Source: Acinetobacter phage Ab15 | Length of the DNA: 64,000 nucleotides | Reading direction: 5' to 3' (one strand) | Sequence record: PP763259.1 | Part shown: positions 1 to 64,000 of the stretch, in pieces | How the letters are laid out: every line of letters begins with the position of its first letter | Numbering within the stretch: the first letter of the stretch is position 1 | Translations under genes and position numbers: made by a program | The notes under the pieces: model-generated | The model's input: the letters and a program-made list of their open reading frames with translations, nothing else | Databases searched by the model: none | What the model was told of the DNA's origin: nothing

Positions 1-363
1 TATGGGGAAACTAGAGAGGTAGTCGTTCGGGTTTCCTTTATAGGTAAATTTACTGATAGCACATATGCTAATTCCAGAAAGTTTATGGCAATCGTAAAAA
101 GTTTTCAAGGAAGAAGTGCATTTTACCGACAGGGATTGTCTTTAGCAGGTGTCTCTCCGATGAGGCCAGTTGATGTTTCTACAGAGACTACAGCCTATAC
201 AAACAACTATGTGGATCTTACCCTTAGATATAAATCAATCTTTGAATTTAATTTAGAGCCTATTGAAGAAGTAGAAGTGAGCCATGTTCTCACTATTGAC
301 GAAGATTTAGGGACTCCAGAACCTGACTACACAATAACAGGTACAAACACTATCACCAGATAA
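1..363 (+). CDS. hypothetical protein, C-terminal fragment; possibly a head-tail joining or tail completion protein
   Basis: Frame 1 is open from nt 1 with no stop, so the ORF-track Met at 85 is internal and the gene starts upstream of the window. It lies immediately 5' of the sheath gene. Confidence 0.4.
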   Translation, partial: YGETREVVVRVSFIGKFTDSTYANSRKFMAIVKSFQGRSAFYRQGLSLAGVSPMRPVDVSTETTAYTNNYVDLTLRYKSIFEFNLEPIEEVEVSHVLTIDEDLGTPEPDYTITGTNTITR

Positions 364-376
364 AAGAGGAAGAAAA

Positions 377-1405
377 ATGGCTTCAAAACTTTCTGAAGTA
401 GTGAATGTTGTTATTAGAAGAGAGACTAGTTTCATCCGTGAAGCTGATTTAAACACAATGGCTATTGTCTCAAATAACACAACATTTACAGATGCATACC
501 GCATCTACACTAATATTGATCAAATTTTAGATGATGGCTTTGATACAGATTCTTATGTTTATAAAGCAGCAGCAATGGCTTTTGGACAAGAAATTAAACC
601 AGCTAAGATTGTTGTTACAGGTGGTGCTGTTGCAACTGGCGAGTATGTTACAAAGCTTACAAGTACATTAAGTGCATATAACCAATTTTTATACGTTGTC
701 ACAGATGCTACAGCAGATGCAGATATTCTTGCAATTGCAGCTTATGTGGAAACACAAGAGTTATTTTATGGAGTTACTATGACTGATATTACAGCACAAG
801 GCAACTTGATGACTCAGCTAAAAACTCTTGGCTACGATCGTACACTTGTTTTATTCAATGAAAATACTACAGGAACTATCCCAGAAGCTGGATGGATTGC
901 TAGATTCGGTTCTGAGCAAGCTGGAAGTATCACTTGGGTTCTTAAACCAGTCAAAGGTCTTTTACCATCAAAACTTTCTGAAACACAGAAAACATTCTTA
1001 GAGACTAACAACGTTTCATGGCTAGACAGTTATGAAGACGATGCAGTTATCTCTAATCGTGGTGGTAAGGTTGCTTCTGGTGAGTGGATCGATGTAATGC
1101 TTGGGGTTCAGTGGATTATCACTCGCTTGAGAGAAGCAGTTTACAACGTTCTAAGAAACCAACGTAAAGTAGGTATGAGTAATGAAGGGGTTGCTTTAAT
1201 TGAGGCACCAATTCGTAGAGTTTTAGAACAAGCTATCCTGTTTGGTATCTTGGCAAGAGAACCACAATATTCTCTTATCATGCCTGATGTTCTAGCATTG
1301 ACACCAGCAGAACGTAACTCTCGTAAACTTAAAGGCATCACTTTCAGAGCTAGACTTGAAGGTGCTATTCACTATGTTGACATTGAAGGTACTGTTTACC
1401 CTTAA
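377..1405 (+). CDS. contractile tail sheath protein (XkdK-like), putative
   Basis: 342 aa with RBS AGAGGA. It is first in a sheath-tube-chaperone-TMP order. The C-terminal region GGKVASGEWIDVMLGVQWIITRLREAVYNVL resembles conserved sheath C-domains. Confidence 0.5.
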   Translation: MASKLSEVVNVVIRRETSFIREADLNTMAIVSNNTTFTDAYRIYTNIDQILDDGFDTDSYVYKAAAMAFGQEIKPAKIVVTGGAVATGEYVTKLTSTLSAYNQFLYVVTDATADADILAIAAYVETQELFYGVTMTDITAQGNLMTQLKTLGYDRTLVLFNENTTGTIPEAGWIARFGSEQAGSITWVLKPVKGLLPSKLSETQKTFLETNNVSWLDSYEDDAVISNRGGKVASGEWIDVMLGVQWIITRLREAVYNVLRNQRKVGMSNEGVALIEAPIRRVLEQAILFGILAREPQYSLIMPDVLALTPAERNSRKLKGITFRARLEGAIHYVDIEGTVYP

Positions 1406-1442
1406 TCCGAGGGTAAACTTACTTAAAATAAGGAGAGTTTAG

Positions 1443-1970
1443 ATGGCTGAACAAAACTTAGGTACATACAGTGCTGAAGAAGTTCAAGTAATTTTAGAGC
1501 AAGAAAGTACAGGTCTAGTTTATAGGGTTGTAGGTTTCATGGAAGATTCTATGGTTACTATAACACCTTCAGTAGATACATACACACCATACAATGGTGC
1601 AGATAATACTGGTGCCCGTATTCACAATGGTAACAGAAGTGCAAACGTGGTTTTATCTCTACAACAAACTTCACCTTCGAACGATGTCTTAACAAGACTA
1701 CTTCAAAAGGATGTTCGTTCACGTAGAAATGAAGGTCTCTTCTCAGTAATGATTAAAGATGCTTCTGGACGTACTGTTGCGACAGCACGACAAGCATACA
1801 TTACAAGACTACCAGAAATCACTTACACAAACAACATGTCAGTGCGTGAATGGAATATTTATGCATACAACTCAGAAATCTTCGTTGGTGGTAACGCTAT
1901 GTTAGAACCAGAAGTTGTAGATGCTTTAACAACACTTGAAGCACCTATCGACAACACTTGGGTTGACTAA
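1443..1970 (+). CDS. tail tube protein (XkdM-like), putative
   Basis: 175 aa with RBS AAGGAG. It directly follows the sheath and a terminator hairpin follows it. It carries the motif VLSLQQTSPSNDVL shared with the two downstream paralogs. Confidence 0.5.
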   Translation: MAEQNLGTYSAEEVQVILEQESTGLVYRVVGFMEDSMVTITPSVDTYTPYNGADNTGARIHNGNRSANVVLSLQQTSPSNDVLTRLLQKDVRSRRNEGLFSVMIKDASGRTVATARQAYITRLPEITYTNNMSVREWNIYAYNSEIFVGGNAMLEPEVVDALTTLEAPIDNTWVD

Positions 1971-1974
1971 TGCT

Positions 1975-2008
1975 TGGGAGGGTTGGGTTTTCCTTCCCTC
2001 CCTTTTTG
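1975..2008 (+). terminator. rho-independent terminator or attenuator after sheath and tube genes
   Basis: Stem GGGAGGG...CCCTCCC followed by TTTTTGTTTCTTT. Confidence 0.5.
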
Positions 2009-2026
2009 TTTCTTTGAGAGGATATT

Positions 2027-2593
2027 ATGATCAATGAATTGATGTATTACTCACCAATGGATGTGCAATTCACCATTCTTGGAAAAACTATTTCAGGTTA
2101 TGCTGAAGACAACTTCATTGTGATTGAGCCTCAAAATGACACATCAACCATGAAGGATTCTCTTGATGGTAGAGTGCAAATAACACAGAAACCTAATGCA
2201 ATGTATACTGTAACTCTTTCATTGCAGCAGACATCACCAGATAACACCTTATTGAGTGCACTACATACAATCTACAAGAGATTTGGTTCAACATTAAAAC
2301 TTCCATTGATTATTAAAGATCATAACACAGGGACCACAATGTATGCAACTGATGTTTTCTTTAGAAGGGAACCTACAGTTACTTTTGGTTCAGCTATGAA
2401 TGTACTTAACTGGGAGTTTAATGTAAAGAATCCTTCTTTTGTCATTAGTGGTAACCCTATAGGTGATAATGATGATATTGAAAGAATGATCAACCAAGCT
2501 ATTCAAATAGCTGGTTATTTAGATATTGACCTATCTTCAATTTTAGGAACTGTTAATAATCTTTTTGAAGATGTTAGAGACATATTTGTCTAG
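2027..2593 (+). CDS. tail tube-like paralog
   Basis: 188 aa. It shares TVTLSLQQTSPDNTLL with the tube protein. RBS GAGAGG. Confidence 0.45.
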   Translation: MINELMYYSPMDVQFTILGKTISGYAEDNFIVIEPQNDTSTMKDSLDGRVQITQKPNAMYTVTLSLQQTSPDNTLLSALHTIYKRFGSTLKLPLIIKDHNTGTTMYATDVFFRREPTVTFGSAMNVLNWEFNVKNPSFVISGNPIGDNDDIERMINQAIQIAGYLDIDLSSILGTVNNLFEDVRDIFV

Positions 2594-2605
2594 GGAGTGA
2601 ATTAT

Positions 2606-3211
2606 ATGGCTGATCTTGATTTTGATCAATACATCAAAGAAAACCCCGACATCTTAGGTCAAACAGTTGATAGAGATTCCTTACTAGGTCCACAAGCTAC
2701 AAATACTGTTTTAAAGTCATCAACAAAGGCTTCTGAGAGCTTTGGTAACTTTGTTAAGCAAACCCAAAGTGTTCTTAACAGTAGAGTTTTTACAACCCTT
2801 AAGAGGATTGCTGGAAAGATTATCTCTAATGGTGAGGGTTCTTATGACCCTTCAAAGCATATCTTTTATGTTGGTGATTTAAAATTAGAGGGTGTTGTTG
2901 AATGTAGAATCAACTACCCCGATGTTTTCAAAACTTACGAAAGTATGGCAATTGGTGGAAACCCTGTAACCAGAAAAAGAAATGGTGTAATTACTATGGA
3001 GATTGTACTGCAAAGAACCTCCCCTAGTTGTAATGCACTTAATCAAGCATGGGATATCATGTATAGAACTGGTAGGGGAAAACTTAAAATCCACATTGTC
3101 GATAATGGTGGTATTGGCCTAGATGGTGATGCCATTATTGTTAAAAAACCAGACAATACAATGGATATTGATGGTGCAGATTTTACATATACCTTTCAAT
3201 TATTTAGATAA
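2606..3211 (+). CDS. tail tube-like paralog or tail assembly protein
   Basis: The ATG at 2606 sits 8 nt after RBS AGGGAG; the ORF-track start at 2597 is GTG. It carries the motif EIVLQRTSPSCNAL related to the tube motif. Confidence 0.4.
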   Translation: MADLDFDQYIKENPDILGQTVDRDSLLGPQATNTVLKSSTKASESFGNFVKQTQSVLNSRVFTTLKRIAGKIISNGEGSYDPSKHIFYVGDLKLEGVVECRINYPDVFKTYESMAIGGNPVTRKRNGVITMEIVLQRTSPSCNALNQAWDIMYRTGRGKLKIHIVDNGGIGLDGDAIIVKKPDNTMDIDGADFTYTFQLFR

Positions 3212-3236
3212 TATCTTTGTTATATAAGGAGTGAAT

Positions 3237-3662
3237 ATGACACAAGAACTACAACGAGTTGTTACTGTTAACGACAAAGAATACACAATTCAAATCTTCA
3301 AGGGTGAAACCTCAATGGTTATCTTCCATGAGTTAAGCCGTGTAATCATCCCCTTCATTAAGGATTTACAGGATGCCTTCACAACTGAAGATGAAGCAGA
3401 AAAAAGTAAAATGATTTTAAGTGCTCTAGAGAAAGTATTCACTACAGTGGATTATAACACAGCACTCAAACTCTTAAAAACTCTGGTAAGTCAAGTATAT
3501 GGTGCCAATGGCCGTGTAATTGTTCCTAATGATGAATTCGCTAAGAACATTACTTCATGGTACTTGTTAGCTTGGGAAGTTATCTCATTCAACTACGCTG
3601 ATGTTTTTTCCTTTCTCGGTTCAGGAGAGACAGCAGCAGACCTGAAACGAGACTTAATCTAA
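3237..3662 (+). CDS. tail assembly chaperone (gpG-like), putative
   Basis: Small acidic protein directly upstream of the tape measure gene. The ATG at 3237 is 5 nt after AAGGAG. Confidence 0.45.
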   Translation: MTQELQRVVTVNDKEYTIQIFKGETSMVIFHELSRVIIPFIKDLQDAFTTEDEAEKSKMILSALEKVFTTVDYNTALKLLKTLVSQVYGANGRVIVPNDEFAKNITSWYLLAWEVISFNYADVFSFLGSGETAADLKRDLI

Positions 3663-3871
3663 AATTAAGGGCTGAACTTGACAAATTAGATGAAGAGTTC
3701 AGCATGCCTCATGAATGGCTGCAAATACTTAGTGCTAAAAAACCTTTGGTTACCTATATGGAATTAAGGAATATGACATGCTCTGAAGTATACGATATTC
3801 TTGAGTTGCAAGATAGTTTAGACCTCTACAGGGATGTTGCTGAATATATCCAAGAGCAAAATAAAAAATAA
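3602..3871 (+). CDS. -1 frame extension of the chaperone (gpGT-like frameshift product), putative
   Basis: The -1 frame is open from 3602 to the TAA at 3869-3871. A T6 run GTTTTTTC at 3603-3610 lies at the frame overlap. This matches the conserved G/GT arrangement ahead of a TMP. Confidence 0.35.
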   Translation, partial: CFFLSRFRRDSSRPETRLNLKLRAELDKLDEEFSMPHEWLQILSAKKPLVTYMELRNMTCSEVYDILELQDSLDLYRDVAEYIQEQNKK

Positions 3872-3886
3872 TTGTGAGGTAATATA

Positions 3887-6010
3887 ATGGAAATTGCTAA
3901 GCTGTTTGCCTCTGTCGGCTTCCGAGTTGACACAACAAACCTTGAAAAGTTCGAAAGCAAATTGGGCCAAGTACAGACTAAGTTTGTAGGTTTTAGCCAA
4001 ACAATTAGTGCTGTTGGTACACAAGCATCTACAGCAATTGTCCCTGTAAATAACTTACTTAAAGCTTTAGATTTTAAAGGTAAAAGTACAGGTATTACCC
4101 CTTTAGTTACTGCTTTAGGGAGATTATCTACCACAGTAAATGCAATGAATACTTCTGAGTTCCACTTAAAGATTCAAAAAATTACATTAGCACTAGAAGA
4201 ATCTAGACCTAGTATTTGGAAAAGTAAAAATGCTTGGGAAGCATACGCTAAAGCTGTAGCAGAAGCAAGGGCTGCCTTAACAGGAAACTGGGGAAGAATG
4301 CCCCCTAGCCCAAGAACTGCTGCTAGTGGTGCTGCTGGGGTAGCTGGAGGTATGGCTTTAGGGTCAACTATGAGAGGAGGTGGTGGTTATGTATCATCAC
4401 CTCACTACACACCAGCAAGTAGACTTTTAGCACCAATGGTTGGCTCTCACTTAGCTTATTTAGGTTCTGGTGGCGTTATGGCTGGGGTTGGTGCTATCTA
4501 TGCCACTAAAGCCACTCTAGATAGAGCACAAGAGAACGTAACCGCAGAGAACTTTGTAAAGATGGCCTCTAAAGATGATGACGAGTTCAAACAAAACCGA
4601 GATTGGTTGTGGGAAAGATCACAGTACTATGGTACTGACATCAATGCCAACATGGAAGGTTTTGGTAAAATCTACATGAACACCATTGATTCTCTAGGAA
4701 GAAAAGCTTCTTTAAATGTTATTGAAGACATTATGAAGTATAACACTGCTATGCACACTTCTAGGGAAGCTCAGAAGTTTATTAACAAGTCATTGTACCA
4801 AATGGCAGGTACAGCCCAAGTAAACGCTCAAGACTATAACCAATGGGAAGAACACGTAGCTGGTGGTAACAAAGTGGCTTCTGCTGCTCTTGATATCTTA
4901 GCACGACAAGGTAAAATCCAAAAAGATTGGAGAGAATTAGGAACCGCCAAAAAAGCTATTTCCGAATTAAAACTCCAAGGTAAGGATTTAGTACCAGCCT
5001 TGACACAAGCTATGGCTAATGCTTCTGCTAAAGGTCTAGAAACTGGTCGTACTGGTTACCAAGCCCAACAAACAAGATTCCAAAACCAAGTAACACAATT
5101 TGCTAGGGATCTTGCTGATGGTGGCTTGTTCGATATGGCTAAGAATTTCTTTAAGTTACTATCAACCATTATGGATGTCATGAAGGCAATGATGCCAATA
5201 TGGACTGGTTTAGCTAAGGTTATGGGATTCTTCTTTGAGAATTTAGCTTTAGGCATTGAAGCCATTAAGGAATTTTTGAAGTATGGTCTAGATTTTATAT
5301 CATTCTTATATGAAACACGTACTGGTGCTCTTATTGCCAATGCTGGTATTGCTTTACTTCTTATTGGACTTTGGAGATTCTTCAATGGCTTCAAGAAGTT
5401 TATGACTGCTGTTAAATTATTAATGGCTTCAAACCCAATCCTATTAGCATTAATGGCAATCATTACTATTCTAGGTTTCCTATATGGTCAATGGAAAGCA
5501 CAACAAGAAGGTTTAGATAACTGGTTAGATGTCTTTACGGATGTTCTAACAATTGCCAAATATTCATTCTTAGAGTTTGTCTACAATGTACAATCATACT
5601 TCTTTATGATGATTTCGTCAATTGTCTCTAAAGGCATGGAAATCAAAACTTGGTTGTCTGATGTAATTGAAGAAATGAGGGAGATGAGTAAAGTTGTTGA
5701 CTTGATTGTTACTGGTTTTGAGAAAGTTGAAGAGTTGAGACAAAGAAACAAAAAGAACCGAGAGGAACTTGATGGAGTATTTGAAAAATATGGAATCAAC
5801 AGAAATAGTTTCTGGTCACCAATGGCTAAACCTATTCAACAACCAACTACACCAAGTCCTTCTAAGAATGCTTTTGGTAATGGCTTAAGTGGCTTTACTG
5901 GTGCTGACTTCAGAATCAAAACTGAAGGTCAATTCACACTGGTTGACCAAAAAGGAAAACCTCTGGGTAATGCTGAGAATATTAATTCTCAAGTTGCTTA
6001 TGGTGTTTAG
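3887..6010 (+). CDS. tail tape measure protein
   Basis: 707 aa. It has a coiled-coil-like N-terminus, a Gly/Ala-rich segment, a central run of hydrophobic TM-like helices (FFENLALGIEAI...LIGLWRFF...ILLALMAIITILGFL), and sits downstream of the chaperone. Confidence 0.75.
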   Translation: MEIAKLFASVGFRVDTTNLEKFESKLGQVQTKFVGFSQTISAVGTQASTAIVPVNNLLKALDFKGKSTGITPLVTALGRLSTTVNAMNTSEFHLKIQKITLALEESRPSIWKSKNAWEAYAKAVAEARAALTGNWGRMPPSPRTAASGAAGVAGGMALGSTMRGGGGYVSSPHYTPASRLLAPMVGSHLAYLGSGGVMAGVGAIYATKATLDRAQENVTAENFVKMASKDDDEFKQNRDWLWERSQYYGTDINANMEGFGKIYMNTIDSLGRKASLNVIEDIMKYNTAMHTSREAQKFINKSLYQMAGTAQVNAQDYNQWEEHVAGGNKVASAALDILARQGKIQKDWRELGTAKKAISELKLQGKDLVPALTQAMANASAKGLETGRTGYQAQQTRFQNQVTQFARDLADGGLFDMAKNFFKLLSTIMDVMKAMMPIWTGLAKVMGFFFENLALGIEAIKEFLKYGLDFISFLYETRTGALIANAGIALLLIGLWRFFNGFKKFMTAVKLLMASNPILLALMAIITILGFLYGQWKAQQEGLDNWLDVFTDVLTIAKYSFLEFVYNVQSYFFMMISSIVSKGMEIKTWLSDVIEEMREMSKVVDLIVTGFEKVEELRQRNKKNREELDGVFEKYGINRNSFWSPMAKPIQQPTTPSPSKNAFGNGLSGFTGADFRIKTEGQFTLVDQKGKPLGNAENINSQVAYGV

Positions 6011-6047
6011 GTAGCAGAATACAGGAGAATAAAATGAGGGATCATGA

Positions 6048-6941
6048 ATGAGATATCACCTATATTCAATCAACACGGGAGAGGTAATCTCTCTCGATGC
6101 TACCACAAGCTTTAGTGAAAGCCATAAGGCCAATGTCACAGAGCATCCTGTGGAAATGGGCACACCAATTAGTGACCATGTGTTCTTATCCAACCCAACA
6201 CTTAACCTGAAGGGTATCGTGACAGATTATGATGTAGTTAATAGTGAATATATTGACTTGTCAAGCTTCTCGGTATCCTCAATAGTTCAAGATGTAATTA
6301 GTCTTTTTAAGGACCCTACAGATGTTGATAATATTTCAACACAGGATGACACTAAGTTAGACTTTAGGTCAATTGCTGTTGCAAACGCCTTAAAGAAAGC
6401 TTTCTATGATCGCCATGTTTTCTCTTTGTTTGTTTTAGATGACACAGAAGATGCACCACCTATTGATCACTACAACACAGTGGTAATCGATGGTCTAACC
6501 TTCACTAGAAGTGCTGACAATGGTGGTGAAATGATTGAGGTTGATATTGCACTCAAGCAAATACGATTAGCCAAAATCAGAAGATCTGAAGTGACAAAAG
6601 CCGAGAAGGATGCCTTAGATAAAGCTGTTTCTCAGACAGCTAAATCAAACGCTACTAAAGATAGTACTAGTGGTTCATCTAAGAGTACTAAAGATGGTAA
6701 AGGTACTAAAACAAGTGGTGATGGTGCCTTTTCGGATCCTTCAGATATTAGCAAACAATTTGATGTTGGTGCTAAAGAAGGCGAAGGTGCTGGAAGTTTA
6801 GTTGGTAAGGTTAGATCCAAGACAGCAGCTATGGCTAAACAAAAGATGGTAGATGCAGAAGATGCTAGAAAGTTAGCCGAAAGAAACCGAGCAGGTATCT
6901 CTGAAGGTAAAACTTACGGAACTACTTATGGTGGTAGATAA
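6048..6941 (+). CDS. tail/baseplate protein (XkdP position) with disordered K/S/T/G-rich C-terminal tail
   Basis: 297 aa immediately after the TMP. The C-terminal 110 aa are low-complexity (SNATKDSTSGSSKSTKDGKGTKTSGDG). Confidence 0.4.
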   Translation: MRYHLYSINTGEVISLDATTSFSESHKANVTEHPVEMGTPISDHVFLSNPTLNLKGIVTDYDVVNSEYIDLSSFSVSSIVQDVISLFKDPTDVDNISTQDDTKLDFRSIAVANALKKAFYDRHVFSLFVLDDTEDAPPIDHYNTVVIDGLTFTRSADNGGEMIEVDIALKQIRLAKIRRSEVTKAEKDALDKAVSQTAKSNATKDSTSGSSKSTKDGKGTKTSGDGAFSDPSDISKQFDVGAKEGEGAGSLVGKVRSKTAAMAKQKMVDAEDARKLAERNRAGISEGKTYGTTYGGR

Positions 6942-6955
6942 TTTAAGGAGTATGT

Positions 6956-7303
6956 ATGGAGCAATTAAAATATTATGGTTGTAGGGTAGCACTTTATAAC
7001 GATAAAAATTACACATGCTTTATCAAGCTCTCGGATTTTACCTACCACTTAGCCTTTAGGTACAACACCTTTGCTGGTGCATATATGTTAACTGTATATG
7101 ATGCCAATGGTAATACTCTAATATCAAACAAAATGGTCAAACCTGACAGGATGTTTGATATTAGACCTAGAGAGAATTCTGTAGAATCTTTGAACTTGGT
7201 ATTTAACAAAATATTCCCAAATGCTGATGTAAATTATGACAAATGGGATGACAACATGATGTGCACAGCCTATCTTACACGATGGGAGAATGTAGAGCAA
7301 TAG
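6956..7303 (+). CDS. hypothetical tail/baseplate protein
   Basis: 115 aa ORF with RBS AAGGAG in the structural module. Confidence 0.4.
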   Translation: MEQLKYYGCRVALYNDKNYTCFIKLSDFTYHLAFRYNTFAGAYMLTVYDANGNTLISNKMVKPDRMFDIRPRENSVESLNLVFNKIFPNADVNYDKWDDNMMCTAYLTRWENVEQ

Positions 7304-7316
7304 GAAAGGAGGGTTT

Positions 7317-8513
7317 ATGTCTGAATATTTATGGGACAGGAAGATCAGGGTTACAGTTTACAAACAAGGCTTGACAACTGATGAAATCACCCAAATCCTT
7401 GCAAGCACAGATGATGGTCTTGAAGAGGGTTTCGATAGAAGCCCAACTCAGACAGGTATTTTAAAGTTTGAAATTGATCAAGAGTTACCTATTGAGTTTG
7501 AGATTACAAAAACTCTAGACAATAGTGGAAAGAATAACTCTGCAAGTTTAAGAATATACAATATTAGTGAAGATACTGCAAAAACTATGGGCCACCAAAT
7601 GCTCACAGTTAAAATTGAAGTAGCTTATAGAGGTATGCCTCTTACACCAATCTTCCTAGGGGATGTTATTAGTGCATCCTACAAGAGAGGTAAAGAAGGA
7701 AACTATGCTGACTTTGAGATGAGTCAATCATACCTAATACAAAATACAGGAATTAAATTCTCTGCTACATTCCCTGCTGGGATGACCTATGCGGAAGCTG
7801 TGTTTTTTGTTTTAGATTTTTATAGTTTTGCTGGTGAGTTTTACTCTGCCAAAGAAGATGAAATTGCCATGTTCCAAAAGCCATTACCTTATGGTTTAAG
7901 CTTAGAGGGAAACATGGCTGAATGTTTAGCAAAGCTTTTAAAGCCTATAGGTATGAATTGGCACATTACTCAAGCTAACACTATTCAAATTTTTACTGAT
8001 AGGGTTTTTGAGGAAGGTGGTACTAGTGGAACAATCTCAAAACAAGGTCTAGTTCCAAATAAAACACAATCAAGTGATGTTACAACAAGCACTGGTTTAA
8101 CAATATACTCATTCGATGCTGATAGTGGTTTGATTGAAAAACCATACCTAAAAACTGAGACAGTTACGAAAAGAATGGGTGAGGTAGCCAATAATGAAAC
8201 ATTCATTGCAGTAAAACCTACAAAGTCAAAAGCTAAATCTACAAGTGAAGCAGTTGGTACAAATAAAAAGAAAACCAAAAAAGCTGTAAAGACACCAAAC
8301 AAACCGAAGATCACTGTAGCTCGACAAGTTGTTGAGTTTAAAACCTTACTATTACCTCAGATAGAACCAAAAACGGTTGTTGATATTGTTTCCAAAACAC
8401 AGGAAAACATTAGTGGTCGTTACGGAATTTTAGAGGTTAAATATACAGGTGCCAGCTATGATGATAAATGGTACTGTGAATGCATCGGAGTTGCAACCAG
8501 TAAGATAGATTAA
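7317..8513 (+). CDS. baseplate hub / tail protein (gpD or XkdQ-like position)
   Basis: 398 aa with RBS AGGAGGG. It precedes the spike-like gene. The C-terminal region is Lys-rich. Confidence 0.35.
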   Translation: MSEYLWDRKIRVTVYKQGLTTDEITQILASTDDGLEEGFDRSPTQTGILKFEIDQELPIEFEITKTLDNSGKNNSASLRIYNISEDTAKTMGHQMLTVKIEVAYRGMPLTPIFLGDVISASYKRGKEGNYADFEMSQSYLIQNTGIKFSATFPAGMTYAEAVFFVLDFYSFAGEFYSAKEDEIAMFQKPLPYGLSLEGNMAECLAKLLKPIGMNWHITQANTIQIFTDRVFEEGGTSGTISKQGLVPNKTQSSDVTTSTGLTIYSFDADSGLIEKPYLKTETVTKRMGEVANNETFIAVKPTKSKAKSTSEAVGTNKKKTKKAVKTPNKPKITVARQVVEFKTLLLPQIEPKTVVDIVSKTQENISGRYGILEVKYTGASYDDKWYCECIGVATSKID

Positions 8514-8523
8514 AGGAGTGAAC

Positions 8524-9267
8524 ATGAACACAGATTTTATCACAGCACTAAAGAAAGGTGCACAAACCCAGACTGAGAACAGGTACTATTGTTTACCAGC
8601 CGAGGTTGTTGGTGTTGCCAATCTTGATAAGGGTGTAATTGATGTAAAACCAATTATTGAACGAGTGTATGATGATGGATCTGTAAATGAAGTTCCTACC
8701 ATATTATCTGTGCCAATAGCACACCCACACACAAGAAATAGTGCCATAATGTTACCAGTAAATCAAGGTGACAGTGTACTTTTAGTTTTCTCTCAGAGGG
8801 ATATTTCTGCATTTAAAGGTGGAGCAAGAAGTTCTCATGAACCAGAAACAAGAAGAGTTCATGATTTAAATGATGCCTTTGCCATTCTTGGAATTAGTCC
8901 CCTAGAGGAAAGCCCTTATGCATCACAGCAGCATTCCTTGCCACACTCCACAAGTGATGTTGTTGTGGTGCATAATTTAGGTTCTTCAAATGAAAATGAA
9001 GTAAGACTAAAACGCAATGGAGACATTGAGTTAACTACACCAAATAATTTCGTAGTTAATGCAAAAACAGCACAATTTAATGTTGACAAATTGATAAATA
9101 CGGGTGATAATATTGTAGAGGGAGACTCTACTGTAAATAGCAACCAGACAGTTAATGGAATGACTAATCTTGTTGGTGGTGGTGTTGCCAAGGGAATCTC
9201 TCTAGAACAACATAGACACCATTACACCGATGATGGTAACGATATGATTACAGACCCTCCACAATAG
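8524..9267 (+). CDS. baseplate spike protein (gpV-like)
   Basis: The ATG at 8524 is 5 nt after AAGGAG. An N-terminal OB-like segment (LPAEVVGV...PVNQGDSVLLVFSQRD) resembles P2 gpV-family proteins. Confidence 0.5.
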   Translation: MNTDFITALKKGAQTQTENRYYCLPAEVVGVANLDKGVIDVKPIIERVYDDGSVNEVPTILSVPIAHPHTRNSAIMLPVNQGDSVLLVFSQRDISAFKGGARSSHEPETRRVHDLNDAFAILGISPLEESPYASQQHSLPHSTSDVVVVHNLGSSNENEVRLKRNGDIELTTPNNFVVNAKTAQFNVDKLINTGDNIVEGDSTVNSNQTVNGMTNLVGGGVAKGISLEQHRHHYTDDGNDMITDPPQ

Positions 9268-9293
9268 TGAGGGTTTATTTTTAAGGGGTGTAT

Positions 9294-9704
9294 ATGGACA
9301 TACTATTAGTAAATGGGAAGGTTTCCATTACAGGAAATCAACTCCATCCAACAACAGACCTTGCCAGTAAAGTTTCCCAAAGAATCTACGTAAGACTTAA
9401 AAGCAACAAAGGTTACTGGTTTCTTGACACTACCTTTGGGGTTGCTTGGCTTGATGAAATCTTTGGAAAAAGAAGAACTAAAGCTGCAATCGATACTCGA
9501 CTTCAACAAGAAATCTTGAAAGACACTTATATTGAAAGAATTAGTTCTTGGTCATCTAACATTGATGGCCGTTCCTATAGTTGTCAATTTACCATACAGG
9601 TTATAAGAAGTCAAGATGAGGATAACACAATTACCATGAGGTTAGTTGGTAACGAATCTGGTCTTATCCTTCAAGATAGTCTAGGTAATGTATATGAAAT
9701 ATAG
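9294..9704 (+). CDS. baseplate wedge protein (gpW/gp25-like)
   Basis: About 137 aa, sitting between the spike and J-like genes, as gpW-type proteins do in P2/PBSX-like modules. Confidence 0.4.
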   Translation: MDILLVNGKVSITGNQLHPTTDLASKVSQRIYVRLKSNKGYWFLDTTFGVAWLDEIFGKRRTKAAIDTRLQQEILKDTYIERISSWSSNIDGRSYSCQFTIQVIRSQDEDNTITMRLVGNESGLILQDSLGNVYEI

Positions 9705-9713
9705 GAGGCTTAA

Positions 9714-11177
9714 ATGGCTAGAACTGTAAATGGAGTTTTACAAAGAGATTCTTTATCAGATATTAGAACAAAGCTAAGAACCAAAGCTGTTGAGATTTTC
9801 CAAGAAGTTACACCTTATGGTCAATCAGTTGATACAGACCCAGCTTCTATTTTAGGTAGGTGGATTGATATTAATGCTGAAGCAAAATACGACCTTGAAG
9901 AAATAACTGAGTATCTTATTAATATGGCTGACTTAGACACAGCCGAAGGTAACAAACTTGAAGACATTACCAGTTTAGGTGGTATTGATAGACTACAGTC
10001 AACAGCTTCTCAGGTTTTACTTGTTGTTGTAGCTAAACCATATACAGTTATCCCAGCAGGTTCATTCATTAAGAGTGCTTACACTAACGACACTTTCTCA
10101 ACCGACTATGAAATTCAAATCCAATCGACACAAGGAGAAGGCGGTGTTTTTGGTTATGACCTCAATGTTGCTGACTCTAGTGATCCAAACTTTAACTACG
10201 TCTTCACATGGCAACGAGATTCATCTCCGAGCACAAACATTAATGTTAATGTACAACGTGGCACTGGTTCTTTTGACTCTTTTCTACAACTACTTGTAGA
10301 TACAATCAATCAAACAACCAATGATGTATTTGCTGAGATATCTTCAGATGGATACCTTAAGATCACTACAACAGATTACAATGAGACAATATCATTAAGA
10401 TTAACAGCGAGTCAAGTTGTTAATGTTTACCAAGGTGTTGAAGCAACCTGTACTAACTTAGGTGCTGTATCGGCTGATGCTGGTACTTTAACTTCAATTC
10501 AAAGTCCTGTTAATGGTTGGTTATCAGTTAATAACCCTTTTGATGCTTCGATTGGTTCAGAAATTCAAACCGATGAAGAATTGAGAGATTACTACAAAGC
10601 AGCTAAAAACTTTGGTGGGTCAAGTACTTTGAATGCTCTTCAAGCTTCCTTGTACAGAGTCTCAGGAGTTAAATACGTCTATATCAGTGAGAATACATCT
10701 AACATTACCACAACAATGCCATCACACTCATTCAGTGCTGTAGTCCTTGGTGGAAGGAGAGATGATATCGCACAGGTTATCTTCGAAAATAAACCTCTTG
10801 GTATTAACTCTTTTGGTTCTTCTGAAGGTAATGCTGTTGATATCAACGGAAACAACTACACTGTTAATTTTAGTCGCCCTGAGTTTGTTCCTATTGCTAT
10901 CAGAATTAGTCTTACACAACAAGCTGGTTTCGAAAATAGTAACTACGATCAAATTAGACAGAATATTATCAACTATCTAAACAGTATGCAATATGGTGGA
11001 GGGGTTGTTTCAATATCAAGACTTTATACACCAATTAATGCGGTGCCAAACCACTATATTAATAGTTTGGAAATTGGTCGAATAGTGAATGGTGTACCTG
11101 AATATGGAACATCAAACATTACCCTTCAGTATAATGAGATACCAACAATCAATCCAGAAAACATCCAATTCTACTAG
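9714..11177 (+). CDS. baseplate J-like protein
   Basis: 487 aa with RBS AGGAGG, in the canonical position after the gpW-like gene. Confidence 0.5.
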   Translation: MARTVNGVLQRDSLSDIRTKLRTKAVEIFQEVTPYGQSVDTDPASILGRWIDINAEAKYDLEEITEYLINMADLDTAEGNKLEDITSLGGIDRLQSTASQVLLVVVAKPYTVIPAGSFIKSAYTNDTFSTDYEIQIQSTQGEGGVFGYDLNVADSSDPNFNYVFTWQRDSSPSTNINVNVQRGTGSFDSFLQLLVDTINQTTNDVFAEISSDGYLKITTTDYNETISLRLTASQVVNVYQGVEATCTNLGAVSADAGTLTSIQSPVNGWLSVNNPFDASIGSEIQTDEELRDYYKAAKNFGGSSTLNALQASLYRVSGVKYVYISENTSNITTTMPSHSFSAVVLGGRRDDIAQVIFENKPLGINSFGSSEGNAVDINGNNYTVNFSRPEFVPIAIRISLTQQAGFENSNYDQIRQNIINYLNSMQYGGGVVSISRLYTPINAVPNHYINSLEIGRIVNGVPEYGTSNITLQYNEIPTINPENIQFY

Positions 11178-11185
11178 GAGGTTAT

Positions 11186-11812
11186 ATGATAGATCATAGC
11201 TTCACAGAAAAAGCTCGATCAAGATATACAGGAACCTTTAAGGGTGATGGTGTTTTTGATTGTGCAGTTAGAACTGGTATTGCATATGAACAAGATTGCT
11301 TAGATCAGTTTGATGACTTTGTTGATAAGCTTTTTAACATTGACAAATCTTCTGGTTTGATGTTAGACCTTATAGGGAAAATTGTAGGTCAGGATAGGGT
11401 TTTAATTTCTTACACTGACCAAAATAATTTTGGTTTCTTAGGTCACCCCTTGGCAGAATCCTTTGGTACAAAAGCAAATCCAAATATTGGTGGTTATTGG
11501 AAGAGTTCTTCGTCTTCCAGCACTATTTATAGGAAGATGGCTGATGATACTTACAGGACTGTCTTGAAGGCAAGAATTGCATCAAATATCTCTAGAGGAA
11601 CTATCAATGACTTCCTCAGAGTTATAAATATTCTTACTGGTCACACTAGATCTCAAATTATTGAGGGTCCTGAAAGCGGTAGTGTCACTTTGGTAATCCC
11701 TTCGGGTAATGCAACATTAGTTCAATATTATTATACACGTATAGGACAATCAGATCAAATTCTGCCAATTCCTGTAGGTGTTAGTTTAAAAGTTATTATT
11801 GTAGAGGAATAA
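11186..11812 (+). CDS. tail protein (gpI-like)
   Basis: 208 aa following the J-like gene. RBS AGGAGG. Confidence 0.4.
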   Translation: MIDHSFTEKARSRYTGTFKGDGVFDCAVRTGIAYEQDCLDQFDDFVDKLFNIDKSSGLMLDLIGKIVGQDRVLISYTDQNNFGFLGHPLAESFGTKANPNIGGYWKSSSSSSTIYRKMADDTYRTVLKARIASNISRGTINDFLRVINILTGHTRSQIIEGPESGSVTLVIPSGNATLVQYYYTRIGQSDQILPIPVGVSLKVIIVEE

Positions 11813-11813
11813 A

Positions 11814-12878
11814 ATGGCAAGAATGAACAAGCCCAACGACTACAATGTTATTTGGGCACAATCAGGTGGTAAATCTGATATTACAGCTAAGATTCCTGAA
11901 GGTTGGGTTGTTGAGATTCCTGACTTTGAAGATATGAACGCCCTTCAGTACAGACAAGATAGAGCCATTGCTTATCTTCTACAAGTTGGCGTTCCTGAGT
12001 GGGATTCTAGCAGTGTTTACTATGTAAGTCAGATTGCAAACAGAAGCGGTGTATTGTACAGAGCTATCCAAGAAAACCAAGGAAGAGACCCTTCGACCTC
12101 AGTTGCTAATGGTTATTGGGAAAAATTATCACCTTCTTATGCTGAGTTCACAACACTTCAAAATAGGATAAACTCAACAGACCCATTCTCACAGTATATT
12201 CTTAAAACTCAACCAGTAGTTTCTGTCACTATGGGTGCTACTGGTTATCGGTCCAATATTGAGCCAACTACAGGTATGTTCTTTAATGGTACTGAAATGG
12301 AGTTTAGAAAGTCAGGTACAACTACAGCAGTTATCCCTCCACAAACCTTAAGTATTGAAGACAACAGTAAAAACCTAGCAACTACAGCTTGGGTAAAATC
12401 GTTGATTGCTGATGAGATTGCTAAAGTTACTACTAAGTTCCAAGTTGGGATTGGTGAATCAATTATCAGTAACAACCCTCAAAATCCAGCTACAACCAAA
12501 GGTTATGGTGTTTGGGCTTTAGATTGCCAAGGTAGAACAATTGTAGGTGTTTCTCAAAACACACCAGACCCTACTTGGACTAAAACTGTGAATAGTTTAT
12601 TTGGTGCTTATACACATACGTTAAGTACCGCAGAAATGCCTAAACATAAACACAGAGGGGCTGGTTCACCAGATGGTAGTGGCACTAGCGTTGTTGGTTG
12701 GGATTCTAGCACAAAGGTTATCGACCCTACAATGGCACTTGTGATGAAGTCAGATTACGGTACCTTACAAGATAACTACACTATTTACCCTCTAGATTGG
12801 GGTGAAGAGGGTGGTAGCCAACCTCACAATAACGTTCAACCATCACAAACAAAGTATATCTGGACAAGAATTGCTTAA
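11814..12878 (+). CDS. tail fibre protein
   Basis: 354 aa after the baseplate genes. RBS GAGGAA. Confidence 0.45.
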   Translation: MARMNKPNDYNVIWAQSGGKSDITAKIPEGWVVEIPDFEDMNALQYRQDRAIAYLLQVGVPEWDSSSVYYVSQIANRSGVLYRAIQENQGRDPSTSVANGYWEKLSPSYAEFTTLQNRINSTDPFSQYILKTQPVVSVTMGATGYRSNIEPTTGMFFNGTEMEFRKSGTTTAVIPPQTLSIEDNSKNLATTAWVKSLIADEIAKVTTKFQVGIGESIISNNPQNPATTKGYGVWALDCQGRTIVGVSQNTPDPTWTKTVNSLFGAYTHTLSTAEMPKHKHRGAGSPDGSGTSVVGWDSSTKVIDPTMALVMKSDYGTLQDNYTIYPLDWGEEGGSQPHNNVQPSQTKYIWTRIA

Positions 12879-12893
12879 TTAGGAGTAGGAGCG

Positions 12894-13277
12894 ATGGAGA
12901 TATTTTCAATTAGTACAGCCATTGCCTTCATCAAACCTATAATTCCAAATATCATCGGTGGTGCTTTATCTATTAAGGATGAGATAACAAGTGGTGCTAA
13001 AGAACAATCTTTTAAGAAATACTTTGTTCTTTTCACTATGTTTATCTTGGCAGTATCTTTTGGGTACTACCTTGGTGGCTTTATTATTGAGTATTTGAAG
13101 ATAGAGAAATGGAGTGGTGACTTGCCCACATTCTCTTATGCAATGATCATGATATTAGCTACAGCATCGAGTCTAAGGTTTATTAAGAAATTCACAAGCC
13201 GTATCGAAGAAATATTGGATTTAATCTTTGATGGTTTTATCGGCTTGATCAAAACCATATTTAAGATGGATAAGTGA
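12894..13277 (+). CDS. membrane protein (holin candidate)
   Basis: 127 aa with several hydrophobic helices. RBS AGGAG. Confidence 0.35.
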   Translation: MEIFSISTAIAFIKPIIPNIIGGALSIKDEITSGAKEQSFKKYFVLFTMFILAVSFGYYLGGFIIEYLKIEKWSGDLPTFSYAMIMILATASSLRFIKKFTSRIEEILDLIFDGFIGLIKTIFKMDK

Positions 13278-13298
13278 TAGCCATGAAGGAGTTATCGA

Positions 13299-13625
13299 AT
13301 GAATAACATTATCGACAGTATTACTGCATCTTTTGTTGGAATAGCTTTGTTGCTAACCCCAACAGTTGTATTCCAAGGGGTGATGGTTGCACTTGTCGCC
13401 TTTTTCATTTGGATTGAGTATTTCTCAAAGAAATTTGATAAGAATGGTTTTATGTATGTGATGTTCACATTTATAGGAATGTCAGCATCCATACTCTATT
13501 ACTATGCCCCTAGTATTCAGACCGATTTTGGTTGGACTATAGCGTTAATTACATTTAGTTTATACACAATATACTTCTTAAAGTATATCTGGAGAATGAG
13601 AAAAGATAATCGCACAGGAGATTAG
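13299..13625 (+). CDS. three-TM membrane protein (holin/antiholin candidate)
   Basis: 108 aa with three hydrophobic segments and a basic C-terminus RMRKDNRTGD. RBS GAAGGAG. Confidence 0.35.
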   Translation: MNNIIDSITASFVGIALLLTPTVVFQGVMVALVAFFIWIEYFSKKFDKNGFMYVMFTFIGMSASILYYYAPSIQTDFGWTIALITFSLYTIYFLKYIWRMRKDNRTGD

Positions 13626-13626
13626 A

Positions 13627-14871
13627 ATGGAACAACTTGTTTTAAATATTAATAAAGTCCCTGTTGTGGAAGCATCTCAATTTAAATACTCAGACCATAT
13701 TTTTGTTTCAGTTAATGGTCAATTTAAAAGAATGAAAAGAACTGATCTCATTACCTTATTGAGTGCTGATGTTAAGGGTGAAAAAGGTGAGAGAGGTCCG
13801 ATTGGTTTACAAGGTAGGACTGGAGCTACAGGTGCAACTGGTGCCACAGGAGCTACAGGTGCAACTGGAGATAAAGGCGATAAGGGAGATCGTGGAGATC
13901 GTGGTTTCCGAGGATGGTCACCAGTCTTCAAATCAGTGGCTGAAGATGGTTCTATTTACCTATACTTAAGTGATTGGGTTGGTGGTGAAAATACAAAACC
14001 TGATGTTCTAGGTTATATCTCACCTACAGGGATTGTAAACTATATCACTGAGGGCGCAACTGCAATCAACACTGACTTTGCACCACAAATCAATGACCTT
14101 CAAGCAAATAAACTAGACGTTGGCTCTACAACTAGTGCTATCCCTGAAGGTTCAAACTTGTATTATACAGATGCAAGAGTTCGTGATGTAATCCTTACAG
14201 ATCTCTCTACAGCGACCTCTACAGCTATTGTAGCGACAGATACTGTATTAAGTGCATTTGGCAAGGCACAGGCTCAACTTAACCTTAAACAGAACAGTTC
14301 AAGCTTAGGAACAGATGTACAAGCTACAGTTCTATCTACTTACACCGTTGGTGGTAATACAGAAATTGCCAACACTGACACCATAGCAGCAGCTTTTGGT
14401 AAAGCTCAAGGGCAAATTAATGCTAGACAACTTTCAGCCAATCTTTCATCTGATGTTCAGGCTTTAGTACTTTCAGGTTATGTTGTTGGTTCTAACACAG
14501 CTTTAGCCAATACAGATACTTTCATTGCTGCTCTTGGCAAGTTGCAAGGTCAGATCAATGCCAGAGAGGTAGCTGCCAATGTACCAGCAGATGTTAGGGC
14601 AACAGTTCTTACAGGTCTTTCTACAGCAAGTTCTACAGCAATTACTGCTACAGATACTGTCTTGTCAGCCTTCGGGAAATTACAAGCCCAAGTCAACTTG
14701 AAACAAGACTCATCTACCCTAGCTGCAAATGTAAGATCAACAACCCTTACAGGTTTCTCTGCTACACCAAACTCAGCAGTAGTTGCAGCAGACACTATAT
14801 TGGCAGCAATAGGAAAATTACAGGCTCAAGTTGATAGTTTATCTTCTAGAGTAACAGCACTAGGAGGATAA
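13627..14871 (+). CDS. collagen-like tail fibre protein
   Basis: GXY repeats (GEKGERGPIGLQGRTGATGATGATGATGATGDKGDKGDRGDRGFRG) followed by five tandem repeats of about 45 aa (TDTVLSAFGKAQAQLNLKQ...). Confidence 0.7.
   Translation: MEQLVLNINKVPVVEASQFKYSDHIFVSVNGQFKRMKRTDLITLLSADVKGEKGERGPIGLQGRTGATGATGATGATGATGDKGDKGDRGDRGFRGWSPVFKSVAEDGSIYLYLSDWVGGENTKPDVLGYISPTGIVNYITEGATAINTDFAPQINDLQANKLDVGSTTSAIPEGSNLYYTDARVRDVILTDLSTATSTAIVATDTVLSAFGKAQAQLNLKQNSSSLGTDVQATVLSTYTVGGNTEIANTDTIAAAFGKAQGQINARQLSANLSSDVQALVLSGYVVGSNTALANTDTFIAALGKLQGQINAREVAANVPADVRATVLTGLSTASSTAITATDTVLSAFGKLQAQVNLKQDSSTLAANVRSTTLTGFSATPNSAVVAADTILAAIGKLQAQVDSLSSRVTALGG
14200..14850. repeat. tandem repeats of about 135 nt (five copies) inside the fibre gene
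   Basis: The recurring protein unit TDT(V/I)LSAFGK(A/L)Q(A/G)Q(L/I)N is mirrored at the nucleotide level. Confidence 0.55.
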
Positions 14872-14872
14872 T

Positions 14873-15439
14873 ATGGCAACAACTTTTCTAGAGGAAACTG
14901 TAGAAGTTTCAATTTCTCGTGAAGAGGCACCAACAACCTCTTCAGGGGTTGACCTAAGAAATATTTTAATTGTTAGCGACAACCCTAGATATTCAGATAG
15001 TCATCGAGTCTACTCATCTGTTTCTGAAATGAAAATGGATGGTTTTACCAGTGATGACTTCGCTTTAAAATTTGCTGCTCTTTACTTCCCAAATACAACA
15101 ATACCTTACGATAGACCAAAGCTTATTGTATCTGGTGGTGCTCTTCTAACAGATTACCATGAATATATTAACAAGATATCTCAAGTATTGCAATCAACAG
15201 ATAACTTTGGATTGATTGTTACTGATGGTTTATATAGAGGCTTAACTGAGGAACAAGGTGCCAACTTTGTAATTAATGTTGCCCAGTATGTTGAAACTAC
15301 TGAGAAGTTTTATGCAGTTTTTCTCGACAATAGATTTATGCCTGAATACAAACAATTCATCCATGCAGCTAGTGATGATGTTGTACTAACAGAATCACCT
15401 GAAGGATTATTGACAGAGAGTTCCTTTGTCAAAGAATAA
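14873..15439 (+). CDS. hypothetical protein (fibre-associated position)
   Basis: 188 aa with RBS AGGAGG, between the fibre and the endolysin. Confidence 0.4.
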   Translation: MATTFLEETVEVSISREEAPTTSSGVDLRNILIVSDNPRYSDSHRVYSSVSEMKMDGFTSDDFALKFAALYFPNTTIPYDRPKLIVSGGALLTDYHEYINKISQVLQSTDNFGLIVTDGLYRGLTEEQGANFVINVAQYVETTEKFYAVFLDNRFMPEYKQFIHAASDDVVLTESPEGLLTESSFVKE

Positions 15440-15465
15440 TTCAAGGCAGTTAAAAGGAGTTTAAC

Positions 15466-16140
15466 ATGGACATTTTAAAATTTAACTCTCGTGGTGATTT
15501 AGTAGTTCACCTACAGAAAAAACTTGCATCATTAGGCTATAAGTTAAACCCAGATGGAATCTTTGGAAAGGCCACACAAGAAGCTGTTATTCATTTCCAA
15601 AGACAAAATGGCTTAACTTCTGATGGTATCGTTGGCAAGTTAACTTGGTCTATGTTGGACTCTAAAACTTCATCAATAGGTAAAACTAGAACAATTAGCC
15701 AAAACGGTATTGACTTTATAAAAAGTTTTGAGGGCTTAAGACTGCGTGCTTATGACGATGGTGTTGGGGTGATAACTATTGGTTATGGCACAACCCGTTA
15801 TCCAAATGGTCATAAAGTTCAATTAGGCGATACCTGCACTGAAAAACAGGCAGAACAATACTTAGCCAATGATTTAGTCAAGTTTGAAAAAGCTGTTAAT
15901 GAACTGGTAAAAGTCCCAGTCAATCAAAACCAATATGATGCACTTGTTAGCTTCACATATAATGTTGGAGTAGGTGCACTATCCACAAGTAAGGCTTTAA
16001 AGCTTCTAAATGCTGGTGATTACACTGGTTGTGCTAAAGCTATGCTTTCTTGGAATAAAGGTCGTGTTGGTGGAAAACTTGTTGAAATTGGTGGTCTAAC
16101 CAGAAGAAGAAATGCAGAAAAGGATTTATTTTTAAAATAA
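15466..16140 (+). CDS. endolysin: N-terminal PG-binding domain plus GH24 (T4-type) lysozyme
   Basis: The N-terminal segment LQKKLASLGYKLNPDGIFGKATQEAVIHFQRQNGLTSDGIVGKLTW is PG_binding_1-like. The catalytic core FEGLRLRAYDDGVGVITIGYGTT matches T4 lysozyme. Confidence 0.85.
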   Translation: MDILKFNSRGDLVVHLQKKLASLGYKLNPDGIFGKATQEAVIHFQRQNGLTSDGIVGKLTWSMLDSKTSSIGKTRTISQNGIDFIKSFEGLRLRAYDDGVGVITIGYGTTRYPNGHKVQLGDTCTEKQAEQYLANDLVKFEKAVNELVKVPVNQNQYDALVSFTYNVGVGALSTSKALKLLNAGDYTGCAKAMLSWNKGRVGGKLVEIGGLTRRRNAEKDLFLK

Positions 16141-16161
16141 AAAGGATACAAGGAGAGATTT

Positions 16162-16443
16162 ATGGCTGATGTTTTAGTATCAGGTATCAAAATTTCAGAA
16201 ATGGAATTAGTTAACGATGTAACAGGCGCTGAGAAAGTACCTACAGATCAAACAGGTGATAAAGCTATTAATATTGACCAGATATTAGCTTATGTTAATA
16301 GTAAGGTTAAACCTGTTTGGGGAAACATTCAAGGTGATATTGATCAGCAAACTGACTTGATTGACATCATAACTGCTCAAAATGCCACATTGATAAATGA
16401 AATTGAACAGCTTAAACTTAGAGTTACACAACTAGAAACTTAA
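16162..16443 (+). CDS. hypothetical coiled-coil protein
   Basis: 93 aa with RBS AAGGAGAG. It is the last gene of the + strand late block. Confidence 0.4.
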   Translation: MADVLVSGIKISEMELVNDVTGAEKVPTDQTGDKAINIDQILAYVNSKVKPVWGNIQGDIDQQTDLIDIITAQNATLINEIEQLKLRVTQLET

Positions 16444-16481
16444 AAAGAAACCCCTGAAGGAATTCCTTCAGGGGTTTTTCT
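16444..16481. terminator. bidirectional rho-independent terminator
   Basis: Perfect 24-nt palindrome CCCCTGAAGGAATTCCTTCAGGGG flanked by T-runs on both strands, between convergent genes. Confidence 0.7.
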
Positions 16482-16500
16482 ATGGCTAAAAATTTATGAT

Positions 16501-19272
16501 TTATTGACAGTTATCACATTCTTCATGTCGCTTAATATCACCAGATCCCCTCATAGAGTAGATGTAGTATAAAGCTAAGATACCTGCATTTTCCAAAGCA
16601 TATTTGTGAACCTTCATAATATACTCTGGAGTGTCATTACTTGTAAAATACAAGTTGATTGACTGTTGCTGATCAATATATTGTTGTCGTTGTGCACACA
16701 AATCCAAATGTTTGATCATGTCAATCTCAAAGGCAGTTCTAAAGACATCCTTCTCATGCTGAGTCAACCAGTGAACATGTTGTACAGAACCTTTATGCTT
16801 ATTGATGTCATTGATTACGTCTTCATTGTAAACACCACGTTCCTTCATGATCTCTAGAAGGACCTTATTAACCCTCCAGATATCTCCTCCAGCACTCTGC
16901 TTAACGAACACCATAGCAACATCTAAACCAATACCTTCAGAAGCACCAGCCATAATCTCTGCTGTTGACTTTGTAGGTGGCATCATCATCGTTGTTGCAT
17001 TACGGATTCCTAAATGAGCGCACCCTTCAGGCATACCAACTTCACGAGCCAACCACTTAGAAGCAGCTAAGGTTTGATCTCTCATACCCTTAAAGATTTC
17101 TTCATTTAACCAGAAGCTCTCAAGGCTACCTACCACAATTCTACGTTTTTGTAGTAGTGTGTGGAAACCTAATACACCTGTACCAACTGCACGGAATCTC
17201 TTGGTGAAGGCTAAGATTTTTCTAAATGCCAAGGCATCCTCTTTACCTTGCTTAGTTCGGTTTTCCATAAACTCGATGTAGTCACTCACATTACAATCTT
17301 GCATTACATGTGCAATAAATGCTAAGTGAGGACATCTCGATTTCCACTCATCGTATAAGTCAAGGTTCAAGTTCAGAATTACACAAGAGAATGTATGCTT
17401 CTCATCACTACCAAGTAACACTTCTTGGCAATTCATAGTATTCAAACCATTGAACATCAACATGTTACGTTTTGGCTCAAGTGCACAATATGTATCATCA
17501 AATCTTCCTTGGTCGATCACTTCATCAACACATACAAATCTTTCAGCAGAACGTTGAGGTTTTCTTTCACTCCATTTTAGGCGGTGTGTTTTTAAACCTA
17601 ACTGACTCAACTTAAAGAGACCTGTACTCGATACAAGAAGACGATAAGCATCTTGGCATTCAAACAGTCCTTTATCACCCGTACCATTATTGAGAGGTAA
17701 TTCTTTTAGACCACCTACATCCCTCAAGACAACCTTTGAAGAAACACCAAGTGTTTGTAACATCAATTGCACATCTTGTAAGAATGTCTTGTGAATGCTT
17801 ACCACTTGGATAGATTCATTTTCACCATTACGAGCAATAGTTCCATCTGAATCTAGGAGTCCAGCAAACCATTCCAATCGGCTTTCAACAGTGTACTCAG
17901 ATGTTGGTACAAAGAATTTATCCTTAAGTCCTTCACTGTGAGTAAGCTTAATACGATCACCACCTTGAAGTCCTGACACTGAAGAAACGCAAGTTATATT
18001 TTCAAGTAACTCCTTCTTCTTACCATACAAGTATGTGTGTTTTTTACCTTTGTATTCAAAACCATCACCAGTGAAGAATCCATTAGTGTAAGCATGTTCG
18101 AGGGTCTTGTCACCTAAAATAACTGGTAGATCAAATTTAGATAGTCGATCACCAGACTTCAACTCGTAGGCACGTTTAATGACCTCATTGCCATCCTCAC
18201 CAACAACCTTAAAGCGGTGATACTCTGTGCAATCTAATTCATACCCTGAATCAGTTACCACTTTAACTAACTTCTGATTTTCACCAGTTTTGATAATTGT
18301 CACTTCAGACCATTCAAAACCATTCCACACCTCGACCTGTTGTCCCTCAAGGTCAGAAATCGTTTGATATCCACTTTTAGTTAAGATTAATGTCTCAGGT
18401 GAAACACACAAATTAGAAGCTTTCGCTGTCATACCTGCATCTTTAAATGCCTGAGCTAAGTGGCGGTTCATTTCATCAATCTTAGTGAAGTAACCCTTAC
18501 CACGTTGCATCTTGATAGCAATAGCTTTAGCTAATAGGGCAACTGCTTCTGGGTCATCCTTGACTAACTTCTCAATGTACTCGTCCTTACATAACCATGC
18601 TGGGTTATTACTTTCAGGTCGTTTGAATAAGTACTTTAAAACTTCCTCAAACTCGGGATGTTCAATACTTACAGCATAAGATAAACTACCTCTACGGCTA
18701 CCTTGAACAACCTCATCCATACAGTTGATTAAGTCACGGATAAGAGGCATAACCCCACCACTGTAACCACCACGAGGTAGTTTCTTACCTTTATAGGCCC
18801 AATCATCAATTGAGTAAGATGTACCATGTGAGTGCTTAGTTAGGATAGCTGCTTCAGTCACACAATCATAACGAGAGAACAAGTCATCACCAACATAACC
18901 GCTAGCACAACTTACTGTTGATCCCCTTTCAGGTAAACCACTGTTCGCCAATAAAGGAGTTGAACAAGACACATAACCATCCCAAAGTACGTCAAAAAAC
19001 ACCTCCTCCCAAGTTTTACCAGCCGTATAAGTATCCACATTCCACCAAGAAGGGTACTTATCTGGTGCATGTTTAGCTAAAGTCTTAGCAATCATTTTAT
19101 AGCGAGCTTTTACAGTCTCACCATTCCACGAATACTTTTCAAAGAACAACTGAGTCCCACCAGTGGTAAACCATTTAGGGATCTCTCCATGTTCTTGTAG
19201 TTTTTTTCGAAGTTGACTGTAACTGTCAACCCCGTATAATTCCAATGTCTCTAAATAAGATAAAACAGCCAC
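16501..19272 (-). CDS. nrdA: ribonucleotide reductase class I alpha subunit, intein-containing
   Basis: Motif LANSGLPERG. The catalytic SNL-C...C-QEVLL site is split by an insertion. A C-terminal CDNC pair is present. 923 aa including a 326-aa insertion. Confidence 0.85.
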   Translation of the reverse strand: MAVLSYLETLELYGVDSYSQLRKKLQEHGEIPKWFTTGGTQLFFEKYSWNGETVKARYKMIAKTLAKHAPDKYPSWWNVDTYTAGKTWEEVFFDVLWDGYVSCSTPLLANSGLPERGSTVSCASGYVGDDLFSRYDCVTEAAILTKHSHGTSYSIDDWAYKGKKLPRGGYSGGVMPLIRDLINCMDEVVQGSRRGSLSYAVSIEHPEFEEVLKYLFKRPESNNPAWLCKDEYIEKLVKDDPEAVALLAKAIAIKMQRGKGYFTKIDEMNRHLAQAFKDAGMTAKASNLCVSPETLILTKSGYQTISDLEGQQVEVWNGFEWSEVTIIKTGENQKLVKVVTDSGYELDCTEYHRFKVVGEDGNEVIKRAYELKSGDRLSKFDLPVILGDKTLEHAYTNGFFTGDGFEYKGKKHTYLYGKKKELLENITCVSSVSGLQGGDRIKLTHSEGLKDKFFVPTSEYTVESRLEWFAGLLDSDGTIARNGENESIQVVSIHKTFLQDVQLMLQTLGVSSKVVLRDVGGLKELPLNNGTGDKGLFECQDAYRLLVSSTGLFKLSQLGLKTHRLKWSERKPQRSAERFVCVDEVIDQGRFDDTYCALEPKRNMLMFNGLNTMNCQEVLLGSDEKHTFSCVILNLNLDLYDEWKSRCPHLAFIAHVMQDCNVSDYIEFMENRTKQGKEDALAFRKILAFTKRFRAVGTGVLGFHTLLQKRRIVVGSLESFWLNEEIFKGMRDQTLAASKWLAREVGMPEGCAHLGIRNATTMMMPPTKSTAEIMAGASEGIGLDVAMVFVKQSAGGDIWRVNKVLLEIMKERGVYNEDVINDINKHKGSVQHVHWLTQHEKDVFRTAFEIDMIKHLDLCAQRQQYIDQQQSINLYFTSNDTPEYIMKVHKYALENAGILALYYIYSMRGSGDIKRHEECDNCQ
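17431..18408 (-). mobile_element. intein with LAGLIDADG homing endonuclease domain, at the catalytic Cys of nrdA
   Basis: Starts CVSPETLIL (block A), has TEYH (block B) and two LAGLIDADG-like blocks (YTNGFFTGDG and FAGLLDSDGT). It ends ...NTMN followed by Cys +1. Removing it restores SNLCQEV. Confidence 0.7.
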
Positions 19273-19282
19273 AAATACCTCC

Positions 19283-19789
19283 TTACTTACTTCCTTGTAA
19301 TCCTTTATTCTCTTCTGAATCTTCCATGATCAGCTTCAAGAGTTCTTCTTGTTCCTCTTGTTCTTTCTTCCTCATATTATTCCAAGCTTCTACAAACATA
19401 GCCTCAGACCAGTTACTTTCATACTCTCGGTTTTGACCCTTAGTGAAGAAATCTGGCATCTGGTAACCGTATGTATTTAAGTTAAACATCTTAGCCACTT
19501 TAGAATCCTTCTGAGTAACTTGAAACTCTTTAGGGATTTTATCTACAGGAACCTGCAAACGAGTCAAGAAAGTAAAGATTCGGAAGCGCACAAAATCAAT
19601 GTACTCGGCTGTTGTATACCCATTAAGTGAACCTGAAGGGATTGCCATATCAATGATTCGCTTCTCATGCTCTAACACGTAGTGGCAAGCTTGTAGTAAC
19701 TTTCCAAACATTTCTTCATGCTCATGTAGAGGTTTCCCTACTTCATGGAAATAGGTGTTAAAATGTTCTGCGGCGTAAATTCCATGCAA
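19283..19789 (-). CDS. nrdB: ribonucleotide reductase beta subunit, exon 2
   Basis: Begins LHGIYAAEHF..., which completes the DEDLH iron-ligand motif. Downstream EYIDFVRFRIF matches the R2 QYIEFVADRL region. Confidence 0.6.
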   Translation of the reverse strand: MHGIYAAEHFNTYFHEVGKPLHEHEEMFGKLLQACHYVLEHEKRIIDMAIPSGSLNGYTTAEYIDFVRFRIFTFLTRLQVPVDKIPKEFQVTQKDSKVAKMFNLNTYGYQMPDFFTKGQNREYESNWSEAMFVEAWNNMRKKEQEEQEELLKLIMEDSEENKGLQGSK

Positions 19790-20237
19790 CATGGGTTGTT
19801 CAGGTGTGCTCGTTACACACACCCCGTAGAGTACTTCACCACTCAAGTACTCACAGCTTACACTTTCATGTAAGATCAGACTATATCATCACCACAAGGT
19901 TTTACTTGTTGTGGTGCTTCCCACTTCGGTCTTACTTAAGACCTACTCCCCGAAGGGATAGTCGTTGAGGATTCTAAACCTAATTCCAACCACAAAGCTT
20001 TCCAACGTTTTTTATGCCTAATTAACGAAACATATCTAATGTATCCAGAAAATTTTGGATGTTTAAATTTTTCCATAATTACCTCCATAATAAGAGGTTG
20101 GAATTAGGTTTAGCTTTCCTGCTGATTGCCCAATACTTTAGATTTTTACTCAGTGTTTAAATTTTTCAACACTTCAGTACTAAAGTCTCTAAGGGGTTTC
20201 CAGCATTTCAAGAAGTTTATTGAGGACTTGCAAATTA
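19790..20237 (-). mobile_element. group I self-splicing intron (ORF-less) in nrdB
   Basis: P1 pairs exon GAGGAU with IGS GUCCUC and has U.G at the splice site. P10 pairs UGCAA with exon-2 UUGCA. P7 pairs GACUAU with AUAGUC. The intron ends in G. The spliced frame reads DEDLH. Confidence 0.65.
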
Positions 20238-21002
20238 ATCCTCATCTAGTGCACTCTGGTTAGCAATTTGGGCAATAACTTTAATTAAGTTAAAACCATT
20301 TGTCTGGAAGCTCTTAAGGATAGCAAAACTAGAGAACAACAAAGCTGTCTCTGTTAAAGAGAAGCACAAGCATGCAAGCATCTTGTTTTCATCTCGCATT
20401 AAACCATCTAACCATTCCATACGTTCATTGAGTACAGGGTCATCAATGTATGATGTGTAGTAATCATCAGTATCTAGTCCAAGTACAATGTTAATCTCAT
20501 TGTACGTTCGTGCATGGACCATCAACTCAATCATTGCTAAAGCAGAAGCACCAGCACGGGATTCATGTCGAGGGAATACTTTAATGAATAATCCATTCCA
20601 GAATTCATCACCAACAATTAATTCATACTGTAAGAATAAGTGTAGAACTGTTTTTACTGCATGTAGTTGCTCTTTAGTTAGCACATACTCAAGTTCCATC
20701 TGGTCATTCTTGACTTCCATTTCACTCTTAAACCACATCTGCTCTTCAAGCTGCTGGTCAGCAATCTCAAGAATCTTTGGGTACTTAATCTCATAGCCAC
20801 TATTGGGTGATGTAATACGGGTTTGCACTAATCCAGTTTTCTCTGAATTTAATGTTTTGTTTATTGTCACATAAACGAATTTCCCTTCAGGGTTTTTCTC
20901 ATCCTTGACATTGATGATAACCTTTCCAGCCGGTGGTGGTAAAAATCTAATCTTCTCAACCTGACCTTCGGTTAAATCCACCTCAATATTAATTTTAGAC
21001 AT
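20238..21002 (-). CDS. nrdB: ribonucleotide reductase beta subunit, exon 1
   Basis: The R2-like N-terminal 255 aa (FSLTETALLFSSFAIL) correspond to the E204 helix. The ORF-track stop TAA at 20235-20237 lies inside the intron. Confidence 0.65.
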
Positions 21003-21081
21003 CTTAACTCCTTTTAATTTTTAAAATTATAAATCATAAACTCCATGTAAAAGTAAGGCCACTCAATGGTGGCCTCTTCTG

Positions 21082-21558
21082 TTATTTACGTTTAATTCTT
21101 GCACTGGTAATTCGAGGTTTATCTGAAGAGCGATGATACTCAATTTCAAAACCCAACTCATTTAAGATGTCTGAAAATTCACGAGAGGTTAAATTGGAGT
21201 CAAACAATGGTACATCCTCACCATAATTCTTGACAACTTTAATACCTTGAATTTCCTTACGAGATACCTTTTCCAAGATTTCTTCACAAAATAACTTAGC
21301 GAATAAGTCACACAGTGTTTGTACTGCTGGTCGTTTCTCTGGGGTTCGAAAACCGTTCTGGTCCTCTAATGAGTGCCAACCCCACCAACGACCTTCACCA
21401 ATATCTGTTTGTGCGAATAAACTTCGAGTATTTCTTTTGTGATCCTGATAATGCCCAAGTCGCACAATAAAGTTATCTAGAGTATTCCCTGTCATGTCTA
21501 CATAATTAGGACGTTTGGTAGGGTCTTTCTCTTGGACTTGGTTTACTGTTTCAATCAT
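21082..21558 (-). CDS. hypothetical protein, first gene of the reverse block
   Basis: 158 aa with RBS AAGGAG upstream of the ATG at 21558. Confidence 0.45.
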   Translation of the reverse strand: MIETVNQVQEKDPTKRPNYVDMTGNTLDNFIVRLGHYQDHKRNTRSLFAQTDIGEGRWWGWHSLEDQNGFRTPEKRPAVQTLCDLFAKLFCEEILEKVSRKEIQGIKVVKNYGEDVPLFDSNLTSREFSDILNELGFEIEYHRSSDKPRITSARIKRK

Positions 21559-21983
21559 ATAGTCTCCTTATGAATTGTTTACATAATATGTAGGGATGTT
21601 ATCTGGCACCTCTACAAGTTGAAGGTATTGTAGTATGAATTAAATTTATAAAACACCCCACACCTTTAGAAATTCTTAAAAGTTTACCTTGTTTGGTTGT
21701 TTGTTAAACACAACACAAAATAAAGGTAGAACCTAGAGGTTATCTTTAAATTTGTCACTAGGGGAAATCCTTCAGGGAATAAAAAAGGGCACCACCTTGA
21801 AGTAGTGCCCTAAAAAGTACCCTAGGGAATATTAATATATTAACCCCTGAGGAAAATTTTTTAAGTATCCTCTTATATTTATAGTACCCCAAAAAGTCAT
21901 TTTGTCAAGCTAAAACCATGCCAATTAATCATTGGAAATTTCGATTAAAAATTAAATATTAGTAAATTCTGTAAAAAATACAT

Positions 21984-22066
21984 CAGACCGATTTGATCAA
22001 ATGCATTTTTTAAAAGTGAAAATAACCAGTTCAAAATGGTTTTAACCAGACCGATTTGATCAAATG
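21984..22066. repeat. two exact 20-bp direct repeats CAGACCGATTTGATCAAATG, each containing the 12-bp palindrome ATTTGATCAAAT (with GATC)
   Basis: Copies at 21984-22003 and 22047-22066. Confidence 0.7.
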
Positions 22067-22112
22067 TTCTAATAAGGTAATAAATAGGGTTTTAAATATG
22101 TTTCTTTTTAAG

Positions 22113-22139
22113 TTGACAGAGAAAAAATTTTTTTATAAA
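22113..22139 (+). promoter_or_regulatory. sigma70-like promoter
   Basis: TTGACA at 22113-22118 and TATAAA at 22134-22139, in an AT-rich context upstream of the 22189 gene. Confidence 0.4.
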
Positions 22140-22188
22140 GTTATCCACATCCAAAGATGGTTGATTGGTATAAGTAAGGAGAATTTTT

Positions 22189-22905
22189 ATGTTTAAAGGT
22201 TTTTTAACAGATGTAGCAAAAGAAGCTGGTGTTGGTCCTGCAATTCTTTTAAATCAGTTGCACCAATGGGTTAAGTCTACTGGAAACCAGAAGATTTACC
22301 GTTCTAATGCTCAATTATCTGAAGACCTTGATGGAGTTCTTTCAGTAGCAGCTATTCAACGTCATAAGGTAAAACTGATTGAATGTGGATACATTATCGT
22401 TTCTCACGATAAAGGAACTATTCGTACTACTACTTACCAATTAACTGAGAAAGCTTTGAAATCTTTAGGTGCTTTCTTTGACAAAGCTAAAGACAAAGTT
22501 AAACAAGCCTTCCAACCTAAAAAACCTAAACAACAAGTTCCAGCACAACCTAAAGAGGAACCAGTAAAGCAAAGCACTGAGAAACCAACCTCTATGGAAG
22601 AAGAGTTTAAGAAAGCTGGTCAAGAACGTAAGGACCTCCCTAGAGGTTGCCCTAAAGAACTTCTTAAAGGTATCTTTATGAGTGCTAAGAAAGAAGAGGA
22701 AAAACAAGAAGATGTTGTTTATGAGGACAATTCTGAAGAGTTATTTGGAAAGAAATTCGAAAGTGAAGACTTGAGTGATGAAGAAATCTTTGATAAAATG
22801 AGTAAAACTCTTGGTGGTTTATTTAAGACTATCCCTAATGTGGATAAAAGAAATTCAAACCTTCAATCTATGACTAACTTTGGTAACTTTCGAGAAGAGT
22901 ACTAA
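22189..22905 (+). CDS. hypothetical early protein with a central basic/acidic low-complexity region
   Basis: 238 aa. RBS AAGGAG. First gene of the forward early block. Confidence 0.5.
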   Translation: MFKGFLTDVAKEAGVGPAILLNQLHQWVKSTGNQKIYRSNAQLSEDLDGVLSVAAIQRHKVKLIECGYIIVSHDKGTIRTTTYQLTEKALKSLGAFFDKAKDKVKQAFQPKKPKQQVPAQPKEEPVKQSTEKPTSMEEEFKKAGQERKDLPRGCPKELLKGIFMSAKKEEEKQEDVVYEDNSEELFGKKFESEDLSDEEIFDKMSKTLGGLFKTIPNVDKRNSNLQSMTNFGNFREEY

Positions 22906-22937
22906 GGCTTATTGATTAATAATCGGAGAAATCGATA

Positions 22938-23561
22938 ATGACTAAACATAAAATCGGAAAACCTGATTTCTGTCAGAATTATCCTGAATTAAATAAAGCT
23001 TTTGAGGAAGAGCTTCAGAGTCTATGCCGTGAAGAAGACGAACAGACTGTGAACATTAGGAAAGCTTTCGAAAATTTCAAACAATTCCTAACACAAGCTA
23101 TTTATGGGACCACTGAGTGTGTAGACCCTAGAGTTCGTGTGTTGGCACAGGCTGGATATGGTTTTGGTACTAAGAATTGGCGTTTTTATTATGAAGATAT
23201 TTTAGAAAATGCTCTTGAGTATGCCCGTGAAAAACTGAGTGCTGATGAGTATGAAGATGTTCGTGCAATGAAGGAAACTTTCTTAGGTGAGGACTTGATA
23301 GAGCAGCACTGTCAAGATATGCTAAGAGAATTTTACGGATATGATTACAAAGTTTATTGTTCAGAGTTTTACCGCTACTTTATACGAGATATGAGTTTAG
23401 TTGAAGAGGCTTATTTCTTTACTTTTGCAAATGTTGCTGGTTGGGGTGTTTGGTTTATTGTTAAATTACTTATTGGTATTCCTTGGGCAATTCTAGTTTT
23501 TGTACTTTATGTAGTTTTTGGAGGCTTGGAAAGGATTTATAATATTCTTTTTAAAAAGTAG
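22938..23561 (+). CDS. hypothetical protein with two C-terminal TM helices
   Basis: 207 aa. The C-terminal stretch WGVWFIVKLLIGIPWAILVFVLYVVFGG is hydrophobic. Confidence 0.5.
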   Translation: MTKHKIGKPDFCQNYPELNKAFEEELQSLCREEDEQTVNIRKAFENFKQFLTQAIYGTTECVDPRVRVLAQAGYGFGTKNWRFYYEDILENALEYAREKLSADEYEDVRAMKETFLGEDLIEQHCQDMLREFYGYDYKVYCSEFYRYFIRDMSLVEEAYFFTFANVAGWGVWFIVKLLIGIPWAILVFVLYVVFGGLERIYNILFKK

Positions 23562-23590
23562 TTGACATTATTTTCTACCTGATCTAATAT
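23562..23590 (+). promoter_or_regulatory. early promoter AAAGTAGTTGACA-N17-TAATAT
   Basis: TTGACA at 23562-23567, a 17-nt spacer, and TAATAT at 23585-23590. Confidence 0.55.
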
Positions 23591-23658
23591 ACACACATCA
23601 GGTAGAAGGTATAGATACCTAAAAATTAATAAACGAGATATCCTAAGAGGAAACTTAA

Positions 23659-24150
23659 ATGAAAGCGATTGTTAGTTCATCTTTAAAGGCACAAGAAGTT
23701 CGCTCTAAGCGTGAAAACTTGGAGTTTAAATCAAATGGGACTACGTTGTATCGTTCACTTGAAAAAATGTTCAAGATTCGTGATGCACTTGCTGATGCTA
23801 AAGCAACTATTGCTGAAGTAACTGGTGAGAAATACATGATCGTTACAGCCGATGAAGCGATCAGTATTTATGAAAATAACAAATCATCATTTACAAGTTT
23901 TACTTTTGTAAAGATTTCTGATTGCACATTACGTACAATTTCTACTCGACAAACTGATATTGGTGTGTCTGGCACTGCTCGTCCAAGTAAAAACAAAGAT
24001 CAATATAATGTCTTTGATACTAACTTGGCTAAGAAAATGATCAAAGAAGGTCGTAAAGAAGAAGTTGAAAGTGGTGGTGCATGGCGTTCATTTAACAAGA
24101 AATCACTTGTTAGTATGCGACACAATGGTATAACTTATTTGATTGCATAA
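23659..24150 (+). CDS. hypothetical protein
   Basis: 163 aa with RBS AGAGGAAAC. Confidence 0.5.
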   Translation: MKAIVSSSLKAQEVRSKRENLEFKSNGTTLYRSLEKMFKIRDALADAKATIAEVTGEKYMIVTADEAISIYENNKSSFTSFTFVKISDCTLRTISTRQTDIGVSGTARPSKNKDQYNVFDTNLAKKMIKEGRKEEVESGGAWRSFNKKSLVSMRHNGITYLIA

Positions 24151-24229
24151 GTTAAAGAATCAATTAAAACTTAGAAATTAATTTAACAAGAGTCATCCAA
24201 AAGGTGCTCTTGTTTTTCGTCTTTATAAA

Positions 24230-24529
24230 ATGGAGAAAAAGATGGTATTTGAAATTGGAATTCTTAGAGAAGCTTTGCAAGGTATCAGGAAGGCAAAAAT
24301 GAAAGTGAGACTTGATCCGTATATTAGCGAGGAAGAGTGCATCGAAATTCTTGAGGAACTTAATCTTGCAGAGATGGTGCACATGTCTCTCATTGCAACA
24401 ATGCATGAGCAGCAACAAGTTGTGTCTGGAAAAGGAATTATAAAAGGGACTAAGACACCAAAAGAAATTTTAGATCAACTTCGAGAGAAATCACCAGAGG
24501 ATTCTAAAGTAATTTTACCAGATAATTAA
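24230..24529 (+). CDS. hypothetical protein
   Basis: 99 aa ORF immediately upstream of the primase-helicase. Confidence 0.4.
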   Translation: MEKKMVFEIGILREALQGIRKAKMKVRLDPYISEEECIEILEELNLAEMVHMSLIATMHEQQQVVSGKGIIKGTKTPKEILDQLREKSPEDSKVILPDN

Positions 24530-24542
24530 AAGGAGGAAAACT

Positions 24543-26579
24543 GTGCAATATGAAGGATTCAAAATAAAAGGTGGAACTTACCAAAATTTTGATGTGAGTG
24601 ATTTAGATTTTAGCCATGAACACAAAACAACCTGCCCTAAATGTAAATCTAAAGGTAAGGACCGTTCTGGGAATAACTTTCATATTTACTCTCCAGATGA
24701 ATTAGGTAGACCGAGTGGTGGTAAGTGTTGGGCTGCTGGTTGTGGATTTCGTATCTTAAGCGCTGAAATTATCGGTGAGCTAGAGGCTACAGGAAATGGT
24801 CATGGTAAATATGAGTTAACAGAAGAGGAAAAAGCTGAATTAAAGACACAACAGCTTTTAAGGAAATCTCAAAGGAATAAGGAGAAGGCATTGGAAAAGG
24901 CATTATCTAGGGAAGATTTTTTGTCGATTTGGCAAAGCACTGGATCTGACCCTAAAGGTTGGAGAGGTTTGACAAAAGAAACCTGTGATGATTTAAAAAT
25001 CCGATTCCGATATAATGAGGATGATGGTAAGCCAAACTCAATGTTGGTCCCAACCTTTATGCCTATGGAGGATGGCGCTAAGGCTGTACCAGTGGGTTAT
25101 AAGATTCGAGTATTCCCTAAAGACTTCTCTCATTCAGTTGGTGCTTTTGGTAAAGCTACTGATTTGATTGGTATGGCAAAATTCCACAGCCATAACAAAA
25201 CTTTAGTGATTACTGCTGGTGAAGTTGACTGGGCTTCAGCTTATCAGATGTACAAGGCTAAGAAACCTGAACGTTATATTCCAGCTATTGCAACCTCACC
25301 ACTGGGTGAAGAGGGAACCTTACAGCACTTCTTGGAGAACCCTAGAAACTATGAGTTCTTCATGCAGTTTGATAAGGTTATCTTGTGCTTAGACTCTGAT
25401 GATGCTGGCTTAAAGGCTATGGAATCATTTGCCGAGAAGATGCCTAGAGAGAAGCTTTGGAAGGTTCAACTACGTTACAAAGATGTAAATGAGTATCTTG
25501 TACAAGGTAAGTATCAAGAGTTTGTCGATGATGTTGAGTTTAAGGCCAAACCATGTCATGATTCCTTGATCATTGGTTCTGGTGGTTGGCAAGTTGCCAT
25601 TAAGCGTGAAATTAGTGTGGAGAAGTTGCAATTACCTCCAATGTTGTGTAGACTAGAGAAATCTATAAAAGGTGGTTTCCCAATGGGTCGTATTGTAACC
25701 ATTGGTGCAGCAAGTTCTGCTGGTAAAACCACCTTAGTAAACTCGATGATTTATTACTGGTTGGGTTTAAGAACACATAAAATCGGTATTGTATCTTTGG
25801 AGTTAACCTTTGGTCAATACTGTATGGATATGCTGTCACGACATGTTGGTAGAAAAATTGATGCATTTGAGACAGTTAAGGAACAACAAGATTTCTTAAA
25901 TCGTCCAGATGTGATTGATGCTGCAAATGATTTCTTCTACAATGAAGATGGAAGTGATAGATTCTGGGTGGTTGATAACCGAGATTCAAACATTGCAGAG
26001 ATTCAACGTCTGTGTGAACAGATGGTTATCCAACATGGAATTAATGTTCTTATCTTAGACCCAGTTTCAGACTTAACACAAAAACTTGATAAAGAAAAAC
26101 AAGTTGAGTTTGCTTCTTGGCAAAAGAGTTTTGTTAAGAAACATAATGTCTTGATGATTCAAATTTCACACGTTCGTAAAACAGGAAATGGTCAAAAGAG
26201 TTATGCTGAAGGTGCTGTACCTACAGAAGATGACTTGATTGGATCATATGCTGTTGGTTCATCTAGTGCGTGTACCATTATGCTTGCACGTAATAAGATG
26301 AGTGATAACCCACGTGTACGTAATACCACAGGTGTTTATGTTCCAAAGTGTCGTTGGAGTCCAGTTACAGGTCACTTGGATGATATTTACTACGATCTAG
26401 AGACACACCGATTGCACAATCTAGAGCAATGGGATTTGGGTATTGTCGATACTGGACAGAAGCTCTTGTTAGATGAAGACCTAGATACAAAAGGTGATGA
26501 TCAAGATCATGTTTGTGCTGATGAGCAGGAATCTGTGTATGCATCATCAAGTGATGTAACTCAATTGTTTAGTGAGTAA
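24543..26579 (+). CDS. DNA primase-helicase (T7 gp4-like)
   Basis: GTG start after AAGGAGG. Zinc ribbon CPKC...CWAAGC. TOPRIM motifs (ITAGEVDW and LCLDSDDAG). Walker A GAASSAGKT and Walker B VLILDP. Confidence 0.85.
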   Translation: MQYEGFKIKGGTYQNFDVSDLDFSHEHKTTCPKCKSKGKDRSGNNFHIYSPDELGRPSGGKCWAAGCGFRILSAEIIGELEATGNGHGKYELTEEEKAELKTQQLLRKSQRNKEKALEKALSREDFLSIWQSTGSDPKGWRGLTKETCDDLKIRFRYNEDDGKPNSMLVPTFMPMEDGAKAVPVGYKIRVFPKDFSHSVGAFGKATDLIGMAKFHSHNKTLVITAGEVDWASAYQMYKAKKPERYIPAIATSPLGEEGTLQHFLENPRNYEFFMQFDKVILCLDSDDAGLKAMESFAEKMPREKLWKVQLRYKDVNEYLVQGKYQEFVDDVEFKAKPCHDSLIIGSGGWQVAIKREISVEKLQLPPMLCRLEKSIKGGFPMGRIVTIGAASSAGKTTLVNSMIYYWLGLRTHKIGIVSLELTFGQYCMDMLSRHVGRKIDAFETVKEQQDFLNRPDVIDAANDFFYNEDGSDRFWVVDNRDSNIAEIQRLCEQMVIQHGINVLILDPVSDLTQKLDKEKQVEFASWQKSFVKKHNVLMIQISHVRKTGNGQKSYAEGAVPTEDDLIGSYAVGSSSACTIMLARNKMSDNPRVRNTTGVYVPKCRWSPVTGHLDDIYYDLETHRLHNLEQWDLGIVDTGQKLLLDEDLDTKGDDQDHVCADEQESVYASSSDVTQLFSE

Positions 26580-26619
26580 TTGAATGCATATCTATTAAAG
26601 AATTAATTAGGAGGTAATT

Positions 26620-29124
26620 TTGACAGACCAAAAGAAATATCACGTTTTTGCAGCAGACTTAGAAAGTACAGGTTTGCTTCATCATCTTGAAGAACAGGGT
26701 GAGAATGCCCGATTACACAACTTTGGTCTGTTATCTACCAAAAGTGATTCTTATGCCATTCTACATCCAATGGAACAAGAAGACCGTGAGAAACTTCAAA
26801 AGGTTTTAGATCGTGAAGATACTGTTTTGGTTATCCATAATGGTATCTGCTATGATATAGAAGCTTTAAAACATTTTAAATTTGATACTTCAAAAGTTAA
26901 AGTAATTGATACTTTATATCTTGCTTGGTACTTAGATTTCTTTAAGGAAGGTCGTTATGGCTTAGAGGCTTATGGTGAGTTGTTAGGATTTCCTAAGCCA
27001 CCTATTGAAGATTGGGAGAATCTAACCCAAGAGGATTATGACCACCGTGTTTATGGGGATATTAAAATCCAGAAAGCACTTTGGTTAAAGCTTTGTAAGC
27101 AATTTGCAGAACTGTACAACATTCCAAATGATGAGTACATGGAGTCCCGTGTCATTGATCATTATGCAATGAAGTACATTATGTGGAAGGGTGAACAGAT
27201 GCGTATTCAACAAGAGAATATGTGGAAGTTCGACTATGAAAAAGCTGCACCAATGCTTAAGAAAATTGAGTTTCAAATCAATGAAAAGATTGAAGCTCTC
27301 ACAAGTGTAATGCCGAAGGTTCCAGTCTATGCAACAAGAAAGCGTCCAGCTAAACCTTTCAAGCAAAATGGTGAGTTAAGCTCTACAGGTTTAAAATGGA
27401 AGGAACTCACAGAGGAAATGAACCTGCCTTTTGAACATGCAGATGAAATCCGAGTGATTACTAAATATAATCCACCAAACCCAGCTTCACCAGCACAGGT
27501 TAAAGATTGGCTGTTTGATTTAGGGTGGGTGCCACAAACCTACGAGTTTAAGAAAGATGACAGTGGTGAAAGGAAAATCCCTCAGATTTATGTAAAAGGA
27601 TCTGGTGGTGAGGTTTGCCCATCTGTACAAGAGCTTGCAGAGCGATACCCAGAGGTTGGTCACTTGGTTGGCCTTGGTGTATTAAAGCACCGAAAAGGAA
27701 TGGTAGCTAACTGGCTCAACAACCATAGAAATGGATACCTAACAGCCCGTGCTGCTGGGTTTACTAACACCTTACGCTTGAAGCATGCAGAGTTGGTAAA
27801 TATTCCTTCTGGTCGTGTTTTCTTAGGTTCACAAGTACGTGCACTATTAACGGTGCGTGATGATGCTAACATTTTGTTAGGTTCAGACTTAAGTTCTTTA
27901 GAAAACCGATTGAAGTTCCACTTCCAGATGCCTCTTGACCCTGACTATGTTAAGGCCCAGATGTCTAAAGACTTCGATCCTCACTTATCCCTAGCTCTTC
28001 TTGCTGGACTACTCACAGAGGATGAAGTCAACTTCTACAAGATAGAAGAAAAAGGCTTTGACATGCCTGATGAAGTGTACACTGATGATCTCAAGGAGAT
28101 GCTTGCTAAGAGTGATGATTGGAAACATACTGAATTGGCTCGTATTGAGAAGATACGTGGTATGGGTAAAGCTGGTAACTATGCTTGTTTGCCAATGGAT
28201 ACTCAAGTTGCAATTATTGATACAAATAATTTTGGTTATGTGAAGTATGTCACATTTGATGATTTAAAAGATACGGACCGAATTGTTCAGTATTGGTCTG
28301 ATTCTGGAGAATATACAGCAAGTCCTTATAAGTACAAACACTTCTATAAGGATGCAGAGGTTGTGACTGTAAAAATTAAACCTGATGGGATTGTGACATT
28401 TAAATGCACTATGAACCACCGTTGGTTGGTGAGGTTTGATAATGGTCGTGAAGGTTTTGCTGAACTTTCAGATATCATTTCAAATAACTACGAAATGAAT
28501 TATGCTGGCGTGTGGGTAAAGGGTTCCGACTTAGAAATTATAGAAGTTACAAAAGAGGACGTTTTTTGTTTGACTACTGAAAGTTCATCATTCTTGATTA
28601 AACAGGGTAGGTATTATTCGATTACTGGTAACTGTCAGTATGGCGCTGGAGCTAAAACTGTGGCACGTACAGCGAAGGTATCTTTAGATGTTGGTCAACA
28701 GATTGTTGAAGGTTATCGAATGATGAATTGGTCCATTGATGTTATTGCTTCTAATACATCAATTAAAAAGACATCCTTTGGTGATTTCCAGTTAAACCCA
28801 ATCAATAAGATGTACTATCCTCTCAAGACAGCTAAGGATAGATTCTCAACATTAATTCAAGGTAGTGGTGCCTATGTACTTGATCTTTGGTTGATGTTTA
28901 TTTTTAAACGCTTGAAGTTAGCTCATCAAGTTGGTATTATGAAGGATGTTAAACTTCTAGGACAATTTCATGATGAAATAATCTTAGAATTCAATGAGTT
29001 ACAGAAATCAGAAGTTGAAAAGTTGGTTAATGACGCTATGGGTGATGTTAATAACGCTTTAAAACTTCATGTAGATTTAGCATGTGATATTAAGTTTGGT
29101 AAAAACTACTCTGATATTCACTAA
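26620..29124 (+). CDS. DNA polymerase, family A (T7-like), intein-containing
   Basis: TTG start after AGGAGG. An N-terminal 3'-5' exo motif FAADLESTGL is present. Motif B RGMGKAGNYA / CQYGAGAKT is split by a 149-aa insertion. Confidence 0.85.
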   Translation: MTDQKKYHVFAADLESTGLLHHLEEQGENARLHNFGLLSTKSDSYAILHPMEQEDREKLQKVLDREDTVLVIHNGICYDIEALKHFKFDTSKVKVIDTLYLAWYLDFFKEGRYGLEAYGELLGFPKPPIEDWENLTQEDYDHRVYGDIKIQKALWLKLCKQFAELYNIPNDEYMESRVIDHYAMKYIMWKGEQMRIQQENMWKFDYEKAAPMLKKIEFQINEKIEALTSVMPKVPVYATRKRPAKPFKQNGELSSTGLKWKELTEEMNLPFEHADEIRVITKYNPPNPASPAQVKDWLFDLGWVPQTYEFKKDDSGERKIPQIYVKGSGGEVCPSVQELAERYPEVGHLVGLGVLKHRKGMVANWLNNHRNGYLTARAAGFTNTLRLKHAELVNIPSGRVFLGSQVRALLTVRDDANILLGSDLSSLENRLKFHFQMPLDPDYVKAQMSKDFDPHLSLALLAGLLTEDEVNFYKIEEKGFDMPDEVYTDDLKEMLAKSDDWKHTELARIEKIRGMGKAGNYACLPMDTQVAIIDTNNFGYVKYVTFDDLKDTDRIVQYWSDSGEYTASPYKYKHFYKDAEVVTVKIKPDGIVTFKCTMNHRWLVRFDNGREGFAELSDIISNNYEMNYAGVWVKGSDLEIIEVTKEDVFCLTTESSSFLIKQGRYYSITGNCQYGAGAKTVARTAKVSLDVGQQIVEGYRMMNWSIDVIASNTSIKKTSFGDFQLNPINKMYYPLKTAKDRFSTLIQGSGAYVLDLWLMFIFKRLKLAHQVGIMKDVKLLGQFHDEIILEFNELQKSEVEKLVNDAMGDVNNALKLHVDLACDIKFGKNYSDIH
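28186..28632 (+). mobile_element. mini-intein with no endonuclease domain, in DNA polymerase motif B
   Basis: Block A CLPMDTQVAI, block B CTMNHRWLV, block F VFCLTTESSSFL. It ends SITGN followed by Cys +1; the penultimate residue is Gly rather than His. Removing it restores RxxGKxxNYAxQYGAG. Confidence 0.6.
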
Positions 29125-29135
29125 TTGGAGGTTGT

Positions 29136-29381
29136 ATGAGAGATTTCTTAGGAGTTTTACTTGAGGTTGATGACGATGTTGTTTTGTTAAAAACACCAAT
29201 CGTTGGTGAGCACACATTTAAAATTGGAAAAGTTAAAAAGATTTCTTCTAAAAAAGTTTTGGTGGAAATCAAAGGTCGTCCTTATCGTTGGAGTGATGAG
29301 GAATGTATTCATGAGGTTTGGAGATACCCAGAGCAATTAATTCAAGTAGATATTGAGGTACATAGAAATGAAGAGCATTAA
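29136..29381 (+). CDS. small hypothetical protein
   Basis: 81 aa with RBS GGAGG. Confidence 0.3.
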   Translation: MRDFLGVLLEVDDDVVLLKTPIVGEHTFKIGKVKKISSKKVLVEIKGRPYRWSDEECIHEVWRYPEQLIQVDIEVHRNEEH

Positions 29382-29607
29382 TGGTTATGAACTGAAGGTT
29401 GGTCAATTGGTTATCTGTGCAGAACAGAAGACAGCAGATTTCTTTCATGGTAAAATTACACAGATTAACGAAAAGACTGTTATTGTAGAAACACATCGGG
29501 AAAACTACAAGTACCACAAATACTCTAAACCAGTGACTGGCTATGTAACTCACCCAAGACGACCTGAACAAGTATTTGTTTTAGGAAGCCCTAAAGAATT
29601 AAATTAA
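29353..29607 (+). CDS. small hypothetical protein with a KVGQLV SH3/KOW-like motif
   Basis: 84 aa, overlapping the previous ORF by 29 nt. Confidence 0.3.
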   Translation: MRYIEMKSINGYELKVGQLVICAEQKTADFFHGKITQINEKTVIVETHRENYKYHKYSKPVTGYVTHPRRPEQVFVLGSPKELN

Positions 29608-29636
29608 AAATTCTTTAAAATATTTTATAAAAGTAG

Positions 29637-29665
29637 TTGACATGGTGTTTTAATTATGATTTAAT
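29637..29665 (+). promoter_or_regulatory. early promoter AAAGTAGTTGACA with a weak -10
   Basis: TTGACA at 29637-29642. The same upstream context recurs at 23562 and 51455. TTTAAT lies 17 nt downstream. Confidence 0.35.
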
Positions 29666-29863
29666 TAGCACAATAAATTAATAATAAATATATTACCTAC
29701 CTTAGATGTGCAACACATCATATTTTTAGGAAGCCTCTAGGCAAGCCAGAAAGAAAAATGGAGAAGACAAGTTTTATTTAAGTCAGGACGACTATAATTA
29801 AGCGACTTTACGTCTTTTTCGCAAAACATATCTTAAAAGTATTTACTAAAAGGAGTTTACTAA

Positions 29864-30523
29864 ATGGCTAATACAAGTCTAGTTGATGGTGTTGTTTTAT
29901 TTAATTCTTTGAAAAACCCAAAGTTTAAATTCGAAAGTCAAACTCGCCGAGAGTTTACAATCGATTTGATTGTGAGTAAGAAAGATGCTATCGCTTGGAA
30001 TAAACGTTTCAAGAAACAGCAAGCTGAAATTATTGACAACCAAGACTTTGTGGCAAAGTTTGAGATGGAAGTACCGTTCCCTGAGCAAGATGAACAGTAT
30101 AAAATCAAAGTAAAACGCCCAGCAGATTATGAAGAAAAGGATCCAACAACCCTTCAGAAAACTGGTCGAATCTTACCAATTCCAGATAAGTATCGCCCTC
30201 GTGTTCTACAGTTGGTTGACCCAGAAACACGTAAATGTGTTGATATTACCTTCAAGGATTTTGGTGTAGGTCGTGGATCTAAAGTAACTGTTCAGTATGA
30301 AGAACGTGATAATGGTTCTTTTGGGACTACAGCACGTTTATCTAACGTTCGTGTTAACGAGTTGGTGAAGTTTGAGACAGGAAACTCATTTGATCAACTT
30401 GGTGAGGTGGAAGAGGTTATGGAAAACCCTTACGCACAAAAAGCAACTCCAGCGCCAGCAGCTAATGAAGGCGGTGCCACTGGTGGTGACCCAAGCCAAT
30501 CAGAAGTTGAAGATCTCTTTTAA
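29864..30523 (+). CDS. single-stranded DNA-binding protein (T7 gp2.5-like)
   Basis: 219 aa with an acidic C-terminal tail ending EVEDLF; a terminal Phe is the gp2.5 hallmark. It sits next to the polymerase and exonuclease genes. Confidence 0.55.
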   Translation: MANTSLVDGVVLFNSLKNPKFKFESQTRREFTIDLIVSKKDAIAWNKRFKKQQAEIIDNQDFVAKFEMEVPFPEQDEQYKIKVKRPADYEEKDPTTLQKTGRILPIPDKYRPRVLQLVDPETRKCVDITFKDFGVGRGSKVTVQYEERDNGSFGTTARLSNVRVNELVKFETGNSFDQLGEVEEVMENPYAQKATPAPAANEGGATGGDPSQSEVEDLF

Positions 30524-30537
30524 TTGGTGAGGTAGAT

Positions 30538-31083
30538 ATGAGTGCAAGAAATCCGAAAAGGAAAGTTTATAAAACAAACCCAAAAATAACAATTTCTGTA
30601 GAGAAGGACCTTCGTTGGAGAGATGTTAAGGATATGGTTTTTGATTCGATAGAACAGGGAGTTCCTTCGGATTTTGAATCTAAAAAACTTGCACAACTAT
30701 CTATCAAGTTACTAGCTGAGAAACAAGGACGTTCTCAGTTAAACTTGAGTTTTTATCCAGTTGTTCGTAGTACCCTTGAACATTTAACCCCTGATGAACT
30801 TAGAAAGATAGCCATTCAGTGTATTGTGAAATGTACTGAGACAGAAGAAACCAGTGAGAACATTGTACCTATTGCTAATAAGGTTGGTGTTATTTATGGA
30901 AGATTCTTTGATTATCGCTATAAGGGAAAACCTTATGTGGTATCTAAGCAAGCTGATCTTTTAGAAGAAGAAGTGGGTGTTGCAAATTTACCTAAAGATG
31001 GTGATCTGGAAGAAAACCAACTGGAGGAAGATGAGCAGTATGACATCATGGGGGCATTAGGACATATCCCTATAGATTTGTAG
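30538..31083 (+). CDS. hypothetical protein
   Basis: 181 aa with an acidic C-terminus. Confidence 0.45.
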   Translation: MSARNPKRKVYKTNPKITISVEKDLRWRDVKDMVFDSIEQGVPSDFESKKLAQLSIKLLAEKQGRSQLNLSFYPVVRSTLEHLTPDELRKIAIQCIVKCTETEETSENIVPIANKVGVIYGRFFDYRYKGKPYVVSKQADLLEEEVGVANLPKDGDLEENQLEEDEQYDIMGALGHIPIDL

Positions 31084-31123
31084 TTCATAGGTTTTTACAA
31101 GGAATTTGCATAAGGAGTTGTGC

Positions 31124-32359
31124 ATGAGTTGTTATGATGGAATTGGTGAGAAGTTGCCAATTGTCACTGACTTAGGTGTTATTGAATATGAATTACCAGT
31201 TTATGGCTCTAAGGATGTTGTTGCAGTTTTTGACTTAGACTTTATTGTGTACTCTTCTGCATGTATGGCTGATCACACATCAATTAAGGTGACATCGAAA
31301 AAGAAAGGTGTTGTCAAGTACTTCAAAAGTAGAACTGAATTTAATGAATTGCTGAGAGGGTTTAATGAAAAGAACCCTGAAGGTAAACTCACTAAAGCGG
31401 ATTTTATTATTGAAGATATTGTTGTTCCCCAGCCTGTATCACATGCCTTAAGAAGTATTAAAGCACGAATTCAAGGTATTATGGAAGTCCTTGGTGCAAA
31501 TAAAGCTGAGTATTATGTTGGTGGTGAGGATAATTTCAGGATGAGATTGCCATTGCCAGTACCATACAAAGGTAACCGAAAGGAAATGAGGAAGCCTACT
31601 CATTTAGCAGAAAGTAAAAAGTATGCTATTGAGGTTATTGGTGCCAAGAGTGTCTACGGTAGGGAGGCTGACGATGTGGTAACACAACGAGCCGTTCAGA
31701 TTAGAAAGCAAGGAGCTAAAGCTATTCTGATTGGCGAGGATAAAGATGCTTATGGTACATTTAATATCTACACTTATAACCCAAAAAAGGATTTTGAGCC
31801 TTTCTTCATAGGTGAATCCCCTTCTGTTTGGAGCACAAGTTTCATTGGTCACATAGACACAATTGAAAAGGTATCCATAGATAAGAATACAGGGAAAGAA
31901 AAAATCACTTACGATTATAAAGGTTGTGGCCTAGCATGGAAATGCTATCAGATTGCCACAGGGGATGATGCAGATGGTTACCACTTCTTAGATATTGCCA
32001 AGAGATTATATTGTGATAAACATGGAGTCAGTCTAATGGCAGCAGCTAAGAAGATTCAACTCGATAGGGTGGGTTTAGTGGAAAAACTAAACAATGCCAA
32101 GGAAGAAAAAGAGTTGTGGGAAATTCTCTTAGAGCATTCAAAAAAATATTATGGGGAAGAGCCTTTCGAATATACAGACCACAATGGTATTAAACACACA
32201 ACAGATTATATAGGTGTTCTTAACTTATACTATCACTGTGTGCATATGAGATTGTCAGTCGCTGATGACAATACCTTCTACACCATCTTGAGAAAACATG
32301 GATTGTATGATGGTCCGTTTAATCCAGAAGTTGAATATTGTTATTTGTTCGAAAAGTAA
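31124..32359 (+). CDS. 5'-3' exonuclease / flap endonuclease (FEN family; T5 D15 or T4 RNase H-like)
   Basis: The ATG at 31124 is 6 nt after AAGGAG. N-terminal VAVFDLDFIVYSSA. Central motif GREADDVVTQRAV...ILIGEDKDAYG matches the FEN motif GxEADDvI...S.DKD. Confidence 0.6.
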   Translation: MSCYDGIGEKLPIVTDLGVIEYELPVYGSKDVVAVFDLDFIVYSSACMADHTSIKVTSKKKGVVKYFKSRTEFNELLRGFNEKNPEGKLTKADFIIEDIVVPQPVSHALRSIKARIQGIMEVLGANKAEYYVGGEDNFRMRLPLPVPYKGNRKEMRKPTHLAESKKYAIEVIGAKSVYGREADDVVTQRAVQIRKQGAKAILIGEDKDAYGTFNIYTYNPKKDFEPFFIGESPSVWSTSFIGHIDTIEKVSIDKNTGKEKITYDYKGCGLAWKCYQIATGDDADGYHFLDIAKRLYCDKHGVSLMAAAKKIQLDRVGLVEKLNNAKEEKELWEILLEHSKKYYGEEPFEYTDHNGIKHTTDYIGVLNLYYHCVHMRLSVADDNTFYTILRKHGLYDGPFNPEVEYCYLFEK

Positions 32360-32398
32360 TCTTTCAGTAATTATTCAGTTCAAATTAACAAAAATTTG

Positions 32399-32427
32399 TT
32401 GACTTGGTGTTTGCATAGTTCTAATAT
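32399..32427 (+). promoter_or_regulatory. sigma70-like promoter TTGACT-N17-TAATAT
   Basis: TTGACT at 32399-32404 and TAATAT at 32422-32427. The ORF-track TTG start at 32396 overlaps it and is rejected. Confidence 0.5.
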
Positions 32428-32440
32428 ACAAGGAATAGTT

Positions 32441-33115
32441 ATGGTTGCAAGACATTCAAGAACTAAGTTAAATATATCTAACATTGATACATCAAATATG
32501 AAACCTTCGGAGAAAGTTCAACATATACTTGAGCTTAATCCAGAGGTTTTCCCTTCTAAGGCTTCTTATATTGACCTCTTAAGGAAGTGTATTCGTGCAG
32601 GTTGGGTAAAACACCCAGTTAAGCAAGCTTACAAAGAGTCAAAAAAGAAGAAGATCAAAAACCCAAACCCATATCACCAGAAAAGATTTGAGTATGTTTG
32701 GGGTTACACATGTGAAATTTGTGGTGAAGATTATGTCGAAAAGGATATCGAAGTAGACCACAAAGTAGGAAACATTAGATTTACCGAAATAGAGGACTTT
32801 GAGAGTTATGCTCTTGCAATTTTACATATTGCACCAGAGGACTTGCAAATACTTTGTGCTTATCGGGACACTGATGTTAGATCAAGGAAGAAACATTCTT
32901 GTCACCATATCAAAACACTAGCAGAAAAGAATGGAATATCTTTTGAAGAGGCTAAAGTTTTGAAAAAGGTTATTCAGGTGGAGAAGTCTGGTGAAGGTGC
33001 TGTTGTAAAGATGTTGACTAGTTTAGGTGTGTCTGCTAAGGATATTCCAAAAACAAAGTCAGGTAAAAATAAATTATTAAGGGAGGTTGCTCTAAGTCAA
33101 GTTAAGGCTAAGTAA
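32441..33115 (+). CDS. HNH endonuclease (free-standing)
   Basis: Motifs CEICGEDY, EVDHKVGN and CAYRD...CHH. An ATG at 32441 with RBS AGGAATAG is preferred as the start. Confidence 0.65.
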   Translation: MVARHSRTKLNISNIDTSNMKPSEKVQHILELNPEVFPSKASYIDLLRKCIRAGWVKHPVKQAYKESKKKKIKNPNPYHQKRFEYVWGYTCEICGEDYVEKDIEVDHKVGNIRFTEIEDFESYALAILHIAPEDLQILCAYRDTDVRSRKKHSCHHIKTLAEKNGISFEEAKVLKKVIQVEKSGEGAVVKMLTSLGVSAKDIPKTKSGKNKLLREVALSQVKAK

Positions 33116-33128
33116 CCTTGGAGGTAAA

Positions 33129-34100
33129 ATGTCAAAACAAAATTTAGAGTATAATCTCGAAATGGTTGAGCCTAGAGCTTGGCATGCTAAAGCTGTAGAA
33201 ATGAGTCTGCAAGGTAAATCTTCAAGTGATATTGCTGAGGCTTTACTTGGCAGACGTACTCAAGGAAGTACGGTTCGAGATTTTCTTCGGAAGGTTAGTA
33301 TCAGTAAGGCTGCTATTGAAGAGGTTGAGCCTGTAGAGATTCAGGAAAAGAACCCAACTATTTTAATCATTGCTGATACACAGTGTAAACCAGATGAGAG
33401 CCTTGAATATATGTTGTGGGTTGGGCACTATATTGCCGAGACAAAACCTGATGTTATTGTGCATATTGGTGACCATTTTGACTTCCCAAGTTTGTCGAGT
33501 TACGATAAAGGGAAAGCAAGTTCTGAGGGGCGTAGACTCTCTGATGACATTGAGGCTGGTTGTTTAGGGTTTGAGTATTTAAATTTACCTATGAAGAAGT
33601 ACCCTGAATATAAACCACGTAAAATATTCTGTCTAGGTAACCATGAAGAGCGTCTTGATCGTTATGTGAATGATAACCCTGAGTTGGTTGGGACACTAGG
33701 TACAGACAAGTTACCATTCAAGGAACATGGTTGGGAGGTTCACCCTTTCTTGAAACCTGTAGAGGTTAATGGGATTCACTTTGTACACTACTTGGCTAAT
33801 CCATTTACAGGGAAACCTTATGGTGGTACTGCAAACAGCATCTTGAAAACAGTGGGTCGATCTTTTGTGGTTGGTCATAAACAGTGTTTAGATGTTGCTA
33901 TCAGACCTGTTATTGATGGAACACAACAAATTGGTATTATCAATGGTGCTTGCTACTCATTTGATGAATCTTACAAGGGTTACCAAGGCAATAACCACTT
34001 CAGAGGTATTACTGTTTTGACAGATGTTGAAAATGGTTTTGGTTGCCCATCATTTATATCGTTAGAACAAATGAGAAAAATATACTATTCAGAAATTTAG
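33129..34100 (+). CDS. metallophosphoesterase (calcineurin-like) with an N-terminal HTH-like segment
   Basis: Motifs IIADTQ, HIGDHFD and LGNHE. The N-terminal segment SSDIAEALLGRRTQGSTVRDFLRKV resembles sigma-70 region 4 / LuxR HTH. Confidence 0.6.
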   Translation: MSKQNLEYNLEMVEPRAWHAKAVEMSLQGKSSSDIAEALLGRRTQGSTVRDFLRKVSISKAAIEEVEPVEIQEKNPTILIIADTQCKPDESLEYMLWVGHYIAETKPDVIVHIGDHFDFPSLSSYDKGKASSEGRRLSDDIEAGCLGFEYLNLPMKKYPEYKPRKIFCLGNHEERLDRYVNDNPELVGTLGTDKLPFKEHGWEVHPFLKPVEVNGIHFVHYLANPFTGKPYGGTANSILKTVGRSFVVGHKQCLDVAIRPVIDGTQQIGIINGACYSFDESYKGYQGNNHFRGITVLTDVENGFGCPSFISLEQMRKIYYSEI

Positions 34101-34109
34101 GAGGAGATT

Positions 34110-35024
34110 ATGGAAGATAAAGATTTAGGTGAAGTTAAAGAGGTTTTACAAGAAGTGAGCACACAAATTCAGAACGTATCAAATGATGCTCAGAGTGCTG
34201 CTATTGAGTTGGCTCATAGCGAGGTTGAACAGCTAGAGATTTCACCTGAAGAACAAGCTCGACAGGACCGTGTTGTAGCTTGTGTTCGTAAGATTGTACT
34301 ATTGAATACAATCATGGGCAACAACCCTGTGTACGGTGTTCTACCAAGTGAGCATTTGAAAATTTTATCTGCTCAAGAAAAAGTATTCTTGGAAGAACGT
34401 AATGAAGCCTTAGCTGCAATCCATTCTAAATACCTTATTGAAGTATTAGATGGTTTAGCTGATATGTTTGTTGTACAGACTGGCTACCAACATTTAAACG
34501 CACCAATTCCAGAAGAGTTAATTGCTGAAGGTCGTTTCTCAGAACAATTTGCAGGGCATGTCGGCTCAGCTTTAATGGGTCCAGAGATTGGTGCTCTATC
34601 AAATAGTGTATTTGCAGGTATGGCTGATGCATTCCATATTGCACGTATTGCCTCAGAACAGCTTTTTATTGATAAGATTGGGGTGAGCCAAGAACGATAC
34701 CTTGAGGGTTGTATTCGAGCGCTAGAGCTTGTCTGTGATAACAACTTAGCTAAAGCTACAAAAGACAAAGATGTGGCTGCACATTGGTACAAGAAACTTG
34801 GTAAAAAGTTAGTCGAGAAAGAAGGATGGCATATCCGTGCAGTCGAAGTCAATGGTGAAACTTGGTACTCACTTTTTGATGGCAATGGTAAGTTCCGTAA
34901 ACACAAAGACTTTGTTGGTGTAGATTTGCAACCTGTTTTAGATTATATGCTTGAGGGTATTGACAAAGAGTTAATTCCAGATCAAGATAATGCTAAGTTA
35001 CTATTCGAACAAGCGAGAGGTTAG
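34110..35024 (+). CDS. hypothetical protein
   Basis: 304 aa with RBS AGGAGG. Confidence 0.5.
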   Translation: MEDKDLGEVKEVLQEVSTQIQNVSNDAQSAAIELAHSEVEQLEISPEEQARQDRVVACVRKIVLLNTIMGNNPVYGVLPSEHLKILSAQEKVFLEERNEALAAIHSKYLIEVLDGLADMFVVQTGYQHLNAPIPEELIAEGRFSEQFAGHVGSALMGPEIGALSNSVFAGMADAFHIARIASEQLFIDKIGVSQERYLEGCIRALELVCDNNLAKATKDKDVAAHWYKKLGKKLVEKEGWHIRAVEVNGETWYSLFDGNGKFRKHKDFVGVDLQPVLDYMLEGIDKELIPDQDNAKLLFEQARG

Positions 35025-35066
35025 TATTATGTGTCGAAGTGCTAAGTATTTTGAAGGGGGTGATGA

Positions 35067-36098
35067 TTGAGTTTAACAAAAGATTTTTTTGAAAGAGATA
35101 CAAACATCACTGCTAAGGTTATTGCTGACAGCATTTCCCCTTCAGGAAATCGTATCACGACCTTTGAGATTGAATATCCACGATTTATTCTTGCTGAATT
35201 AAACACCCACAAGATGTTGGAAAAGAATTCTTCTAGTTCTCGTGCTATTCCCATCACTAAAATGATTGAGCAGATTCAAAACAATATGGCTCTACCTTTG
35301 TATTGGGGTTCTAAGCAAGCTGGTATGCAAGCTGGAGCAGAAATAACCAATGCTCAAGACTTTGGGCAAGGAGCTTATCAGTGGTGTGGTGCTGCCAAGG
35401 ATGTTGAAGCAAGAGTATTGGTTCTTGATAAACAAGGTTACCATAAACAAGTTGTTAATCGTTTGCTTGAACCTTTTCAGATGATGAAGACTGTCATCAC
35501 TGGCACTGACTGGGATAACTTCTTTAACTTACGTATTCATCCAGATGCTCAACCTGAATTCTGTATGTTGGCTTACAAGATGTATATGGCTATGCAAGAG
35601 AGTACTCCTGTAAAATTAGTTGCTGGTCAATGGCATTTACCATTTGTTCACACTTTTATTAGTAAAGAGGGTGTTCAATATTATAGTGATGGTATTAATC
35701 CTCTGAGTGGTGGTAAACAACTTTCACTTGAAGAAGCTATTCGTGTATCTGCATCGTGTTGTGCTCAAACATCATACCGTAAGAGTGATGATTCATTAGA
35801 GAAAGCTGATAAGATTTTCGACATGTTGATCAAGGCAGATGTGCTTCATGCTTCACCTTTTGGGCACTTAGCTACACCAATTGTATCTGTAAATGACACT
35901 GTTAATGAAATCTATAAAAATCTGACAGACGATTTTACTTGGGAACTTGGTGTAACTCATATGAGACGTGGTGGTATATTGTGTTCAGGTAATTTAACTG
36001 GTTGGATTTCATATCGACATCTTATTCCAAACAATACATGTTATGAATTTGATTTTGAAGAACGTATGAAGCTCTTCTCAGATGGAAGTGTTTCTTAA
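35067..36098 (+). CDS. thyX: flavin-dependent thymidylate synthase ThyX, putative
   Basis: ELNTHKMLEKNSSSSRA matches the ThyX RHR...SxR motif. ARVLVLDKQGYHKQVVNRLLEPF...NFFNLRIHPDAQPE matches ThyX motif 2. LHASPFGHL is present. TTG start after GAAGGGGG. Confidence 0.6.
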   Translation: MSLTKDFFERDTNITAKVIADSISPSGNRITTFEIEYPRFILAELNTHKMLEKNSSSSRAIPITKMIEQIQNNMALPLYWGSKQAGMQAGAEITNAQDFGQGAYQWCGAAKDVEARVLVLDKQGYHKQVVNRLLEPFQMMKTVITGTDWDNFFNLRIHPDAQPEFCMLAYKMYMAMQESTPVKLVAGQWHLPFVHTFISKEGVQYYSDGINPLSGGKQLSLEEAIRVSASCCAQTSYRKSDDSLEKADKIFDMLIKADVLHASPFGHLATPIVSVNDTVNEIYKNLTDDFTWELGVTHMRRGGILCSGNLTGWISYRHLIPNNTCYEFDFEERMKLFSDGSVS

Positions 36099-36498
36099 GG
36101 AGGTGTACATGGCTTATGTACGAGCAAGCCACAAGGATGTGGTAGAGTTACTTACACAGGGAAACTATGAAGTAACCAAGGAAAATATTTATAAAGCATT
36201 ACATTTGGTTTTTGGTTTTGATAGAACTCGTAGGGGTGAGTTTGGAATTGAAGATTCTGAAACGGCTTTATCGGAGAGTGATATTGGCAAAAAGCGTTGG
36301 TTTAGTGTAGATGCATACCAACACAAAACCTTGGATGGTGAAGTTGTGGTTGGGTTAATGTATATTGGCTACGAACGTAAGGATGAGGATTGGATTCAAA
36401 ATGGACGACCTTCAGAGGAAGTTAAAATGGAAATTCGAAATGATCCATCTTACAATGCTTTAATTGCTGGTTTGAGTCGAAGACGACCTGTTAGTTAA
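36082..36498 (+). CDS. hypothetical protein
   Basis: 138 aa with RBS AAGGAGG. Confidence 0.45.
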   Translation: MEVFLKEVYMAYVRASHKDVVELLTQGNYEVTKENIYKALHLVFGFDRTRRGEFGIEDSETALSESDIGKKRWFSVDAYQHKTLDGEVVVGLMYIGYERKDEDWIQNGRPSEEVKMEIRNDPSYNALIAGLSRRRPVS

Positions 36499-36587
36499 CG
36501 ATTAAAATTTGAAGTGTTTCTTTATAGAGGCAAACCTAAAGGCTCACCTCTGGTGGGCTTTATTTGTATGTGCAGAAGGAGTTTTAA

Positions 36588-37367
36588 ATGGGAAAAAATA
36601 TTACCCGTAAAAGAGAGGATGGCCGTAACACCCGTAACCGTGACTACAGACAAGAAATTGGAGAAAGAGATTTATACATCAGTGAGAAGCACAAACAACA
36701 ACGTGAAGAGTATATTAAGCAAAACCCAATTGTTCCATTAAACCCTAAACAACGTAGATATATGGAACTCTTAGATGAGAAGAAGTGTATCATTGCTACA
36801 GGCTTTGCAGGTACATCTAAAACATATATCCCCACAGCTATCTTTGCAGATTTATACCGTACAGGAAAGCTTAAGAAAATTGTTTTAATTCGACCAGCCG
36901 TGTCTAATTCTAAGAGTTTAGGTTACTTTGCAGGGACTATCGAGCAAAAGAGTTCTGTTTGGTTGGCACCTGTTATTGATGTGCTATACAAACGTCTAGG
37001 TCGTCCAGCAGCCCTACAGGCTATCGCTAATGGTGACATTGAGTTTGTTCCTATGGAAACAGTTAAAGGTAGAAGCTTTGATGAAGACACAGCAGTTATT
37101 GTTACGGAAGCTGAAGATTGTACCAAAGAGGAAATCATGTCTCTACTAACCCGACAAAATGGTTGTAAGATGGTCATTGAAGGTGATGTTCGACAAAGTG
37201 CACTCCGAGAGGAAAGTGGTTTGAAGTTGGCTATTGATCTTTACTCTAAGCACAAATCCCTTCAGGAAACTATGGGGTTAATTAACTTTGATGATGTACA
37301 GGATATTGTTCGAAGCAAGGAATGCCGTGAGTGGATTAAAGTGTTTGTGAAAGAGAGGTTGATGTAA
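36588..37367 (+). CDS. phoH: PhoH-like ATPase
   Basis: GFAGTSKTYIPTA (Walker A) and LIRPAVSNSKSLGYFAGTIEQK (PhoH signature). Confidence 0.7.
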   Translation: MGKNITRKREDGRNTRNRDYRQEIGERDLYISEKHKQQREEYIKQNPIVPLNPKQRRYMELLDEKKCIIATGFAGTSKTYIPTAIFADLYRTGKLKKIVLIRPAVSNSKSLGYFAGTIEQKSSVWLAPVIDVLYKRLGRPAALQAIANGDIEFVPMETVKGRSFDEDTAVIVTEAEDCTKEEIMSLLTRQNGCKMVIEGDVRQSALREESGLKLAIDLYSKHKSLQETMGLINFDDVQDIVRSKECREWIKVFVKERLM

Positions 37368-37753
37368 TGTCTGAGGATGTACATACACGTTCTTATAGTG
37401 ATGCAGTAGAGCACATGCATAAGTGTGAGAATGCTCTACTGGAGGCCATTAACAATGTATTTGAAGAGTACTCCAAGATGAATTACTTCTTGGATTCCTA
37501 TTTGAATATGTCAGAGGCATTGAAACAAATTAAGAGTGATTTCAATGTCTTAATTGATAAGGTAAATAATTTTAACTTTTCTTTTGAAAAAGTGTTGACA
37601 AAGAATTTTTCTATTGGTAAAGTATGCTACATATTAAGGGCGAAAGCCAAAATAGATAAGACATCTGGTTTAACAAAGATTGACACTTTCAGTGTTTTTA
37701 AGATAAACTTGGATGGTTCTCAGTCGATAGTTTTAGCGGGAGATTGGTTATGA
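37367..37753 (+). CDS. hypothetical protein
   Basis: 128 aa, start overlaps the PhoH stop (ATGTAATG). Confidence 0.45.
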   Translation: MSEDVHTRSYSDAVEHMHKCENALLEAINNVFEEYSKMNYFLDSYLNMSEALKQIKSDFNVLIDKVNNFNFSFEKVLTKNFSIGKVCYILRAKAKIDKTSGLTKIDTFSVFKINLDGSQSIVLAGDWL

Positions 37754-37778
37754 AAAACTTTTAAATTTGGAGATTTAT

Positions 37779-38006
37779 GTGAACATTACGCAAGCACAAC
37801 TTGATCATTTAGGAACTTTGCATACATTAATGATTTCTTCTAAAGAATCTTATGATGAAGCAGTTAAGAAAATTGCTGAAGATAATGGTGTTGATGCATC
37901 AGTACTAAAATCCTTTGTAGGTAAGTATGAAGGTGATCGTGAAAAACTAAGCAAAGAGATTGATAAAAAACAACAGTTTATTGATCTTGCTGAAAAATTT
38001 AATTAG
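37779..38006 (+). CDS. small hypothetical protein
   Basis: A GTG at 37779 after TGGAG is preferred over the TTG at 37767. Confidence 0.35.
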   Translation: MNITQAQLDHLGTLHTLMISSKESYDEAVKKIAEDNGVDASVLKSFVGKYEGDREKLSKEIDKKQQFIDLAEKFN

Positions 38007-38015
38007 GAGAATTAA

Positions 38016-38442
38016 TTTGGAAAATGTAGAAGATATGTTAAAAGCCCTTAAAGAAATCGTTGAAACACGAGTTAAGATGGCTGAACTTGCTGAAATCATG
38101 GAGCGTAAAACACCTTTAGAAGTTGCTCGTGCTTGGTACAGTACTCAAAAAGGTAATTACATGATTACCAAACAGTCTTATGAAGACGATGAAGAAGTTG
38201 ATGAAGTTAAATTAAAACTCGTTGGTTTCGTTGAAGATGGTGACAATTACAAGTTTGAATTTGAAACAGTACTTGGTGATACAATTCAACTTGGCGGTAA
38301 TCTTCATAGTGACTACGTGCTTGTTGCAGAAGCGGTTGAAGTTTCAGCACTTGATCAAATGAATGCAATTATTGCCATTCTTGAACCTGACAATCAAGTT
38401 GTAGAAATTGAAAAATCCACAATTGGTCACTTGTTAAATTAA
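38016..38442 (+). CDS. acidic hypothetical protein
   Basis: The TTG at 38016 after AGGAG is preferred; the ORF-track start at 37960 would overlap the upstream gene by 47 nt. Confidence 0.4.
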
Positions 38443-38522
38443 TTTTTAGCATAAACATAAAATATTAATTAAGGTTGTGCACGAGGTGTGCACTTCCGAT
38501 AGAAATTTAGGAGAAAATATTT

Positions 38523-39095
38523 ATGACACGTTTAAATACTCAATATGTTGAAACTGAAAACACTGGTAAGTTAAAAGTTGGTGATGTTGTTGAAATCTTA
38601 AATACAGAAGAATTCCATGATGGTGCAAAAGTTGGTGATCGTGCTGTTGTTCTACAAATTCGAACTATGCCAATCATGGGATTACGATTCGCTGTATTAG
38701 GTTATGAAGTGGAAGGTTTTGACCACCTTGTATTCCGAAACATTGATTTTGAAGACTTTGAAGATGAAGTTAAATTCTTAGGTCGTCAAACAGATGCACA
38801 TGAATTCCAAACCAAATACCTTGAAAAGTTAGGTGCTACAAACATCCGTGTTCTTGATCTTGCAGGTTTTGCCGAAGATTATGTAGAGCAAAATGCTGTT
38901 TACCCTCTAGTTGGTGCTGCATTGAAACCTACAATCAAGTGGGTTGAAAGCGAAGATAAAGGTCTTGTTGATGCTGTAACTGGTTGGGAAGCTGATACTG
39001 ATGAAGATGGTGATGTTCTTGTGTTCCAACTTGAAGATGGTAACATCCAGTACACTCAGTTAGATGGAGGTGTTGAGTTAGCTTTAGCTAGTTAA
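38523..39095 (+). CDS. hypothetical protein with N-terminal KVGDVVEI / GAKVGDRAVV motifs (related to the small-paralog family)
   Basis: 190 aa. RBS AGGAG. A terminator follows. Confidence 0.5.
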   Translation: MTRLNTQYVETENTGKLKVGDVVEILNTEEFHDGAKVGDRAVVLQIRTMPIMGLRFAVLGYEVEGFDHLVFRNIDFEDFEDEVKFLGRQTDAHEFQTKYLEKLGATNIRVLDLAGFAEDYVEQNAVYPLVGAALKPTIKWVESEDKGLVDAVTGWEADTDEDGDVLVFQLEDGNIQYTQLDGGVELALAS

Positions 39096-39122
39096 TTCAA
39101 TTAAATAACTGATTAAAGAATG

Positions 39123-39145
39123 CCCCAACATTGTTTGGGGTTTTC
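39123..39145 (+). terminator. rho-independent terminator
   Basis: CCCCAA-CATTGT-TTGGGG followed by TTTTCTTG. Confidence 0.55.
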
Positions 39146-39173
39146 TTGTAGTTTAACTTGACAGGAGGTCATT

Positions 39174-39578
39174 ATGGAAGTACGTGTAAAAAGCTCTTTG
39201 GCGCCTAGCTTTGGTGTTAAAGATACCAGTGGGTCTGTGGGTTGTGAAGCTCCAGTAGCAATAGGCAATGGTTTAAGTGGGGGTACAATTAAATCTGATG
39301 GGGGTTCCTCAACATATTACGACATTGCATTGCCTGATGGATTACTCGATGAGCTAATTCGAAGAAAGCAAGATGAAGGACAATCTTATATTAAAACTGA
39401 AGAGATCATCGAACTAGGTCTTGGAAATGATTTTGATGCTGGAAATATCTTCAAGTGTTTAATTCGAATGCAATCCTTAAAGAATGGTAAAGGTAAGGCT
39501 GGAAATGACTTAGAGTATGATGCTAACAAAGTTGTTTATTCTGCCAAAAAAATAGCAAAACGCTATTCTAAAAAATGA
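39174..39578 (+). CDS. hypothetical protein
   Basis: 134 aa with RBS GGAGG. Confidence 0.45.
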   Translation: MEVRVKSSLAPSFGVKDTSGSVGCEAPVAIGNGLSGGTIKSDGGSSTYYDIALPDGLLDELIRRKQDEGQSYIKTEEIIELGLGNDFDAGNIFKCLIRMQSLKNGKGKAGNDLEYDANKVVYSAKKIAKRYSKK

Positions 39579-39928
39579 TTTCACATGTTATTATCTCTCA
39601 AAAGATAACCTTTGAGAGATTTTTTATGACTATGCGAAAAGAAGATGGTGGGATTGACTACCTACTTGCCTCTTTGTTTTTATTATTGGGGTTTGTTTTA
39701 GGTGCTCTATTTCTTGCCTACCAAAACACTCAGTTTATGAAGAATGAGATGTATACAGATTGTGCTAAGGTAGGATTTTATGAGATCTATCCAGATAAGG
39801 GTAAAGGTGTATACTGTACCATAGCAAAGTACGAGAAAGAGCACACTGAATACACTACTTACAAGGTTTTTAAAGATGATGGTGAGTTGTTTGCTACCCT
39901 TCGTGAAGATTTAGGAGAGAAGAAATGA
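39575..39928 (+). CDS. small membrane protein (one TM)
   Basis: Contains the hydrophobic stretch LLASLFLLLGFVLGALFLAY. Confidence 0.4.
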   Translation: MISHVIISQKITFERFFMTMRKEDGGIDYLLASLFLLLGFVLGALFLAYQNTQFMKNEMYTDCAKVGFYEIYPDKGKGVYCTIAKYEKEHTEYTTYKVFKDDGELFATLREDLGEKK

Positions 39929-40407
39929 AAGTTTATCACAGCAGTAAAGATCACACTTGGGAAACACCTCAAGAATTATTTGACAAGTTGAATAATGTGT
40001 TTAACTTTAAAACGGATGTGTGTGCATTACCTGAAACAGCTAAGTGTAATGAATACTTCACACCCGAAGTGGATGGGTTAAAACAAGATTGGGTTGATGT
40101 TTGCTGGTGTAATCCTCCTTATGGTAGGATGCAAAAAGACTGGATTAAAAAGGCTCGTGATGAAGCCTTGAAAAACGATGCAACCGTTGTGATGTTGATT
40201 CCAGCTAAACCAGATACAAAGATTTGGCACGATGTAATCTTTAAGGATTATTCAGCAGTTTGTTTTATTAAGGGAAGATTGCGTTTTGGTAGTGCTAAAG
40301 AAAATGCACCTTTTCCATCTGCTATTGTTGTTTTTGGAAATGTTACTAGCAAGCAAATAGAAACATTAAGCAGTTTTGGTTACACAATAATTAAGGAGAA
40401 ACATTAA
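39925..40407 (+). CDS. DNA N6-adenine methyltransferase (phage Dam family)
   Basis: WETPQELFDKL, CNPPYGR (motif IV) and FIKGRLRFG are typical of the small phage Dam family. Confidence 0.7.
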   Translation: MKVYHSSKDHTWETPQELFDKLNNVFNFKTDVCALPETAKCNEYFTPEVDGLKQDWVDVCWCNPPYGRMQKDWIKKARDEALKNDATVVMLIPAKPDTKIWHDVIFKDYSAVCFIKGRLRFGSAKENAPFPSAIVVFGNVTSKQIETLSSFGYTIIKEKH

Positions 40408-40922
40408 TGCACATTCAGAAAGGTAAACTTCGCTTTAATAAGCGAGAGTTGTGGAACTTAGATAAACACCTTGCTAAAGTTATTGTTCAGGGGTTACAAC
40501 AGTTCAAGAGTGTCCACAAGAACACCATCCCACCACACTTAGTCACTGAGGATATTAACCCTGAAACTGGTAGAGAGGTTTATTGGGATTATTCGAGTGA
40601 GTATTGTGATGAACAATGGCAAGAGTTATTAGATAAGATGATCTTTGCGTTTACAGAGCATCCCACATACTTTGATATTGAACCTTATGATTTCCACTAT
40701 GATGATTTAACACACCCTGAAAAGTTTCCTGAGCAAGTGTGGGAAGAGCATCCTGTTTATGGTAAGATAACAGAGTGGAGACAGGTGCTAAAAGAAGGTG
40801 TTACACAAGAAGATGTAGATGCTTGGTGGGAACGTAGTCGAGCTTACGATGCTGAGATTAAACGCAAAGTGGATGAAGGGCGAGAGTTATTCATTAAACA
40901 TTTTGATAGCTTGTGGGACTGA
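40407..40922 (+). CDS. hypothetical protein
   Basis: 171 aa, start overlaps the upstream stop. Confidence 0.45.
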   Translation: MHIQKGKLRFNKRELWNLDKHLAKVIVQGLQQFKSVHKNTIPPHLVTEDINPETGREVYWDYSSEYCDEQWQELLDKMIFAFTEHPTYFDIEPYDFHYDDLTHPEKFPEQVWEEHPVYGKITEWRQVLKEGVTQEDVDAWWERSRAYDAEIKRKVDEGRELFIKHFDSLWD

Positions 40923-40952
40923 GATATACAACACTATTGAGGAGGGTCAAGA

Positions 40953-41156
40953 ATGAATTTTGGTTGGTATGAAATTATGGATCGTATTTCTGTTATTCAG
41001 AATGCGTTAGAAGATAATGTAAGAAATCATCAAGAAGTTGATGAAAAGTTACAAGAGTTAGTTGATTCTGCACAAGAGATGTTATGTAAAGCATATCAAC
41101 ATGCTGCGAGTCAATGGGATGAGAGTTGTAGAGATTTTGAGGATGGGTGTAAATGA
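40953..41156 (+). CDS. small hypothetical protein
   Basis: 67 aa with RBS GGAGGG. Confidence 0.35.
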   Translation: MNFGWYEIMDRISVIQNALEDNVRNHQEVDEKLQELVDSAQEMLCKAYQHAASQWDESCRDFEDGCK

Positions 41157-41458
41157 GTAAGAAAATTCCATGTGAAGAAATTCAGAGGTTAAAACGAGCT
41201 AACTTTTGGTTGTGTAGAGATAGAGTTAAAGTTAAGAATCTTATGAGAGAGAAACTTGCTCGTGTTGTTGAGTTAAACAAGTCAATGCAACAGATGGCTT
41301 ATAGTTCTCTTAAAGAATGTACAAAACAAAGAAACAAACTTATTGATGAACACTCTTTGCTGATTGATTTGTATGTGAGGATTAACCAAGATATTTATGA
41401 CAATGGTGTTAAGATTATGAAGCTCAGAAATGGTCTAAACAAGGACGTGTCTAAATAA
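41153..41458 (+). CDS. small hypothetical protein
   Basis: 101 aa, overlaps the upstream stop. Confidence 0.4.
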   Translation: MSKKIPCEEIQRLKRANFWLCRDRVKVKNLMREKLARVVELNKSMQQMAYSSLKECTKQRNKLIDEHSLLIDLYVRINQDIYDNGVKIMKLRNGLNKDVSK

Positions 41459-41520
41459 CTCTTGATTGTATTCACACTTTGGTTAGCACTCTGTTTAAAT
41501 TTTTATCTGGAGAAATGTAT

Positions 41521-41808
41521 ATGAGTAGTCATTGGTACGAGGCGGTTATTAATGAATTTGGCACAGCAGAGAACTTTATTGAGGAGGTTTGTAAGAAACA
41601 AGGTGTTGCAGATGAAGATATTAATCATCAAGTTAGTCAGCGACAACCTAAAAACACTTGTTTAACTGTGGATGAGCTTATTGCTAAACTTGAGGAAATT
41701 AGAGAAAAACAGGGTGGTGGTGCTTTAGTTTGCTTTCAGGATTCTAGTGGATATGACGCGGATTGTGTTGGTGTAACTGTTGATAACGATACTGTCGTAA
41801 TTTTTTAA
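41521..41808 (+). CDS. small hypothetical protein
   Basis: An ATG at 41521 after GGAG is preferred over the ORF-track start at 41479. Confidence 0.4.
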   Translation: MSSHWYEAVINEFGTAENFIEEVCKKQGVADEDINHQVSQRQPKNTCLTVDELIAKLEEIREKQGGGALVCFQDSSGYDADCVGVTVDNDTVVIF

Positions 41809-41846
41809 CTTTTAAATAGGAGAAATAAATGAGTAAGGGGATTTAA

Positions 41847-42521
41847 ATGTTTAGAGTTGCGTTAATAGGAAGTCGTGAGCTTGAGAAAAACCCTAAGTAT
41901 CATGATCAAATAAAATTCTGTTGGAATGTGTGTTTGGCTTGTGCTCAACAAGGATATACATTCACATCAGGTCTGTGTGAGTTGGGTATGGATGGTATTG
42001 CACAGAAAGCTTATAGTAAAGCAATGGAAAATGGATGGGTGACTGAAAAGAACTTCGAAGTTTATGTTGCTACACAGAAAAACATTGATCGAAGTTGTTT
42101 ACCTAATAAACATTTAGCTGTTGTAAGAAATCCAGACTTAATTAAAAAGTCTGAGGAGATTGCTAAATCTGTTATGGGTGAATCGCATTGGTCTAGATGT
42201 AATGAATGGGCTAGAGGGATGCATAGTCGTAATTGTCATCAGATTCTTGGTTATGATTTAGAAAGTCCAGTTGATTGTGTTATCTGTTGGACACCAGAAG
42301 GTAAGATACAAGGTGGTACTGCTACAGCAATTAAACTTGCAATGAAATATAACATCCCTGTATTTAATCTTGGTATTTCTGACAAAGAAAAGGTAGTTCA
42401 GGACATTATTGAATTTTTGAAAGGAAAAGGTGTTTATGAATTTAAGGAGAGAAAATGTGTCTCCATCAATCTCAAAAACTTGTTGACAAACCTTCCGAAT
42501 ACCCCTAAGATTCAACCATAA
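41847..42521 (+). CDS. DprA/Smf-like (SLOG superfamily) Rossmann-fold protein
   Basis: VALIGSREL and GLCELGMDGIAQKA resemble the DprA motifs aIVGSR and GLArGIDaaAH. Confidence 0.4.
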   Translation: MFRVALIGSRELEKNPKYHDQIKFCWNVCLACAQQGYTFTSGLCELGMDGIAQKAYSKAMENGWVTEKNFEVYVATQKNIDRSCLPNKHLAVVRNPDLIKKSEEIAKSVMGESHWSRCNEWARGMHSRNCHQILGYDLESPVDCVICWTPEGKIQGGTATAIKLAMKYNIPVFNLGISDKEKVVQDIIEFLKGKGVYEFKERKCVSINLKNLLTNLPNTPKIQP

Positions 42522-42546
42522 GATAAACACTTAGTTTGGAGTTAAA

Positions 42547-43374
42547 ATGTTAAAAAAGATTGCTTTAGTTGGTATCATGGTTGCTTCTGCAATTTCATTC
42601 ACAGGTTGTACACGAGTTACTGATGCAGAAGTTGGTGTAAAGACTAGTTTCACTGGTAAAATTTCTGATACACCACAATATCAAGGGTTGTACTTCCCTT
42701 GGGTATATAGCTTAGATAAATTCTCTACACGTAACCTGATTATTGATGTTTCTGGTCAGCCTATTGTTGAGAATGTGCAGATGGATGGTATGACAATTCG
42801 GGTAAACTACTCAATCAAACCTGAACTTGCACCTGAAATGTGGAAAACACAGAAGGCACAACATATGGTTCGTGGAGGTGGTGAAGGAGATGAAAAACGT
42901 GAGATATTCCTCATGGGTTTATATGTTGAGACAATCTCTCGTAATGTCATGATGGATGTGGTTAAGAACTACAAAGCCTTAGAGGTAAACTCTAAGCGTA
43001 CAGAGATTGAGCCAATCTTAAAATCTCAGATTGTGAAGACAATCAATGCCAACGGTCGTGGTAAGTATGTAAATATTAATGAGGTGGTTATTATTAATTC
43101 ACAACCACCGAAATCTGTAATGGATTCCGCTAAGCGTTACTTGACATCACTAAACGACTTACGCACAAAGCAGAATGAAGTAGAGATTGCTAAGCAAGAA
43201 TCTGAGCGATTAAAAGCTTTGGCTTCGCAAGCCAATGAAACCACTCTAGACTACATGCGAGCACAAGCCCAATTGAATAACTCAGAGGCAATGATGGAAA
43301 TGGCTCGTAATAAGAGTGCCAATAAGTTGATCATTGCACCAATGAATATTACTTCATTAGGTAAGTTGGACTAA
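42547..43374 (+). CDS. SPFH (band 7 / stomatin-prohibitin-like) lipoprotein
   Basis: Signal peptide with lipobox (MLKKIALVGIMVASAISFTGC). SPFH-like core EVGVKTSFTGKI...YFPWVYSLDKFSTRNLIIDV and a C-terminal coiled coil. Confidence 0.5.
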   Translation: MLKKIALVGIMVASAISFTGCTRVTDAEVGVKTSFTGKISDTPQYQGLYFPWVYSLDKFSTRNLIIDVSGQPIVENVQMDGMTIRVNYSIKPELAPEMWKTQKAQHMVRGGGEGDEKREIFLMGLYVETISRNVMMDVVKNYKALEVNSKRTEIEPILKSQIVKTINANGRGKYVNINEVVIINSQPPKSVMDSAKRYLTSLNDLRTKQNEVEIAKQESERLKALASQANETTLDYMRAQAQLNNSEAMMEMARNKSANKLIIAPMNITSLGKLD

Positions 43375-43420
43375 TTGATTTGGGGAGGGAGACTTCCCCT
43401 TGTTTATTTTGGAGGCTGGC

Positions 43421-43891
43421 ATGTCGTGGTTTAAGCGATTGTTTGGCACAAAGATTGTACAACAACATAACATTGTTTCTGGTGGATCAGTAGTTGCTGG
43501 AGACTATGTTGGGAGAAATAATAAAGGGGGTGGTTCGATGGGTTTTAGTGTAAGTATGTCTGGTGGTTCTGTTAATGTAAATGGCAAAACATACACAGGA
43601 AAGAATATCCAAATCAACGGTGATCAAGTTATCATTGATGGAGTTGTGCAAGAAGGTGCACCTTTGGTTGGTCCTATTAATGTCACTGTCAATGGTGATG
43701 TGGAATCACTTCGAACTGTTTCTGGTGACATTACTGTAAATGGTTCTACAGGTTCAATTCAAAGTACATCAGGAGATGTTCAAGTAGGTGGTGATGTGTC
43801 TGGAAATGTGCAAACAGTCTCTGGTGATGTATCGTGCAAGAAAATTGAAGGGGATGCACGTACAGTATCTGGCGATATAAAAACCCGTTAA
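43421..43891 (+). CDS. beta-helix repeat protein (bactofilin-like)
   Basis: An ATG at 43421 after GGAGG. Repeats of VSGD(I/V)xVxG are typical of bactofilin/DUF583-type beta-helix. Confidence 0.4.
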   Translation: MSWFKRLFGTKIVQQHNIVSGGSVVAGDYVGRNNKGGGSMGFSVSMSGGSVNVNGKTYTGKNIQINGDQVIIDGVVQEGAPLVGPINVTVNGDVESLRTVSGDITVNGSTGSIQSTSGDVQVGGDVSGNVQTVSGDVSCKKIEGDARTVSGDIKTR

Positions 43892-43902
43892 GGAGTTATT
43901 AA

Positions 43903-44070
43903 GTGAATGCATTTATCTTGTGGTTTATGGTATTTATGCTTTACCTTTTGGTATGGCGTGTGGTAAAATTGTATAAAGAAGATAAGGTTGGGGAGTTCTT
44001 TACAATGATGTGCATTGTAATGCTGCCAATACTAACAACTGTTATCTCTAAAGCTGTATTAAGTAGTTAA
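43903..44070 (+). CDS. small membrane peptide (55 aa)
   Basis: GTG start 7 nt after TAAGGAG. Two hydrophobic segments. It is too short for the ORF track. Confidence 0.25.
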   Translation: MNAFILWFMVFMLYLLVWRVVKLYKEDKVGEFFTMMCIVMLPILTTVISKAVLSS

Positions 44071-44084
44071 TTAGGAGAAAATAT

Positions 44085-44432
44085 ATGTCAAAAAATTCAC
44101 ATGTGAATACATTGGAAGTTGTAAATGGTGGTAATCCTGTCGTTAGTATTCAAGATTTGAACACTGCACGTAAAAACAAGTTGTTCCATGATGGTTTACA
44201 ACGTGTATATGAAAAGATGTACCGTAGTGGTTTTATGAAAGATACCACACCAAAACAACAAAAGATGATTGAGGAAGAACCAATCATGATGTTATCTCGT
44301 GAGCTATATCCATCACGACAAGCGTACCGACATGCATTACGTAGTTGGGCTAAGCAGAAAGAGCGCTTTGCTAAAGCTGACTCTCGTGGATTGCTTCCAG
44401 AGCACTTAAAGGTTCACTTAACTGGACTTTAA
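44085..44432 (+). CDS. hypothetical protein
   Basis: 115 aa with RBS AGGAG. A terminator hairpin follows. Confidence 0.45.
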   Translation: MSKNSHVNTLEVVNGGNPVVSIQDLNTARKNKLFHDGLQRVYEKMYRSGFMKDTTPKQQKMIEEEPIMMLSRELYPSRQAYRHALRSWAKQKERFAKADSRGLLPEHLKVHLTGL

Positions 44433-44442
44433 GACTTACCTT

Positions 44443-44470
44443 AAAGGACCATATATGGTCCTTTTTGATT
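44443..44470 (+). terminator. rho-independent terminator
   Basis: Perfect palindrome AAAGGACCATATATGGTCCTTT followed by TTGATTT. Confidence 0.55.
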
Positions 44471-44484
44471 TAAAGGTGATAGAA

Positions 44485-45084
44485 ATGAAAAAACGAGTTT
44501 ATGGTGTAGGAATCAATGATTCTACTTTGCAAGTATGTCAGAGTAAAAAGAAACTTCCAGAATATAGGTTGTGGTGTAAGATGCTGGAGAGATGTTACAG
44601 TGATTTTTATCACAAAGAGCATCCAACCTACAAGGGATGTGAAGTGGAACCCTTTCTCCTATCCTTCACAAACTTCTATAATTTCGTAAGAAGTTTAAAG
44701 GGTTTTGGTGAGGTTGATGAGAAAGGTAGACCCTTCCAGATGGATAAGGATATTTTAGTTAAAAGGAATAAAACTTATGGGGTTGACACTATTTGTTTTG
44801 TACCACAAGAGATAAATCTATTTCTTGTCAATGCTAAACTGCTTAGAGGTGAACTCCCAGTTGGTGTTGATTATTGTGAAGGGAATGGTAAATATCGTTC
44901 TAGGTTGAGGGTGTTTAATAAGAAAAAGCATCTAGGGTATTTTTCTTCTGTTGAAGAAGCGTTTGCTGCATATAAAGTTGCAAAAGAGCGACACGCTAAA
45001 GTTTTAGCTTTAAAATGGAAAGACAAAATAGACCCTAGAGTATATAACGCACTTATGAAATACGAGGTGAGTATAGATGACTAA
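44485..45084 (+). CDS. AP2-domain protein, homing-endonuclease-like
   Basis: GKYRSRLRVFNKKKHLGYFSSVEEAFAAYKVA matches the AP2 DNA-binding domain found in phage homing endonucleases. The ATG at 44485 is preferred; the ORF-track start at 44455 lies inside the terminator hairpin. Confidence 0.5.
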   Translation: MKKRVYGVGINDSTLQVCQSKKKLPEYRLWCKMLERCYSDFYHKEHPTYKGCEVEPFLLSFTNFYNFVRSLKGFGEVDEKGRPFQMDKDILVKRNKTYGVDTICFVPQEINLFLVNAKLLRGELPVGVDYCEGNGKYRSRLRVFNKKKHLGYFSSVEEAFAAYKVAKERHAKVLALKWKDKIDPRVYNALMKYEVSIDD

Positions 45085-45277
45085 ATACAAAGTTGGTGAT
45101 AAAATAAAGGTGGTAGCTACCAAGTTACAACAACGAGATATAGGAATTACATCAGTAAATTTGAAAGGTGAGATTGGGGTTGTGAAATCAATCTGTAGTG
45201 ATGGGGTTACTGCAAATTTTAAGAAAGGTGGCGACTGGTCCTTACGCTTTAGTGATATCCAAAAAGTGGTTGAGTAA
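45077..45277 (+). CDS. small protein, VGD-family paralog (family A)
   Basis: MTKYKVGDKIKVV... shares its N-terminal motif with the 49.9-57.6 kb array. Confidence 0.4.
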   Translation: MTKYKVGDKIKVVATKLQQRDIGITSVNLKGEIGVVKSICSDGVTANFKKGGDWSLRFSDIQKVVE

Positions 45278-45300
45278 TTGTTGTGCAAGTGTAAATTAAT

Positions 45301-45329
45301 TTGACAATAATAACTTTTGATGATATACA
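45301..45329 (+). promoter_or_regulatory. sigma70-like promoter, weak -10
   Basis: TTGACA at 45301-45306, a 17-nt spacer, and TATACA. Confidence 0.3.
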
Positions 45330-45363
45330 TAAAGAACTATTAAACTTTTAAGAGGAATATTTT

Positions 45364-45795
45364 ATGGATCATCAAGAAAAATTTGATCAAAATCAACCAG
45401 AAACTTCAAAACACAAGGGAACACCTTGGTTAGATTGGCTTCGTGGTACTATTGGCACCCTGTTAATTGTTATTGCAGTTGGTGCTTTTGTTGCGAATAA
45501 TCAACAACAACAATCCAACTCTATTGTAACTGCTATTCAAGCTTTGAACAAGGATAAAATTCGAGAAACATACTCTTCAAGTAACTATAATATTGCCATG
45601 ACATGTGGCATGGATGGTAACTACCAAACTGCCTCTAATGTTTTAGAGCTAAGTGATGTCAAAGTTAAAACCCTTAATAGTATTGTGCTGTACGATACTG
45701 GTATTGTAATGGCAAACTTTAGTGACAACACAAAGTTTATCACAGATATTAAAAACTGCACAATAAATGTTCAGAAACTAACTAAGGAGTCGTAA
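45364..45795 (+). CDS. hypothetical membrane-anchored protein
   Basis: N-terminal TM segment GTIGTLLIVIAVGAFVA. Confidence 0.45.
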   Translation: MDHQEKFDQNQPETSKHKGTPWLDWLRGTIGTLLIVIAVGAFVANNQQQQSNSIVTAIQALNKDKIRETYSSSNYNIAMTCGMDGNYQTASNVLELSDVKVKTLNSIVLYDTGIVMANFSDNTKFITDIKNCTINVQKLTKES

Positions 45796-45945
45796 TATGA
45801 GGGAAATTTCTAAAGAGGGTATCAAAAGAAAAGTTAAAGATTGGTATAACCTAGCAGCAACACATCCAAGGATTACCTATGCGATATTCTTGGTGGTTGT
45901 TTTTTCTTTAATACTTTTAAATGCTGAATAATAACAGGAGGTTAT

Positions 45946-46512
45946 ATGGGGATCAGGGGGACTGGTGACTATATTCGTGTGGCTGTTTCTCAAGAGGCAA
46001 AAGCTGCACTTGCTCGGAAGTTATTGCCTTTAGAGAATGTCAAAGATAAATATAGTGCATCAGCACAAACACAACTAGGTTTTCCTTTTGGGGGTAACCT
46101 AGGGATTCCCTACACCTTAGAAACTATGAAGAGGCGCTATGTAGATTTCCTTGGTGAGAATGAGATTAAGATTCTTAGGTATATGATGCGGATATCTTTA
46201 TCCTCAATTAAGTATGGAATGTATACCAAGCAAGATTACGCTATGGTGAACTTCACAAGCTCTATTGTATCACCTTATCTCTGGGATGTGTTTAAAGAGT
46301 GGCTAATCTCATGTGGATTTACTGTACGAGAGGATATTCGAGAGACAGTACTAATTCAAGATTCTTACAATCAAGGGTCTGGAAGGTTTAAACTAATGTA
46401 CGGTGCAAAAATCTTTTGGTCAAAAAAATCTGAAGAAAATGTTGACTTGTTAGCTAAGATTGGTGTAGGATTAGGTATCAAAAATGGTTATGACCTAGAG
46501 GAAATCTTATGA
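45946..46512 (+). CDS. hypothetical protein
   Basis: 188 aa with RBS AGGAGG. Confidence 0.45.
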   Translation: MGIRGTGDYIRVAVSQEAKAALARKLLPLENVKDKYSASAQTQLGFPFGGNLGIPYTLETMKRRYVDFLGENEIKILRYMMRISLSSIKYGMYTKQDYAMVNFTSSIVSPYLWDVFKEWLISCGFTVREDIRETVLIQDSYNQGSGRFKLMYGAKIFWSKKSEENVDLLAKIGVGLGIKNGYDLEEIL

Positions 46513-46895
46513 CCGAATTAGTTAAACAAGAAGAGAAAACTTCTGAAGATGAAATCATAAAAGTTAAAAAGAGTGTTGTTGTAGAGTATATCCTGAAGGA
46601 TAGAAAGCGACATATGAAAATGCAACAAGAACGTTACCGACATATGCGTGAAGTTGATAAAATTAACATGCGTATCTTATTAGGTCATGGTGCAATGTGT
46701 TTCCTTTTAGTTTTAATTTTTCTTTGGAATGTCATCGACATTATTGCAACACGAGACTTTTCAGCAGTCCTTTTGGGTGCATTTAATGTAATAACCTTGT
46801 TTATGTTTGCTACTCAAATCGATAGTGCATTACACTGGTGGGATGAAGAAGAGGAAAGAACAGGAGGGTATCTTGCCGACACAGAAACAGACTGA
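46509..46895 (+). CDS. hypothetical membrane protein
   Basis: Two hydrophobic helices (GAMCFLLVLIFLWNVIDII and AVLLGAFNVITLFMF). Confidence 0.4.
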   Translation: MTELVKQEEKTSEDEIIKVKKSVVVEYILKDRKRHMKMQQERYRHMREVDKINMRILLGHGAMCFLLVLIFLWNVIDIIATRDFSAVLLGAFNVITLFMFATQIDSALHWWDEEEERTGGYLADTETD

Positions 46896-46911
46896 TTCAC
46901 TATACGTTGAA

Positions 46912-47358
46912 ATGCTAGAACCCCTGAAGAAACGCTCTCATGGGGTTAGAGCTAAAGTTGGAGCAATCTTGGTGACCCAACAAGGTAACCTTCTGGTTGG
47001 AATTAATGGGCTACCTAAACAGCTTGGAAACAAGTTGGAAATTGAAGAGGTGGTTCTAGAAAGTCTGTTCGGACAGTCACCTAGATGGGTTCTCACAGGT
47101 GAGTTAATAACTAAACCTACAGTTATCCATGCAGAGATGAACTGCATTTTAAAGGCTGCTAGAGAAGGAGTTAGCACAGTTAATTCTACTGTCTATGTAA
47201 CGCTATCACCATGTGCTCATTGTGCCTCTATGCTTGTTTCTGCTGGTGTAAAGCGGTTGGTTTATGTTGAGGATTATCGTGATCCTTCTGGGTTGGATGT
47301 TTTAAGACGATGCGATGTGGAGGTGGTTAAGTATGAGCCTGAAAAGAAAAATGGCTAG
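46912..47358 (+). CDS. dCMP deaminase
   Basis: HAEMNCILKAA and SPCAHCASML form the zinc-binding CDA motifs. The ATG at 46912 just after the upstream stop is preferred over the overlapping start at 46807. Confidence 0.65.
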   Translation: MLEPLKKRSHGVRAKVGAILVTQQGNLLVGINGLPKQLGNKLEIEEVVLESLFGQSPRWVLTGELITKPTVIHAEMNCILKAAREGVSTVNSTVYVTLSPCAHCASMLVSAGVKRLVYVEDYRDPSGLDVLRRCDVEVVKYEPEKKNG

Positions 47359-47626
47359 AAAGGCCCTAGAGGATTGGTCAGAGAAGACAACTCCAGAGCA
47401 ATTTGTTAAAGAACATGAAGGTATTATTTTTGTGGAGAAAGAACCTACAAGATGCTTGAGGTGTCAAATTGGATGCTATGTTCACGATGAATGGCAAGAG
47501 GAAATAGGTAGAGGTAGAACAGTAACAATAGTTAGTGAAATTTGTGAAAGTTGTGGACATAATTACTATAGTGAAATGGCTAGGTTAGCTGAAGAATGTT
47601 ACCAAGCAAGTGAGAAAGAGGTGTGA
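47315..47626 (+). CDS. Cys-rich small protein (zinc-ribbon-like)
   Basis: Cys pairs CLRCQIGC and CESCGHNYY. Confidence 0.4.
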   Translation: MWRWLSMSLKRKMARKALEDWSEKTTPEQFVKEHEGIIFVEKEPTRCLRCQIGCYVHDEWQEEIGRGRTVTIVSEICESCGHNYYSEMARLAEECYQASEKEV

Positions 47627-47629
47627 TGT

Positions 47630-47959
47630 ATGAATATGTTGGAAGGGTATCTGAAAAAGAGAATGTTGGGTTGTGCTTTTAAAGGTATTATCCACCAAGG
47701 TCCTAGCAAAGAAAAATTTCAGGATGCTGAATTTCTACTTACAAGAATTTCAAATCGCTATGTTTGGGGACATCCTGTAGGGCATCCAAAGAAGAAATTC
47801 TGCTTTAAATTGTCCGAAGTTAGATTTTACTTTGATGATCAACAATTGGAACCACATCAATCATTTATGTGTAAGTTGATGGAATCTCTATCTGATGTTG
47901 AAGATGATCTTGAAAGTGGCTTTCTAGGTTCCCTTATGGGCAAAACAAACCAAACTTAA
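47630..47959 (+). CDS. hypothetical protein
   Basis: 109 aa ORF. Confidence 0.4.
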   Translation: MNMLEGYLKKRMLGCAFKGIIHQGPSKEKFQDAEFLLTRISNRYVWGHPVGHPKKKFCFKLSEVRFYFDDQQLEPHQSFMCKLMESLSDVEDDLESGFLGSLMGKTNQT

Positions 47960-47982
47960 AATTTAAATTAGAAATTTACCAA

Positions 47983-48016
47983 CCCCTAGTGCTTGACATT
48001 AGGGGTATTTTTTTTG
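47983..48016 (+). terminator. rho-independent terminator overlapping a TTGACA hexamer
   Basis: CCCCTA-GTGCTTGACAT-TAGGGG followed by TATTTTTTTT. Confidence 0.5.
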
Positions 48017-48056
48017 CTTAAATTAAACTTAGTAGATAACCTAAAGGTTAATTTTT

Positions 48057-48497
48057 ATGACAACTTATGTATATGTTGAAATGTCTGAGGGATTGAAATC
48101 CCCAGTGGGTAAACTCCACGAGGTTGATACCTCAATGATTTGTATCCATAAAGATACACTATTTGAGGGATTTCCAGAAGTAAACTTCGACATGTTGATG
48201 GAAACCTTGAAAGAACACCTCAATGAATTTGAAGAGTCAACCTTCTTGAAAAACTGGCAGGGTGTGGGTTATATGAAAAATATACCACAACATCAATTTG
48301 CACTCAGAATGGTTGAGAAGTATAAATTATTTCAAGCTCTTGATGAAATGGAACTTGATGGTTTTGAATATGATGAATACGCTAATGGTGTTGTTCAAAG
48401 TATGCTGGCACTGTTAGATGATTTATTCAATTATGGGGATACCATTGAAGTGGTCAAGATTATTTACGCTGGTGAAGTTAATAACCTGTTTGGGTGA
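48057..48497 (+). CDS. acidic hypothetical protein
   Basis: 146 aa. Confidence 0.45.
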   Translation: MTTYVYVEMSEGLKSPVGKLHEVDTSMICIHKDTLFEGFPEVNFDMLMETLKEHLNEFEESTFLKNWQGVGYMKNIPQHQFALRMVEKYKLFQALDEMELDGFEYDEYANGVVQSMLALLDDLFNYGDTIEVVKIIYAGEVNNLFG

Positions 48498-48507
48498 GGG
48501 TTTTTAA

Positions 48508-48717
48508 ATGAAAGAGAAATGGACTATTGCTGCTGCTGTGGCTTGTAGCATCTTAATCCTGTACTTCTGTGCACTATCACAAAATAAAGCTAAAGAGGCT
48601 CAGTGTGATGGAGAAACGCGATTTTATGCAAGTGGTGGGAGAATTTATGCTTGTGACAACTACAAGAAAACACCTCAAGGTCAGCAACAGGAATCCAGTA
48701 AATGGACAAACAATTAG
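48508..48717 (+). CDS. small secreted or membrane protein
   Basis: N-terminal hydrophobic segment WTIAAAVACSILILYFCAL. Confidence 0.35.
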   Translation: MKEKWTIAAAVACSILILYFCALSQNKAKEAQCDGETRFYASGGRIYACDNYKKTPQGQQQESSKWTNN

Positions 48718-48905
48718 TTTTGAACTATTTAAGGACCTGTAGTTTTTCTTACATAAGACCTATGTATCGATCCCTACAGGTCAGATCTAAAGAAATGTCT
48801 TTGAATAAATTTAGAAAGTTTTTAAAAGATATGGAAAAAGAAGGGTTAATTGAAGAGGTTGAGATACTTCCTCACCATGACTTTCCTTGCTGGAGATTAA
48901 AATGA
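48702..48905 (+). CDS. small hypothetical protein
   Basis: 67 aa. Confidence 0.3.
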   Translation: MDKQLVLNYLRTCSFSYIRPMYRSLQVRSKEMSLNKFRKFLKDMEKEGLIEEVEILPHHDFPCWRLK

Positions 48906-49120
48906 CATTCTTTAATGAAGGGCGTATTGGTGGAAAAGATGAGGTAGAGTTGGGAACTAGGGTAATATCAAGTCTCAATGTGCACAGTTTCAATAAAGTC
49001 ACCTACGAGTTTTCCTTCTTGATTTTTGGTGATGAGTTTGATAAAACTATCTACACACGCTTTGATATAGATTTTAATATCGAAGACCATGAAGAATTTA
49101 TCTGGAGAGATGATGGGTAG
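48887..49120 (+). CDS. small hypothetical protein
   Basis: 77 aa. Confidence 0.3.
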   Translation: MLEIKMTFFNEGRIGGKDEVELGTRVISSLNVHSFNKVTYEFSFLIFGDEFDKTIYTRFDIDFNIEDHEEFIWRDDG

Positions 49121-49394
49121 ATTTCAAATAGGTGAGGTTGCTATACTGGAAACCATCCCTGAAATTTTAAAAAGGGATTTAGCCATTTGTAAAATTCATG
49201 AAGGTGCAGTATGCAAAATTCTTGATATTATTGGTGATGGTAAAACACTGGTTATTGGAAATGAGAAATGGGACTGTTCTCAAGAGGTTGATGTTATGAG
49301 ACGTGCCAAAATTAAACCGCCAGAGAAATATTCTACATATAATGGTAAAGCTATACGTATTAACACTTTATTTTTAGGAAAAATTTATGGATAA
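49089..49394 (+). CDS. small hypothetical protein (SH3/KOW-like motif QIGEVAIL)
   Basis: 101 aa. Confidence 0.35.
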   Translation: MKNLSGEMMGRFQIGEVAILETIPEILKRDLAICKIHEGAVCKILDIIGDGKTLVIGNEKWDCSQEVDVMRRAKIKPPEKYSTYNGKAIRINTLFLGKIYG

Positions 49395-49453
49395 TATGAG
49401 CAGTAGAGATGTCATTTTTACAGTGGCAGCTATAGGAATATTTTTCTATATGT

Positions 49454-49870
49454 TTGGATTTTGGTCAGCTTACTTTATTTTTACCTAATAGGATTCCTAT
49501 GAAACAAATTATTTTTCTAGATGATGAAAGAGTTATCCAAGACGTAACTTGGATAGACTACTCTCAATGGTCAGGTGCTTATGTTATTTCTCAAAGTTCA
49601 GCTTCTCGTTTAATTTCGTACATTAAACATTATGGGAAATACTTTGACTGGGAAAATACTTTGTTTTCCTTAGACCATGACCTTCAGGATTTTGATGGGG
49701 AGGAAGAGTCTACAGGTTATACTTTCATTAAATGGTTGGTTGACTTTATGGTTGAGAACGAAATTTCTTTAAAGTACCTCCATGTAGTTGTGCACTCACA
49801 AAACCCTATTGGCAAAGAAAACATTGAAAAATATATCAGTAATGCTAAACTACACTATTTAGAATTCTAG
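49454..49870 (+). CDS. hypothetical protein
   Basis: 138 aa. Confidence 0.45.
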   Translation: MDFGQLTLFLPNRIPMKQIIFLDDERVIQDVTWIDYSQWSGAYVISQSSASRLISYIKHYGKYFDWENTLFSLDHDLQDFDGEEESTGYTFIKWLVDFMVENEISLKYLHVVVHSQNPIGKENIEKYISNAKLHYLEF

Positions 49871-49876
49871 GAGATT

Positions 49877-50095
49877 TTGATGGGATATTACAAAGTAGGT
49901 GATGTAGTTGAAATTACCAAACTAATAGCTTTAGATGAAGAACTTGGTATAAAAGTTGGGGATATTGCGAAGGTCCAACGAGTAAAAGATTACGATGATG
50001 GTGATCATCATATCATCTGTTATAATCCAAAATGGGATAGATTAACTGATAGATTAAGACGAATGGTCCCCCGACAGTTAAAAAAGGTGAAGTGA
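49877..50095 (+). CDS. family A small paralog (KVGDVVEI...VGDIAKV...YNPKW)
   Basis: Member of the tandem array; the motif skeleton is shared. Confidence 0.5.
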   Translation: MMGYYKVGDVVEITKLIALDEELGIKVGDIAKVQRVKDYDDGDHHIICYNPKWDRLTDRLRRMVPRQLKKVK

Positions 50096-50325
50096 TGAGG
50101 GATCGTCTACATGTTGATATAAAACTTGGTGACAAAGTAGTCGTATACTTTGCTATGGGTATTGACAAAAGGTACAACATAAAAGATGGAGATGTTGCCA
50201 AGGTGATACTAACTGATCAAGATGGTGCTTGGTGTTATAACCCTAATTGGAAAGTTGTAGAAGGTCAAGACCTTAAGATTAAAGCTAACTATATGTCATC
50301 TACACAAATAGAAAAGGTAAAGTAA
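50092..50325 (+). CDS. family A small paralog (LGDKVVV...DGDVAKV...YNPNW)
   Basis: Tandem array member. Confidence 0.5.
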   Translation: MMRDRLHVDIKLGDKVVVYFAMGIDKRYNIKDGDVAKVILTDQDGAWCYNPNWKVVEGQDLKIKANYMSSTQIEKVK

Positions 50326-50327
50326 AT

Positions 50328-50558
50328 ATGAGTTACGATGCTGATAAATTCGAATATGGCGATAAGGTTGAAGTTATGCAGCTTTGCACATTTGATGCAA
50401 CGTACAACATTAAAGTTGGTGATGTAGCCAAAGTAAGATTTGTTCAAACTACATTTAGTGGTGAACAATATATTGAGTGCTACAACCCTGAGTGGGACCA
50501 TGAGGGTATTGGTGGTGATCGGAACATGCTGGCTTGGCAAATTAAGAAGGTAGGCTAA
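50328..50558 (+). CDS. family A small paralog (YGDKVEV...VGDVAKV...YNPEW)
   Basis: Tandem array member. Confidence 0.5.
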   Translation: MSYDADKFEYGDKVEVMQLCTFDATYNIKVGDVAKVRFVQTTFSGEQYIECYNPEWDHEGIGGDRNMLAWQIKKVG

Positions 50559-50569
50559 GGAGGTGATTA

Positions 50570-50791
50570 GTGGGAAAATATAAAGTTGGGACTAAGGTTA
50601 AAGTTGTGAAACTAACTCAGGGCGACTTTGATAGGGGTGTTCGAGTAGGACATATTGCTAAAGTTCTTGAAGTAAGGGGTTTAGATGGGGCTGCCTATTG
50701 TCACAACCCCGAATGGGATTATAGAGGGTTACAACGTCAAAGTAGGACAATGTTACCCCACCAAATTGAAAAATGTGAGGTGCACAAGTGA
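50570..50791 (+). CDS. family A small paralog (KVGTKVKV...VGHIAKV...HNPEW)
   Basis: Tandem array member. Confidence 0.5.
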   Translation: MGKYKVGTKVKVVKLTQGDFDRGVRVGHIAKVLEVRGLDGAAYCHNPEWDYRGLQRQSRTMLPHQIEKCEVHK

Positions 50792-51021
50792 GTGTAGATT
50801 TTAGTCAAGATAAAAGTAAAGGCAAAGGTTTACCAATTGAGGAAATTCGTTATCGTGCACCAAAATATGCTACACATTATGAAATTCAAGGAAATGAGGT
50901 GGTATACTACGCTAAGGACCAAATAGGTCGTTGGTGCTATGTCGATGATGAAAGTGGTGGAGGTTGGCCTACACATTCTTGTGAATGGGATCGTCTGGAT
51001 AATGAACTGAAGCCACTTTAA
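50788..51021 (+). CDS. small hypothetical protein embedded in the array (no family motif)
   Basis: 77 aa; lacks the VGD/NPxW skeleton. Confidence 0.4.
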   Translation: MSVDFSQDKSKGKGLPIEEIRYRAPKYATHYEIQGNEVVYYAKDQIGRWCYVDDESGGGWPTHSCEWDRLDNELKPL

Positions 51022-51022
51022 T

Positions 51023-51244
51023 GTGGTTTTACTTTTTGGAGATTATGTGATGTTGAAAGTTGGTGATAAAGTAGAGGTGATAGAGGTTTTAGCTGCCGAT
51101 GAGTGGGCTAATATTAAAGTAGGTGATGTTGCAAAAGTCACTGTGGTGAGAGGTCCTTTTTGGATTCAATGTGAAAATCCTGAATGGGTAGACGGTTTCA
51201 TGCCTATGAGAGAATACCAAATCAAAAAGGTAGGTAATTTATGA
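51023..51244 (+). CDS. family A small paralog (KVGDKVEV...VGDVAKV...ENPEW)
   Basis: Tandem array member. Confidence 0.5.
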   Translation: MVLLFGDYVMLKVGDKVEVIEVLAADEWANIKVGDVAKVTVVRGPFWIQCENPEWVDGFMPMREYQIKKVGNL

Positions 51245-51435
51245 GTTACCATTTAAAGGTTGGAGATAAGGTGGAGATCACGTGGATTCACCAACTTGAT
51301 GACTGCGATGGAATTAAGGTTGGTGATGTTGCAAAGATTGTTTGCGTGATTAATGAAAGGTGGTACATCTGTGCTAATCCTAACTGGTTGGCTGGAAAAA
51401 TGCCAATGAAAGACTACCAAATCAAAAAACTTTAA
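51241..51435 (+). CDS. family A small paralog (KVGDKVEI...VGDVAKI...ANPNW)
   Basis: Tandem array member. Confidence 0.5.
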   Translation: MSYHLKVGDKVEITWIHQLDDCDGIKVGDVAKIVCVINERWYICANPNWLAGKMPMKDYQIKKL

Positions 51436-51454
51436 AAATTATTTTAAAAAGTTG

Positions 51455-51483
51455 TTGACAGGAAAATTAAATACCACTAACAT
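51455..51483 (+). promoter_or_regulatory. early promoter AAAGTTGTTGACA-N17-TAACAT
   Basis: TTGACA at 51455-51460 and TAACAT at 51478-51483, upstream of the AAA+ gene. Confidence 0.5.
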
Positions 51484-51571
51484 AAGCATCATAGAGAACA
51501 AGCAAACAAAGTTCTTAGTGAAATACTTGAATAAACAGCACATTGGTGCACAAACTATCTAGGAGATATTA

Positions 51572-52765
51572 ATGGATTTACTTATTGGTCATTCTTACCA
51601 GTTAATCAACACTAAAGATCCAGCTTTCATGTTCACAACTGGTTTTAGTGACCCTAAGACAAATAAAGTCATTAAAGATGCTGTTATTAAACCATACAGC
51701 AAAGATGATGATGGTGATGTTTTTGCTTATGCATACTTCCCAGATCGTCAAGACACTATTATCAATCCAGATCACAATGTGTTGATCATTCGAAGTGAAT
51801 TTGATTTGTTTAAAGAAGTTGGTGCTGGTGATCAATCTCAACCAGAAGTGGATGGAATTGAAGAAAGTGAAGTATTCTCTCACAATCTTAAGAAGATGTT
51901 CCAAGAGATGGTTGATAAAAACCTAGGCTCTGAAGAGATGCAAGCGAAGATCACTGAAACTATCCGTGAAACTGTGCTAGAGCAAGCTCCACGACCACTT
52001 GAGGTTAAATTTGGTGAGAAGACAACTGTAATTGGTACTGCTCACGTAATGCTTGAAGAAGCTTTAAAACGCTTGAATGCAACAAAGAACATTATGTTGG
52101 TTGGTCCTGCTGGTTCTGGTAAGACTTACCTTGCAGCACAACTTGCAGAGTCTTTACAGCTTGACTTCTCATCAATTTCTTGTAGCTCTGGTATGTCTGA
52201 ATCAGTAATTACTGGTTGGTTGTTACCTGTTGATGGTGGTGCATTTGAATACCATGAAAGTGACTTTATTCGAATTTACGAAAATGGTGGTGTGTTCTTG
52301 TTTGATGAAATGGATGCTGCTGACCCATCTATCCTATTGATCATCAACCAAGCATTAGCTAATGGTAAAATTACAGTTCCACAGCGTAAAGGTAATACAG
52401 AAGTTAAACGACATAAAGACTTCATTTGTGTGGGTGCATGTAACACATTTGGTCGTGGTTCTAACTTGATGTACTCTGGTCGTGAACGTTTAGATGAATC
52501 AACCCTTGACCGTTTCCGTTTAGGTTTGATGGAAATGGATTACGACAAGCTCCTTGAAGAAAAAGTTGTTGATAAAGCTGTTCGTGAATGGGCTTGGCAA
52601 GTACGTGCTCGAATTCAGGAAAGTGGTTTACGCCGAGTGATGTCAACACGTTTCATGATCGATGCAACTAAGTTGTTACAAAATACTGATGCAACAATGC
52701 AGAAAGTAAAAGATATCTTCTTTGTTGGTTGGTCTGATGACGAGAGACATAAAACTGATTTATAA
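51572..52765 (+). CDS. AAA+ ATPase, MoxR/CobS-like
   Basis: Walker A LVGPAGSGKTYLA, Walker B VFLFDEMDAA and a downstream Arg-rich sensor region. The N-terminal roughly 170 aa domain is of unknown function. Confidence 0.7.
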   Translation: MDLLIGHSYQLINTKDPAFMFTTGFSDPKTNKVIKDAVIKPYSKDDDGDVFAYAYFPDRQDTIINPDHNVLIIRSEFDLFKEVGAGDQSQPEVDGIEESEVFSHNLKKMFQEMVDKNLGSEEMQAKITETIRETVLEQAPRPLEVKFGEKTTVIGTAHVMLEEALKRLNATKNIMLVGPAGSGKTYLAAQLAESLQLDFSSISCSSGMSESVITGWLLPVDGGAFEYHESDFIRIYENGGVFLFDEMDAADPSILLIINQALANGKITVPQRKGNTEVKRHKDFICVGACNTFGRGSNLMYSGRERLDESTLDRFRLGLMEMDYDKLLEEKVVDKAVREWAWQVRARIQESGLRRVMSTRFMIDATKLLQNTDATMQKVKDIFFVGWSDDERHKTDL

Positions 52766-52780
52766 CAAAAACTTCCCAAG

Positions 52781-52817
52781 AAACCCCTAAAGGAATTCCT
52801 TTAGGGGTTTTATTTTG
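52781..52817. terminator. rho-independent terminator, near-twin of the one at 16451
   Basis: Perfect palindrome CCCCTAAAGGAATTCCTTTAGGGG followed by TTTTATTTT. Confidence 0.65.
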
Positions 52818-52894
52818 CATAAATTTTACTTGATTTAAAAATAGAATTTGTTTAGAATCTACTTAGTTATTAAGCTCAATAAGAGGATATCTCA

Positions 52895-53788
52895 ATGTAT
52901 AAATCTGTTGAAAATGTTAAAGGTTTGCACGGTAAAGTGGCGATCGTTAAATATAGAAATGTTTCTGATGCTATGGACCACTATAAAAAATATGATGTGG
53001 ACATCCCTTTCAAGCACAATAAAGGTAAGGTTTCAGAGTATCGTGGTGGTCATCATAGTACTGATTGGACAGGTTTTAGTGATCAACGTCACTTTGAACA
53101 AACTATGCTTCATGGTGATAAAATCAAAGCGATTGAGATTGAAGAAATTCAAGCACCAGAAGTTAAGGTTGAGTCACGTAAACGTAAACGCCATAAAGGG
53201 CCTATCGGTGATACTTTAGATATTCATGCAGTATATCGTGGTGAATTGGATCGTGCATGGACCTATACCAAACGTGATATGCATGATGGTGGTATGAAAA
53301 ACATCACCCTCCTAATTAACATTGGTGATAACTGTGGTATTTCCTCACAGGCATTAGGGTGGCGTGGTGCAGTGGCATTGAAAGTCTGTGATGTGATGAC
53401 TGAAGCTGGCTACAATGTTCGAATCATTGCTAACCAAATGACTGAAGATTTAACCCGTGATGACGATGGTTATGGCTACAATTGCACAACTGTTAAGGAC
53501 TTTGATGAATACTTGGATGTGCCTAAGCTTGCTGCAATCTTCTGCCGTGCAGGTTTCTTCCGTTCAGTAATCTTCACCACAATTGTTTATGAAGCTGAAT
53601 TACTGGGGAAACGTGTAGGTTACGGTTTAGGTCGATCTATCAAGTCACACAGTGAGGAAGGTAAGAAGCTAATCGAACATGTGCACCAAGATGAAGGATA
53701 TATGGTGGTATTCCCTTCGGTGAATGGTAAAGAGGATGCTTTAAATGCCATGAAGGAGATCTTAAAGCCTTATTTAATTGAGGAATAA
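52895..53788 (+). CDS. hypothetical protein, candidate partner of the AAA+ ATPase (possible degenerate VWA fold)
   Basis: 297 aa. The segment ITLLINIGDNCGISS resembles a VWA beta1-MIDAS region (DxSGS), but degenerately. It is adjacent to the MoxR-like gene. Confidence 0.4.
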   Translation: MYKSVENVKGLHGKVAIVKYRNVSDAMDHYKKYDVDIPFKHNKGKVSEYRGGHHSTDWTGFSDQRHFEQTMLHGDKIKAIEIEEIQAPEVKVESRKRKRHKGPIGDTLDIHAVYRGELDRAWTYTKRDMHDGGMKNITLLINIGDNCGISSQALGWRGAVALKVCDVMTEAGYNVRIIANQMTEDLTRDDDGYGYNCTTVKDFDEYLDVPKLAAIFCRAGFFRSVIFTTIVYEAELLGKRVGYGLGRSIKSHSEEGKKLIEHVHQDEGYMVVFPSVNGKEDALNAMKEILKPYLIEE

Positions 53789-53790
53789 TC

Positions 53791-54084
53791 ATGGATCGTC
53801 AAGAGATGATTAAGAAGTACCCTATCGGCTCTAAGCTGGTAGGGAGGTATCTAGGACACAAAAAGTCTTCAAGTGAAATGATTTGTAAGGTTGTTGGTTA
53901 TTCTGCTTTCAGAACTTCGATTTTAGTCTATAATCCAGAAATAATTGGTCATACTGGTACTGGAAGATGTGTAGATCAAACAGGATCTAGAATTTCTGGG
54001 GAAAAGATAAAAGATTTTTATGGTAACCATTGTTGGTATATAGATAGTGAGACCTTATCTGGGTATAGATTATGCAAAAGATAA
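53791..54084 (+). CDS. family B small paralog (YPIGSKL...VGY...YNPEIIGHTG...G.HCWY)
   Basis: One of four tandem paralogs with conserved Cys/His positions. Confidence 0.5.
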   Translation: MDRQEMIKKYPIGSKLVGRYLGHKKSSSEMICKVVGYSAFRTSILVYNPEIIGHTGTGRCVDQTGSRISGEKIKDFYGNHCWYIDSETLSGYRLCKR

Positions 54085-54401
54085 ATCCTAAATTAAAAGA
54101 ATTAGTCAAAAGATTTCCCATAGGTAGTAAGGTGGTAGCAGACAAAAATCATACCTCATCAGAAATATTTGATGAGTGTGGTTATGCCTACGTGGTTGGA
54201 TATGGTTGTGATACCAAGCTAACATATGATGAATTTGGTTGGTTATTGTTGCACCACCCAGACTTTGATGGTCATAGTGGTAATTCTTATGGAATTCTTG
54301 GTGCTAATTTTGAGTTGTACCATGAGGGTGAAATTCAAAAGAAATATGGTTGTACCTGTTGGTGGGATACTGGAGGTCATTGTCAGTTATTGAAGGAGTG
54401 A
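54072..54401 (+). CDS. family B small paralog (FPIGSKV...HHPDFDGHSG...GCTCWW)
   Basis: Tandem paralog. Confidence 0.5.
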   Translation: MQKINPKLKELVKRFPIGSKVVADKNHTSSEIFDECGYAYVVGYGCDTKLTYDEFGWLLLHHPDFDGHSGNSYGILGANFELYHEGEIQKKYGCTCWWDTGGHCQLLKE

Positions 54402-54407
54402 GTTCAC

Positions 54408-54719
54408 GTGTCGGAAGAAAATGAAGTGGAAATTGTGAAAGAATTGGCGAAAAGGTTCCCCATAGGATGTAAAGTTGCCAAAGGTGATGTATACAATTCC
54501 TCTATATTTCACTATGTAGATTTTGCATATGTCATTGGTTATAATATTTATGGTAATGATCACTGGTTACTTCTCTACAATGAAGATTTTGAGGGTCATT
54601 CATCAATTCATGGTGCACTAGTACACAACCATAAAAAATGCTCTATGGCTGAGATTAAAAAGAAGTACGGAAGGCATTGCTGGTGGGCTGATTCAAAATT
54701 AGTAAAAAGGGTGGGATAG
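54408..54719 (+). CDS. family B small paralog (FPIGCKV...YNEDFEGHSS...GRHCWW)
   Basis: Tandem paralog. Confidence 0.5.
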   Translation: MSEENEVEIVKELAKRFPIGCKVAKGDVYNSSIFHYVDFAYVIGYNIYGNDHWLLLYNEDFEGHSSIHGALVHNHKKCSMAEIKKKYGRHCWWADSKLVKRVG

Positions 54720-54723
54720 TAAT

Positions 54724-55005
54724 ATGCAGAAAGTTTCCAGTGATTTAGTTGATAAATTCCCTATTGGATGTAAAGTAATGGTGATTATTGGAGATGGTAG
54801 GTGGAAAACTGGAGATATTGGCAAGGTTATAGGTTATGGTGATACAGATGAGGTTGTTGTACATAATCCAAGTATAGAAGGGCATAGTGCAGCAACTTCC
54901 TGTTTTGATGAGAATGGTTGTAGGATCAAAGATGAAGTAAGGTTAAAATATGCAGGTCATTTATGGTACATCCATATAAGAAGTGTAGAAAGAATTGGAG
55001 GTTAG
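54724..55005 (+). CDS. family B small paralog (FPIGCKV...HNPSIEGHSA...GHLWY)
   Basis: Tandem paralog. Confidence 0.5.
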   Translation: MQKVSSDLVDKFPIGCKVMVIIGDGRWKTGDIGKVIGYGDTDEVVVHNPSIEGHSAATSCFDENGCRIKDEVRLKYAGHLWYIHIRSVERIGG

Positions 55006-55008
55006 GTT

Positions 55009-55470
55009 ATGAGTAAGCAAGTAGAAAACCCTAAGTACAAATCCTTAAAACAACCTACAGGTAATGGTTCATATCGCCCTAAAGGTTATGGCTGGGTGCA
55101 AGTTGATAAGTTAGTAGGTTCTGACAATCAGTATGGTATTGTAGAGAATGGTATCTATAAGGTTGTGGTTTACAATCCTTTAGGTGTAATTATTATTACT
55201 CCAAATGCCCCGTATGGTGACAACACAAGAGAGCTAATTAAGGATCAATATCATTGGGTTTCATTTGATGATGTCTTTAATCCAATACCTGAAGATGAAG
55301 AACTGAAGGTTGGTGATAGGGTAATGCTTAATCAAGACTACAACACCTATAAAAAAGGTTATGTTATGAAAGTAAAAGAAATCAGAAAAGATGGTGACGA
55401 ATTGCTTGTACAACTTTGTAATCCGAGTACATCCTTCTGGGCTTATTCTCATAGAATACGTAAATTCTAA
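55009..55470 (+). CDS. N-terminally extended family A-like protein (KVGDRVML...CNP)
   Basis: 153 aa. The C-terminal half carries the family skeleton. Confidence 0.45.
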   Translation: MSKQVENPKYKSLKQPTGNGSYRPKGYGWVQVDKLVGSDNQYGIVENGIYKVVVYNPLGVIIITPNAPYGDNTRELIKDQYHWVSFDDVFNPIPEDEELKVGDRVMLNQDYNTYKKGYVMKVKEIRKDGDELLVQLCNPSTSFWAYSHRIRKF

Positions 55471-55554
55471 TTCAGTTTCCCTTGAAAACTTGCACAAACA
55501 ATCAAGAAATGGTAATATGCACCTATTAATCAACCAAGCATTGTAGGTGCTAAA

Positions 55555-56019
55555 ATGGCTAAACATTTTAAGTATACTAAACATCTTGAATCACAAAATT
55601 CTCAAACAATGGCATCACCATTTAATAAAGTGACTACTTATGTAGCTCGCTTTTTTCGTGTTGCCTTTAAAAACTTCTCAAGTATGTTTGAGGGTGGAAG
55701 TCCTCAAGATATCGTGCGAGATAGATTTAAAGAGTGGCACGAAGATGTAAACCTTGCAAATAAGAAGGTGACTTATCAAGTTGGTCAGAGAGTTACTATT
55801 AATGATGTTTCTTATTTTGAGAAATACAGAGGTTTTCATGCTGGTGATGTTGCAAAAATTACCAAATTGATTAATGAGGATGGTGTTGAGAAGTTAGCAC
55901 TCTTCAATCCTAAATGGATTACTGCTAAAGATGAACTTGGTTTGGGTTGTGTAATTGTTGATCCTAAGAAATGCATGGTGGAGATTGTTGGTGTAAAATC
56001 TGGGGGTGTAAATGTATAA
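55555..56019 (+). CDS. N-terminally extended family A paralog (QVGQRVTI...AGDVAKI...FNPKW)
   Basis: 154 aa. Confidence 0.45.
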   Translation: MAKHFKYTKHLESQNSQTMASPFNKVTTYVARFFRVAFKNFSSMFEGGSPQDIVRDRFKEWHEDVNLANKKVTYQVGQRVTINDVSYFEKYRGFHAGDVAKITKLINEDGVEKLALFNPKWITAKDELGLGCVIVDPKKCMVEIVGVKSGGVNV

Positions 56020-56260
56020 TGAAGGTCTACCTGTAGATGGTGCTAAAATAGTGGTTAACAACCCTGATGGCATATCCAGAAGCACCTACAACGTAAGAGA
56101 AAACGATGTGGCGAAAGTAGTGGGGAGAATTCATGGTTCTGGTTACAGTATACTAGCATACAATCCTGATTGGAAAAATAAAGAGAGGGATCACGATGCA
56201 TTTACATACAAGGGACCTTGTGTGGTATTGTGTCGCAGTGAGTATGAGGTAATTGAGTAA
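56012..56260 (+). CDS. family A small paralog (DGAKIVV...ENDVAKV...YNPDW)
   Basis: Tandem array member. Confidence 0.5.
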   Translation: MYNEGLPVDGAKIVVNNPDGISRSTYNVRENDVAKVVGRIHGSGYSILAYNPDWKNKERDHDAFTYKGPCVVLCRSEYEVIE

Positions 56261-56583
56261 TGGAAATGTGGGATGGTTATGGTGTGTCAAGCTATGCAAA
56301 AGGTGAAGGTGAAAAGAAGTCTTCGGAAGTTTTTGTAGGTTCAAAGATAGTTATAACAAAACCTGACAGTGTTTCTATTGAAAGGAATGCTCTTAATGGT
56401 GATATTGGGAAGATTGTGTGCATAGAAACTGGTGTTTTTGGAGTAACTAGGTATCTGGCATATAATCCAAAGTGGAAATGTCGTGACGATGGTATGCAGG
56501 AGGATTTTAGATATGATGGATTGTTCATCGTCCTTTCGAGAAGAGAGTTTGAGGTGATTCGATATGAAAACAAAAGTTGGTGA
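56260..56583 (+). CDS. family A small paralog (VGSKIVI...NGDIGKI...YNPKW)
   Basis: Tandem array member. Confidence 0.5.
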   Translation: MEMWDGYGVSSYAKGEGEKKSSEVFVGSKIVITKPDSVSIERNALNGDIGKIVCIETGVFGVTRYLAYNPKWKCRDDGMQEDFRYDGLFIVLSRREFEVIRYENKSW

Positions 56584-56776
56584 TAAAATCAAAATAACCT
56601 CTCTTGATAAGTACAGTTATGCTACAGGAGTAGAAATAGGACATATTGGTAAAGTTGTTGAGGTTTACCCTGCTGGGTGCTTTGCTGAGAATCCGTTGTG
56701 GGGTGAAGGTTCAACAGGATTCTTTAACAATGAATTTGAGGTCTTAAAGGAATCTGAGGGGTTAAACGATGGCTGA
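56564..56776 (+). CDS. family A small paralog (KVGDKIKI...IGHIGKV...ENPLW)
   Basis: Tandem array member. Confidence 0.5.
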   Translation: MKTKVGDKIKITSLDKYSYATGVEIGHIGKVVEVYPAGCFAENPLWGEGSTGFFNNEFEVLKESEGLNDG

Positions 56777-57038
56777 GTGTTATTATTGGGATGTACCATC
56801 ACAAGTTAAAGAGCCTACAATAAAAGTTGGCGATAAGGTTGAGATAGTTGATCCTTGGCAGCTTGACAAACGACTTGGAATTCAGGTTGGGGATGTGGCT
56901 AAAGTGGTTTATGTGGGAAATGATCACTTAAGGTGCAATAATCCAAGATGGAATATATGTGATCATAAGATCGGCAGGGTGATGGGCTTAAATCAAATTA
57001 AGCTGATTGTGAATACTCATAAGGAAGAATATCTATGA
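56769..57038 (+). CDS. family A small paralog (KVGDKVEI...VGDVAKV...NNPRW)
   Basis: Tandem array member. Confidence 0.5.
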   Translation: MAECYYWDVPSQVKEPTIKVGDKVEIVDPWQLDKRLGIQVGDVAKVVYVGNDHLRCNNPRWNICDHKIGRVMGLNQIKLIVNTHKEEYL

Positions 57039-57292
57039 AAGAACCAGAAATTGGCACAAAAGTTGTAATTGTTAATCCTGATGACCGTTCTCGTGCAGAA
57101 GGTATTGTTGAAGGTGATGTTGCGAAGGTTGTTGGGGTGGAGGCTTCCATAAAAAGTTGTGATTTACTACTTCTCTTGCACAATCCTAAGTGGAAAAACA
57201 TGCATGAAGATGTTCTAAGTTGTAACACACCTTGTCATCTTGTATACTTATCTGAATGTGATATTTACGAAGAATGCCTTAAGGGGGATTAG
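57035..57292 (+). CDS. family A small paralog (IGTKVVI...EGDVAKV...HNPKW)
   Basis: Tandem array member. Confidence 0.5.
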   Translation: MKEPEIGTKVVIVNPDDRSRAEGIVEGDVAKVVGVEASIKSCDLLLLLHNPKWKNMHEDVLSCNTPCHLVYLSECDIYEECLKGD

Positions 57293-57294
57293 TT

Positions 57295-57645
57295 ATGAGT
57301 GCTAAGATACCAGAAATACCACCTATACCAAAACCAGAGCCAGAAAAACCTTATGAAAGTTCTCCGATTGTATATAGTCGATTTAATCATCAAAAGTGTC
57401 AGTATGAAGTATTTTCTGTAGGTGAGAGGGTGAGAATATTCCTTTACGGATCTCAATTCCTGAATAATTATGGGATTTACGATGGTCAAGTAGGGAAAAT
57501 TGTAGAGATAAAAAAGGTTGATATGGGGAATGGACGTGTTGTTGCTAAGATTTACATAAAAAACCCACTATGGCACTATAAATTACCCGACAAAGACCCT
57601 ACAATAATGGAGTTTTTGGATCATGAAGTTTCCAAGTTGGAGTAG
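57295..57645 (+). CDS. family A-like small paralog with a Pro-rich N-terminus (VGERVRI...GQVGKIVEI...KNPLW)
   Basis: 116 aa. Confidence 0.45.
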   Translation: MSAKIPEIPPIPKPEPEKPYESSPIVYSRFNHQKCQYEVFSVGERVRIFLYGSQFLNNYGIYDGQVGKIVEIKKVDMGNGRVVAKIYIKNPLWHYKLPDKDPTIMEFLDHEVSKLE

Positions 57646-57745
57646 GGGATAAAGTAGGGAGTAGGGGTAGAGTAGTAATTAAAGTGTTAACTAAAGCGAT
57701 AGTTAAAGCGATAGTTAAAGTAGTAATTAGAAATTGTAAGTTTTA
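57646..57745. repeat. short tandem and direct repeats (AGTAGGG x3; GCGATAGTTAAA x2 flanked by AGTAGTAATTA)
   Basis: Read directly in the intergenic spacer. Confidence 0.5.
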
Positions 57746-57755
57746 GGAGGATTTT

Positions 57756-58076
57756 ATGCCCAATGTAGATTTAGAGAGCTTATTTAGCCTCAATCCTGAT
57801 GATAGACCAGTAGGTTATCAGCCAAAGGATGTTAAAATTATTATAACAGCACCACAACAAGAAAAGGTTATCTTTAAAGGTTGGGACATGAGTAGGCGAG
57901 ATGGTGTCCGTAGAGAGATACCTGTAGGTACTGTGTTTAAAGTCATAGATGTGACCAAGAATGGTAGATTCATTAAAGGAACTAATCCCGATTACACCTT
58001 AAGTGGTATTGTTTTTTATAACACTGAGGTGGAATATGCTATGGTTCCTGTAGAGTTGGTTGAAATTGAGGTTTAA
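57756..58076 (+). CDS. small hypothetical protein (weak family A-like motif VGTVFKV...TNPDY)
   Basis: 106 aa with RBS AGGAGG. Confidence 0.4.
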   Translation: MPNVDLESLFSLNPDDRPVGYQPKDVKIIITAPQQEKVIFKGWDMSRRDGVRREIPVGTVFKVIDVTKNGRFIKGTNPDYTLSGIVFYNTEVEYAMVPVELVEIEV

Positions 58077-58856
58077 AGAATTATTTAAATACTACCTTAA
58101 AACCTACCTTTGAGGATACCTCTAGCATTGCCTACTTGGTGTCTTTGTTGTTTGTGGGTAGTAAACATGAAAATTTAAGTGACTACTTCTAGGGATTCCC
58201 TCAAGGTATATTCTTTGTGCTTAAGTTAAAACTGTACCACATAATGGTTTATTTGTCAATATTTAAAAACCTTGTCAATAGTTCGTTTGTTCATTATTTA
58301 AACTAAAATTAACTAAAGTATTGTATTTTAAGGTAATAAAGTTTGTGTGCTAATATTACAACTATATAACTACCTATATTACTACCTATATGGCATATTT
58401 GTGTATTTCTTAAACAATTAGATAAATATTTAAAATTATTTTGTAAATTGTTTGTAAATCTCACAATAATTTCCTATATGGTTCATAAATATAAGAAAAC
58501 CTTAGTTTTTGTGTGTTTTTAAAATATATTATTTATCAAGTAGTTAATAAACCTTGAAGGCTATGCTTAATTCATCCTTCAATCTTATCCTTCACAATAT
58601 ATTAAAAGGTGAGGGTTATTTTTGAGAGTATCCTTAAGGGAATCCTTCAAGGTAGGTTTCACTTTGTAGATTATATTTGTAAATTATATTTGTAGTTTCT
58701 CTTGTCTTTTCTCTTGTTATTTTTAGCACTCTCTCAAAGGTTGTAATGTTGTTGTAATCCCTTGTAGGCCAATGTTGTGGGGTTTCTTGTAGGATTCCTT
58801 GTAAAAGTAGTAGGGGATTTTTAGAGGGTAGAAGGAGGTTCTGTGGCGAGTTTTTA

Positions 58857-58963
58857 GGGGATAACTCTTAGGGATAGCCTGAAGGTTTCTTTAAGAGATA
58901 ACTTCTAGGTTTCCTCTGGGGATAACCTCTGGGTTTACTTTGGAGATAACCTCTAGGTTTCCT
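58857..58963. repeat. iteron array: four direct repeats of about 21 bp (consensus GAGATAACCTCTAGGTTTCCT) at 24-36 bp spacing
   Basis: GATAAC hexamers begin at 58861, 58897, 58921 and 58945. Confidence 0.6.
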
Positions 58964-59028
58964 GAAAGGTCAAGTAAAGGCTTTTTCGATATTTTTTCAC
59001 ATATACATAGGATGGGCGACTTTAGTCG

Positions 59029-59057
59029 TTGACATTTCAAATGAACTCAGGTAAGAT
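59029..59057 (+). promoter_or_regulatory. sigma70-like promoter TTGACA-N17-TAAGAT
   Basis: TTGACA at 59029-59034 and TAAGAT at 59052-59057, just upstream of the 59085 gene. Confidence 0.5.
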
Positions 59058-59084
59058 TCCCTTAAGATTAAAAAGGAGGAAATT

Positions 59085-59618
59085 ATGTCCTACAAATCAG
59101 AGGTGCGAAACTCTAAAAATTTAACCCTAGAGGGATTACCTCAAACACCATTAACTAACCCATTGGCTTACTCCCCAAAATACTTAGGTAGTGCTACAGA
59201 AGAAATTGACATTATTGTGCTCCTAGATGGTTTAATAACAGACCCTAAAGTTTCCCGTATCAGTGCGGACATTGTGCTAGACACTATGACAATTACCTAC
59301 AAGGCATCCATAGACAATCTATACAAAGAGGTTGTGCTAAAGCACTCACCCAACGGAGCACCAGTAAAGGGACTCAATAGAGTATATTGTCAGATTATCA
59401 GTAAAACGGATGAAAGTCAAGAAGATTTGGAGGATAAACCCGTAAAGTATTACTTTGAGGTATGGCGCACTAATACCGAAGGGGAAATTGTAGAGCAACA
59501 TTGTGCCCAACTTCTGCCACTATTAAACCTGTTATACCCTACAATTCGTGCCTTTAAGGTTAGATTAGGTGGGATTATCCAACAAGTTGACATTGTTGGT
59601 GCTATTCTGTTAGAATAA
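59085..59618 (+). CDS. hypothetical protein
   Basis: 177 aa with RBS AAAGGAGG. Confidence 0.5.
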   Translation: MSYKSEVRNSKNLTLEGLPQTPLTNPLAYSPKYLGSATEEIDIIVLLDGLITDPKVSRISADIVLDTMTITYKASIDNLYKEVVLKHSPNGAPVKGLNRVYCQIISKTDESQEDLEDKPVKYYFEVWRTNTEGEIVEQHCAQLLPLLNLLYPTIRAFKVRLGGIIQQVDIVGAILLE

Positions 59619-59716
59619 ATGCAATTCGACTACAATAATTTGATCTTAAGTCCCCTGAAGGATAACCTAGGGGGATATTCTTAAAGATATTTTAAAAGTG
59701 GTAGATATTTTAAAAA

Positions 59717-60034
59717 TTGTCAGAAAAATCCGAAAAAGTGGGAAAAGTTTGGGAAATTGTTATGGATATGTTTGATTCTTGGTATTCTGTATCAGAGGTG
59801 TATGCGGTAGAGGATAAGCTGAAGGTGGGTTGTATTAGAATGCAAGTATGTGTTGCGGATAGTGCACAGTATGTTTCATACCTCATGTTATGTAAGTTTG
59901 AGGATATTAACCTTAAACATGTCCTAATGATGAAGCTTGCAAGAATAGCCCAGAAAAGAGGAATAAGAGGTAAGTTCATCGTGACAGCAGAGGACTCTTA
60001 TGGTAACACAACAAGCCATGTCATAGATTCATAG
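59717..60034 (+). CDS. hypothetical protein
   Basis: 105 aa. Confidence 0.4.
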   Translation: MSEKSEKVGKVWEIVMDMFDSWYSVSEVYAVEDKLKVGCIRMQVCVADSAQYVSYLMLCKFEDINLKHVLMMKLARIAQKRGIRGKFIVTAEDSYGNTTSHVIDS

Positions 60035-60500
60035 GAATTTTTGAAAAATTTTTTGAAATTTTGAAATTTGAGATTTCTATATTTGGTGCGAAACCAAAAA
60101 AGTGACCCTAAAAATATTCTCCACCCCCTAAAAATCACTCTTCAAAAGTAAGTCTTCTGGAAGCCTTTAAAATCAACCCCTCGGTTCATCGTTATAACAT
60201 TACTATAACAAAAACCTACTAAAAACCCCCTTAAAAATTACCTAAAAGGTGTAGACATCGAACCCTTTTCTGTGGTATCCGTGCACGTTTCTTTATATAG
60301 GAAAGACGAAAGGGTGTATCTCAACCTTTCCATTGGTGAATATCCTTTGGTTCTTTGTTGGTAATGATAAAAGACTGGTTAAAATTCACCTAAATAAATG
60401 ATTTTCTATAACTACTAATAAAAGATTTAATAAAATAAACAATTAAATTATCTTTATTTTCATGTATTTATGATTATTTTTAGTATTATTTTAAAATTTT

Positions 60501-60980
60501 TTGAAGGAAAGTCTTGCAATGAATCTAAAATTTGTTATTATGAACTCATACCAAGCAAACAAGCTAAACAAGCTTAAAGGAAAGACTATGAACAATATGA
60601 TTAACGTACCAGTGGAATTTGTAATTGATGCTTTACAAGCTCGTTATGATGATGTGAAACAACATTGGGGTAATGATGCAAGTGAAGCCCTATGGGAGCA
60701 AGCTCTAGATTTAGTTGAGGAATGCGGATTAGGCAGTGACATTACAAGTCCAAGTGCTTATGTAGACAATTATCTCATTAATGGGGAGTTTATTAGTAAA
60801 GAGGATAATATAGAAGATTGGTTACACAAAACTTCTCATGACGGGTGTTTTGAACAATTGAATTATGAAGGCGATGAATACGACCAATGGCTAGATGATA
60901 ACTTTGATAATTTCTGGCAAGAGTATTGTCAAGATAACGCTCTAATCTATAACGATGAATATGCTTGCTTATCGTTCTAA
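60501..60980 (+). CDS. acidic hypothetical protein
   Basis: 159 aa, follows an AT-rich 500-nt gap. Confidence 0.45.
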   Translation: MKESLAMNLKFVIMNSYQANKLNKLKGKTMNNMINVPVEFVIDALQARYDDVKQHWGNDASEALWEQALDLVEECGLGSDITSPSAYVDNYLINGEFISKEDNIEDWLHKTSHDGCFEQLNYEGDEYDQWLDDNFDNFWQEYCQDNALIYNDEYACLSF

Positions 60981-61017
60981 CACCTAAATAATATTTAATT
61001 TATAGTGAGTATTTAAA

Positions 61018-61215
61018 ATGATTAAATTAAAAGTTGCTTTAATTATAGTTGACTTTAAAAACAAACATTCCTTAAAGTTGAAATTTATCAGTAGAAAAGA
61101 TGCTTTTAATGTTTTACAACAAGATTGGAAGTTACTCAAAAGTGAGGTAGAAAACTTGGAATTAAATTTAAGTTTAATTAAAGATGATTTACACATTTAT
61201 TTAATTGAGTGGTAA
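61018..61215 (+). CDS. small hypothetical protein
   Basis: 65 aa in an AT-rich region. Weak call. Confidence 0.25.
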   Translation: MIKLKVALIIVDFKNKHSLKLKFISRKDAFNVLQQDWKLLKSEVENLELNLSLIKDDLHIYLIEW

Positions 61216-61317
61216 CAGTTAGACAAACGTGCATTGTATTAATAGTGATATGATGCACAATATTAAATGATTCCTTCGGAGTTTTTATTCCATTACATTT
61301 CATAAAGGTAACATAAC

Positions 61318-61461
61318 ATGAAACATTATCAGATCATTCATAATGGCTTGGTTTATTGTGTAGACGTCTATGCATCATCTAAAAGAGAAGCTATTGCACA
61401 ATACAGACAGCAATGGAGTCTTGAAGGAAAACGCATTAACTTGCAATGTTGGGAAGTTTAA
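61318..61461 (+). CDS. small hypothetical protein (47 aa)
   Basis: Open frame MKHYQIIHNGLVYCVDVYASSKREAIAQYRQQWSLEGKRINLQCWEV, below the ORF-track threshold. Confidence 0.25.
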   Translation: MKHYQIIHNGLVYCVDVYASSKREAIAQYRQQWSLEGKRINLQCWEV

Positions 61462-61661
61462 ATATGACATACTCACTAATTAACACGAATAAATGTGATG
61501 TAACTGCAATTGAGGTTATTTATAAAGGAGGTAAACGGCGCATATTCAATCTTAAAAACAAAGTTTATCGTCATGATGCTATAGAATTACAAACTAAGCT
61601 TGAGAATTATGACAACGTGTTCCGTGTAAATTGTCATACAACATTAAACCACTATATATGA
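61446..61661 (+). CDS. small hypothetical protein
   Basis: 71 aa. Confidence 0.35.
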   Translation: MLGSLNMTYSLINTNKCDVTAIEVIYKGGKRRIFNLKNKVYRHDAIELQTKLENYDNVFRVNCHTTLNHYI

Positions 61662-61673
61662 GGATATAACACA

Positions 61674-61880
61674 ATGTTAATCATTAACCGTTACAAGTGT
61701 CCAATATCAGGTAAGACTTCGATATGTGCCCATAAAGTTAATAATATGAAAGTGATTAAGAGCTATAAACCATGCGATGAATCTTTCATCGAAATGCTAT
61801 CGCAAGGACATAAGCAATTTCTATTGTGTGATGTTCCAAATTATAGTATGTTAAGTAAAATCAATATTGTTAAGAGTTAA
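61674..61880 (+). CDS. small hypothetical protein
   Basis: 68 aa. Confidence 0.35.
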   Translation: MLIINRYKCPISGKTSICAHKVNNMKVIKSYKPCDESFIEMLSQGHKQFLLCDVPNYSMLSKINIVKS

Positions 61881-62103
61881 TTGGGAGTATATGAAAATGA
61901 TTAAATCGTTCAGCAAAAATGGTAAATATTATTATTGCAAAACAGATCAAAGTAATTGGTCACAATGGGCATGTCGTCATGAAGATGGATTGGAAACATT
62001 TGCTAAAGTAAGTGTAGCATCTTACAAATTGAAAAGACAAAATGTAATAGATGCGATTGATAATGTTGAAAATCGTTATTCAAGTGATGAGGTGTATAAA
62101 TGA
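61867..62103 (+). CDS. small hypothetical protein
   Basis: 78 aa. Confidence 0.35.
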   Translation: MLRVNWEYMKMIKSFSKNGKYYYCKTDQSNWSQWACRHEDGLETFAKVSVASYKLKRQNVIDAIDNVENRYSSDEVYK

Positions 62104-62396
62104 AAACCGCACATTTAGAAAAAGAGTTTAATGCTCTAATTGATGAACATGAAAAGAAGCTTGAAGCTTTAGCGGAGAAGGTTAGGCAAGAGGTTATAAT
62201 TCCTTATTGCAGAAAGAAAGGCTATGAGTATATATCTGGTATGGGTGACTTCTTTTTTAATGTTGTCAAAACCAATGAGATTATAGACATATGTTGGGAT
62301 AGTACAAATAAGGTTGATAAACTATTGTGCATGGAAATCAATTACAATCATCAATTAGGGGATTATATAAGAACTGTAAGAGAGTGTGATTTATGA
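62100..62396 (+). CDS. small hypothetical protein
   Basis: 98 aa, overlapping stop and start. Confidence 0.4.
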   Translation: MKTAHLEKEFNALIDEHEKKLEALAEKVRQEVIIPYCRKKGYEYISGMGDFFFNVVKTNEIIDICWDSTNKVDKLLCMEINYNHQLGDYIRTVRECDL

Positions 62397-62680
62397 AGAT
62401 TACAAAAGAACATGCATTATTCTATGCAAGCAAGAAAAGTAAGCTTTTCCCATGTGATGTTAGTATTCATACATTGATTAACTCTCAAGTACACATTGAA
62501 AGAAATGTATACGAGAAGTATAACGATTTAGCCATTGTTAATAGTCTTTACCAACGTTGTAAACGTAATGGTTTAAACTTAATAGCTGAATTAAGAGTGC
62601 TATCATGGAATAGTAAAGGTTTAAGGCATCATAGGGCAAGACTTTGTAGAAAGATTATTAAAAAATTATTAAGGGTGTAA
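62393..62680 (+). CDS. small basic hypothetical protein
   Basis: 95 aa. Confidence 0.35.
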   Translation: MKITKEHALFYASKKSKLFPCDVSIHTLINSQVHIERNVYEKYNDLAIVNSLYQRCKRNGLNLIAELRVLSWNSKGLRHHRARLCRKIIKKLLRV

Positions 62681-62796
62681 GTTAAAATACTTACATCTTT
62701 TTTTATTGTCTGAAAATAATTAAAGATGGTATTGCAGTCTTTTATTATTCATGTATAATCAGTCTTAGAAACAACAAACATTGTAGAGATTCCCAA

Positions 62797-63132
62797 ATGG
62801 CTAAATTACTTGTAATTAAAACAACACAAGCAATAATCTATGTTGCAAATGGTAAAGTTACACTAGTTAAAAATGCCTTAAATGGTCGTTTTATGAAAAT
62901 CGCTAAATTTGCCAATATTGTGGACAATTTGATTGTAGCTGCTAAAAAAGCTAATTCTGCTATTAGCCAACACAAGACTTTTTACTATAACATTGAAACA
63001 AAATTAGCTTTGCGTAAATTTAAAAGTCTAGCGAAAATGGCTATTGCATTGTTAGGTGATGTTTTGGTGCATGTAAGCCGTAACTATCGCCATGATGACT
63101 TTGATTTTACATTATTGGCTATGTACTCTTAA
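62797..63132 (+). CDS. hypothetical protein
   Basis: 111 aa. Confidence 0.4.
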   Translation: MAKLLVIKTTQAIIYVANGKVTLVKNALNGRFMKIAKFANIVDNLIVAAKKANSAISQHKTFYYNIETKLALRKFKSLAKMAIALLGDVLVHVSRNYRHDDFDFTLLAMYS

Positions 63133-63171
63133 GAGTATACATTAACAACATTCTATATAAGGATTAACACA

Positions 63172-63357
63172 ATGAGTATTAAACAACATGTAGGAGGTTT
63201 TCTCTTCACGTTCGGTCTAGTAGTAGCTCTAGGGTTATTCTATAGCGCCGTTGCTGAAGGTAATAACCTGAAAGATACACTTTTATCAGTCCTTTTCGGT
63301 TTAGCCCTTGTATGGGCTATTGTAAAGGCATTCAAACAAAATAAACTTAGAGGATAA
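63172..63357 (+). CDS. small membrane protein (two TM)
   Basis: Hydrophobic stretches GGFLFTFGLVVALGLFYSAV and LSVLFGLALVWAIV. Confidence 0.35.
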   Translation: MSIKQHVGGFLFTFGLVVALGLFYSAVAEGNNLKDTLLSVLFGLALVWAIVKAFKQNKLRG

Positions 63358-63362
63358 CCCAC

Positions 63363-63719
63363 ATGGATTTTATTGAGCAACGACCTACCCCCAAAGCGGT
63401 TAGCACTCATTTTCTAGCTGACATAGGCACTACAAGCAACCCACAAGAATCTGTAACGGTGCATATCAAAGTTTTATACCCTAGTGTCATCACTCAGTTA
63501 GGAAATGAAGGGTTGAGCTTTGAAGCATGCCAAAACGAAGATGATCACGGGTACAAGGTCCTATTTTGTGCTTTTAAAGACTATCTTTCCGAAGCTGCAT
63601 TAATCATTAAGTGTAAAGATGATGTAGATAGTGTAACCTTAATTGAATTGGCACTGGATTACATCGGAGCGGGTAACCTCAAATATGTTGTCAGTGAGCG
63701 TTACATTGAAGCTCTATAA
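63363..63719 (+). CDS. hypothetical protein
   Basis: 118 aa. A terminator follows. Confidence 0.4.
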   Translation: MDFIEQRPTPKAVSTHFLADIGTTSNPQESVTVHIKVLYPSVITQLGNEGLSFEACQNEDDHGYKVLFCAFKDYLSEAALIIKCKDDVDSVTLIELALDYIGAGNLKYVVSERYIEAL

Positions 63720-63733
63720 TTAGTTATCTATCA

Positions 63734-63766
63734 AGGCTGCCCTAATGGGTGGCCTTTTTTATTGCC
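63734..63766 (+). terminator. rho-independent terminator
   Basis: GGCTGCCC-TAAT-GGGTGGCC (two G.U pairs) followed by TTTTTTATT. Confidence 0.45.
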
Positions 63767-64000
63767 TAAAATAAATCAAAAAGGTTTTGCCTTAAGGGGT
63801 GTTATGTGTGGGGTGTTAGCACTACTCATAAATACTCCATGTCATATGTGGTTATTTCCTCATGGAATCGCTCAGGTTTAACGGTGGCGGTGGGTAGTAG
63901 GGGTGTATATGTGGGTTATCTCTCAGGGCTATAGTGGCCTTACAGTATTGATAGCGCATAGATATTTTAGGATTTTAGGGTCGAAATATATGCCCCACCC

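Follow-up and report, generated by a model that had tools for sequence, protein, structure and literature searches.

The nrdA gene of Acinetobacter phage Ab15 is interrupted inside its active-site motif by a long in-frame insertion, and a preliminary description made from the DNA alone read this insertion as a LAGLIDADG intein. The question is whether it is an intein or a normal part of the enzyme and, if an intein, how it reached this gene and how it might leave the protein. We addressed this in the window, the whole 64,000-nucleotide stretch taken from sequence record PP763259.1. With a probability of roughly 0.9, we consider the insert to be a genuine class 1 intein that has been mobile recently, contains a LAGLIDADG homing endonuclease in frame and lies directly ahead of the thiyl-radical cysteine of the ribonucleotide reductase (RNR).

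The insertion and an intein-less allele

The insert comprises residues 289–614 of the 923-aa ORF, that is, 326 codons in frame. The N-extein ends in ...AGMTAKASNL, the insert begins with CVSPETLILTKS and ends with NMLMFNGLNTMN, and the C-extein resumes with CQEVLLGSDEKH (Table 1). The preliminary description had placed the ORF, the insert and the SNL/C junction exactly to the base. We take Cys+1 as the RNR thiyl-radical site after PMC2677866. When ten further large ORFs of the window were scanned against Pfam, no second intein was found.

Table 1. Features of the nrdA precursor gene of phage Ab15, with positions in the window.
Feature	Position	Strand	Basis
nrdA precursor ORF, 923 aa, GTG start, class Id-like RNR alpha without ATP cone, intein inside	16501..19272	-	
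N-extein, residues 1–288, last residues ...KASNL	18409..19272	-	Matches first half of TIGR02510; aligns to 6DQW as far as ASNL
Intein, 326 aa, HINT splicing domain split by LAGLIDADG homing-endonuclease domain	17431..18408	-	978-nt gap in Mithridates, profiles, model
Cys1 codon, block A nucleophile	18406..18408	-	Invariant in 13 homologous inteins
Block B TEYH: Thr61 (B:7), His64 (B:10); then Phe66 at B:12	18217..18228	-	Thr and His invariant in 13 inteins
LAGLIDADG endonuclease domain, approximately residues 100–270	17599..18111	-	Model secondary structure, PF14528, Foldseek
LAGLIDADG motif 1 NGFFTGDGF, residues 109–117, putative catalytic Asp115	18058..18084	-	Aligns to PI-PfuI GFIAGDG
LAGLIDADG motif 2 FAGLLDSDGTI, residues 181–191, putative catalytic Asp188	17836..17868	-	
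Blocks F and G, DDTYCALEPKRNMLMFNGLNTMN: Cys308 (F:4), Thr324 (G:5), Met325 (G:6), Asn326 (G:7)	17431..17499	-	
Cys+1 codon, first C-extein residue, conserved Cys of SNLC motif, RNR thiyl-radical site	17428..17430	-	
C-extein, residues 615–923 and stop codon	16501..17430	-	TIGR02510 positions 260–558

A natural allele without the insert occurs in Acinetobacter phage Mithridates. Its nrdA differs from that of Ab15 by one gap of exactly 978 nt, with exteins at 95–96% nucleotide identity, and reads ASNLCQEVLL across the intein-less site (...GCTTCTAATTTGTGTCAGGAAGTGTTACTT...). The nrdA of Acinetobacter phage Herod, for comparison, is 98.6% identical to the Ab15 precursor ORF at the nucleotide level. 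When the insert was removed from the Ab15 protein, a profile search returned a single continuous match to TIGR02510 (positions 2–558 of 560), and the spliced sequence aligned to the class Id NrdA 6DQW free of gaps through ASNLC. Because the gap in Mithridates is exact and the spliced protein is continuous on both TIGR02510 and 6DQW, the insert is not a normal domain of this NrdA clade, which was the outcome that an alignment to intein-free nrdA might have brought against the intein reading.

Excision would leave an alpha subunit of 597 aa. The preliminary description had excision restore SNLCQEVLL and matched this motif to SNLCLEIAL of E. coli NrdA. The restored motif is what Mithridates reads, but the extein is not of the E. 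coli type: its best matches are TIGR02510 and, among structures, the class Id NrdA entries 6DQW/6DQX. No ATP cone was found in the Ab15 extein. At 405.5 bits, against a curated cut-off of 602, the spliced extein falls short of full-length membership of TIGR02510 ('NrdE-prime'), and on sequence grounds we class it as a diverged relative of class Id NrdA rather than an equivalog.

Splicing and endonuclease domains

Curated profiles recognise both functional parts of the insert. The N-terminal splicing region matched TIGR01445 (intein_Nterm) with 36.6 bits against a cut-off of 24.5, and residues 177–229 matched PF14528 (LAGLIDADG_3) with 44.5 bits against 22.5. PF14890 scored 27.3 bits on the insert, below its gathering score of 35.8, and there was no intein C-terminal model among the NCBIfam matches to the insert. 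The AlphaFold (AF2) model of the intein was predicted with a pLDDT of 92.5 and a pTM of 0.91. When this model was searched with Foldseek, endonuclease-containing inteins ranked first (TliVMA, PI-SceI and PI-PfuI, probability 1.0, TM about 0.6), and the Ssp DnaB mini-intein was also recovered, so that a HINT fold is supported for the splicing domain. The endonuclease part of the model matched I-DmoI and I-Tsp061I. Its predicted helices at 106–115 and 174–188 are each followed by a beta sheet, as in a two-motif LAGLIDADG fold.

Because curated profiles match the insert and a natural allele lacks exactly 978 nt, the pattern is not a chance one. The empty allele, the profiles and the fold thus bear out the LAGLIDADG intein that had been read from the letters alone, as does the conservation of the block A and B residues in 13 inteins (see below). 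The block A cysteine, TEYH, both LAGLIDADG-like motifs, the terminal Asn and Cys+1 of that reading are all present. The features of a class 1 intein were found: a precise absence in an orthologue, Cys1, Thr-x-x-His in block B, and Asn326 followed by Cys+1. In alignment A1, Asp188 is conserved almost without exception. The penultimate His (G:6), a typical but not obligatory feature of inteins, is absent, and the C-terminus reads Met325-Asn326 ahead of Cys+1. At Asn315, the Ab15 intein has Asn at a block F position where His is common among its relatives.

Inteins at the same site in other phages

Searching phage sequences with the intein (tblastn) gave matches in 335 phage records, and it is from these that we took the range of the family. 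A separate protein homologue search yielded 31 matches, mostly truncated metagenomic fragments, which served as the alignment for structure prediction. We fetched 12 homologues and compared them with the Ab15 intein as a set of 13. All 12 interrupt the same (S/T)NL / C site, at 26–55% identity to the Ab15 intein and in diverse phages, with sources including phages of Vibrio (ICP1 among them), Rheinheimera, Pectobacterium and Caulobacter and the Bacillus SPbeta-like phages. The alpha subunits that carry an intein at this site come from unrelated phages and include class Ia, class Ib and class Id-like proteins. The thiyl-Cys site is the most frequent one for contiguous RNR inteins (Dassa et al. 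2009, PMC2677866), and the Ab15 intein is one member of an allelic family that is widespread at this site in phage RNRs.

Conservation across the set is concentrated in the splicing residues. All 13 inteins share Cys1, Thr B:7, His B:10 and Cys+1 without variation, the last intein residue is Asn or Gln in every one, and B:12 is always Phe, Tyr or Trp. Cys F:4 occurs in 12/13, and so does Thr G:5. The G:6 residue is Gly in 12 of the 13 and Met in the Ab15 intein. The preliminary description had correctly reported Met in place of the usual His, and the comparison adds that none of the 13 has His. Among the sequences compared, Met at G:6 is specific to the Acinetobacter-phage lineage. Because His G:6 is missing from about 5% of functional inteins (PMC4031507), its absence does not exclude membership of the inteins. 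According to the same source, C-terminal Gln is compatible with splicing, and at F:4 Cys ranks second in frequency among inteins generally. The acidic residues of both LAGLIDADG motifs are retained in 11 of the 12 full-length inteins, CcrColossus being the exception, and the RSL2 intein is a 139-aa mini-intein at the same site without an endonuclease domain.

The closest known systems are the inteins of ICP1 nrdA, Pectobacterium phiTE/CB7 NrdA, Vibrio PG07/eugene, Rheinheimera Barba and Salicola SCTP-2. They share the insertion point and 48–55% identity with the Ab15 intein over its whole 326 aa, and have in common with it a HINT domain, an in-frame two-motif LAGLIDADG domain, Cys1, TxYH, DTYC in block F and NG(I/L)xT in block G. 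They end in Gly-Gln, whereas the Ab15 intein ends in Met-Asn, and several of them lie in an ATP-cone-bearing class Ia NrdA, unlike the 597-aa class Id-like alpha of Ab15. The CB7/phiTE intein is described in PMC7344957. Inteins are annotated in the ICP1 and CcrColossus records, the former as 'intein-containing ... precursor'. The inteins of Bacillus prophage SPbeta / phi3T bnrdE and of CcrColossus NrdA occupy the Ab15 insertion site but are much more diverged (26–32% identity). The phi3T intein has Asp at F:4 where Ab15 has Cys, and in that of CcrColossus neither LAGLIDADG acidic residue remains, whereas Ab15 keeps them as Asp115 and Asp188. The SPbeta nrdE intein with its co-occurring introns in RNR genes is a classic case (cited in PMC3653736). 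The partner nrdB/F gene of Ab15 likewise carries a group I intron, as in the SPbeta RNR genes.

Among solved proteins, the closest by sequence to the Ab15 intein is PI-PfuI, the RNR intein of Pyrococcus furiosus (PDB 1DQ3; E-value of 1.6e-4). PI-PfuI, PI-SceI and TliVMA are bifunctional splicing and endonuclease proteins and among the closest folds, at 12–17% identity. They are larger than the Ab15 intein (about 430–454 aa), contain additional regions for DNA recognition or a stirrup, and presumably have the canonical penultimate His. Two further likenesses are drawn from published descriptions. The split NrdA inteins of marine metagenomes are integrated 'directly N-terminal to the ... thiyl radical active site' (PMC2677866), as in Ab15, but are split and accompanied by free-standing endonuclease genes. 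The RNR intein of Chilo iridescent virus (CIV), which sits in a eukaryotic virus, splices with a C-terminal Gln (PMC4031507), the residue found in many relatives of the Ab15 intein.

Spread, splicing and alternative readings

We compared divergence inside and outside the intein in five intein-bearing Acinetobacter phages. Intein dS was 0.009–0.024, 10–20 times lower than the extein dS of 0.07–0.38, and nucleotide divergence was 0.2–1.1% in the intein versus 1.5–10% in the exteins (Fisher p as low as 3e-17). Because synonymous divergence is far lower in the intein than in the exteins, these values point to recent horizontal spread. Synonymous differences are clustered next to the insertion site: upstream of it, 7/7 third positions are changed in AM24 and Bestia, and downstream, all intein-bearing alleles read TGC CAA versus TGT CAG in the empty allele. 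Such clusters are the pattern expected of co-conversion tracts. In all six Acinetobacter-phage records with a full-length match, the 978 nt are free of stops and frameshifts. The phage group as a whole has intein-plus and intein-minus nrdA alleles and four states of the nrdB group I intron.

From the residues present, splicing would proceed as follows. The 923-aa precursor would fold and Cys1 undergo an N-S acyl shift, presumably aided by Thr61 and His64, after which the N-extein would be transferred to Cys+1. Cyclisation of Asn326 would free the 326-aa intein without a penultimate His, which the 12 compared relatives lack too, and an S-N shift would ligate ...ASNL to CQEVLL, giving the 597-aa alpha subunit with its active site intact. 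The free intein, with Asp115 and Asp188, could then cut an intein-less nrdA such as that of Mithridates during co-infection, and repair off the intein-bearing copy would transfer the intein together with short flanking tracts. We infer both activities of the Ab15 intein, splicing and cleavage, from sequence. Splicing may be impaired or slow, given a Met at G:6 that is unique to the lineage and the Asn in place of the block F His.

How far any such impairment goes separates this reading from an intein that is real by descent but decaying, its splicing crippled by NGLNTMN (relatives have NGILTGQ/N) and the lost block F His, so that the alpha subunit would have little activity left and the phage would depend on the RNR of its host. 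We regard this as unlikely. Besides the two unusual residues, the insert matches no C-terminal intein profile and its dN/dS (about 0.2–0.5, from just 7–11 substitutions per pair) is raised relative to the exteins (0.02–0.09). RNR genes of Campylobacter phages, moreover, are overrun by mobile elements and apparently degenerating (PMC3653736). Yet the intein ratio is still under 1, all three nucleophiles and TxxH are intact and identical in five Acinetobacter-phage copies, and none of the six full-length copies is broken. His G:6 is missing from the 12 relatives as well, as is the block F His from several of them, in a family that persists across many phage groups; splicing is known from inteins that have no His at G:6 (PMC4031507). 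As proof of splicing, purifying selection on the exteins was rejected: because most extein divergence is older than the spread of the intein, it does not demonstrate a working RNR after the invasion.

There is a similarly small chance that the chemistry itself departs from class 1. With three cysteines in the splicing centre of this RNR intein family, Cys308 might serve as an alternative branch nucleophile in a class-3-like second route, or form a disulfide switch with Cys1 or Cys+1 that makes the release of active RNR redox-dependent. Cys F:4, Thr G:5, an aromatic B:12, the missing His G:6 and, often, Gln G:7 partly mimic the Trp-Cys-Thr signature of class 3, which is described with the role of Cys F:4 in PMC5222942 and PMC4031507. 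Cys1, which defines class 1, is nevertheless invariant, and Cys at F:4 is merely the second most common residue in inteins at large (PMC4031507). B:12 in Ab15 is Phe and not the Trp important for class 3 splicing, and the +1 residue, Cys in Ab15, is usually Ser or Thr in class 3 inteins. An assignment to class 3 from Cys F:4 and Thr G:5 was therefore rejected on the invariant Cys1 and a B:12 other than Trp. If redox control were nonetheless real, active RNR would be freed under reducing conditions alone, placing the dNTP supply of the infected cell under post-translational control, and the Met at G:6 of the Acinetobacter phages could tune the release rate. The reading of the insert as an accessory domain peculiar to this RNR clade, and not an intein, has its being in frame to recommend it, nothing more, and is already refuted: an orthologue at 95% identity lacks exactly 326 codons, the insert has intein and LAGLIDADG profile matches and an intein fold, unrelated phages have it at this very position in alphas of classes Ia and Ib and of the Id-like type, and its dS is 10–20 times below that of the host gene.

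The class 1 intein of Ab15 nrdA is thus real, of an already known kind and ordinary, because it sits at the commonest RNR intein site and the element is already flagged in GenBank: the record note of phage YMC13/03/R2096, whose copy is 98.8% identical, lists intein domains. A literature search found no description of the intein in the AM24 / YMC13/03/R2096 / Herod group. The sole intein description met in that search was of a terminase intein in the related phage TaPaz. With homologues annotated in well-studied phages (ICP1, CcrColossus, SPbeta relatives and phiTE/CB7), the discovery value is small, and the practical worth lies in annotation and phylogeny. Acinetobacter phage records name the gene just 'ribonucleoside-diphosphate reductase', so the intein should be stripped before RNR-based trees are built. 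The phage group itself offers a tidy natural experiment on homing.

The nrdA insert and its naturally empty site

The preliminary description had proposed a LAGLIDADG intein within nrdA, the class I ribonucleotide reductase (RNR) alpha-subunit gene. Translating the precursor ORF reproduced the proposed coordinates exactly (see table). The junctions read AGMTAKASNL/CVSPETLILTKS and NMLMFNGLNTMN/CQEVLLGSDEKH, giving exteins of 597 aa combined and an intein of 326 aa; the boundary is ambiguous only, and trivially, as to which Cys codon falls on which side.

Coordinates of the nrdA intein and the neighbouring nrdB elements in the window
Feature	Position	Strand	Details
nrdA precursor ORF	16501..19272	-	2772 nt, GTG start, 923 aa
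Intein insert	17431..18408	-	Residues 289-614, 326 aa; ORF translation and location of the strings first reported
nrdB split ORFs	20235..21002 and 19283..19846	-	Parted by the group I intron
nrdB group I intron, Rfam match	19857..20271	-	RF00028, 54.9 bits
nrdB intron by alignment	19789..20236	-	448-nt insert, without an ORF in the window

The window phage belongs to the AM24 / YMC13/03/R2096 / Herod group of Acinetobacter baumannii myophages, to which it is 94.7-98.6% identical in nucleotides over nrdA. One member of the group, Acinetobacter phage Mithridates (MW316731), with an annotated nrdA of 1794 nt, matched only 65% of the window gene, in two pieces. The two genes align pairwise with one gap, of exactly 978 nt, and KASNLCQEVLL spans the empty site in the Mithridates protein. 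This fixes the intein boundaries and refutes the alternative, considered from the outset, that the insert is a non-intein domain normal to some NrdA lineage.

Without the insert, the protein forms one continuous match to TIGR02510 ('NrdE-prime'; profile positions 2-558 of 560) at 405 bits, under the 602-bit equivalog cut-off. Its nearest structures are 6DQW and 6DQX, the latter a class Id NrdA (PMC8350387), aligned gaplessly across asnlcqevll/ASNLCSEIML. The name nrdA thus holds in the broad sense, but by sequence the extein is a minimal alpha subunit of class Id-like type that lacks an ATP cone, and not one of the E. coli type. Sister-phage records label this 597-aa, ATP-cone-less subunit 'class Ia', though it is nearest to TIGR02510 and 6DQW/6DQX. 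The paired NrdB is 423 aa after intron removal.

Domain content and predicted splicing pathway

Searched alone, the insert scored 44.5 bits against Pfam LAGLIDADG_3 (cut-off 22.5) and 36.6 bits against the NCBIfam intein N-terminal splicing region, TIGR01445 (cut-off 24.5), and several intein-containing archaeal proteins also matched weakly in NCBIfam. These two profiles agree with the intein proposal, but Pfam Intein_splicing reached 27.3 bits, under its cut-off of 35.8, and no C-terminal intein model matched in the Pfam and NCBIfam searches. Among solved proteins, the insert comes nearest in sequence to the RNR intein of Pyrococcus furiosus, PI-PfuI (1DQ3), in an alignment spanning block B and both LAGLIDADG motifs. 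The top PDB matches (Foldseek) of an AlphaFold model built from 20 sequences (mean pLDDT 92.5, pTM 0.91) were all endonuclease-bearing inteins: TliVMA, PI-SceI, PI-PfuI, PhoVMA and 2CW7 (intein homing endonuclease II). Next were the free LAGLIDADG enzymes I-DmoI and I-Tsp061I and the Ssp DnaB mini-intein.

We compared splice-site residues, in intein block numbering, across 13 aligned inteins (that of the window and 12 homologues). All 13 share Cys1, Thr B:7, His B:10 and Cys+1. Twelve have Cys at F:4, where phi3T has Asp, and 12 have Thr at G:5; G:7 is Gln in seven and Asn in six, and the block F His position holds His, Gly or Asn. The penultimate residue, G:6, is Met rather than His in the window, as first reported, and Gly in the other 12; His is absent from all 13, and only the Met is lineage-specific. 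These non-canonical residues are not new, because G:6 holds a residue other than His in about 5% of functional inteins, Cys ranks second in frequency at F:4, and good splicing is known for the CIV RNR intein, which has a C-terminal Gln (Mills, Johnson and Perler, PMC4031507).

The residues present make the standard class 1 pathway most likely. An acyl shift at Cys1 would open splicing, followed by transfer to Cys+1, cyclisation of Asn326 and an S-N shift; splicing would release a two-motif LAGLIDADG endonuclease (Asp115, Asp188) aimed at empty nrdA alleles. Cys F:4 and Thr G:5 belong to the three-position class 3 signature (PMC5222942), but assignment to class 3 was rejected on the invariant Cys1 and the Phe at B:12; a variant with class-3-like chemistry or redox gating is conceivable yet unsupported. 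A splicing-defective relic, which would fit the Met at G:6 unique to this lineage, the Asn in place of the block F His and the absent C-terminal profile match, is disfavoured: the nucleophiles are intact, the ORF is unbroken in all six Acinetobacter phage records with a full-length match, and relatives likewise without His at G:6 survive across many phage groups.

A known family of RNR inteins

Querying 50,697 phage records with the intein (tblastn) gave 335 matching records, nearly all within RNR alpha genes. Identity was 98.5-98.8% in six Acinetobacter phage records, 51-55% in Vibrio (PG07, eugene, helene, ICP1), Aeromonas and Rheinheimera phages, about 48% in Pectobacterium phiTE, Staphylococcus and Salicola phages, about 40% in Corynebacterium, Proteus and Salmonella phages, about 30% in Caulobacter and Brevundimonas phages, and about 26% in Bacillus SPbeta-like phages. 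All 12 retrieved homologues have the intein directly after (S/T)NL and before Cys. The kind, site and family of the intein are all known already: the NrdA intein of phiTE/CB7 has been described (PMC7344957), the ICP1 and CcrColossus records carry intein annotation, and the GenBank note on the YMC13/03/R2096 gene (97% identical) gives 'intein_Nterm' and 'LAGLIDADG-like domain'. Most sister-phage records give the gene name without mention of an intein, and a literature search found no description of this particular nrdA intein.

Different stages of endonuclease decay occur within the family. The member in Ralstonia phage RSL2, a mini-intein of 139 aa, lacks an endonuclease domain, while the CcrColossus intein keeps the domain but has lost both LAGLIDADG acidic residues, with Ala and Gly in their place. 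The RNR genes of relatives also hold several mobile elements together: in phiTE, an HNH-containing interruption of nrdA lies upstream of the intein, and in Corynebacterium phage Darwin an HNH gene adjoins nrdA and a second RNR gene is annotated 'ribonucleotide reductase + intein'. One Staphylococcus phage record calls its intein-bearing ORF only 'hypothetical protein'.

Probable recent mobility and the nrdB intron

Among five Acinetobacter phages (window, Herod, AM24, Bestia and YMC13/03/R2096), nucleotide divergence is 0.2-1.1% in the intein versus 1.5-10% in the exteins (Fisher p as low as 3e-17), and dS (Nei-Gojobori counting) is 0.009-0.024 versus 0.07-0.38. Because dS measures synonymous sites, the low divergence reflects a common ancestor that is 10-20-fold more recent for the intein copies, rather than stronger constraint. 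dN/dS is about 0.2-0.5 in the intein, from few changes, and 0.02-0.09 in the exteins; the catalytic positions are identical in all five copies.

The seven codons abutting the intein upstream (window 18409..18429 (-)) differ at every third position in AM24 and Bestia (ACT GCT AAG GCA TCA AAC TTA) from the form common to the window, Herod, YMC13/03/R2096 and the empty Mithridates site (ACA GCG AAA GCT TCT AAT TTG). Downstream (window 17425..17430 (-)), all intein-bearing alleles read TGC CAA and the empty allele TGT CAG. These flanking differences are probably co-conversion tracts brought by the intein donor.

The neighbouring nrdB is interrupted at SALDED/LHGIY, which resembles R2's second Glu-x-x-His metal-ligand motif. 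Mithridates, AM24 and Bestia have no such intron, and the Herod copy is 126 nt shorter than that of the window. In YMC13/03/R2096 the intron is 408 nt longer, at 856 nt, and an HNH endonuclease ORF is annotated there between the nrdB pieces. This polymorphism looks like a snapshot of a homing cycle. Past nrdB and a 158-aa ORF, Herod and Bestia have a free-standing (-) strand gene annotated 'HNH homing endonuclease / putative DNA-binding protein' (window equivalent about 21600..22200). The alignment there is messy, and the window ORF list holds no (-) ORF of at least 150 aa at that place; the gene may be absent, as in Mithridates and AM24. With the nrdA intein and the nrdB group I intron, each RNR subunit gene therefore has a self-splicing element inserted at a catalytic motif, an arrangement also present in SPbeta.

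Follow-up and report, generated by a model that had tools for sequence, protein, structure and literature searches.

A group I intron with an internally deleted endonuclease gene in nrdB of Acinetobacter phage Ab15

From sequence comparison, positions 19790-20237 of the window (the whole 64-kb stretch of phage Ab15 DNA that was analysed) very probably constitute a formerly mobile group I intron in nrdB, the gene for the R2 subunit of ribonucleotide reductase (RNR), whose endonuclease gene was gutted by deletion and which would be expected to have kept splicing while losing its mobility. Near-identical Acinetobacter baumannii phages provide, at this one site, a natural series of the stages expected in the life cycle of a homing intron, namely the empty site, an intron with an active-looking HNH endonuclease, an intron with a gutted endonuclease gene and an intron with a trimmed P6.

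Boundaries of the intron and the joined protein

The earlier note on this sequence had placed the R2 subunit in two ORFs 448 nt apart, and the sequence and the ORF list agree with it (exons 1 and 2 in Table 1). The limits of the insert come from sister phages in which the gene is uninterrupted: nrdB of AM24 and Mithridates is 1272 nt long, that is 765 + 507, exon 1 and exon 2 to the base, with exon 1 collinear with its first 765 nt, and a match to Bestia covers the same 1453 bp, again without the intron. As the intron-less alleles of AM24 and Mithridates equal exon 1 joined to exon 2, the intron boundaries are known to the base. Exon 1 ends in GAUGAGGAU and the insert begins with UAAUUUGCAAGUCCUC, its first triplet being a stop codon in frame with exon 1; the same GAT/TAA arrangement (the slash marking the splice site) is found in homologous introns of the Pseudomonas syringae phage KIL4 and the metagenomic contig L284. 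At its other end the insert reads ...CCCAUG, followed by exon 2 with UUGCAUGGA, and the terminal G called in the earlier note stands at the boundary given by the intron-less alleles. The intron separates codon 255 from codon 256 and is thus in phase 0.

Joining the exons gives ...SALDED/LHGIYAAEHF..., identical at the junction to the uninterrupted NrdB of AM24 and Mithridates, which upholds the proposal that splicing recreates the iron-ligand motif. The junction splits the second E-x-x-H metal-ligand motif of R2 between its second and third residues, in the middle of a helix. Alignment of the spliced product to R2 homologues, a check suggested from the outset, placed the two ORFs on contiguous parts of R2: the joined protein matches Pfam Ribonuc_red_sm (4e-31) in one stretch over residues 70-335, ungapped across the junction, and is likewise ungapped there against solved R2 structures, where saldEDlHg aligns with tsidEQiHa. 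Exon 2 differs from AM24 at 11 nucleotides and only two amino acids and is thus under purifying selection, and over the whole of nrdB 39 nucleotide differences change only four residues. On these comparisons the two ORFs are best taken as one interrupted R2 of 423 aa and should be annotated joined.

Table 1. Features of the intron and its exons, in window coordinates
Feature	Position	Strand	Description and basis
Group I intron, 448 nt, subgroup IA-like	19790-20237	minus	Rfam match, intron-less alleles, pairings, covariation, fold
nrdB exon 1	20238-21002	minus	255 codons, last residues ...SALDED; ORF list and sequence
nrdB exon 2	19283-19789	minus	168 codons and stop, first residues LHGIYAAEHF
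In-frame UAA stop	20235-20237	minus	First three intron bases; terminates the exon-1 ORF at the splice site
P1	20222-20243	minus	Exon-1 GAGGAU (20243-20238) with guide GUCCUC (20227-20222); 6/6 paired, U.G at the 5' splice site
P10 guide UGCAA	20228-20232	minus	Pairs with exon-2 UUGCA (19789-19785), 5/5
P3 5' strand and P4-P5-P5a-P5b arm	20120-20215	minus	P3 20215-20210, arm 20205-20120; covariation, free-energy fold
P6 and long P6a stem	19969-20119	minus	Arms 20113-20096 and 19991-19974, 18 bp; encloses the endonuclease-ORF remnant
Small hairpin CCUC-UUAUUAUG-GAGG	20082-20097	minus	Pairs the endonuclease-ORF Shine-Dalgarno GGAGG
HNH endonuclease-gene remnant, 46 codons	19936-20076	minus	Residues 1-12 fused in frame to 149-182 of the R2096 protein
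Deletion junction	20038-20040	minus	Alignment with the R2096 intron; net loss 408 nt, in frame
Catalytic core, 3' half	19857-19963	minus	P7 (19963-19959 with 19883-19879), P7.1, P7.2, P3 3' strand (19922-19917), P8, J8/7, P9 with GAAA loop
P9.1 and P9.2 peripheral hairpins and 3' tail	19790-19852	minus	P9.1 19852-19829, P9.2 19823-19803; terminal G at 19790

A group I core of the IA type

The insert is identified as a group I intron by its Rfam score, a P1 with a U.G pair, a terminal G together with P10, a covarying P3-P9 core that includes the P3/P7 pseudoknot, and the uninterrupted reading frame restored by its exact removal. The Rfam search that the earlier note had suggested returned RF00028 as the sole Rfam match in the 64-kb window, covering the full model (1-253) with 54.9 bits and E = 3.3e-11. 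The gathering score is 50, so the margin is just ~5 bits, score being lost to the large insert in P6 and to additional hairpins in P5 and P9. The alleles of phages Herod and KIL4 score 82.4 and 54.1 bits, respectively. The Rfam alignment mis-places P1 and P2, taking upstream exon bases as a P1 with several non-standard pairs and setting P2 on the guide sequence, and it ends at 19857, 67 nt before the 3' splice site. Its 5' helix assignment was dropped in favour of the P1 and P10 of the earlier note, which are fully complementary and covary, and only 6 nt separate P1 from P3, P2 being absent. The P9.1/P9.2 region lies outside the Rfam match, and its 3' boundary is set by the intron-less alleles.

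Every helix drawn (P1, P10, P3-P9.2, with P7.1 and P7.2 also drawable) is fully complementary. The P7 pairing GACUAU/AUAGUC that had been noticed at the start is 6/6 paired and is drawn as 5 bp in the model, U280 being required for P7.1 as well. The 18-bp inverted repeat that had been reported is exact and forms the long P6a stem, which is recovered by folding and has a counterpart of comparable length, with compensatory changes, in KIL4 and L284. The free-energy fold recovers P4-P6a, P7.1, P7.2, P8 and P9-P9.2, with a fold z-score of -4.89 and none of 100 shuffles folding as well. Between P7 and the 3' strand of P3 lie P7.1 (UCCC-UUCG-GGGA) and P7.2 (GGUCUU-AAGU-AAGACC), both of which covary, the arrangement that marks subgroup IA.

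Covariation was assessed at 60 pairs on 21 homologous introns, where 89.5% of cells are paired compared with 34-43% in slid-partner controls, and where the covariation score is 0.532 compared with at most 0.133 in the controls. Both sides vary at 41 of the 60 pairs, and the observed covariation values are reached by 0 of 500 shuffles. Across these introns P4 and P7 are 100% paired, P4 being invariant, while two-sided changes occur at five of six pairs in P3 and at all seven in P5a, and P7.1, P7.2, P8 and P9 are rich in them. The guide pairings change with their exons as well: at exon position +3 a G faces a guide C here and an A faces a U in KIL4 and L284, a compensatory change in P10 in two other lineages, and two homologous introns of other genes (L037 and L029) match exon GAGAAT with guide GTTCTC. 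More than 120 loci found in viral contigs with the pattern TTGGGCAATCAGCAGG served solely as covariation material; they were rejected as same-site relatives, since they belong to an intron family that is very widespread in phages.

The endonuclease remnant and the 408-nt deletion

The suggestion that this might be a degraded or minimal mobile intron is borne out by the nrdB intron of phages YMC13/03/R2096 and P577 (KM672662/NC_027332, OR180307), which occupies the same site in the same gene, is 856 nt long, 408 nt more than the window copy, and encodes an intact 182-aa HNH endonuclease with Pfam matches to HNH_3 (residues 50-91) and HTH_23 (residues 127-157). The 5' 198 nt and the 3' 249 nt of the window intron equal the R2096 intron, making 447 of 447 shared positions identical, with one T at 20039 unaccounted for. 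By this alignment the deletion removed residues 13-148, and with them the HNH motif in its entirety and the greater part of the helix-turn-helix region. The description of the intron as ORF-less consequently holds in part: no intact homing endonuclease is encoded, but a 46-codon remnant ORF survives, which has no Pfam match and is preceded by a GGAGG Shine-Dalgarno site. This is the one point on which the earlier note needs correcting; its other readings of the sequence hold. Imperfect direct repeats, TGGATACA and TGGAATACACA, flank the deleted segment; a simple microhomology-mediated deletion was set aside, as these repeats are imperfect and the junction holds one extra T.

The small hairpin that sequesters the Shine-Dalgarno site is the counterpart of the short P6a hairpin in relatives that lack the ORF, and an anti-Shine-Dalgarno and Shine-Dalgarno pair is present in both KIL4 (CUCC...GGAG) and L284 (CUCC...GGAG); it may have a role in translational control. 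The last ~17 codons of the remnant run through the 3' arm of P6a, P6, J6/7, P7 and P7.1, and its stop codon lies in the loop of P7.2. Translation of this mini-ORF could conceivably unwind the ribozyme core and thereby serve as a switch by which nrdB splicing is coupled or delayed, a proposal that we regard as quite unlikely. If true, selection would have retained an in-frame stub and its anti-Shine-Dalgarno hairpin after endonuclease function was lost, and the overlap of ORF and core, conserved in R2096, L284 and the yosQ gene of the Bacillus phage SPbeta, would be regulatory design and not mere compaction. The earlier note had overlooked the remnant and its hairpin, the role of the repeat as the P6a stem that closes the ORF loop, the overlap of the ORF 3' end with the core, and the synonymous differences in flanking codons from the intron-less alleles described below.

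An allelic series at one site

Among sister A. baumannii phages that are 97-98.5% identical, this site is intron-less in AM24 and Mithridates, occupied by 856 nt in YMC13/03/R2096 and P577, by 448 nt in the window and by 322 nt in Herod. The Herod intron is a further trimmed form in which an A-U pair of P6 is replaced by G-C, a compensatory change; derivation of its allele from that of the window by a single deletion fails, as at least two deletions and two substitutions, all in P6, are needed. The surrounding 3172 nt of the window differ from R2096 at 72 sites despite the identical intron, and the exons differ by 2.3%.

Presence or absence at a single site is accompanied by altered flanking exon sequence, the combination that characterizes a homing intron. 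In an alignment of three intron-bearing and two intron-less phages, seven synonymous differences no more than 22 nt from the junction co-segregate with the intron, and four of the seven fall in P1 or P10 bases; AM24 reads GAAGAC/CTTCATGGT where the intron-plus exons read GAGGAT/TTGCATGGA. This cluster could have arisen by co-conversion, through selection for pairing in P1 and P10, or because the intron-less phages have targets that resist the endonuclease.

Relation to known introns

A homologue outside the Acinetobacter phages is the nrdB intron of the P. syringae phages vB_PsyM_KIL1-5 (Flaumdravirus), which is ~69% identical, has the identical boundary SAIDED/LHG and shares P1, a compensated P10, the long P6a stem, the Shine-Dalgarno hairpin and a decayed endonuclease ORF. 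It is 408 nt long and differs from the window intron in the periphery of P5b, P8 and P9.x. Its endonuclease gene keeps 19 N-terminal codons, ending GNV*, and because this breakpoint differs from that of the window the two losses appear to be independent. In KIL1-5, nrdB is annotated as a joined CDS. A search of viral and metagenome contigs with the pattern GAGGATTAAN{5,8}AGTCCTC gave 179 new loci, of which six match the intron profile and one, L284, is a same-site R2 intron, with the SAIDED/LHG boundary and an intact endonuclease gene; the remaining loci were dismissed as chance matches, which a pattern with 16 specified bases is expected to give in such large collections. A literature search found no paper on this intron in Acinetobacter phages or KIL phages.

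Group I introns in R2 genes have precedents (PMC1865063, PMC3653736, PMC3984707). The nrdB intron of T4 encodes a defective I-TevIII from which the catalytic part is deleted, the relative RB3 keeping a full-length mobile version (PMC1865063). It resembles the window intron in belonging to group IA, in interrupting R2 in a lytic myophage, in having its HNH gene gutted by deletion and in being absent from other close relatives (T4 record annotation; PMC1865063). The T4 site is different, near the EAIRFYVSFA helix and roughly 25-30 codons upstream of the window site; I-TevIII has zinc fingers where the window-type endonuclease has an HTH region, and T4 has lost the N-terminal part (PMC1865063), whereas the window copy keeps the start and the C-terminus and has lost the interior. 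The intron profile matches the T4 td intron (E = 6.7e-11) and gave no match to the T4 nrdB intron.

The group I intron in bnrdF of SPbeta (SPBc2), which carries yosQ, likewise interrupts an R2 gene beside the same ligand motif. The yosQ product is 39-41% identical to the R2096 endonuclease and shares with it a C-terminal ...RYVSLIRHKRRWKxLW...STTI that is read through the ribozyme core, and the adjoining large-subunit gene, bnrdE, carries an intein, as in the window (PMC3653736). The SPbeta intron differs in lying 4-5 codons upstream (II/RDEAIH), in being 808 nt long with an intact endonuclease gene, and in its host gene, the class Ib NrdF of a temperate Bacillus siphophage.

Proposed history and alternative readings

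We propose that ribosomes translating exon 1 would halt at the UAA with which the intron begins, while the guide pairs with the end of exon 1 (P1, with the U.G at the cleavage site) and the start of exon 2 (P10). The P3-P9 core would then fold and bind guanosine in P7, and two transesterifications would free the intron, which ends in G, and ligate the exons to give ...SALDEDLHG.... The intron would have spread by homing through an HNH endonuclease whose ORF sits in the loop that the long P6a stem closes and overlaps the ribozyme core at its 3' end, until in Ab15 a 408-nt in-frame deletion took out residues 13-148; we infer this order of events. The intron should therefore still splice, but with the HNH motif and most of the HTH region deleted it should be unable to home alone; during co-infection a full-length copy could, at best, mobilise it in trans.

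Other accounts of the locus are each very unlikely. The gene might function in pieces, its two ORFs translated separately into fragments that form an active R2 around a non-splicing relic. Exon 1 does terminate in a stop codon, in-frame upstream starts are possible for exon 2 (a 187-aa ORF from TTG), and phage RNR genes that work despite being split are on record, the NrdA of Aeh1, split by mobE, among them (PMC3653736). The break nevertheless falls mid-helix between the second and third residues of the ligand motif, there is no ribosome-binding site upstream of the LHG codon, and the ribozyme core is intact, matches the R2096 copy exactly and is conserved through compensatory changes, that in P6 of Herod included; we give this account very little probability.

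As little credit is due to the reading in which the deletion left the intron splicing-dead and nrdB a pseudogene in Ab15. The deletion lies wholly within the loop of the 18-bp P6a stem, which is intact, all core helices are unchanged, and both exons are open with the few amino-acid changes relative to AM24 given above, set against an altered P6a loop and the observation that some phage RNR genes appear to degenerate (PMC3653736). A shorter P6 also persists in Herod, and a similarly gutted intron is carried by the KIL phages, whose exons annotators joined. The deletion itself could be an assembly or cloning artefact, the true phage genome containing the full 856 nt and an unbroken endonuclease gene: the 448-nt allele is in no other record searched, the string at its deletion junction is absent from viral_contigs and genome_contigs, the deletion rests on one assembly, and the imperfect repeats could mislead an assembler or polymerase. 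The deletion is clean, though, with flanks equal to R2096, and the same endonuclease gene has independently suffered internal deletions in KIL1-5 and in Herod, which points to recurrent decay and makes an artefact highly improbable; it would, moreover, leave the group I identification unchanged.

Significance

Specialists will find no surprise in a gutted intron of this kind, the T4/RB3 and SPbeta precedents being decades old, and the practical value of the preferred reading, a spliced intron with a deleted endonuclease gene, is mostly one of annotation, the nrdB halves to be joined as one protein. As these phages are crossable therapeutic candidates, homing, trans-mobilisation, the length of co-conversion tracts and target-site resistance are directly testable in them.

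In the deposited records, the nrdB halves appear as separate genes or as hypothetical proteins; those of R2096 and P577 do not annotate the insert as an intron, and the second half in R2096 is mislabelled 'alpha chain'. The intein in the neighbouring nrdA has a presence/absence polymorphism of its own.

An intron at a single nrdB site

That nrdB is interrupted by a genuine group I intron with boundaries at 20237 and 19790 is close to certain. The two minus-strand ORFs that an earlier note, made from the sequence alone, had read as the halves of the gene were both found, 448 nt apart, and when all Rfam families were scanned the only match in the 64-kb window was the group I intron family RF00028 (score 54.9 bits, gathering threshold 50; E = 3.3e-11), as the note had proposed. 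Megablast against 50,697 phage records returned seven records from six phages (YMC13/03/R2096, here R2096, is present under two accessions), all infecting Acinetobacter baumannii and 97-98.5% identical, which together with the window form an allelic series at exactly one nrdB site. The gene is uninterrupted in AM24 and Mithridates (1272 nt, equal to 765 + 507), and Bestia matches across the same 1453-bp intron-less span; the insert measures 856 nt in R2096 and P577, where an HNH endonuclease is annotated within it, 448 nt in the window and 322 nt in Herod. The alignment gap in the intron-less phages falls at 20237/19790 to the base; short of an experiment, no stronger evidence bears on the predicted splice junctions. 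Its 3' edge agrees with the terminal G proposed for the intron, the insert beginning UAAUUUGCAAGUCCUC and ending CCCAUG. The first triplet of the insert is the exon-1 stop, TAA.

The intron is unannotated in the Acinetobacter phage records as deposited, and no paper on it was found in the literature searched, which was limited in scope; the 448-nt allele was found only in the window among the phage, viral and genome contig collections searched. What makes the system attractive is a neat allelic series among phages amenable to crossing.

Features of the nrdA-nrdB region (window coordinates)
Feature	Position	Strand	Remarks
nrdB exon-1 ORF	21002 to 20238	-	ORF list and sequence
nrdB exon-2 reading frame	19789 to 19283	-	ORF list and sequence
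NrdB N-terminal extension	20793-21002	-	residues 1-70
First Glu...His ligand motif	~20516-20530	-	residues about 158-162 (IELMVH)
Exon-1 stop codon	20237-20235	-	
RF00028 match	20271-19857	-	
18-bp inverted repeat	19974-19991 / 20096-20113		
46-codon ORF	20076-19936	-	left by deletion; preceded by GGAGG Shine-Dalgarno site
T at deletion junction	20039		
Gene at the place of Herod's HNH gene	22189-22905		opposite strand
nrdA	16501-19272	-	
NrdA intein	17431-18408	-	326 aa, NrdA residues 289-614
nrdA substitution patch	18724-18903	-	codons about 123-183

The joined exons encode a class I R2 subunit

Joining the exons yields a 423-aa protein with the junction ...SALDED|LHGIYAAEHF..., and the idea that splicing would restore a ligand motif divided between the two ORFs is borne out: a single Pfam match (Ribonuc_red_sm, 4e-31) covers residues 70-335, junction included, and the solved R2 chains 8dq4 and 6cwo align without gaps (saldEDlHg in the query against tsidEQiHa). 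The Glu and His of this motif form the second Glu-x-x-His metal-ligand pair in class I R2 enzymes (E238/H241 in the E. coli protein), which puts the insert in phase 0 between the motif's two middle residues. Between the window and AM24, nrdB differs at 39 nucleotides and four amino acids, none of the latter close to the junction, which indicates purifying selection on both exons and so argues for continued removal of the intron.

Ahead of the Ribonuc_red_sm match lies an N-terminal extension of ~70 residues that itself has no match in Pfam. The closest solved structures, 8dq4, 6cwo and 6cwq, are of the dimanganese class Id type; GenBank records label NrdB as class Ia. The first ligand motif has one residue more than in 8dq4 and 6cwo (E-L-M-V-H against E-F-R-H, thus ExxxH rather than ExxH in the alignment), which is either an alignment quirk or a true trait of this phage R2 clade.

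Ribozyme structure and covariation

The pairings first read by eye hold in full, P1 (GAGGAU/GUCCUC, with a terminal U.G), P10 (UGCAA/UUGCA) and P7 (GACUAU/AUAGUC) being fully complementary and the 18-bp inverted repeat exact; this repeat is the P6a stem, which closes the loop containing the endonuclease ORF. A hand-drawn secondary structure comprises P1, P3, P4, P5, P5a, P5b, P6, P6a, a small P6b hairpin, P7, P7.1, P7.2, P8, P9 (loop GAAA), P9.1, P9.2 and P10, with 100% complementarity in all helices. P2 is absent, P1 and P3 being spaced by six nucleotides, and the presence of P7.1 and P7.2 assigns the intron to subgroup IA. A free-energy fold without constraints regains P4-P6a, P7.1, P7.2, P8, P9, P9.1 and P9.2, fold stability lies 4.9 standard deviations beyond dinucleotide shuffles, and a profile made from the intron also matches the T4 td intron (E = 6.7e-11).

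Covariation was counted over 60 core base pairs, with P7 entered as a pseudoknot, in 21 aligned homologous introns gathered from IMG/VR by conserved-core patterns and an nhmmer filter. Standard pairs filled 89.5% of cells, against 34-43% with partners slid by 1-3 columns, and the covariation score was 0.532, against at most 0.133 when slid; 41 of the 60 pairs changed on both sides (shuffled mean 31.9), and none of 500 shuffles equalled any observed measure. Across the 21 introns pairing in P4 and P7 is 100%, with essentially no sequence variation, and compensatory changes abound in P3, P5a, P7.1, P7.2, P8 and P9. Covariation extends to the host exons: in P1, homologs in another gene pair exon GAGAAT with guide GTTCTC, and in P10 the guide carries U opposite +3 where exon 2 reads UUACAU (the Pseudomonas syringae phage KIL4 and the metagenomic contig L284) and C where it reads UUGCAU (window). 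With an intact core that matches the R2096 copy base for base, its exons constrained and even shorter variants persisting, the 448-nt intron is predicted very likely still to self-splice.

An endonuclease remnant within the intron

The earlier note held that the intron has no homing endonuclease ORF and might be degraded; degradation is borne out by a net loss of 408 nt relative to the R2096 intron, but a 46-codon remnant of the ORF survives. The window intron is made up of 198 nt from the 5' end of the R2096 intron, one T and 249 nt from its 3' end, with 447/447 shared positions identical. In R2096 the ORF specifies a 182-aa protein that matches HNH_3 (residues 50-91) and a helix-turn-helix family (127-157), and from which the in-frame deletion removed residues 13-148; the remnant matches no Pfam family. 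The T at the deletion junction (GGATACA|T|TAGATATG) is unlike either R2096 flank, implying either a 409-nt deletion filled in by 1 nt or a deletion with a later substitution, and the lost segment is bordered by imperfect direct repeats (TGGATACA and TGGAATACACA).

The last ~17 codons of the remnant (W-L-E-L-G-L-E-S-S-T-T-I-P-S-G-S-R-S) run through the P6a 3' arm, P6, J6/7, P7 and P7.1 to a stop codon inside the P7.2 loop, and this peptide tail is almost the same in R2096, the L284 protein and SPbeta YosQ because the sequence is constrained as RNA. Endonuclease ORFs that overlap intron core sequences have been described before (PMC3984707). The Shine-Dalgarno site is paired within a small hairpin (CCUC...GAGG), also present in KIL4 and L284, which is the counterpart of the usual short P6a hairpin in ORF-less family members and, by analogy with T4 I-TevI, may limit translation of the endonuclease.

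Possible traces of homing and the prospects for mobility

With the intron removed, the 3172 nt that span nrdB, its flanks and the beginning of nrdA hold 72 differences (2.3%) between the window and R2096, against none at the 447 shared intron positions, where by our own arithmetic about 10 would be expected at a uniform rate; the closest exon differences among intron-bearing phages lie at -22 or -34 on one side of the junction and +53 on the other. Such identity amid diverged flanks may be a sign of homing, suggestive rather than conclusive since the differences are patchy. The comparison with the intron-less AM24 gives a background of 3% and seven synonymous differences no more than 22 nt from the junction (-4, -1, 0, +2, +8, +14 and +17), which track intron presence perfectly across the five aligned phages. 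Of the seven, four are exon bases of P1 and P10, and AM24's GAAGAC|CTTCA would, with the intron, cost one P1 pair and two of five P10 pairs and turn the U.G wobble into C-G. Co-conversion during homing, selection for splicing and target-site resistance in the intron-less phages would fit these differences equally well.

Unaided homing should no longer be possible for the 448-nt intron, as the entire HNH motif has been lost. A route that may still be available to it is mobilisation in trans, which has been shown for the T4 I-TevIII intron, itself defunct (PMC2790892, PMC3984707). The window has no free-standing HNH gene directly upstream of nrdB, unlike Herod, whose locus (L002 48-656) has a free-standing 'HNH homing endonuclease/putative DNA-binding protein' gene about 1 kb upstream; this is missing at the matching place in the window, R2096 and AM24, where an opposite-strand gene lies.

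Relatives and precedents

The Herod intron differs from that of the window in P6 only (L002 about 2470-2510 against window 19969-20119), having neither P6a arm nor an ORF, keeping a small CCUC-UUAUUA-GAGG hairpin and carrying G-C in place of A-U as the third P6 pair. No one deletion turns the window or R2096 form into it; it may have arisen by stepwise trimming or through conversion by an ORF-less relative.

Further afield, nrdB of the P. syringae phages KIL1-5, annotated as a joined CDS, is interrupted at an identical boundary, SAIDED|LHG, by a homologous intron with about 69% identity. Their endonuclease ORF is likewise gutted, with 19 N-terminal codons kept (...GNV*) that reach beyond the window's breakpoint, so the losses were independent. 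Directly upstream, KIL4 (L006 1-1342) has a thymidylate synthase annotated as two pieces with an HNH endonuclease gene between, a further interrupted nucleotide-metabolism gene in that phage. In L284 the intron at the window's boundary is 827 nt long and contains an intact ORF for a 201-aa HNH protein, 49% identical to that of R2096. Endonuclease homologs also occur in split R2 genes of Vibrio phage K412, Pectobacterium phage CB7 and SPbeta (yosQ in bnrdF, 39-41% identity), inserted a few codons upstream of the window site (II|RDEAIH in SPbeta; only approximately placed in CB7 and K412), and the T4 nrdB intron lies at another site, near EAIRFYVSFA, roughly 25-30 codons upstream. The conserved core TTGGGCAATCAGCAGG is present in >120 viral contigs of IMG/VR, marking a very widespread phage intron lineage, and loci such as L059, L010, L078 and L094 hold two to three separate introns of the family within a few kilobases.

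There are precedents for such decay, the T4 record describing I-TevIII as a 'defective DNA endonuclease encoded by group 1A intron in nrdB, deletion in proximal half'; RB3 carries a longer, mobile version of that intron, and T2 and T6 are without it (PMC1865063). RNR genes are the most often interrupted phage genes, and in SPbeta an R2 intron that encodes YosQ occurs together with a large-subunit intein (PMC3653736), a pairing also found in the window. Here the NrdA intein (CVSPETL...NTMN, with a LAGLIDADG domain) is inserted at the active-site motif ASNL|CQEV; Mithridates has an intein-less allele with the junction exactly as predicted, and nrdA is of intein length in AM24, R2096 and Herod. 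A dense substitution patch in nrdA, with 22 window differences from AM24 and from R2096 in about 180 nt where the window equals Herod, looks like a recombination mosaic independent of the intron.

Follow-up and report, generated by a model that had tools for sequence, protein, structure and literature searches.

What does a lytic phage gain from packing a long run of very small, mutually similar genes into one part of its genome? Such a run lies between 49.1 and 57.6 kb of the stretch analyzed here (64,000 nucleotides of Acinetobacter phage Ab15, PP763259.1; "the window"), in the nonstructural portion of a myophage of the AM24/R2096/Herod type that infects Acinetobacter baumannii. The run is a multigene family, specific to one lineage and expanded in tandem, whose members are stand-alone domains of ~60 amino acids (aa) that each form a five-stranded SH3-like beta-barrel. 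With a profile derived from eight copies, 15 unambiguous family ORFs (16 domains) are identified in this interval at E values of 1e-10 to 1e-25, all on the plus strand, as are all of the members and possible members listed below. Searching with the eight-copy seed HMM yielded five further ORFs (E of 1e-7 to 1e-11), and the iterated profile converged at 18 ORFs, exclusively on the plus strand. Among 3,210 shuffled control ORFs, the top match reached E = 0.34 with the iterated profile and 0.11 with the final 167-domain profile; measured against this background, the tandem array of paralogs that a first-pass annotation had read from the sequence is real. The skeleton that it described holds under multiple alignment with MAFFT, and both of the example strings that it quoted are present (ORFs 51241 to 51435 and 51023 to 51244).

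Between positions 49877 and 57645, the bounds originally proposed, there are 14 strong members (starting at 49877, 50092, 50328, 50570, 51023, 51241, 55009, 55555, 56012, 56260, 56564, 56769, 57035, and 57295) and a 15th, ORF 54724 (E = 1.8e-7). The array begins one member earlier than proposed, at 49089. Counting a diverged branch at 53791 to 55005 and outliers at 45077, 38523, and 57756 brings the total to ~19 to 22, and about a tenth of the phage's genes (~19 of ~180) are given over to this domain family. Not every gene in the proposed interval is such a copy: ORF 50788, the AAA_5 ATPase (51572), and the DUF7192 gene (52895) are nonmembers, and the diverged branch B genes 53791, 54072, and 54408 are located there as well.

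The genes are codirectional, closely packed or overlapping, and divided into two arrays (49.1 to 51.4 kb and 53.8 to 57.6 kb) that flank the AAA_5 ATPase and DUF7192 gene pair. Array 1 comprises the upstream member at 49089..49394 (101 aa, domain at aa 27 to 77; E = 4.7e-10 with the 167-domain profile; 92% identical to its Herod ortholog), followed by the core family A genes 49877..50095 (72 aa, a seed sequence; E = 3e-24), 50092..50325 (77 aa, overlapping the preceding gene by 4 nt; E = 9e-21; no ortholog at ≥70% identity in five related phages), 50328..50558 (76 aa; E = 4e-24), 50570..50791 (73 aa; E = 8e-25), 51023..51244 (73 aa from a GTG; E = 3e-23), and 51241..51435 (64 aa, one of the proteins modeled with AlphaFold2). 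The start of 51023..51244 is probably an internal ATG, giving 64 aa; by sequence clustering, this gene belongs to one of five sequence types found in all six phages compared.

The second array is preceded by the diverged branch, branch B, consisting of 53791..54084 (97 aa, sharing the barrel but carrying an insertion after beta-3; HMMER E = 0.014, attached through the hhalign link between branches), 54072..54401 (109 aa) and 54408..54719 (103 aa), both placed by the branch B alignment and the profile link to family A, and 54724..55005 (93 aa, AlphaFold2 modeled), which bridges A and B. The two branch profiles align at 93.5% in hhalign (E = 2.3e-7), with a branch B insertion of ~30 aa standing where the NPxW loop would be. 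Array 2 opens with 55009..55470, a 153-aa family A protein of two domains (aa 29 to 81 and 99 to 153; E = 4.9e-8 and 1.1e-11), and continues through 55555..56019 (154 aa, extended by 70 aa at the N terminus; E = 7e-16), 56012..56260 (82 aa; E = 1.4e-17), 56260..56583 (107 aa; E = 1.2e-20), the core members 56564..56776 (70 aa; E = 2.7e-20) and 56769..57038 (89 aa; E = 2e-24), and 57035..57292 (85 aa; E = 1e-19), to the last clear gene, 57295..57645 (116 aa, extended at the N terminus by a Pro-rich segment; E = 1e-15). Members in the window thus span 64 to 154 aa rather than the 65 to 110 aa first reported, and codon-aligned nucleotide identity among the eight core copies is 46 to 62% (median, 54%), below the 65 to 75% claimed. 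The paralogs are 30 to 59% identical to each other; that the family is old and diversified was judged correctly.

The four distant copies that had been suggested fared unevenly. ORF 45077..45277 is a solitary 66-aa member lacking the NP box (E = 5e-5 with the 167-domain profile, 2e-7 with the iterated profile). The 190-aa product of 38523..39095 resembles strands beta-1 and beta-2 of the domain over its N-terminal ~50 aa (hhalign, 76%, E = 2.3e-5, 33 columns; HMMER E = 1e-3) and is a probable diverged or partial relative. ORF 57756..58076 (106 aa), in which NPDY replaces NPxW, is a possible distant member (HMMER E = 2.7e-4; hhalign, 15.6%) with counterparts in AM24 (E = 6e-4) and Bestia (E = 8e-5). 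ORF 29353 was rejected as a member (hhalign, 1.8%).

AlphaFold predicts a confident five-stranded SH3-like/KOW-like barrel (pLDDT, 95). Across 167 domains, six positions are near-invariant (G8, G28, K32, N46, P47, and W49; D29 occurs in 66%), the family signature is G..GD.AK....NPxW, and variability is near-maximal in the beta-1–beta-2 loop and helix, the beta-2–beta-3 hairpin, and the beta-3–beta-4 region. The proposal of a KOW/SH3-type barrel therefore stands at the level of predicted fold, but KOW membership fails at the level of sequence: none of 19 members matches Pfam KOW (PF00467) at E values up to 10, and a manually entered sequence of the E. coli NusG C-terminal domain gives 0.4% in hhalign. 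Canonical SH3 models (SH3_1/SH3_2, with the ALYDY, WW, and PxxY ligand-binding motifs) are not matched either, the sole hit being SH3_2 to one member at E = 0.26, with nothing recurrent across members, and DUF4314 (PF14192) matches no window member, passing only in a distant multidomain relative, P0041 (31.7 bits).

Of the named families, the Mind bomb REP repeat (SH3_15, PF18346), which binds peptides, is closest by profile comparison; it aligns over 60 columns at 95.4% in hhalign (E = 1.7e-8) with the invariant Trp in register, and the predicted barrel also resembles the MIB1 REP domain in structure. No window member attains the gathering score of the Pfam SH3_15 model, which is matched only by distant multirepeat relatives (P0043, P0087, and P0054), and the family profile in turn detects the repeats of P0043 and P0087 at domain E values of 1e-5 to 2e-8. 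As had been supposed, this is not a standard annotated module: all copies are labeled "hypothetical protein" in seven GenBank records, and members have no match in Pfam or NCBIfam, nor do 19 of them in PADLOC-DB, a database of defense rather than antidefense proteins whose silence says little. PHROGs v4 lists the family solely as phrog_5785 ("unknown function"), which is matched by 16 of 19 window sequences (best E, 1.3e-24) and is the same family.

The family occurs in 7 of 50,697 phage records and, by pattern search, in none of 185,579 species genomes, and in 105 clusters among 1.84 billion representatives. Among sequenced phages it is confined to the AM24/R2096/Herod group, and so narrow a distribution is typical of accessory genes for host interaction. 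Within this group, copy number varies widely between related phages, as anticipated, from 12 to 20 per phage: 92 genes form 34 sequence types, of which only 5 are common to all six near-identical genomes. A 99-kb relative that is more diverged carries 20 copies. The remaining sequence of the array region is 92 to 97% identical between phages whose repertoires differ, and one metagenomic chimera (P0028) fuses the N terminus of 55009 to the body of 56260, evidence for recombination between family members. The repertoire turns over fast, by gain, loss, replacement, and interparalog recombination.

Purifying selection acts on each gene that is retained, albeit in relaxed form in family A, where dN/dS is 0.33 (0.18 to 0.53 per gene) compared with 0.77 in branch B and 0.14 in neighboring genes; these values indicate that the genes are functional. 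Diversifying selection in the sense of dN/dS above 1 was not seen in family A, and a value of ~1.1 is attained solely by gene 54724 of branch B. With dN/dS below 1 in every family A gene, these data do not demonstrate classical positive selection. Nor was the placement in an "early region" demonstrated: the arrays lie at the distal end of a replication/nucleotide-metabolism gene block, and a promoter scan was uninformative.

An SH3-like fold alone does not fix function. Taking fold, remote homology, and evolutionary behavior together, we consider the chances about even that the copies make up a diversified set of binders for proteins or peptides, each paralog with its own target, acting on strain-variable host proteins. 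By analogy with Mind bomb REP/SH3_15, each copy would be a small protein- or peptide-binding module whose variable loops confer a separate target and whose invariant residues provide a common contact or structural clamp, although those residues could be purely structural. Jointly, the copies might constitute a changeable set of binders or inhibitors, so that the set carried by a phage would be part of what determines which A. baumannii strains it exploits. A host-takeover or antidefense role for the family is a reasonable inference. More tentatively, and with considerable doubt, we suggest a phage "binder library" in which one SH3-like scaffold, duplicated 15 to 20 times and reshuffled, supplies copies that each neutralize or hijack a different strain-variable host protein (e.g., a defense component), the repertoire setting the host-strain range.

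It is unlikely that the copies are KOW-type factors, i.e., mimics of the NusG/RfaH C-terminal domain or OapB-like RNA binders that redirect transcription-translation coupling, Rho termination, or ribosomes. The failed KOW and NusG comparisons count against this reading; moreover, isoelectric points ranging from 4.6 to 9.6 exclude a common basic surface, and this heterogeneity of charge points to different partners and away from a common nucleic acid ligand. S10, Rho, and rRNA are also highly conserved and leave 15 to 20 hypervariable, exchanged copies unexplained. Quite unlikely, too, is that they act as sponges, with K32, N46, P47, and W49 lining a pocket for one small ligand (e.g., an immune signaling nucleotide) and the variable surface reflecting drift or differences in oligomerization. 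Near-invariant positions that include Lys, Asn, and Trp on an otherwise freely varying surface are the pattern of a ligand pocket, and small proteins from accessory regions are well represented among known phage sponges. However, one ligand needs no 15 to 20 paralogs of such divergence, the branch B insertion would destroy the common pocket, and members have no sequence-level similarity to any solved structure.

The layout invites the idea that the copies serve the AAA_5 (MoxR/CbbQ-type) ATPase and DUF7192 module as adaptors, substrates, or cofactors, since array–AAA_5–DUF7192–array is the gene order shared by the window, five related phages, and a diverged contig (L011). All of these genomes represent one lineage, however, and three independent phage-like contigs with the pair (37 to 44% identity) have no family member (best E, ~0.5); the module is likewise missing from the surroundings of the fused-repeat relative P0019, and immediately after the ATPase gene comes a strong terminator-like hairpin. 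The absent co-occurrence largely refutes this link, which we regard as improbable. A role in the virion, as minor structural, decoration, or coinjected proteins, would fit the frequency of SH3-like barrels among phage structural proteins but is very improbable, considering that the tail/baseplate module (0 to 16 kb) is at least 33 kb away, that the arrays instead prolong the replication/nucleotide-metabolism block, and that repertoires differ between phages so similar elsewhere in the region. Least credible is that these very short genes, annotated only as hypothetical, are duplication debris or overcalled ORFs: this is refuted by the selection on each family A gene and the confident predicted fold, and orthologs are kept across phages, with all matches on the coding strand and none in shuffles.

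What is established here for phrog_5785 is its expansion, its turnover, and its link to SH3_15; whatever its function, the family gains a fold, a nearest named relative, a signature, and an evolutionary behavior. AM24, R2096, Herod, and their relatives are lytic A. baumannii phages, of which R2096 has, according to PMC6444642, been tried as a treatment in animal models of infection with carbapenem-resistant A. baumannii. Where isolates that are otherwise nearly identical differ in gene content in this region, they do so mainly through this family. Should the copies prove to be modules of host interaction, the repertoire could help to explain why, beyond capsule recognition, infection succeeds on some strains and fails on others, and the short genes, confident fold, natural variants, and chimeras would offer a tractable way to study how a phage diversifies a binding scaffold. 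The more tentative "library" reading would add a bacterial-virus analogue of the poxvirus host-range multigene families and a natural source of compact, ~60-aa binders against A. baumannii proteins.

Known systems share individual features with this family. The KOW domains of NusG, Spt5, and RfaH and the KOW-like OapB have no sequence kinship with the phage copies, which lack a uniform basic surface and are stand-alone ORFs without an attached NGN, ribosomal protein, or other Pfam domain. T4 MotB, from an early "nonessential" region, has a predicted KOW/SH3-like N-terminal domain and has a host factor as its target, H-NS-bound DNA (PMC7827196), but it is a single-copy, DNA-binding protein of two domains (KOW plus OB). 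The phrog_5785 entry itself carries no statement of function, fold, or copy number. Outside the lineage, the nearest relatives (hhalign, 97.9%, E = 6e-13) are the metagenomic, phage-encoded proteins P0019 and P0032, in which three to four tandem copies are fused in one polypeptide rather than arrayed as genes and the Trp of NPxW is replaced (NPDR/KPTW); the contig of one fused-repeat relative (L012) encodes PhoH, Peptidase_M15, and HNH genes. Finally, the MIB1 REP domain recognizes a short peptide epitope, the C-box of JAG1/Delta (PMC11887331); peptide binding is a property of REP and a prediction for the phage copies. In Mind bomb these repeats reside within a eukaryotic RING E3 ligase, whereas in the phage they are separate genes of 64 to 154 aa bearing an NPxW signature of their own.

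Family A comprises many genes for stand-alone SH3-like barrels, in which the scaffold and a small number of residues are fixed and the predicted surface is hypervariable; its repertoire turns over fast, and each gene is under purifying selection. The repeated skeleton described in the first-pass annotation can be seen directly in the translations, and an HMM built from eight obvious copies returns those eight at E values of 1e-24 to 1e-32, along with seven more ORFs, five of them at 1e-7 to 1e-11 and the other two near 1e-4. The iterated profile converges on 18 ORFs, every one of them on the plus strand; in a shuffle control (321 window ORFs x 10), the best E value was 0.34. With the final 167-domain profile, 15 ORFs match at E <=5e-10, and weaker matches are obtained for the ORFs starting at 54724 (2e-7), 45077 (5e-5), 57756 (3e-4), and 38523 (1e-3); ORF 55009 contains two family domains. 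The copies have diverged beyond the 65 to 75% nucleotide identity first estimated: among the eight core copies, codon-aligned nucleotide identity is 46 to 62% and amino acid identity is 30 to 59%. ORF 29353, initially listed as a distant copy, is ruled out as a family member by hhalign (1.8%). This ORF (29353 to 29607) and 29136 to 29381, both on the plus strand, are small and lie in overlapping frames, and their KVG/GKI-type strands look SH3/KOW-like by eye; neither matches the family profile (E above 1).

Seven GenBank records of A. baumannii myophages of ~97 kb (Herod, YMC13/03/R2096 [two records], P577, Bestia, AM24, and Mithridates) match the 49- to 58.5-kb region at 92 to 97% identity, in patches that cover 64 to 90% of its length; throughout these records, the genes of the region are labeled "hypothetical protein," the AAA ATPase being the sole exception. 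Within the window, a tail/baseplate module (0 to 16 kb) is followed by ribonucleotide reductase genes on the minus strand (16.5 to 21.5 kb) and by a co-directional replication and nucleotide-metabolism block (22 to 48 kb; primase/helicase, DNA polymerase, exonuclease, and thymidylate synthase), at whose distal end the arrays lie. After the arrays, the sequence from 58 to 64 kb is AT-rich (GC content of 0.31 to 0.35 versus 0.35 to 0.40 elsewhere); ORFs of >100 aa are scarce between 58000 and 64000, the two tested there (59085 and 60501) have no Pfam match, and the counterpart of this stretch in related records is located at the genome end. No tRNA genes were found in the window.

Array 1 starts with 49089, continues past a cREC_REC gene (49454) with copies at 49877 to 51435, and has an unrelated small gene (50788) within it. 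It is followed by an AAA_5 (MoxR/CbbQ-type) ATPase gene (51572 to 52765), a DUF7192 gene (52895 to 53788), the four genes of branch B, which are diverged members of the family (53791 to 55005), and array 2 (55009 to 57645). Neighboring array genes overlap by 1 to 20 nt, an operon-like packing. Between the ATPase and DUF7192 genes lies a strong terminator-like hairpin (52780 to 52811, plus strand; 14-bp stem with 6 GC pairs and a T-rich tail), and a promoter-like TTGACA-17-TAACAT occurs at 51455 to 51483, upstream of the ATPase gene. The "early" expression initially suggested does not follow from the sequence: a promoter scan, uninformative on this point, found sigma-70-like sites to be rarer than in shuffles (54 versus 67). 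The cREC_REC gene (49454 to 49870, plus strand) encodes a 138-aa protein with a cyclic-phosphate-processing receiver domain (PF20274; E=2.8e-16) and is kept in the related phages and in a diverged contig, L011. The nonfamily gene in array 1 (50788 to 51021, plus strand; 77 aa) has a 44%-identical homolog over 48 aa in the phage-like contig L015 (ORF at 12869). At the solitary distant copy 45077, an HNH endonuclease gene (44455 to 45084, plus strand; phrog_953, E=3e-69) extends 8 nt into the start of the copy.

The ATPase and DUF7192 genes (51572 to 53788, plus strand) constitute a conserved two-gene module, which also occurs at 35 to 44% identity in three independent phage-like contigs (L014, L015, and L016; in L016, an acetyltransferase gene separates the two). 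None of these contigs contains a family member, and the module is absent near P0019, a metagenomic fused-repeat relative of the family; coupling of the arrays to the embedded module is rejected on account of the three contigs. In Mithridates (L002, 4887 to 5762) and Bestia (L004, 3850 to 4722), the ATPase and DUF7192 genes are separated by an extra reverse-strand gene of ~290 aa, possibly a mobile insertion; the window, Herod, AM24, and R2096 all lack this gene.

The family has a narrow distribution. When 50,697 phage records were searched by tblastn with a single copy, matches were confined to the seven from this group; a pattern scan of IMG/VR based on the tight core alignment matched only the R2096 genome, and a core-pattern scan of 185,579 species genomes (GTDB) gave no match; a locus search with P0019 yielded only spurious short matches. 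When the same region is compared across six genomes, copy number ranges from 12 in R2096 through 14 in both Herod and Bestia and 16 in both the window and AM24 to 20 in Mithridates. The 92 genes fall into 34 types (>=70% identity), just five of which occur in all six genomes. When the window is set against Herod, certain copies match at 100% identity and their neighbors at only 37 to 53%, a juxtaposition that indicates cassette replacement. Recombination between members also occurs, as seen in the metagenomic protein P0028, a chimera of the 55009 N terminus and the 56260 body (97.6% identity). A more diverged 99-kb Logan contig has 20 copies and keeps synteny; L015, a distant relative of the phage (33 to 55% identity in shared genes), has none. 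The expansion is thus peculiar to the Acinetobacter lineage.

Selection was gauged by dN/dS (Nei-Gojobori) between the window and orthologs at >=70% identity. The pooled value for family A is 0.33 (0.18 to 0.53 by gene), which does not establish positive selection, compared with 0.77 for branch B and 0.14 for nonfamily neighbors. The family genes are functional, and they evolve at the protein level at about twice the rate of their neighbors. The branch B gene at 54724 to 55005 (plus strand) is the only gene of the region near or above neutrality (~1.1 across five orthologs). Over the 167 domains, alignment positions G8 (99%), G28 (87%), K32 (95%), N46 (96%), P47 (94%), and W49 (99%) are near-invariant; entropy exceeds 3 bits at positions 14 to 23, 35 to 43, and 50 to 59, and the pI of the copies runs from 4.6 to 9.6. 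In branch B, the residues G-H, Y, H, and W are invariant within and after the insertion and might serve in metal or ligand binding. The member at 57295 to 57645 (plus strand) bears a proline-rich N terminus (IPEIPPIPKPEPEKP) before its SH3-like domain, as does P0074, a related metagenomic protein; this segment could act as a ligand for its own domain or for those of other paralogs.

The family has no recurrent match in Pfam, NCBIfam, or PADLOC, and a sequence profile search of the PDB found no related solved structure (best E=0.03). In PHROGs, it corresponds to phrog_5785, a group of unknown function that 16 of 19 sequences match, and a BFVD search gives AM24 and R2096 orthologs and other uncharacterized phage proteins, nothing else. 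When 1.84 billion cluster representatives were searched exhaustively with HMMER, only 105 clusters were retrieved at E <=1e-3, most of which are 30 to 75% identical to the six-phage copies and retain NPxW. The others are of two kinds: phage proteins with three to six fused copies (P0019, P0032, P0041, and P0044) and eukaryote-type SH3_15 "Mind bomb REP" repeat proteins (e.g., P0043 and P0087, the latter also bearing WW and RING domains). P0019 has four fused copies, encoded at 690 to 1631 of an unrelated phage contig (L012); within the window, 55009 to 55470 (plus strand) is a two-copy fusion. Structural comparison scored the Hpy99I N-domain (9.1), OapB (9.0), the Xrn1 SH3-like domain (8.9), NusG KOW (8.5), Spt5 KOW domains (8.2), the RfaH CTD (7.8), MIB1 MZM-REP (7.6), and YorP (7.0). 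In profile-profile comparisons, the family matches the fused-repeat group at 97.9% (E=6e-13) and the SH3_15-type repeats at 95.4% (E=1.7e-8; full length, with the Trp aligned), versus 0.4% for the NusG KOW domain. By these scores, the family is KOW/SH3-like in fold and SH3_15 is its nearest named family in sequence; assignment to the KOW family, which agrees in fold but not in sequence, is rejected.

The Mind bomb SH3_15/REP domain binds a short peptide epitope in Notch-ligand tails (PMC11887331). Each copy of the phage family would be a protein- or peptide-binding module with a paralog-specific target, most plausibly a strain-variable host protein addressed in host takeover or counterdefense, a reading to which we give roughly even chances; that the copies amount to a diversified binder repertoire against host defenses is a more doubtful proposition. 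A KOW-type role, whether as NusG mimics or as RNA binders, is disfavored because the family lacks a sequence relationship to KOW, charge is heterogeneous among the copies, and such targets are conserved. A common small-ligand pocket would leave unaccounted for both the copy number and the loop replacement of branch B.

Our literature search on DUF7192, DUF4314, and phage arrays of SH3-like paralogs found nothing relevant. The fold was already known, as was the general notion that phages can have hypervariable clusters of accessory genes, and PHROGs already lists the family without annotation; what is new is how large the expansion is (about a tenth of genes), the record of turnover and chimeras, and, for this family, its fold, its link to SH3_15, and its signature.
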